Positions 1-13,357 of a stretch of 13,357 nucleotides of DNA are shown here, one piece after another (position 1 is the stretch's first letter; the number at the start of each line of letters is the position of its first letter). The notes beneath the pieces are model-generated. The model ran no database searches and was not told the DNA's origin. It saw only the letters and a program-made list of their open reading frames with translations. The stretch comes from an archaeon (GTDB lineage Archaea > SpSt-1190 > DYHY01), in NCBI GenBank assembly GCA_043803745.1, contig JAZDJS010000012.1:1-13357 (forward strand). The letters run 5' to 3'. The translations under genes and the position numbers were made by a program.

Positions 1-391
1 AGTCCGGAATTATCACAAGCAATTTCACGTCAAGCTCTTCCCGGGGCGTATCAAATCCCAGAAAACCGTTGTCTGCCCTTCGTACCTGAACAACCGTCCC
101 GGTAGTCTTACTTGTCGGAAACAAATAGGAAAATGCGTGAAAAGTTACTTCCGTTCCGTCATACCGGACAACTTGCTTGTCATATCCGCTGAAAGGGGCG
201 TCCGGCAAATAACCCGGCTCCTCAACAATTGCCCCTGAAACGCGCTGCTGGATTTCCTCTATTTTTTCCCGCGGCGTTCCAGGGGGATAGTTAAGCAGAA
301 TGCAAGTTGCCTTTCCCGCTTTACCCTCTTCAATTTCGCACCCAGTGAAAACCTCGAAAGAAAAATCCGCAGGAGGCTCGAATCCGGACAT
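1..391 (-). CDS. Hypothetical protein, 3'-truncated by window edge (>=130 aa)
   Basis: Not in the ORF track. Manual translation from ATG at 391 is open to base 1 (MSGFEPPADFSFEVFTGCEIEEGKAGKATCILLNY...LLVIIPD). A TATA box lies 22-29 nt upstream. Confidence 0.7.
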   Translation of the reverse strand, partial: MSGFEPPADFSFEVFTGCEIEEGKAGKATCILLNYPPGTPREKIEEIQQRVSGAIVEEPGYLPDAPFSGYDKQVVRYDGTEVTFHAFSYLFPTSKTTGTVVQVRRADNGFLGFDTPREELDVKLLVIIPD

Positions 392-412
392 TGGAAATAT
401 TCTCCATTGCCA

Positions 413-420
413 CTTTATAA
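413..420 (-). promoter_or_regulatory. Archaeal TATA box (TTATAAAG) for the 1..391 gene
   Basis: Lies 22-29 nt upstream of ATG 391, typical spacing for a leaderless archaeal transcript. Confidence 0.55.
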
Positions 421-434
421 TAGTTCAACCTTTT

Positions 435-450
435 GAAACAACCTTAATAA
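435..450 (+). promoter_or_regulatory. BRE/TATA-like promoter of bud32
   Basis: Purine-rich GAAACAA (435-441) then TTAATAA (444-450), 23-29 nt upstream of ATG 473. Confidence 0.5.
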
Positions 451-472
451 GCTTCCGGGACGCTTTCAGGAA

Positions 473-1051
473 ATGCCGGAAACAATTGCGCGGGGCGCCG
501 AGGCGATCCTTGTCCGGGACGGAGCGCGCCTTTCCAAGGAGCGGATTTCAAAGGGCTACCGCGCCCCCGAGCTCGACTCACGCCTGAGGCATCGGAGGAC
601 GCGCCTTGAGGCCAGGGTAATTGACGCGCTTTTGCGCGCAGGGGCAAACGTCCCGAGGGTGATTTCAACCGACGAGAATTCCTGTAAAATCGAGATGGAT
701 TTCCTCGATGGGAAAAAAGCCCGGGACCGCTTCTCGGAAAAGCTCGTCCCCAAAATTGCTGAGCAGATCATCATTGTCCATTCAGCCGGAATAATCCACG
801 GCGACATCACGACCTCGAACATGATTCTTTCGAGCGGAAAAATCTGGCTGATAGATTTCGGGCTTGCCAAGTTCTCAAGCTCGGTCGAGGACCGGGCTGT
901 CGACATACACCTGTTTTCCCAGGCGCTTGAAAGCACGCACACGCCGGTCGCGCGCAAGGCTTTCGGGAAATTCCTGAAAATCTACGGGAGAAAATTCCCC
1001 GAAGTCGTCGCCAGGCTCAAGAAGGTCGAGTCCAGGGGAAGATATCGGTAA
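473..1051 (+). CDS. bud32: KEOPS complex kinase/ATPase Bud32 (standalone, not fused to Kae1)
   Basis: RGAEA, KERISKGYR..LD..LR..RT..EA, HGDITTSN, IDFGL, EDRAVDIHLF and C-terminal RGRY motifs. Confidence 0.95.
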   Translation: MPETIARGAEAILVRDGARLSKERISKGYRAPELDSRLRHRRTRLEARVIDALLRAGANVPRVISTDENSCKIEMDFLDGKKARDRFSEKLVPKIAEQIIIVHSAGIIHGDITTSNMILSSGKIWLIDFGLAKFSSSVEDRAVDIHLFSQALESTHTPVARKAFGKFLKIYGRKFPEVVARLKKVESRGRYR

Positions 1052-1056
1052 GTTTC

Positions 1057-2601
1057 CTACCGGTCAATGTCCTGGTGGAATCTGCTCTCTATTATCTCAA
1101 GGACGGGCTTTTGCATCACAACTCCCGCATCTTCCGCCGCAATCGCAGCCGCATACTCGAGCTTCTCCTCGCTTTCCGAATAGATTTCGTAGAGCGGGTC
1201 GCCCTTCTTCAGCTTGGCGCCCTTCTTGATGAAAAGGTAGATTCCCGCCCCCTTGTTTTTGGGCGCGCCCGCCGCCCGGGCGATTTTCGTGAGCTGGCTG
1301 TTGATGAAGCTGAAAATGGAGCAGCCTTCCGAAGAAAAGATTCTCTTCCTGAACTTTCCCGGCTTCGGAGTCGCGCTCGAGACCTTCTCGGAACCCCCCT
1401 GGGCGTGCACGATTTCCCTGAACTTGGCAAGCGCTTTTCCGGAGGCAAGGAGGTTTTCGGCAATCTTTTCTCCTTCCCCTCTGGCAGCCTTTCCAGTATG
1501 CTCAAGCAAAAGCCCCGCAAGGGTCAGCGCCTTCTTTCTCAGGTCGTCGGGCGCATCCGGCGCGCATTCAAGGACCTTAAGGACATCAATTGCCTCAAGT
1601 GCCGGACCGATTCCGTTCCCGATTGGCTGGTCTCCGGCGGTGAGCGCGACTTCGACGTCGAGCCCCAAGCGCGTCCCGAGAGAAATGAACCGTCCCGCAA
1701 GCTTCCTGCCCGCTTCCTCGGTTTCGAACTTCCCCCCGCGCGCAATCGGGATGTCAATCAGGATCTTCTTAGCCCCCTCCGCTTTCTTCTTCGAGAGGAT
1801 GCTAGCAAGAAGGAAAGGTTCCGGGTCAAGCCGAAGGGGATAGCGCAGCTGGTTCAGCCTGTCGTCCGCCGGAGAAAGGTTCACCGCCCCGTTCCAGATT
1901 ATGCATCCGCCAACCTTGTTGACAATTGAGGTGACCGCGTCGAAGCTGTGCTCGACGCTGCAGAGGACCTCCATCACGTCCGCGGTTCCCGCCGGCGAGG
2001 AAATTGCGCGCGCGGAAGTCTTCGCCATTGTCAAGCCGGCTGCAACGCAAATCGGGATCACAATCATCGTCGTCCTGTTCCCCGGAACGCCTCCGGTGCA
2101 GTGCTTGCTTGCGACAAGCTTTCCCGGAAAGGAGAGCGTTTTCCCCGCCTCAACCATCCCCTCTGCAAGGGCTGAAAGCTCGTCATCGTTGAAATCGTGG
2201 CTGTAGCAGGATGACATGAAGAAAACGGATTCGATGTCGGAAAGCTTGTTGTCGACAACGTCCCTGATTATCTCCTTTATCTCGGCGGGGGCGAGCGCCT
2301 GCCCGAGGAGCCGCTTTTTGATGTAGCCCGCGGTTCTTGGGGGCTTGGCTGGCTCGACCTGGACGGATTTCCCGTCAAGTTTCTCATCTTCGTCAGTGTT
2401 CCCCTCGAAAAGCCCGAGTTCCCCCGGCTTTAGAACGTCCCTGGTGACGTCAACGATGAATGTGTGGGTTTCCCCGTCAAAGGTGACGCTTATCCGGTCG
2501 TTCGGATGGACCCCGAGTTCGCCGGCGTCCTCCTTGTGCAAAAGCGCGATCTTCTTCCCGCCGGTCTCGATGTCAATCCTCTTTCCCTTCAGCGTAAGCA
2601 T
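1057..2601 (-). CDS. deoA: AMP phosphorylase (archaeal thymidine phosphorylase family)
   Basis: 514 aa with the N-terminal extension typical of AMP phosphorylases. Motifs KHCTGGVPGNRTT, KTSARAISSPAGTADVMEVL, LSPADD, QPIGNGIGPALEA, ARAAGAPKNKGAG. Confidence 0.93.
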   Translation of the reverse strand: MLTLKGKRIDIETGGKKIALLHKEDAGELGVHPNDRISVTFDGETHTFIVDVTRDVLKPGELGLFEGNTDEDEKLDGKSVQVEPAKPPRTAGYIKKRLLGQALAPAEIKEIIRDVVDNKLSDIESVFFMSSCYSHDFNDDELSALAEGMVEAGKTLSFPGKLVASKHCTGGVPGNRTTMIVIPICVAAGLTMAKTSARAISSPAGTADVMEVLCSVEHSFDAVTSIVNKVGGCIIWNGAVNLSPADDRLNQLRYPLRLDPEPFLLASILSKKKAEGAKKILIDIPIARGGKFETEEAGRKLAGRFISLGTRLGLDVEVALTAGDQPIGNGIGPALEAIDVLKVLECAPDAPDDLRKKALTLAGLLLEHTGKAARGEGEKIAENLLASGKALAKFREIVHAQGGSEKVSSATPKPGKFRKRIFSSEGCSIFSFINSQLTKIARAAGAPKNKGAGIYLFIKKGAKLKKGDPLYEIYSESEEKLEYAAAIAAEDAGVVMQKPVLEIIESRFHQDIDR

Positions 2602-2642
2602 GGTATGCCAAGGCTTGCAAGGCTATTTATCTGTTGCCGCCG

Positions 2643-3353
2643 TCACGAAAAATTTGCATTTTCCCGCAGAGAGTTGACTTTGCGCAGCCTCAAGAACATG
2701 TCATCTGCAGTATATTGCCCGGCGCTGAGAGTGTTGCCCTCCCGTTCTGCGTAGTGCAGGGGCGCCACGCAGCAGCGGGTTCCTCGCTTATCCGCCCAGC
2801 GCGCCTTGAGCCGGTCGTAAAACCTGAAATTGTCATAATTGAACGAAAGCTTCCCGTCAGAATCAAGCGCGAATTGGTTTCCCCAATTACCTTCATAGGC
2901 CTCCTGGCTAATCAAAAGTTTCTTCGGAGCGTCGACTTCTACGCCAAGCGCCTTTGAAACCGCAGTTGCAATGTTCAGGAAGGGCAGCCCCCCTCCGCTG
3001 CGGCATGAATAGAGTAGGACGCGGGCATCTTCGGAAAAAAAGGGCCTGAGCTTCGAAAGCGCGCCCCGGGCGTTAAAAATCGAAAGCTCCTCATAAAAAT
3101 ATCCCCTGTCGCAGAGAAACATTGCCGAGGGCGTGCCATGAAAGGCCAAGACAAGTCCGTCGATTGGCCCCTTGCGGTCAGCCTCGCGCTCAATGCAATC
3201 AGCAAGGAATTCCTGGTCGGTTACCTGGGGCCCGTCAACCTTTGCGCCGGAAAGTTCCCCAAGGTCGCGCTCAATGGAATGATTGCGGATTTCCGGACCT
3301 TCGCCCGGTCCGAATGGGCTTGCGCAATAGAAGAAATGTTTCCGCTTACTCAC
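2643..3353 (-). CDS. Hypothetical protein, DUF4347-like / caspase-hemoglobinase-fold candidate
   Basis: 236 aa with IDGLVLAFHG ... ARVLLYSCRSG ... AVSKALGVEVDAP, resembling DUF4347/peptidase C80-type His-Cys pattern. GTG start. TATATAAA at 3375-3382. Confidence 0.6.
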   Translation of the reverse strand: MSKRKHFFYCASPFGPGEGPEIRNHSIERDLGELSGAKVDGPQVTDQEFLADCIEREADRKGPIDGLVLAFHGTPSAMFLCDRGYFYEELSIFNARGALSKLRPFFSEDARVLLYSCRSGGGLPFLNIATAVSKALGVEVDAPKKLLISQEAYEGNWGNQFALDSDGKLSFNYDNFRFYDRLKARWADKRGTRCCVAPLHYAEREGNTLSAGQYTADDMFLRLRKVNSLRENANFS

Positions 3354-3374
3354 ATAACTACTTTATTGGAGTAA

Positions 3375-3382
3375 TTTATATA
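3375..3382 (-). promoter_or_regulatory. TATA box (TATATAAA) for the 2643..3353 gene
   Basis: Consensus-like TATA 22-29 nt upstream of the start, in the short AT-rich spacer after pelota. Confidence 0.6.
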
Positions 3383-3385
3383 CTT

Positions 3386-4450
3386 TTAGGCAGGCTTGTA
3401 AGCATATCTCAAAAGCCCGACAACCCCGCCAAGGCCGGAAATCTTCTGCCCCGCCTCGTGCGTTTCGGAAATGACCGAAACGTTTCCGCCGGCTTTCTCA
3501 ACCGCGCGAATCGTCTCCTCAAGCTGAACGAACGTTCCGTCAAGGCGCGTCTTCTTTATCATGCTGTCCGTAAGAAGGAGCCTCTCAACAGCGCCCGCAA
3601 GCGCGGCCGCCCTCACCTGTTCCCCGCCATAGGCAACCTTGTCCGGATTCTTCCCGAGCTGGGAAAAGACCCGTTCGACAAGGGAATTCTCCTCGGAAAG
3701 GGCGGTGCCCTCAAGTATTTTTCTCCCATCCCCCTCAAGAAGATCCTTCAGAGCAGCCTTTGTTGCCGAGCTTGCATTCGCCAGGGAGAATTTCACTTTC
3801 CCCCGGCAGAAATCGGAAAAATTCTCCTTTGCATTCCCAGGTCCCGCGACAATAATGCTTTTCGCCCGGGGCGCGAAGGACTGGAGCGCTGAAAAGACCC
3901 GTTCGAAATATTCCCTTGTTGCCGAATCATATGCCTTCGGGTCGCTTTTCGACGGTATGCTCGACTCAAGCGAGGCAAGCCAGTTTATCCCCTCCCCGGA
4001 AACAAGCGCGAAATTCGCCTCATCCCGGTCAATCAGGAGGATCAGGATTTTCGGCTGCGCCTGCCTTGCGCGCCTTATCCGTTCAAGGTCCAGGGAGGAA
4101 ATTCCTCCCTCCTTCTGCAGCTTTATCAGGTCCCCCGGCTCAACGGAGAACGTGTGGTAGGAACCGAGCGGAGCAAGGTCGTTTTCCGAAGAGATTTTCC
4201 CGGAAACTCGGAGGGCGCCGGAGAACGGGTGATATTCGACCTTTTCAACCCGGATTGAAAGCGTTACGGCAACCTTTTCGGATTCGCTCCTCTCGCTTCC
4301 TAGGTCAAGCTTCACCTTCCGGACAGTCCGCATTGTCGCGAGGGTTTTGCCATCCTCAGTAAGGATGTTCGAGAGGTGCCAGATGTCGTCGCCGTTTTCG
4401 ACAAGGAGTTTCAGCTCCCCCGCCCGTTCGTCAGCGAAAATCACTTTCAT
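3386..4450 (-). CDS. pelA: mRNA surveillance / ribosome rescue protein pelota (Dom34)
   Basis: DDIWHLSNIL, LRVSGKI, LGSYHTFSVEPG, IIVAGPG, VAYG, GAVERLLLTD, HEAGQKISGLGGVVGLLRY. eRF1-like three-domain layout. Confidence 0.96.
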   Translation of the reverse strand: MKVIFADERAGELKLLVENGDDIWHLSNILTEDGKTLATMRTVRKVKLDLGSERSESEKVAVTLSIRVEKVEYHPFSGALRVSGKISSENDLAPLGSYHTFSVEPGDLIKLQKEGGISSLDLERIRRARQAQPKILILLIDRDEANFALVSGEGINWLASLESSIPSKSDPKAYDSATREYFERVFSALQSFAPRAKSIIVAGPGNAKENFSDFCRGKVKFSLANASSATKAALKDLLEGDGRKILEGTALSEENSLVERVFSQLGKNPDKVAYGGEQVRAAALAGAVERLLLTDSMIKKTRLDGTFVQLEETIRAVEKAGGNVSVISETHEAGQKISGLGGVVGLLRYAYKPA

Positions 4451-4472
4451 CGGGGCTTGTAAACCCCCAATC

Positions 4473-4480
4473 TTTATAAA
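4473..4480. promoter_or_regulatory. Palindromic TATA box TTTATAAA, probably shared by divergent genes
   Basis: Self-complementary 8-mer centred 26.5 nt from the pelota ATG (4450, -) and 27.5 nt from ATG 4504 (+). Confidence 0.65.
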
Positions 4481-4503
4481 AAATGGGCGATTCGGTCCCG
4501 GAT

Positions 4504-5679
4504 ATGGAAAACCGGCGGGGGCTTGCGGGCGTTTTCCTTATACTTCTCGCCGGAATAGTCCTCGCATCGCTCCTCGCCCTTTTCGCATCAAGCGAGGTGA
4601 CCGGGGGGAACGTTTTCGTCGGCTTCATTCCAAGGGAGCTTCTGCAGGAAAAGCAGGTCGGGCTTGTCGGGGCTTCGATTGGCGAGGGATTCAGGCACAT
4701 CTATTTCGGCAGGGTTTCCCTCAAGTCGGGGGCTGGCGGGACCCTTTCCTCAGAAAACGGCTCTGCGGAAGTTGCCCGCGGGCTTGTGACAAGCCAGGAG
4801 CATGAAATTGCGTTCTTATACAATTCCAAACCGGTCCAAGTTTCCTTCGTTGTCGACGAAACAAACGGCCTCGGTCTCCTGATTGCGCGGGCGAATGGGA
4901 GGATAGTCTGGTCCGGGAATCCCGGGGTTGGCGAGAAAGTTGAGTTCACAATCCCCCTTGAAAGCCTGAGGCAGGATGGCAATTCCCTCGTTTTCTCAAC
5001 AACCTCCTCAGGGTGGAAGATTTGGTCGCCTTCATATTACCGCATTAACCGGATTTCCGTCGGATATTCCGGGGAGGAAACAAGCACGCAAAAGCGCCAG
5101 TTCGCCCTCACGAAAGAGGAGATTGACTCGTTCGTCCTCGGACGGGTCATTTTCACGGTTTCCTCGGCAAGCCCCGGCGCCCCGATTTCAATAAAGATAA
5201 ACAATGCAACAATCTGGAAAAGCCCCGTCGGAGAGGGAACGCTCCCGGTTTCAATCGACTTTTCCTCCTCGGGGACGACTCTTTCTGGGGAGAATGAGAT
5301 AGCCTTCCTGACTGAAAAGGGGAACTCCGCCGAGCTTGCGGGAGCGGAGATAATTGTATTCACCTCGTCAGAGGGAAAGGGGACCCCCGCGACGACGTTT
5401 TCCCTGACCCGCGAGGATTTCGACGTGCTTAACGGTGGGAGGATGACGGGGCGGGTCGAGTTCACCGTTTCGGAAGTTTCCCACGCGGGAACGATCCAGG
5501 TTTCAATTGTCGGGGACAAGGAAGTCACCATCTACTCGGACAGGGCGGTTGCGGGAACGGTTCTCGCAACGTTCACAAAAGGATCCGCGGTTTTCGGCAA
5601 GAACCTGCTCGTGTTCTCCTCCCCCGACGAGGGGATTTTCAGAATCAGCGACCTTTCAGTGAAGCTTGAGAGGACCTAA
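4504..5679 (+). CDS. Membrane-anchored/secreted protein with three internal beta-rich repeats
   Basis: N-terminal basic plus hydrophobic segment (RRGLAGVFLILLAGIVLASLLALFA). ATG 4504 is preferred over 4483 because of TATA spacing. Confidence 0.8.
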   Translation: MENRRGLAGVFLILLAGIVLASLLALFASSEVTGGNVFVGFIPRELLQEKQVGLVGASIGEGFRHIYFGRVSLKSGAGGTLSSENGSAEVARGLVTSQEHEIAFLYNSKPVQVSFVVDETNGLGLLIARANGRIVWSGNPGVGEKVEFTIPLESLRQDGNSLVFSTTSSGWKIWSPSYYRINRISVGYSGEETSTQKRQFALTKEEIDSFVLGRVIFTVSSASPGAPISIKINNATIWKSPVGEGTLPVSIDFSSSGTTLSGENEIAFLTEKGNSAELAGAEIIVFTSSEGKGTPATTFSLTREDFDVLNGGRMTGRVEFTVSEVSHAGTIQVSIVGDKEVTIYSDRAVAGTVLATFTKGSAVFGKNLLVFSSPDEGIFRISDLSVKLERT

Positions 5680-5680
5680 G

Positions 5681-6628
5681 ATGGCAAGAAACAAGAAAAA
5701 CTCCAGGTCATTCGCAGCCTTCGTGATTCTTGCGGCAGTTCTAGTCCTCCTTGCCGGGTGCACTTCAAGCAGGGACGGGAACGCGCCGGCGACCGACAAA
5801 AAAAACGAAGGAACAATAATTTCGATTTCAGACGCGTTTTCATCCGAGGTTTCCGCGAACGAGGGCGAGCTTATCGGGATTACGGCGGAGGTCGAGAACA
5901 CCGGGAGCGTCCCGCTTGAGAATGTCAACGCGATTTTCTACAATTTCGGCTCGAACCTTTTCGGATGTCCGGATGTCTATATCGGCGAGCTTCCTCCTGG
6001 AGAGTCCTACGAGGCGAAATGCGACGTAACCGCAAAGACCCGCGATTCCTGGGGCGACCCCGAGAAAACGAGCTTCACCCAGGAGATTTCCCTCAAAGTC
6101 AGGTATTCCTTCCCGATTTCCGGGGCTTTCGAATCAATAAGGGTGATGTCCCCAGAGGAATATGCGCGCGTAAATCCCGGCTCGAAAACCGAAGAGAAAT
6201 CCGTCGCAATCGGGCCGGTGACGATGAAGGCGGAATTCCAAAAGCAGCCGGCGGTTTCCGGGAGGGATTTCCCAATCAGCCTTTCATTCGCAGCCAGAAC
6301 CTCCAGCACCGAGGGAATCGAAACCTTCGAGGACATGGGGACTGTTGCAAGCGCGCAGCTGCGCGTGCCCGCAAGCTTCTCATTCTCGGGCAAGGGAAGC
6401 TTCGACTCGGCAGGAATTCCGTGCGGCGACGGGAAATACGTCTGCGCGACGAAATCCGGCTGGACTATTTCCGGGAAGAACAGCTCGACCCTTCTTGTGA
6501 ACGTCAGGCCCCCCAGCCTCTCAGTTCCTGAGGAAACCTTCTCCGCACGCTTCGACGCCGAAGGGTTCACGGTTTTCAGGATTGCGAAGAAGAAGATTAC
6601 GGTTTCTGCGGTTTCTTCAGGGGAATAG
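5681..6628 (+). CDS. Putative lipoprotein with CARDB/Ig-like domain
   Basis: Basic N-terminus, hydrophobic stretch and lipobox LLAGC. Ig/CARDB-like ITAEVENTGSVPLENV and IGELPPGES. ATG 5681 lies 1 nt after the upstream stop and is preferred over TTG 5666. Confidence 0.8.
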   Translation: MARNKKNSRSFAAFVILAAVLVLLAGCTSSRDGNAPATDKKNEGTIISISDAFSSEVSANEGELIGITAEVENTGSVPLENVNAIFYNFGSNLFGCPDVYIGELPPGESYEAKCDVTAKTRDSWGDPEKTSFTQEISLKVRYSFPISGAFESIRVMSPEEYARVNPGSKTEEKSVAIGPVTMKAEFQKQPAVSGRDFPISLSFAARTSSTEGIETFEDMGTVASAQLRVPASFSFSGKGSFDSAGIPCGDGKYVCATKSGWTISGKNSSTLLVNVRPPSLSVPEETFSARFDAEGFTVFRIAKKKITVSAVSSGE

Positions 6629-6770
6629 AAGGGAAATTACTCAAATCATCTAGAAATGGCGATAAGATGGATTCAAAGACGCGCCTCGTCGGTTATGTGC
6701 AGGAAAGGGCCTTTCGGAAAGGAACGCATCAGGATCGATTTCAACCCGGCGGCAATTTTCTCCAGGCGCC

Positions 6771-7019
6771 CTAATCGTAGATGTTCTCGCGGTTCCCAAT
6801 TTTGTGGACTATTATCATCTTCATTCTGCTGTCAATTTCCACTATTATCCGCCAATTCCCGGCGCGAAGCCTCCAAAAGGGAAGACCGGCAAGCCTTTTC
6901 GCGAAATCCTCCGGCCTGACCTTTGCCCTCTCGAGGACGCCGAGAATCCTGCGCTTCAATTCATTGTCCAGTTTCGAGAACTCCGACTTTACCGGGCCGG
7001 TGAAGACTATCTGGTACAT
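6771..7019 (-). CDS. relE: Type II toxin, RelE/ParE family
   Basis: 82 aa: YQIVFT..VKSEFSKLD, KRLAG..FWRLRAGNWRII, IGNRENIYD. Confidence 0.92.
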   Translation of the reverse strand: MYQIVFTGPVKSEFSKLDNELKRRILGVLERAKVRPEDFAKRLAGLPFWRLRAGNWRIIVEIDSRMKMIIVHKIGNRENIYD

Positions 7020-7021
7020 TG

Positions 7022-7240
7022 TCAGAGCCCGGACTCTTTCCTGAGCTTCTCAATCGTTACGAAATTGCCCTTTGCGAAGGCTTTCCGCGAGCTTCCGATT
7101 TCCTTAAGCGTTTTGGCACTGAGCCTTTTGGAATCCTCGAGGAGGTCCCAGATTATTTCCTCGTAGCTCTCGTTGTCGCTCATTTTTCTTTCCTTTAGGA
7201 CCTGGACAAGCCTGCCGCTGACTTGGATAGTTGTTCCCAT
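7022..7240 (-). CDS. Cognate antitoxin (archaeal ribbon-helix-helix-like)
   Basis: 72 aa: TTIQVS..L...LK..K....ESYEEIIWDLLE, C-terminal GNFVTIEKL. Ends 2 nt before the relE start. Confidence 0.85.
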   Translation of the reverse strand: MGTTIQVSGRLVQVLKERKMSDNESYEEIIWDLLEDSKRLSAKTLKEIGSSRKAFAKGNFVTIEKLRKESGL

Positions 7241-7254
7241 AGAAAGATATGGAT

Positions 7255-7269
7255 AACTATAGTTTAAAA
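7255..7269 (-). promoter_or_regulatory. TA promoter: TATA (TTTTAAA) with overlapping palindromic operator candidate
   Basis: TTTTAAA on minus strand at 7263-7269 and perfect palindrome AACTATAGTT at 7255-7264. Confidence 0.55.
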
Positions 7270-7280
7270 GGCTTCCGGCC

Positions 7281-8543
7281 CTAGAAGAACTTCGTCAACG
7301 ATTTCTGGGTGATCCCGGAAACGCAGTTTATCTCGCTCGCCCGTTCGACGATAATCCTCTTCATTTCCTCGGAATCGCGCGGGATTATCACCTGCCCGTA
7401 CCGCCCCCCTCCCCCCGGGACGAAGACCACAAAGCCGTCCCTGAATTTCTGGAGCGCGTCCGCAAGCTCCGGATGCTTCGGGGAAATCTCCTCGGGCTTG
7501 AGCTCGAAAAGTATTTTTGTCTCAGTGCCGTAATCCGAGACAATTTCATTGTAGCGCGCCTCGGCTTCGGCAGGGGAAATCCGCATCACCCGCGTTATCA
7601 GGTCAACGAGTGGGATTGTGTACTGGTAAGGGGGCCTCCCGGGCGGGGAAACCGATTGCGCGCCTCCAGAAAGCTTCTCAATCCGGTCCTTGACCCCCAT
7701 CTTTATTATGCTGCCGCAGGAGACGCAGGTGTAACTGAGCGAGCGAGCTTCGTCAATCCCGTATTTCTGGTAGCATTTCGTGCAGGCTGTGCAGTGGTAT
7801 CTGCCTTCCCGCGGGTCGACTCCCGCGTTGAAGACTATTTTCCTCTCCGCCGCTCCCTTCAATGCAAGCTCTATCTCGTTGAAGGAAACCGATTTCACCG
7901 CAAGGCGCATGAATTCTCGCCCAAGCCGGGCCGGGTTTGCGGAATGCGCATCTGAGCCTGAGAGGTAGACGAATGCGCGCAGCTCCTCGACCTTGTCGGC
8001 AAGATATGTGTCAGCGGAAAGCCCGAGCTCAACGAAGGAAAGGAGGCGCGTTGCGGATTTGTAGCATTCGGACAGCGAGGTGAACGTCTTGAAAACGCTT
8101 GTCCATGGAGTGAATGCATGGGCAGGGCCGAAAAGGCAGCCGGAATCAAGGCAGGTGTTCGCAATTGCCTCCCCGGAAAGCCCGACCTTCGGGCGGCCGT
8201 CGAAAGCGAAGTTGTTCGAGAAATTCTCAAGCTTCTCCTTCACATCCTGGAGCGCGGCAAGCCCCGGGAAAATCACAAGGTGGTGCACGGAATCCCTGTC
8301 CTCAAGCTCCCCGGTAAGGATGAATTTGACCCCGTTCTCGTGCGTGAAAATCCCGGTCTCGTCGCTATAGCCCATCTGCTTTATTTCGGCAAGCCAGTCC
8401 GGATGGAGCGCATCCCCCGTGCCGACAAGGGCAAGCCCCTTCTTCCGCGCGCATTCGGCAACGGCGTTTATCGTTATTTCGGGCGAGCATGCCTTTGCAA
8501 AGCGGCTGTGTATGTGCAGGTCGGCATCTATTTCCTGGAGCAT
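7281..8543 (-). CDS. endoQ: Endonuclease Q family protein (PHP domain plus zinc ribbon, TIGR00375-like)
   Basis: DLHIHSRF, GTGDALHP, PAHAFTPWTS, ELGLSAD, SDAHS, GREF, YHCTACTKC...CVSCG..IKMGVKDRI, PGGGGRYG. Confidence 0.92.
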   Translation of the reverse strand: MLQEIDADLHIHSRFAKACSPEITINAVAECARKKGLALVGTGDALHPDWLAEIKQMGYSDETGIFTHENGVKFILTGELEDRDSVHHLVIFPGLAALQDVKEKLENFSNNFAFDGRPKVGLSGEAIANTCLDSGCLFGPAHAFTPWTSVFKTFTSLSECYKSATRLLSFVELGLSADTYLADKVEELRAFVYLSGSDAHSANPARLGREFMRLAVKSVSFNEIELALKGAAERKIVFNAGVDPREGRYHCTACTKCYQKYGIDEARSLSYTCVSCGSIIKMGVKDRIEKLSGGAQSVSPPGRPPYQYTIPLVDLITRVMRISPAEAEARYNEIVSDYGTETKILFELKPEEISPKHPELADALQKFRDGFVVFVPGGGGRYGQVIIPRDSEEMKRIIVERASEINCVSGITQKSLTKFF

Positions 8544-8546
8544 TCA

Positions 8547-8564
8547 TTGAGCCTGCAGGCTCAA
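8547..8564. promoter_or_regulatory. Perfect 18-bp palindrome immediately upstream of endoQ
   Basis: TTGAGCCTG-CAGGCTCAA, 4-21 nt upstream of ATG 8543. The palindrome is certain, the function is inferred. Confidence 0.55.
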
Positions 8565-8619
8565 GAATTAACTAATTTTGCGGGTTTTGGCCTATTATTT
8601 GGTTGTTTTCACAAGGAAG

Positions 8620-9459
8620 CTAAATTGCCTCTGCGATTTTCTCAGCTTCTGCAATCTGGGCATATGCCGCGTTGATAACTGGCTCGGAAAGATATAGCTT
8701 TTCTAGATTGAGAAGCACACCATCCCCGAACCTTATCAAGGCGTCAAAAATCCCCGGAACCAGGATTTTCCTCTGCGCTTCGGAAGCGAGCTTCTCAGCA
8801 GAAACGGAAATTCCCAGAATCGGGGGAATGTTCTTGGTTTCAATTGTTTTCGGAAGGTAGAGCTCTCCGGCGAAGCAGTCCCCAGTAAATTGATATCTCC
8901 GGAATTCCGATTTGTATGGAATTTCGCCAAGCGGAATATTCGGACCTTTTACAACCTGGCTTTTCCCAAGCTTAACAGGACTTGAGAAAACACCCCCCAC
9001 CGCAGGATCCCCGTCAACCAGTGCGTCAAGATAGGTTTGGAAGGGCGCAAGAACGCCAGGCCTCTGCAGAACGTCATTTGGCAGTTCCAAATCAGTATCT
9101 GCGGTCCGGATTTTTGGGTGTTGCTCAATTGTCGGGACAATGTAGAAACAGTCCGTTTTTCCGCCGGGTGGAATAACTTCCCTGAACTCAAATTTCATTG
9201 AACCGTCGACTAGGTAATTCCTATGCTCTTCAACGGGTTCTGCTTCCGGGGCTGCTGGCGAACTTCCCGCAATAAAATCAACCACTTTATTTACAAACGC
9301 AATGACTGGATTACTGGAATTTCCTTGGTCTTCTAGTTCCTCTGTCGGACCCCATGTGCAGTGGAACTTCAGGTAACCTCTCCCAGCGCCTTTGAAACCG
9401 CTTGTGTTAACGTCATGCCAATTGGCAAGCAAGTCGCCAAAAGGAGTCTGACTTGTCAT
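8620..9459 (-). CDS. Hypothetical protein (orphan, lower GC than flanks)
   Basis: 279-aa ORF with ATG start and its own TATA (TTTAAAA at 9482-9488). No recognisable family motif. Three sampled 60-nt lines are 40-48% GC. Confidence 0.75.
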   Translation of the reverse strand: MTSQTPFGDLLANWHDVNTSGFKGAGRGYLKFHCTWGPTEELEDQGNSSNPVIAFVNKVVDFIAGSSPAAPEAEPVEEHRNYLVDGSMKFEFREVIPPGGKTDCFYIVPTIEQHPKIRTADTDLELPNDVLQRPGVLAPFQTYLDALVDGDPAVGGVFSSPVKLGKSQVVKGPNIPLGEIPYKSEFRRYQFTGDCFAGELYLPKTIETKNIPPILGISVSAEKLASEAQRKILVPGIFDALIRFGDGVLLNLEKLYLSEPVINAAYAQIAEAEKIAEAI

Positions 9460-9481
9460 TCTTACCCGGAGCGGCAGCTGT

Positions 9482-9488
9482 TTTTAAA
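9482..9488 (-). promoter_or_regulatory. TATA box for the 8620..9459 gene
   Basis: TTTAAAA 23-29 nt upstream of ATG 9459. Confidence 0.55.
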
Positions 9489-9521
9489 TGTTACCCTTCC
9501 AAAGGGGTTCCTATGTTTTCT

Positions 9522-9594
9522 TCATCCAATATACCTGAACTCGTCTGGCTTCCCGCCCCTCGAGTCGGAAATCATGGACTTTTCGATTTTCCCT
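9522..9594 (-). repeat. Direct repeat, orphan copy of the PAC2 gene 3' end (att-like)
   Basis: 9529-9589 is identical to 10305-10365 (61 bp). Encodes IEKSMISDSRGGKPDEFRYIG* ending ATT GGA TGA. Confidence 0.95.
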
Positions 9595-9664
9595 CCGGGA
9601 TTTCGCTTCCGCTCAACCTTCTCGAGAAACGCAGTTTTCCCGAACGGGTCTCCACCCAGTCCAG

Positions 9665-10291
9665 TTATTTTTCCAGATTTTTCCCGAATTTCTTCGCATA
9701 ATAGTCCGCTCTCAATCTGAGGAGTTTTTCAAGGAGCATTTTTCCAGTTGCGGTTTTGAAGAGCGGCCCTTCCCGCCCGATTTCCTCCTTTAGGAACCTT
9801 TCATTTGCCTCAACGCCATAGAAAGGCCTTTTCCCCTCGGGCCAAACTGCCCCGAGAACGTCCGCCTCGAAAAGAAGGGTTCCAAGAAGGTTTTTTGCCA
9901 TGCCCAGGCGGTCGTGGGTTCCAACCAGTTCCACAATCTTTCCTTTGTCGCTTTTTGAGAGGAAATCGAAGGACTTTTCCGAGAGAAGTTCGGAAGTCTT
10001 CCGCGCGCCGATTTCTGCGTGGGACTTTTTCGCAGCTTGGACATCTGAATAGTCAGACGAATTTTTCTCATCTCCGAACGTTTCAGAATATCCCCAGTCG
10101 TGGCAATAGCAGGCAATCATGAGAAGCACGCGCCCTTTTTCAGAAACGTTCACCTTTCTCGAAAGAAGTTTCCCATATTTCACGACAGCCTTTGTATGGG
10201 GAACATCGAACTTGCGCCGCCCGTGCTCAAGCTCCGGGAAAATTCGCCTCTTGAGGAGCCGCTCTAGGTTTTTTGAAAGAACGCCCCGCAT
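9665..10291 (-). CDS. HD-domain metal-dependent phosphohydrolase
   Basis: PHTKAV ... IACYCHDWGY ... SHAEIGA ... GTHD ... EADVL matches the H..HD..H..H..D pattern. Starts 6 nt after the PAC2 stop. Confidence 0.88.
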   Translation of the reverse strand: MRGVLSKNLERLLKRRIFPELEHGRRKFDVPHTKAVVKYGKLLSRKVNVSEKGRVLLMIACYCHDWGYSETFGDEKNSSDYSDVQAAKKSHAEIGARKTSELLSEKSFDFLSKSDKGKIVELVGTHDRLGMAKNLLGTLLFEADVLGAVWPEGKRPFYGVEANERFLKEEIGREGPLFKTATGKMLLEKLLRLRADYYAKKFGKNLEK

Positions 10292-10297
10292 TTCTGC

Positions 10298-10369
10298 TTA
10301 CCCGATATACCTGAACTCGTCTGGCTTCCCGCCCCTCGAGTCGGAAATCATGGACTTTTCGATTTCCCT
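10298..10369 (-). repeat. Direct repeat, in-gene copy (PAC2 3' end)
   Basis: Partner of 9522-9594. Ends ATC GGG TAA. Confidence 0.95.
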
Positions 10370-11074
10370 TGCCTTGGCAATTGCCCGGTCCATCTCAACC
10401 GAGCGCTCGTCCAAATCCTTCATGTCAAGCCTGAGCTTCAGAAGCTTGCAGAGCTCGAGCAGCACGTGCTTTGCTGCCTTGGCGTCGGTGAACATGGGCC
10501 GCGAGAGAGTCTCGCCCATGAGGCAGATCCCCTCGACGCCCTCGATTTTACCCAGGCCCAGCAGGAGCCCCGATGCCCCGATTATTATCCCGACGCGCTC
10601 GCCCTTCTCGAACTTCACCCCGAGCTTCTCGTATTTCTTCTTGAATTCCGGCTGCGTGACGGCGCCGATTACCTTCGGAGTTTTCGGAAGGACCGGAACC
10701 CCGAACCCCCCGAGCGTGTACATCTGCTTCACTCCGTAGGGCTTGACGAAATCAAGCATCGCCTTCACAATCTCATAATGTCCGTGGGGCGTCATCGACT
10801 GTATGTCGCCGGTTATTATTATCAGATCCGGCTCCCCCTTCTTTTTCGAGCGGTAGTAGTAGAACTCGTTCCGGGGGAGGTCTATCGTGTCATCCTCGTT
10901 GACGAAAACATGGTAGGGATAGTGGTCGGAATAGAGCTCGGCGAATTTTTTTGCCTTGAGCTTCTCTATGAAATATTCGCTCGCAACCTTCCCTACGTTC
11001 CCTATCCCGGGCAGACCTTCGACAAGAATGGGATTCCTAAGCTTCGGCTTTTCAATTACGTTCCAGATTATCAT
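10298..11074 (-). CDS. Proteasome assembly chaperone PAC2 family protein (PbaB-like by synteny)
   Basis: PILVEGLPGIGNVGK, LIIITGDIQ, YTLGG, IIGASGLLLG, CLMGET, C-terminal RYIG. Conserved position after nop10. Confidence 0.93.
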   Translation of the reverse strand: MIIWNVIEKPKLRNPILVEGLPGIGNVGKVASEYFIEKLKAKKFAELYSDHYPYHVFVNEDDTIDLPRNEFYYYRSKKKGEPDLIIITGDIQSMTPHGHYEIVKAMLDFVKPYGVKQMYTLGGFGVPVLPKTPKVIGAVTQPEFKKKYEKLGVKFEKGERVGIIIGASGLLLGLGKIEGVEGICLMGETLSRPMFTDAKAAKHVLLELCKLLKLRLDMKDLDERSVEMDRAIAKAREIEKSMISDSRGGKPDEFRYIG

Positions 11075-11134
11075 TTTTCCTTCGCTCCATTTGTTTTTGT
11101 TCTAGCCCAGCTTTCTTGCTGGATTTCGTTTCAC

Positions 11135-11245
11135 TCAAGCTCGGACTTCGGCATCCGCCTCGGCCTTTTTTGCACGTTCCATATTTGCTGGTTCGGTCAT
11201 CCTCAGACGGTCCAGCTTCACAGGGAACTGCGGATTCCCATTTCA
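11135..11245 (-). pseudogene. Possible decayed tandem copy of the nop10 3' half
   Basis: Ends KAEADAEVRA-TGA versus nop10 KASAEAKVKI-TGA. Upstream shares GAAATG, GAGGAT and AAATAT anchors in the same order, with frameshifts. Manual alignment only. Confidence 0.4.
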
Positions 11246-11257
11246 CTTATCATAGGT

Positions 11258-11440
11258 TCAGATTTTGACTTTAGCCTCAGCGCTGGCCTTGGCCTCCGCC
11301 TTCATCATCCGCCGATATTTTCCGTAGGTATCCTCTGGGGAAAACTTGGCGGGGTGAGGCGAGCTTGCCGGGGCGCCGCATTTCGGGCAGGCAGCCCTGA
11401 GTGTGTATGCTTGGCACGAGCCGCAGCGCCGTATTATCAT
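11258..11440 (-). CDS. nop10: H/ACA RNP protein Nop10
   Basis: RRCGSC..YTL...CPKCG....PHPAKFSPEDTYGKYRR. Overlaps the eIF2 alpha stop (ATGA). Confidence 0.96.
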   Translation of the reverse strand: MIIRRCGSCQAYTLRAACPKCGAPASSPHPAKFSPEDTYGKYRRMMKAEAKASAEAKVKI

Positions 11441-12282
11441 ACTTTGACTTCCTCCTCCTTGTTGCCGTCCTTGATCAGCGCGAAATCGAACCGCGTACCC
11501 TCCTTCTTGGCAGCCTTTGCCATGCCCTCGGCAATCCCCCTGAGCTGGCGCTCCGCAGTCTTGTAATCCTTCGCAGTGAGCGAAATCCGGTATTTCGGGG
11601 CGCTTATGTAGGACACTTGCGCGCCGGCTTTCCCGGCAATTGCAAGAACCCTCTTTACGGCAGCGACACCGTCCTCCGCAAAGCTTGAAAGTTCGACGGA
11701 CGCCTTGAGCTCGACATCCTGGAACGTAATGTTGTCCTTCCCGGTTTCCTCGAAAACCTTGGAAACCTCCGGGGAGAACCCGCGTTCGGCAAGAGCGCCG
11801 GCCCCGAGGCGCGCGCCAGCTTCGAAGGCGAAATAAACCTCGGTGAATTCCTTTTCAATCCTCTCGAGCAGCTCCCCATCGACGGTTATCTTCCGCCGGG
11901 CAATCTCGAGCATTTTCGAGGTCTTTTTCGCCCGCTTGACCTGCTCGAACTTTTGCTTCTTGTCAACCTCGCTAACCCGCTTGAGGGAAAGTGTGATGTG
12001 CCTTTTTTCCAGGTTGACCGCCATCACAAGGCAGACAATGCTCTTGTCCTCCTTCACAATCGACCTGATGTTCTTGACCCATGAGGATGATATCTCCCCG
12101 ATCGGAATCATCCCTTCAAGGTTGTGGAATTCCTCGAGGCGCGCGAAAGCGCTCGTCGGATAAACGGTCGTGACTGTGCAGAGCACGAGGTCTCCCTCGA
12201 AGGGAAATCCGTCCCGCTTTTCAATCTGGGGGGGTGCCTGTTCGCTCGGGTTGCCAGTGGCCATTACACTTTGCTCAGACAC
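11437..12282 (-). CDS. eif2a: Translation initiation factor 2 subunit alpha
   Basis: S1 domain (FPFEGDLVLCTV, EISSSWVKNIR, ITLSLKRV) and DGVAAVK..L, YISAPKYRI, DYKTAE. Start is either GTG 12282 or ATG 12264. Confidence 0.96.
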   Translation of the reverse strand: MSEQSVMATGNPSEQAPPQIEKRDGFPFEGDLVLCTVTTVYPTSAFARLEEFHNLEGMIPIGEISSSWVKNIRSIVKEDKSIVCLVMAVNLEKRHITLSLKRVSEVDKKQKFEQVKRAKKTSKMLEIARRKITVDGELLERIEKEFTEVYFAFEAGARLGAGALAERGFSPEVSKVFEETGKDNITFQDVELKASVELSSFAEDGVAAVKRVLAIAGKAGAQVSYISAPKYRISLTAKDYKTAERQLRGIAEGMAKAAKKEGTRFDFALIKDGNKEEEVKV

Positions 12283-12287
12283 AGAAG

Positions 12288-12494
12288 TCAGTCGAACACC
12301 TCAATTATCTTCACGGCCCTTTCGTTTATCAGGCCGCCCTTCGGCTCGACGAGAACCGAATCGCAGACAAGGCATTTTACAATGTTTGCCGGCTTGTTGA
12401 AGATAATCTGCTCGTTCTTGCATTTCTCGCACTTGACCTTCATGAACCTTGACGAGGGGCTCGGTATTGCCTCCCCTTTCTTGCGTTTCACCAT
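12288..12494 (-). CDS. rps27e: 30S ribosomal protein S27e
   Basis: SRFMKVKCEKCKNEQIIF...VKCLVC..VLVEPKGG. Likely start is ATG 12494 (68 aa). The 154-aa track ORF overextends into rpl44e. Confidence 0.95.
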   Translation of the reverse strand: MVKRKKGEAIPSPSSRFMKVKCEKCKNEQIIFNKPANIVKCLVCDSVLVEPKGGLINERAVKIIEVFD

Positions 12495-12499
12495 TTTGT

Positions 12500-12790
12500 T
12501 TATTTGCTCTCCTTCTTCGCTATTTCGAATTTTTTGGCGCGGAACGTGCGGGTCCTCGGCCTCTGCTTTTTGCAGACGGTGCACTCCATCCGGAGATCCT
12601 TTCTCCTCGCAGCCTTTTCGCCGGACGGCTTCGGCCTCGGGAATCCAGTATAGCCGACCGTTTTTCTCCTGTATCTGCGCTGTCCCTCGGCAAGCTCGCT
12701 TGCCTTGTGCTTTTTGACCAGGAGGAGGTGGTGCAAGGTATGCTTCTTGCATTTCGGGCAGTATCCCTGTATGTCCTTGGGTAATTTCAT
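12500..12790 (-). CDS. rpl44e: 50S ribosomal protein L44e
   Basis: MKLPK....YCPKCKKHT.H, GQRRY.RK..GY.GFPRP, LRMECTVCKK. Confidence 0.97.
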   Translation of the reverse strand: MKLPKDIQGYCPKCKKHTLHHLLLVKKHKASELAEGQRRYRRKTVGYTGFPRPKPSGEKAARRKDLRMECTVCKKQRPRTRTFRAKKFEIAKKESK

Positions 12791-12806
12791 TGCCGGAGGA
12801 GGTTGC

Positions 12807-13357
12807 TCAACGGCTTTTTAAAGGTTTGTCGGGGTTTGTCAGGCGCAAAAGTTCCCCAATATGCGCTCCGGCAAAAGGGGAATCCGAGCGAATCCTGAAA
12901 TGGTTCCTGTGCCTTATATGTTTCCAGCCGCGTTTCATTGAATAGTATGCCTTCAGTCGGGAGTCCCTTCCCCCCGGCATTCTTCTTAATTGATGGACCC
13001 CTCCAAGAATCCTTTCCAGCGCAAGCCTTTCTTGGCAAACCAGCTCGAAAACGAAAACCTCAACCCCCGTTTCCTCGAGGGAATAGTAAAGCCTCCGGGC
13101 AGCCGGAATGTCAAAGCAGGTGTCAATGAAAACGGTCCGCACCCCCTTCTTCCAAAAGAGCTCCCGAAGCTTTCTGACCTTTTCAATCTGGGACTGTAGC
13201 CGGATTCGCATAGCTTGCCTATTTGGGAGCCCCTTGAACGAAACCCCGAGCCGCTTTAGGAACCTTTTCCCGAAAAGGTCCGAGTCAAAATAAAAAGAGC
13301 CAGGTTTCTTTGCCAGTTTCCGGGCAAGGGCACTCTTCCCAGTTCCGGGAAGGCCGG
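12807..13357 (-). CDS. P-loop kinase / AAA_33-like protein, 5'-truncated by window edge
   Basis: The frame of track ORF 12807..13211 stays open to the window end, adding GLPGTGKSALARKLAKK..FYFDSD (Walker A). Later VFIDTCF and LALERI fit small-molecule kinases. Confidence 0.85.
   Translation of the reverse strand, partial: GLPGTGKSALARKLAKKPGSFYFDSDLFGKRFLKRLGVSFKGLPNRQAMRIRLQSQIEKVRKLRELFWKKGVRTVFIDTCFDIPAARRLYYSLEETGVEVFVFELVCQERLALERILGGVHQLRRMPGGRDSRLKAYYSMKRGWKHIRHRNHFRIRSDSPFAGAHIGELLRLTNPDKPLKSR
12815..12822 (-). promoter_or_regulatory. TATA box (TTTAAAAA) of the rpl44e operon
   Basis: 25-32 nt upstream of ATG 12790, embedded in the 3' end of the upstream gene. Confidence 0.55.

Follow-up and report, generated by a model that had tools for sequence, protein, structure and literature searches.

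Introduction

In Escherichia coli, the prophage e14 swaps the 3′ end of icd for its own near-synonymous copy, leaving the original C-terminal fragment (icdC) as a pseudogene at its far end, and excision recombines the two; the element is about 15 kb long and leaves through its own SOS-induced site-specific recombination system (according to the published account, PMC13626634). The locus analysed here, at the end of a PAC2 (proteasome assembly chaperone family) gene of the archaeal genome G000, resembles e14 in having direct repeats of the target's 3′ end and a displaced pseudogene tail. It differs from e14 in that the unit is only 776 bp long and holds one cargo gene, and in that no recombinase was found in the unit or in G000.

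Integron cassettes offer a second comparison. The cargo gene, which encodes an HD-domain protein (HD), would resemble a cassette in being a single promoterless ORF of less than 1 kb, placed behind a transcribed region, with the potential to leave as a small circle. In contrast to integrons, the unit lacks an attC-like structure and a cassette array, no gene for IntI or any other PF00589 protein was detected in G000, and the repeat on either side consists of the tail of the host gene, which varies between sites.

Homology-facilitated illegitimate recombination, in which one-sided homology is combined with a microhomology join, has been described for naturally transformable bacteria and usually deletes recipient DNA. 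The PAC2 locus likewise has one in-register homologous junction and one microhomology junction, with foreign DNA beside a conserved anchor gene, but here 20–85 nt of the recipient are duplicated instead. We know of no report of this process as a recurrent footprint in archaeal genomes. Archaeal integrative elements also leave relics of their attachment sites at tRNA genes (‘gene capture’). Partial tRNA 3′ ends are similarly repeated downstream of the intact gene in G000, but at spacings of 52–283 nt, with no element genes in between and no SSV-type or other integrase fragments detected.

Finally, microhomology-mediated tandem duplication is described as widespread (PMC13167724; also a 2026 bioRxiv preprint). 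The short direct duplications tolerated across gene ends, and the pure tandem units that follow several G000 tRNA genes, are of the same kind, whereas the PAC2 unit holds foreign cargo and its two copies differ in a coding-constrained way. In the literature searched, neither gene-tail relics in Altiarchaeota nor comparable integrase-less cassettes were reported.

Results

A single gene lies between two copies of the PAC2 tail

The window, a stretch of 13,357 nt, is the whole of contig C12 of G000 (1.23 Mb in 51 contigs; 90.02% complete, 0.6% contamination), and the locus structure rests on this one contig of a metagenome-assembled genome. Its minus strand carries the conserved archaeal run S27e-eIF2alpha-Nop10-PAC2, followed by the HD gene, a 279-aa ORF and a TIGR00375-family gene. 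The features are:

10298..11074, minus strand: PAC2 gene (proteasome assembly chaperone family), 258 aa, closing the conserved run S27e-eIF2alpha-Nop10-PAC2
10302..10368, minus strand: repeat copy A, the live PAC2 3′ tail (...EIEKSMISDSRGGKPDEFRYIG); stop TAA at 10298-10300
9665..10291, minus strand: HD-domain phosphohydrolase gene (predicted), 208 aa, the cargo; PF01966; ATG 6 nt past the PAC2 stop
9593..9664, minus strand: non-coding, 72 nt, separating the HD stop from copy B and reaching the non-homologous junction at its 3′ end
9522..9599, minus strand: repeat copy B, a pseudo-tail of PAC2 that is displaced and untranslated; own in-frame stop (TGA) at 9522-9524, exact 61-nt core at 9529-9589
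9460..9521, minus strand: 62-nt spacer with a small hairpin (9493-9508), ahead of the 279-aa ORF
8620..9459, minus strand: ORF of 279 aa, without relatives; after HD, the second insertion into the PAC2-TIGR00375 spacer that only this genome has
7281..8543, minus strand: TIGR00375-family gene, 420 aa, conserved downstream neighbour of PAC2

The hairpin at 9493-9508 was taken from a sigma-70 promoter and terminator scan that is not suited to archaea, and only the hairpin was used. The same spacer contains TTTAAAAA (9481-9488), 21 nt ahead of the next ATG, which we take, on the archaeal consensus, to be a candidate TATA-box-like element.

The PAC2 protein matches its family models over their full length: residues 17–234 align with positions 1–213 of the 215 in PF09754 (E = 4.7e-49), and the score against TIGR00162 is 257.7 bits (cut-off 200). 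It shares 88% identity, and the same ...RYIG end before the stop, with the protein of the same-genus genome G001. The TIGR00375-family gene matches its model with E = 4.5e-90 and 302.7 bits, below the cut-off of 326.6.

The sole repeat family found in the window is a pair of direct repeats at 9526-9592 and 10302-10368, 67 nt long, 97% identical and spaced 776 nt start to start. Their two mismatches (9528/10304 and 9590/10366) enclose a block in which 9529-9589 equals 10305-10365 exactly, bearing out the original prediction that 61 bp of the PAC2 3′ end recur identically 776 bp away; from the 4^61 possible sequences, an exact 61-mer recurring within 13 kb should lie far beyond chance. Searched against all 1.23 Mb of G000, the 205-nt stretch 9460-9664 hits nothing besides itself and the PAC2 end.

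In the frame of PAC2, copy B reads as KIEKSMISDSRGGKPDEFRYIG followed by a stop of its own, and tblastn with PAC2 detects it at 81% identity over residues 233–258. Near the 3′ end, ATT GGA TGA in copy B stands against ATC GGG TAA in the live tail, that is, two silent changes and a stop-to-stop change. At its 5′ edge, copy B shows either one E/K change or a 1-nt indel relative to the live tail; such an indel, in an A-run, would add 7 nt of similarity (AGGGAAA) upstream, to about 9599. At this edge the similarity stops sharply, and upstream of the added 7 nt copy B has nothing PAC2-like. Because copy B keeps the PAC2 frame and a stop, with differences that are silent or stop-to-stop, its sequence identifies it as a displaced, untranslated PAC2 tail. 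Recombination between the copies would leave the PAC2 protein unchanged, which agrees with the earlier view that PAC2 is intact and that excision restores the same protein.

Among 29 PAC2 loci of relatives, each with 1.5 kb of flank, none had a tail duplication, and an exact search with the 40-nt repeat core gave no match in metagenome_contigs or genome_contigs. As a separate observation, the PAC2 tail folds somewhat better than shuffled sequences (z = −2.46; 3 of 200 shuffles).

The cargo is a recently acquired accessory gene

The HD protein matches PF01966 (E = 4.5e-7; 30.6 bits, cut-off 22), and an exhaustive HMMER search returned 165 relatives at E ≤ 1e-3, the best of them 33–40% identical and some 200 aa in length. 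In an alignment of 17 family members that includes the G000 protein, H32, H64-D65, H91, H126-D127, E142 and D144 are invariant, which supplies all the HD-domain metal-binding residues (H...HD...H...HD...D). With 165 relatives and every invariant metal-binding residue kept, HD is to be regarded, on its sequence, as a real gene for a predicted phosphohydrolase. Among solved structures, the closest in sequence belongs to YedJ, which is uncharacterised (3gw7; E = 7.3e-5). The nearest Atlas clusters are bacterial, and the family looks mostly bacterial.

HD is present in only 1 of the 41 genomes searched, G000 itself, and in none of its 40 relatives, whereas PAC2 is present in 40 of the 41. The HD-family profile gave merely weak generic HD matches in 4 of the 16 other genomes of the phylum. 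Queried with HD, genome_contigs yielded no related locus, and a word-based search of 5.8 billion proteins returned only HD itself. Its composition is atypical: third-position GC is 0.55 for HD and 0.47 for the 279-aa ORF, compared with 0.745 for PAC2 and 0.71 for the TIGR00375 gene. HD is thus a recently acquired accessory gene, and the proposal that it is an inserted single gene holds on three counts, namely its occurrence in 1 of 41 genomes, the G001 site without it, and third-position GC of 0.55 against 0.745 and 0.71.

The coordinates also agree with the earlier statement that HD starts 6 nt past the PAC2 stop with no room for a promoter of its own. Given this position, HD is most likely transcribed by read-through from the translation-gene operon.

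The PAC2-TIGR00375 spacer is an insertion hot spot

A comparison with related genomes had been proposed as a check for empty sites or other contents, and it revealed short or HD-less spacers and, in one case, a different ORF. The TIGR00375 gene follows PAC2 in 14 of the 30 relatives' loci examined. Four loci (those of G002 and G004, together with L021 and L026) leave only 14–45 nt between the two genes; the gap measures about 499 nt in G001, roughly 919 nt in L054, roughly 962 nt in G003 and 1754 nt in G000. In G001, of the same genus, PAC2 is followed by a 495-nt spacer without HD and then by the TIGR00375 gene. L054 is a metagenome contig approximately 90% identical to G001 and the only close match (88%) among the 7 loci that a PAC2 query found in metagenome_contigs; directly past its PAC2 stop lies a different, 142-aa ORF on the opposite strand. 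Across this family of small archaea, the spacer is thus a hot spot for insertions, being empty or differently filled in relatives. A 410-nt non-coding stretch is conserved between G001 and L054, and Rfam gave no match in the window, L034 or L054.

The 776-bp unit is not the sole insertion here, since the 279-aa ORF is also specific to G000 and lies outside the repeats. This ORF matched nothing in Pfam, NCBIfam, PHROG or PADLOC, is absent from the 40 relatives and found only itself among 5.8 billion proteins; its Atlas model has a pLDDT of 0.41, and a gene caller based on codon usage did not retain it.

Gene ends are duplicated at many sites in G000

A self-comparison of G000 for repeats of at least 20 nt, at least 85% identical and spaced 40–3000 nt apart yielded 53 loci with direct repeats and none with inverted repeats; 30 of the 53 are spaced at most 150 nt. 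An ArgRS-like case added from a scan of gene tails brought the total to 54. Classes were assigned from crude gene calls made with our own script:

inside one gene (protein repeats): 17
protein-gene 3′ ends: 15, of which C30 is a low-complexity repeat, leaving 14
tRNA 3′ ends: 4, plus two mislabelled by the script and recognised by eye (tRNA-His on C10, tRNA-Ser on C28)
tRNA 5′ ends: 2
protein-gene 5′ ends: 2
other: 14

The script had labelled the tRNA-His case as internal to a gene and the tRNA-Ser case as a protein-gene 5′ end. The suggestion that the genome might hold further gene-3′-end duplications was thus borne out, with 14 protein-gene tails, four of them with cargo, and tRNA ends in addition. 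The cargo of these four measures about 0.77–1.15 kb:

C12: PAC2 with HD, spacing 776
C19: AlaX-like gene with a 212-aa ORF, spacing 769
C33: 1478-aa surface-type protein with a 148-aa ORF and a PF01909 nucleotidyltransferase, spacing 1149
C50: ArgRS-like gene with a 116-aa ORF and a PF01909 nucleotidyltransferase, spacing 1026

The naming of the C50 host gene as ArgRS-like, and of another host gene as thermosome-like, is our reading of their sequences. The C33 and C50 nucleotidyltransferases match PF01909 with E = 1.1e-7 and 6.1e-5, respectively, and their 148-aa and 116-aa partners matched no Pfam or PADLOC family at E 0.01. The two pairs look like toxin-antitoxin modules, perhaps of the HEPN-MNT type, in which a HEPN protein accompanies a minimal nucleotidyltransferase; we guess the HEPN label for the partners from their position.

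The other 10 of the 14 tail duplications are cargo-less, with spacers of 73–143 nt that usually contain a hairpin. Ten tRNA genes from the repeat list were inspected, and nine have an exact or near-exact downstream copy of their 3′-terminal bases with some flank; in five of these nine, the last 12 nt recur exactly, 52–283 nt downstream. Some of the copies are perfect tandem units, for example of 82 nt after tRNA-Glu and 64 nt after tRNA-Arg. That the same build recurs without cargo at 73–143 nt and at tRNA ends speaks for a general footprint of recombination, not for a cassette system.

We counted the short-range class (spacing at most 150 nt) in further genomes:

G000: 30 in 1.23 Mb
G001: 4 in 305 kb, leaving out repeats that flank runs of N
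G004: 2 in 200 kb
G003: 1 in 96 kb
G006: 1 in 100 kb
G005 and G012: 0 in 297 kb
eight outgroup archaea, pooled: 3 in about 1.06 Mb

Enrichment across the phylum was rejected on these counts, as only G000, and perhaps G001, exceed the rest in these samples.

A shared mobile element in the spacers was also considered and rejected. A T-rich motif occurs only in the C11 and C50 spacers and at the tRNA-adjacent C42 site, where we read it as ordinary terminator-like flank, and the other spacers share nothing.

Differences between tails and relics are mostly silent

The 14 tail pairs have 123 identical and 35 differing codons, and 21 of these 35 differences are silent or stop-to-stop. Random single-base changes would be expected to give a silent share of 22.5% (P = 2e-6). 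In one pair, both copies encode VVGLERV and a stop while differing at 7 nucleotides. The similarity between copies of the ArgRS-like and thermosome-like pairs extends past the stop into a terminator hairpin that has diverged and still pairs, the appearance expected of two alleles at one locus. Because the differing codons are mostly silent, the relics would have diverged while coding, in another genome; to judge from the sequences, they look like the 3′ ends of diverged functional alleles and not like fresh target-site duplications.

This pattern bears on the idea that the PAC2 tail was duplicated in place, by a microhomology-mediated tandem duplication across the stop, with HD inserted later and the live copy drifting silently. 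In its favour, G000 has pure tandem units beginning within a gene end, such as those of 82 nt and 64 nt at tRNA-Glu and tRNA-Arg, and several tail pairs (C11, C50, C2) are 100% identical. Such an origin would, however, need two independent events at the same few bases at four loci. It also sits poorly with the silent excess, as a model in precisely these terms, a live copy changing only silently and a relic decaying freely, predicts a silent share of 37% (P = 0.004 against the 21 of 35 observed). The diverged but still pairing terminator of the ArgRS-like pair tells against it as well, and none of the 29 relatives' PAC2 loci showed a tail duplication; we consider duplication in place quite unlikely.

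Two alleles in tandem are also what an assembler might produce by joining two strain variants of a locus end to end, and G000 is a metagenome-assembled genome. Such effects do occur in G001, where two 55-nt duplications merely flank runs of N and are scaffolding artefacts. By contrast, G000 contains no N; its contig ends overlap by exactly 141 nt, which implies assembly words longer than the repeat; and where the 72-nt stretch meets copy B, no more than 7 nt are shared with PAC2, probably too little for a join in the assembly graph. In 297 kb of G005 and G012, which are likewise fragmented and belong to the same phylum, the short-range class is absent. We regard an artefact as the least probable of the explanations considered.

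The homology at the PAC2 locus is unevenly distributed: an identical stretch of 61 nt gives way to 3 differences within 9 nt. So sharp a switch is not readily accounted for by a diverged donor, unless the 61-nt block was copied twice from resident sequence or became homogenised afterwards.

One explanation for an exact block with diverged edges is a crossover inside the identity. A 776-bp circle, comprising one repeat, HD and the 72-nt stretch, would have integrated by Campbell-type homologous recombination through the 61-nt identity, would leave in the same way and would spread only among near-identical strains, all without a site-specific enzyme. This account leaves the origin of the first copy unexplained, is inapplicable to the 73–143-nt cases, and finds no second HD or 72-nt stretch in G000 or the collections searched. 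We therefore hold it to be very unlikely.

No site-specific recombination system was detected

The original prediction pictured an integron-like cassette and proposed a scan for XerA or another tyrosine recombinase acting in trans. That scan came back empty: PF00589 (tyrosine recombinase) gave no match in G000, which is 90% complete, while all 14 control genomes were matched. PF01797, PF01867, PF07282 and PF00078 also gave none, and the single PF00239 match, at 16.9 bits, was below the cut-off. In short, no tyrosine or serine recombinase, Y1 transposase, TnpB, Cas1 or reverse transcriptase was detected in this 90%-complete genome, and the 776-bp unit itself holds only HD and no integrase gene. 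A diversity-generating retroelement was rejected on the absence of PF00078 matches in G000 and on the differences themselves, which are C/T, G/A and A/G in both directions instead of being limited to template adenines.

Recognition sites were equally elusive. Folded as single-stranded DNA, neither 9593-9664 (z = −0.44) nor 9522-9664 (z = −0.63) differed from shuffles in the manner of an attC-like structure. The 72-nt stretch 9593-9664 has no other copy in G000, and no repeat motif or cassette end is common to the four sites with cargo.

These results have to be set against what speaks for a miniature non-autonomous integrative cassette, with the PAC2 tail as attachment site, a recombinase supplied in trans and a 776-bp circle as intermediate. 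Direct repeats of a target's 3′ end with silent differences are the classical footprint of an integrase-borne element (e14, icd/icdC); by analogy with it, the silent-difference displaced tail would fit such an element too, and the pattern alone would leave an integrase possible. Small cargo of 0.77–1.15 kb occurs at four sites, two of them with nucleotidyltransferase pairs, which are typical mobile cargo. The same-genus genome G001 has two PF00589 matches, and a recombinase gene could lie in the unassembled part of G000. Against this stand the six recombinase-type families, none of them detectable in G000, and the distribution of PF00589, which is found in just 4 of the 17 genomes of the phylum and is missing from G004, a genome that nevertheless has gene-end duplications. 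The sites have no common core and no attC-like fold, and the build grades into cargo-less cases of 73–143 nt, too small for a double-stranded circle. On balance, we judge a trans-mobilised cassette unlikely.

Thus, one part of the original reading stands, a recent single-gene insertion that leaves PAC2 intact, while the integron-like, site-specific mechanism is not supported, with no recombinase, attC-like fold or common motif to be found. A site-specific system is disfavoured because recombinases are lacking, the target sequences vary and the build extends to cargo-less cases too short for circles.

Discussion

We tentatively favour, at somewhat less than an even chance, an additive, integrase-independent recombination with DNA from a diverged relative as the origin of the PAC2/HD arrangement. 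The 61/67-nt repeat would then be the displaced 3′ tail of a second PAC2 allele. Its donor, presumably a diverged relative or a co-existing haplotype, would have carried a PAC2 end followed by a different downstream gene; exact searches with the repeat core found no donor or parental haplotype in metagenome_contigs or genome_contigs. The donor DNA would have been added to the chromosome and not swapped for the resident allele. A first, homologous junction would lie in register inside the PAC2 tail, and a second would be an illegitimate join 72 nt past HD, with microhomology of at most 7 nt (AGGGAAA). Across the loci, the illegitimate join would land 20–85 nt upstream of the point of departure, copying that resident stretch twice.

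Enzymatically, the event might begin with one-ended strand invasion, or with template switching at a stalled fork, and be completed by a microhomology join; neither a dedicated integrase nor an attachment site would be required. Once in place, the two 61-nt copies would permit loss of the 776-bp unit through recombination or slippage. As to the order of events, the last arrival may have been HD, or else the relic together with the 279-aa ORF.

The recurring genome-wide footprint, with or without cargo, appears from the sequences to record recombination with diverged alleles, and we consider it a more interesting result than the single locus. Similar scars across G000 hint at gene gain without the usual integration enzymes. 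A broader claim would be that G000, and possibly its relatives, routinely gain small genes at resident 3′ ends by integrase-independent, homology-anchored additive recombination, with each gain displacing a gene or tRNA tail as a relic and the 20–85-nt repeats making gains reversible; this we consider possible but rather doubtful.

Small uncultivated archaea with reduced genomes still vary in gene content, and how genes enter genomes in which integrases and transposases are scarce is poorly understood. PAC2/HD and its sister loci provide a concrete footprint for this question: a conserved gene end acting as homology anchor, cargo behind it, and a displaced tail that records both the event and the divergence of the donor allele. 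Were the pattern instead to stem from assembly, it would usefully caution against taking mixed-strain assemblies at face value. If sequencing reads confirm it, the signature could offer a way of dating and counting gene gains in metagenome-assembled genomes, and could help to explain how modules of the nucleotidyltransferase type spread without mobile-element genes. If additive recombination is general, it would amount to an enzyme-poor form of cassette exchange in small genomes without recognisable mobile-element machinery.

Repeated gene ends in the source genome

In the metagenome-assembled archaeal genome from which the window comes (G000), the last 12-21 nt of nine tRNA genes, together with flanking sequence, recur one to three more times downstream. 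Perfect tandem units were found among these copies, measuring 82 nt after tRNA-Glu and 64 nt after tRNA-Arg, and at none of the nine loci were element genes found between the copies. Separately, mirror-image arrangements were observed at gene 5' ends in the same genome: the tRNA-Ala and tRNA-Cys genes each have their initial 20-25 nt repeated upstream of the intact gene, and the start region of one protein gene is likewise repeated upstream of it, at distances of 74-211 nt over the three cases.

A T-rich motif, CTTTTTGACC ... GACTTTTTC ... GAAAAAGGGG, is common to two spacers of tail duplications (gene 3' ends repeated downstream) and the flank of a tRNA-Leu gene. It may be a terminator-type flank of a common sort, or else a repeat element of very small size.

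Repeated gene ends and T-rich motif in G000 (contig:positions)
tRNA 3'-end copies: C21:52591-52830
C21:74662-74867
C21:19903-20157
C4:8573-8769
C44:4992-5350
C6:1715-1993
C28:17923-18329
C10:23010-23159
C19:14407-14754
Mirror-image 5'-end copies (tRNA-Ala, tRNA-Cys, protein gene): C19:3620-3789
C16:13974-14260
C9:6391-6512
T-rich motif: C11:3718-3804
C50:14540-14591
C42:16411-16461

Assembly features

Six pairs of contig ends in G000 share an overlap of exactly 141 nt that is 100% identical (C1/C4, C25/C46, C26/C51, C29/C39, C39/C44 and C40/C48). The assembly's word length can be read from these overlaps, and the contigs concerned can probably be joined. In the sample of a second genome of the genus (G001), two perfect 55-nt duplications (C6:81506-81715 and C6:579-1047) do no more than border runs of N; both are artefacts of scaffolding and have to be left out of any count of such repeats.

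Other loci

The S27e ribosomal gene of the run ending in PAC2 (window 12288-12752, minus strand) was called as a 154-aa open reading frame with the S27e domain confined to residues 99-141, indicating either that the true start lies further downstream or that the protein carries an N-terminal extension. Upstream of the TIGR00375 gene, the conserved downstream neighbour of PAC2, a non-coding stretch of ~410 nt is ~90% conserved between two genus members and absent from G000; an Rfam search of both copies returned no match.

Conserved non-coding stretch
L034 (PAC2 locus of G001): 6102-6510
L054 (related metagenome contig): 5233-5640

In an unrelated archaeal genome (G017), locus L165:6565-7334 holds a perfect 40-nt direct repeat with 730-nt spacing, which might be a cargo-type case resembling the PAC2/HD locus.

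Tyrosine recombinases across the phylum

A search for the tyrosine recombinase family PF00589 gave no match in G000, and the family is present in only 4 of the 17 genomes of the phylum searched (G000 and 16 others). Should this absence hold true, a recognisable XerA-type dimer resolvase would be lacking from most of these archaea.
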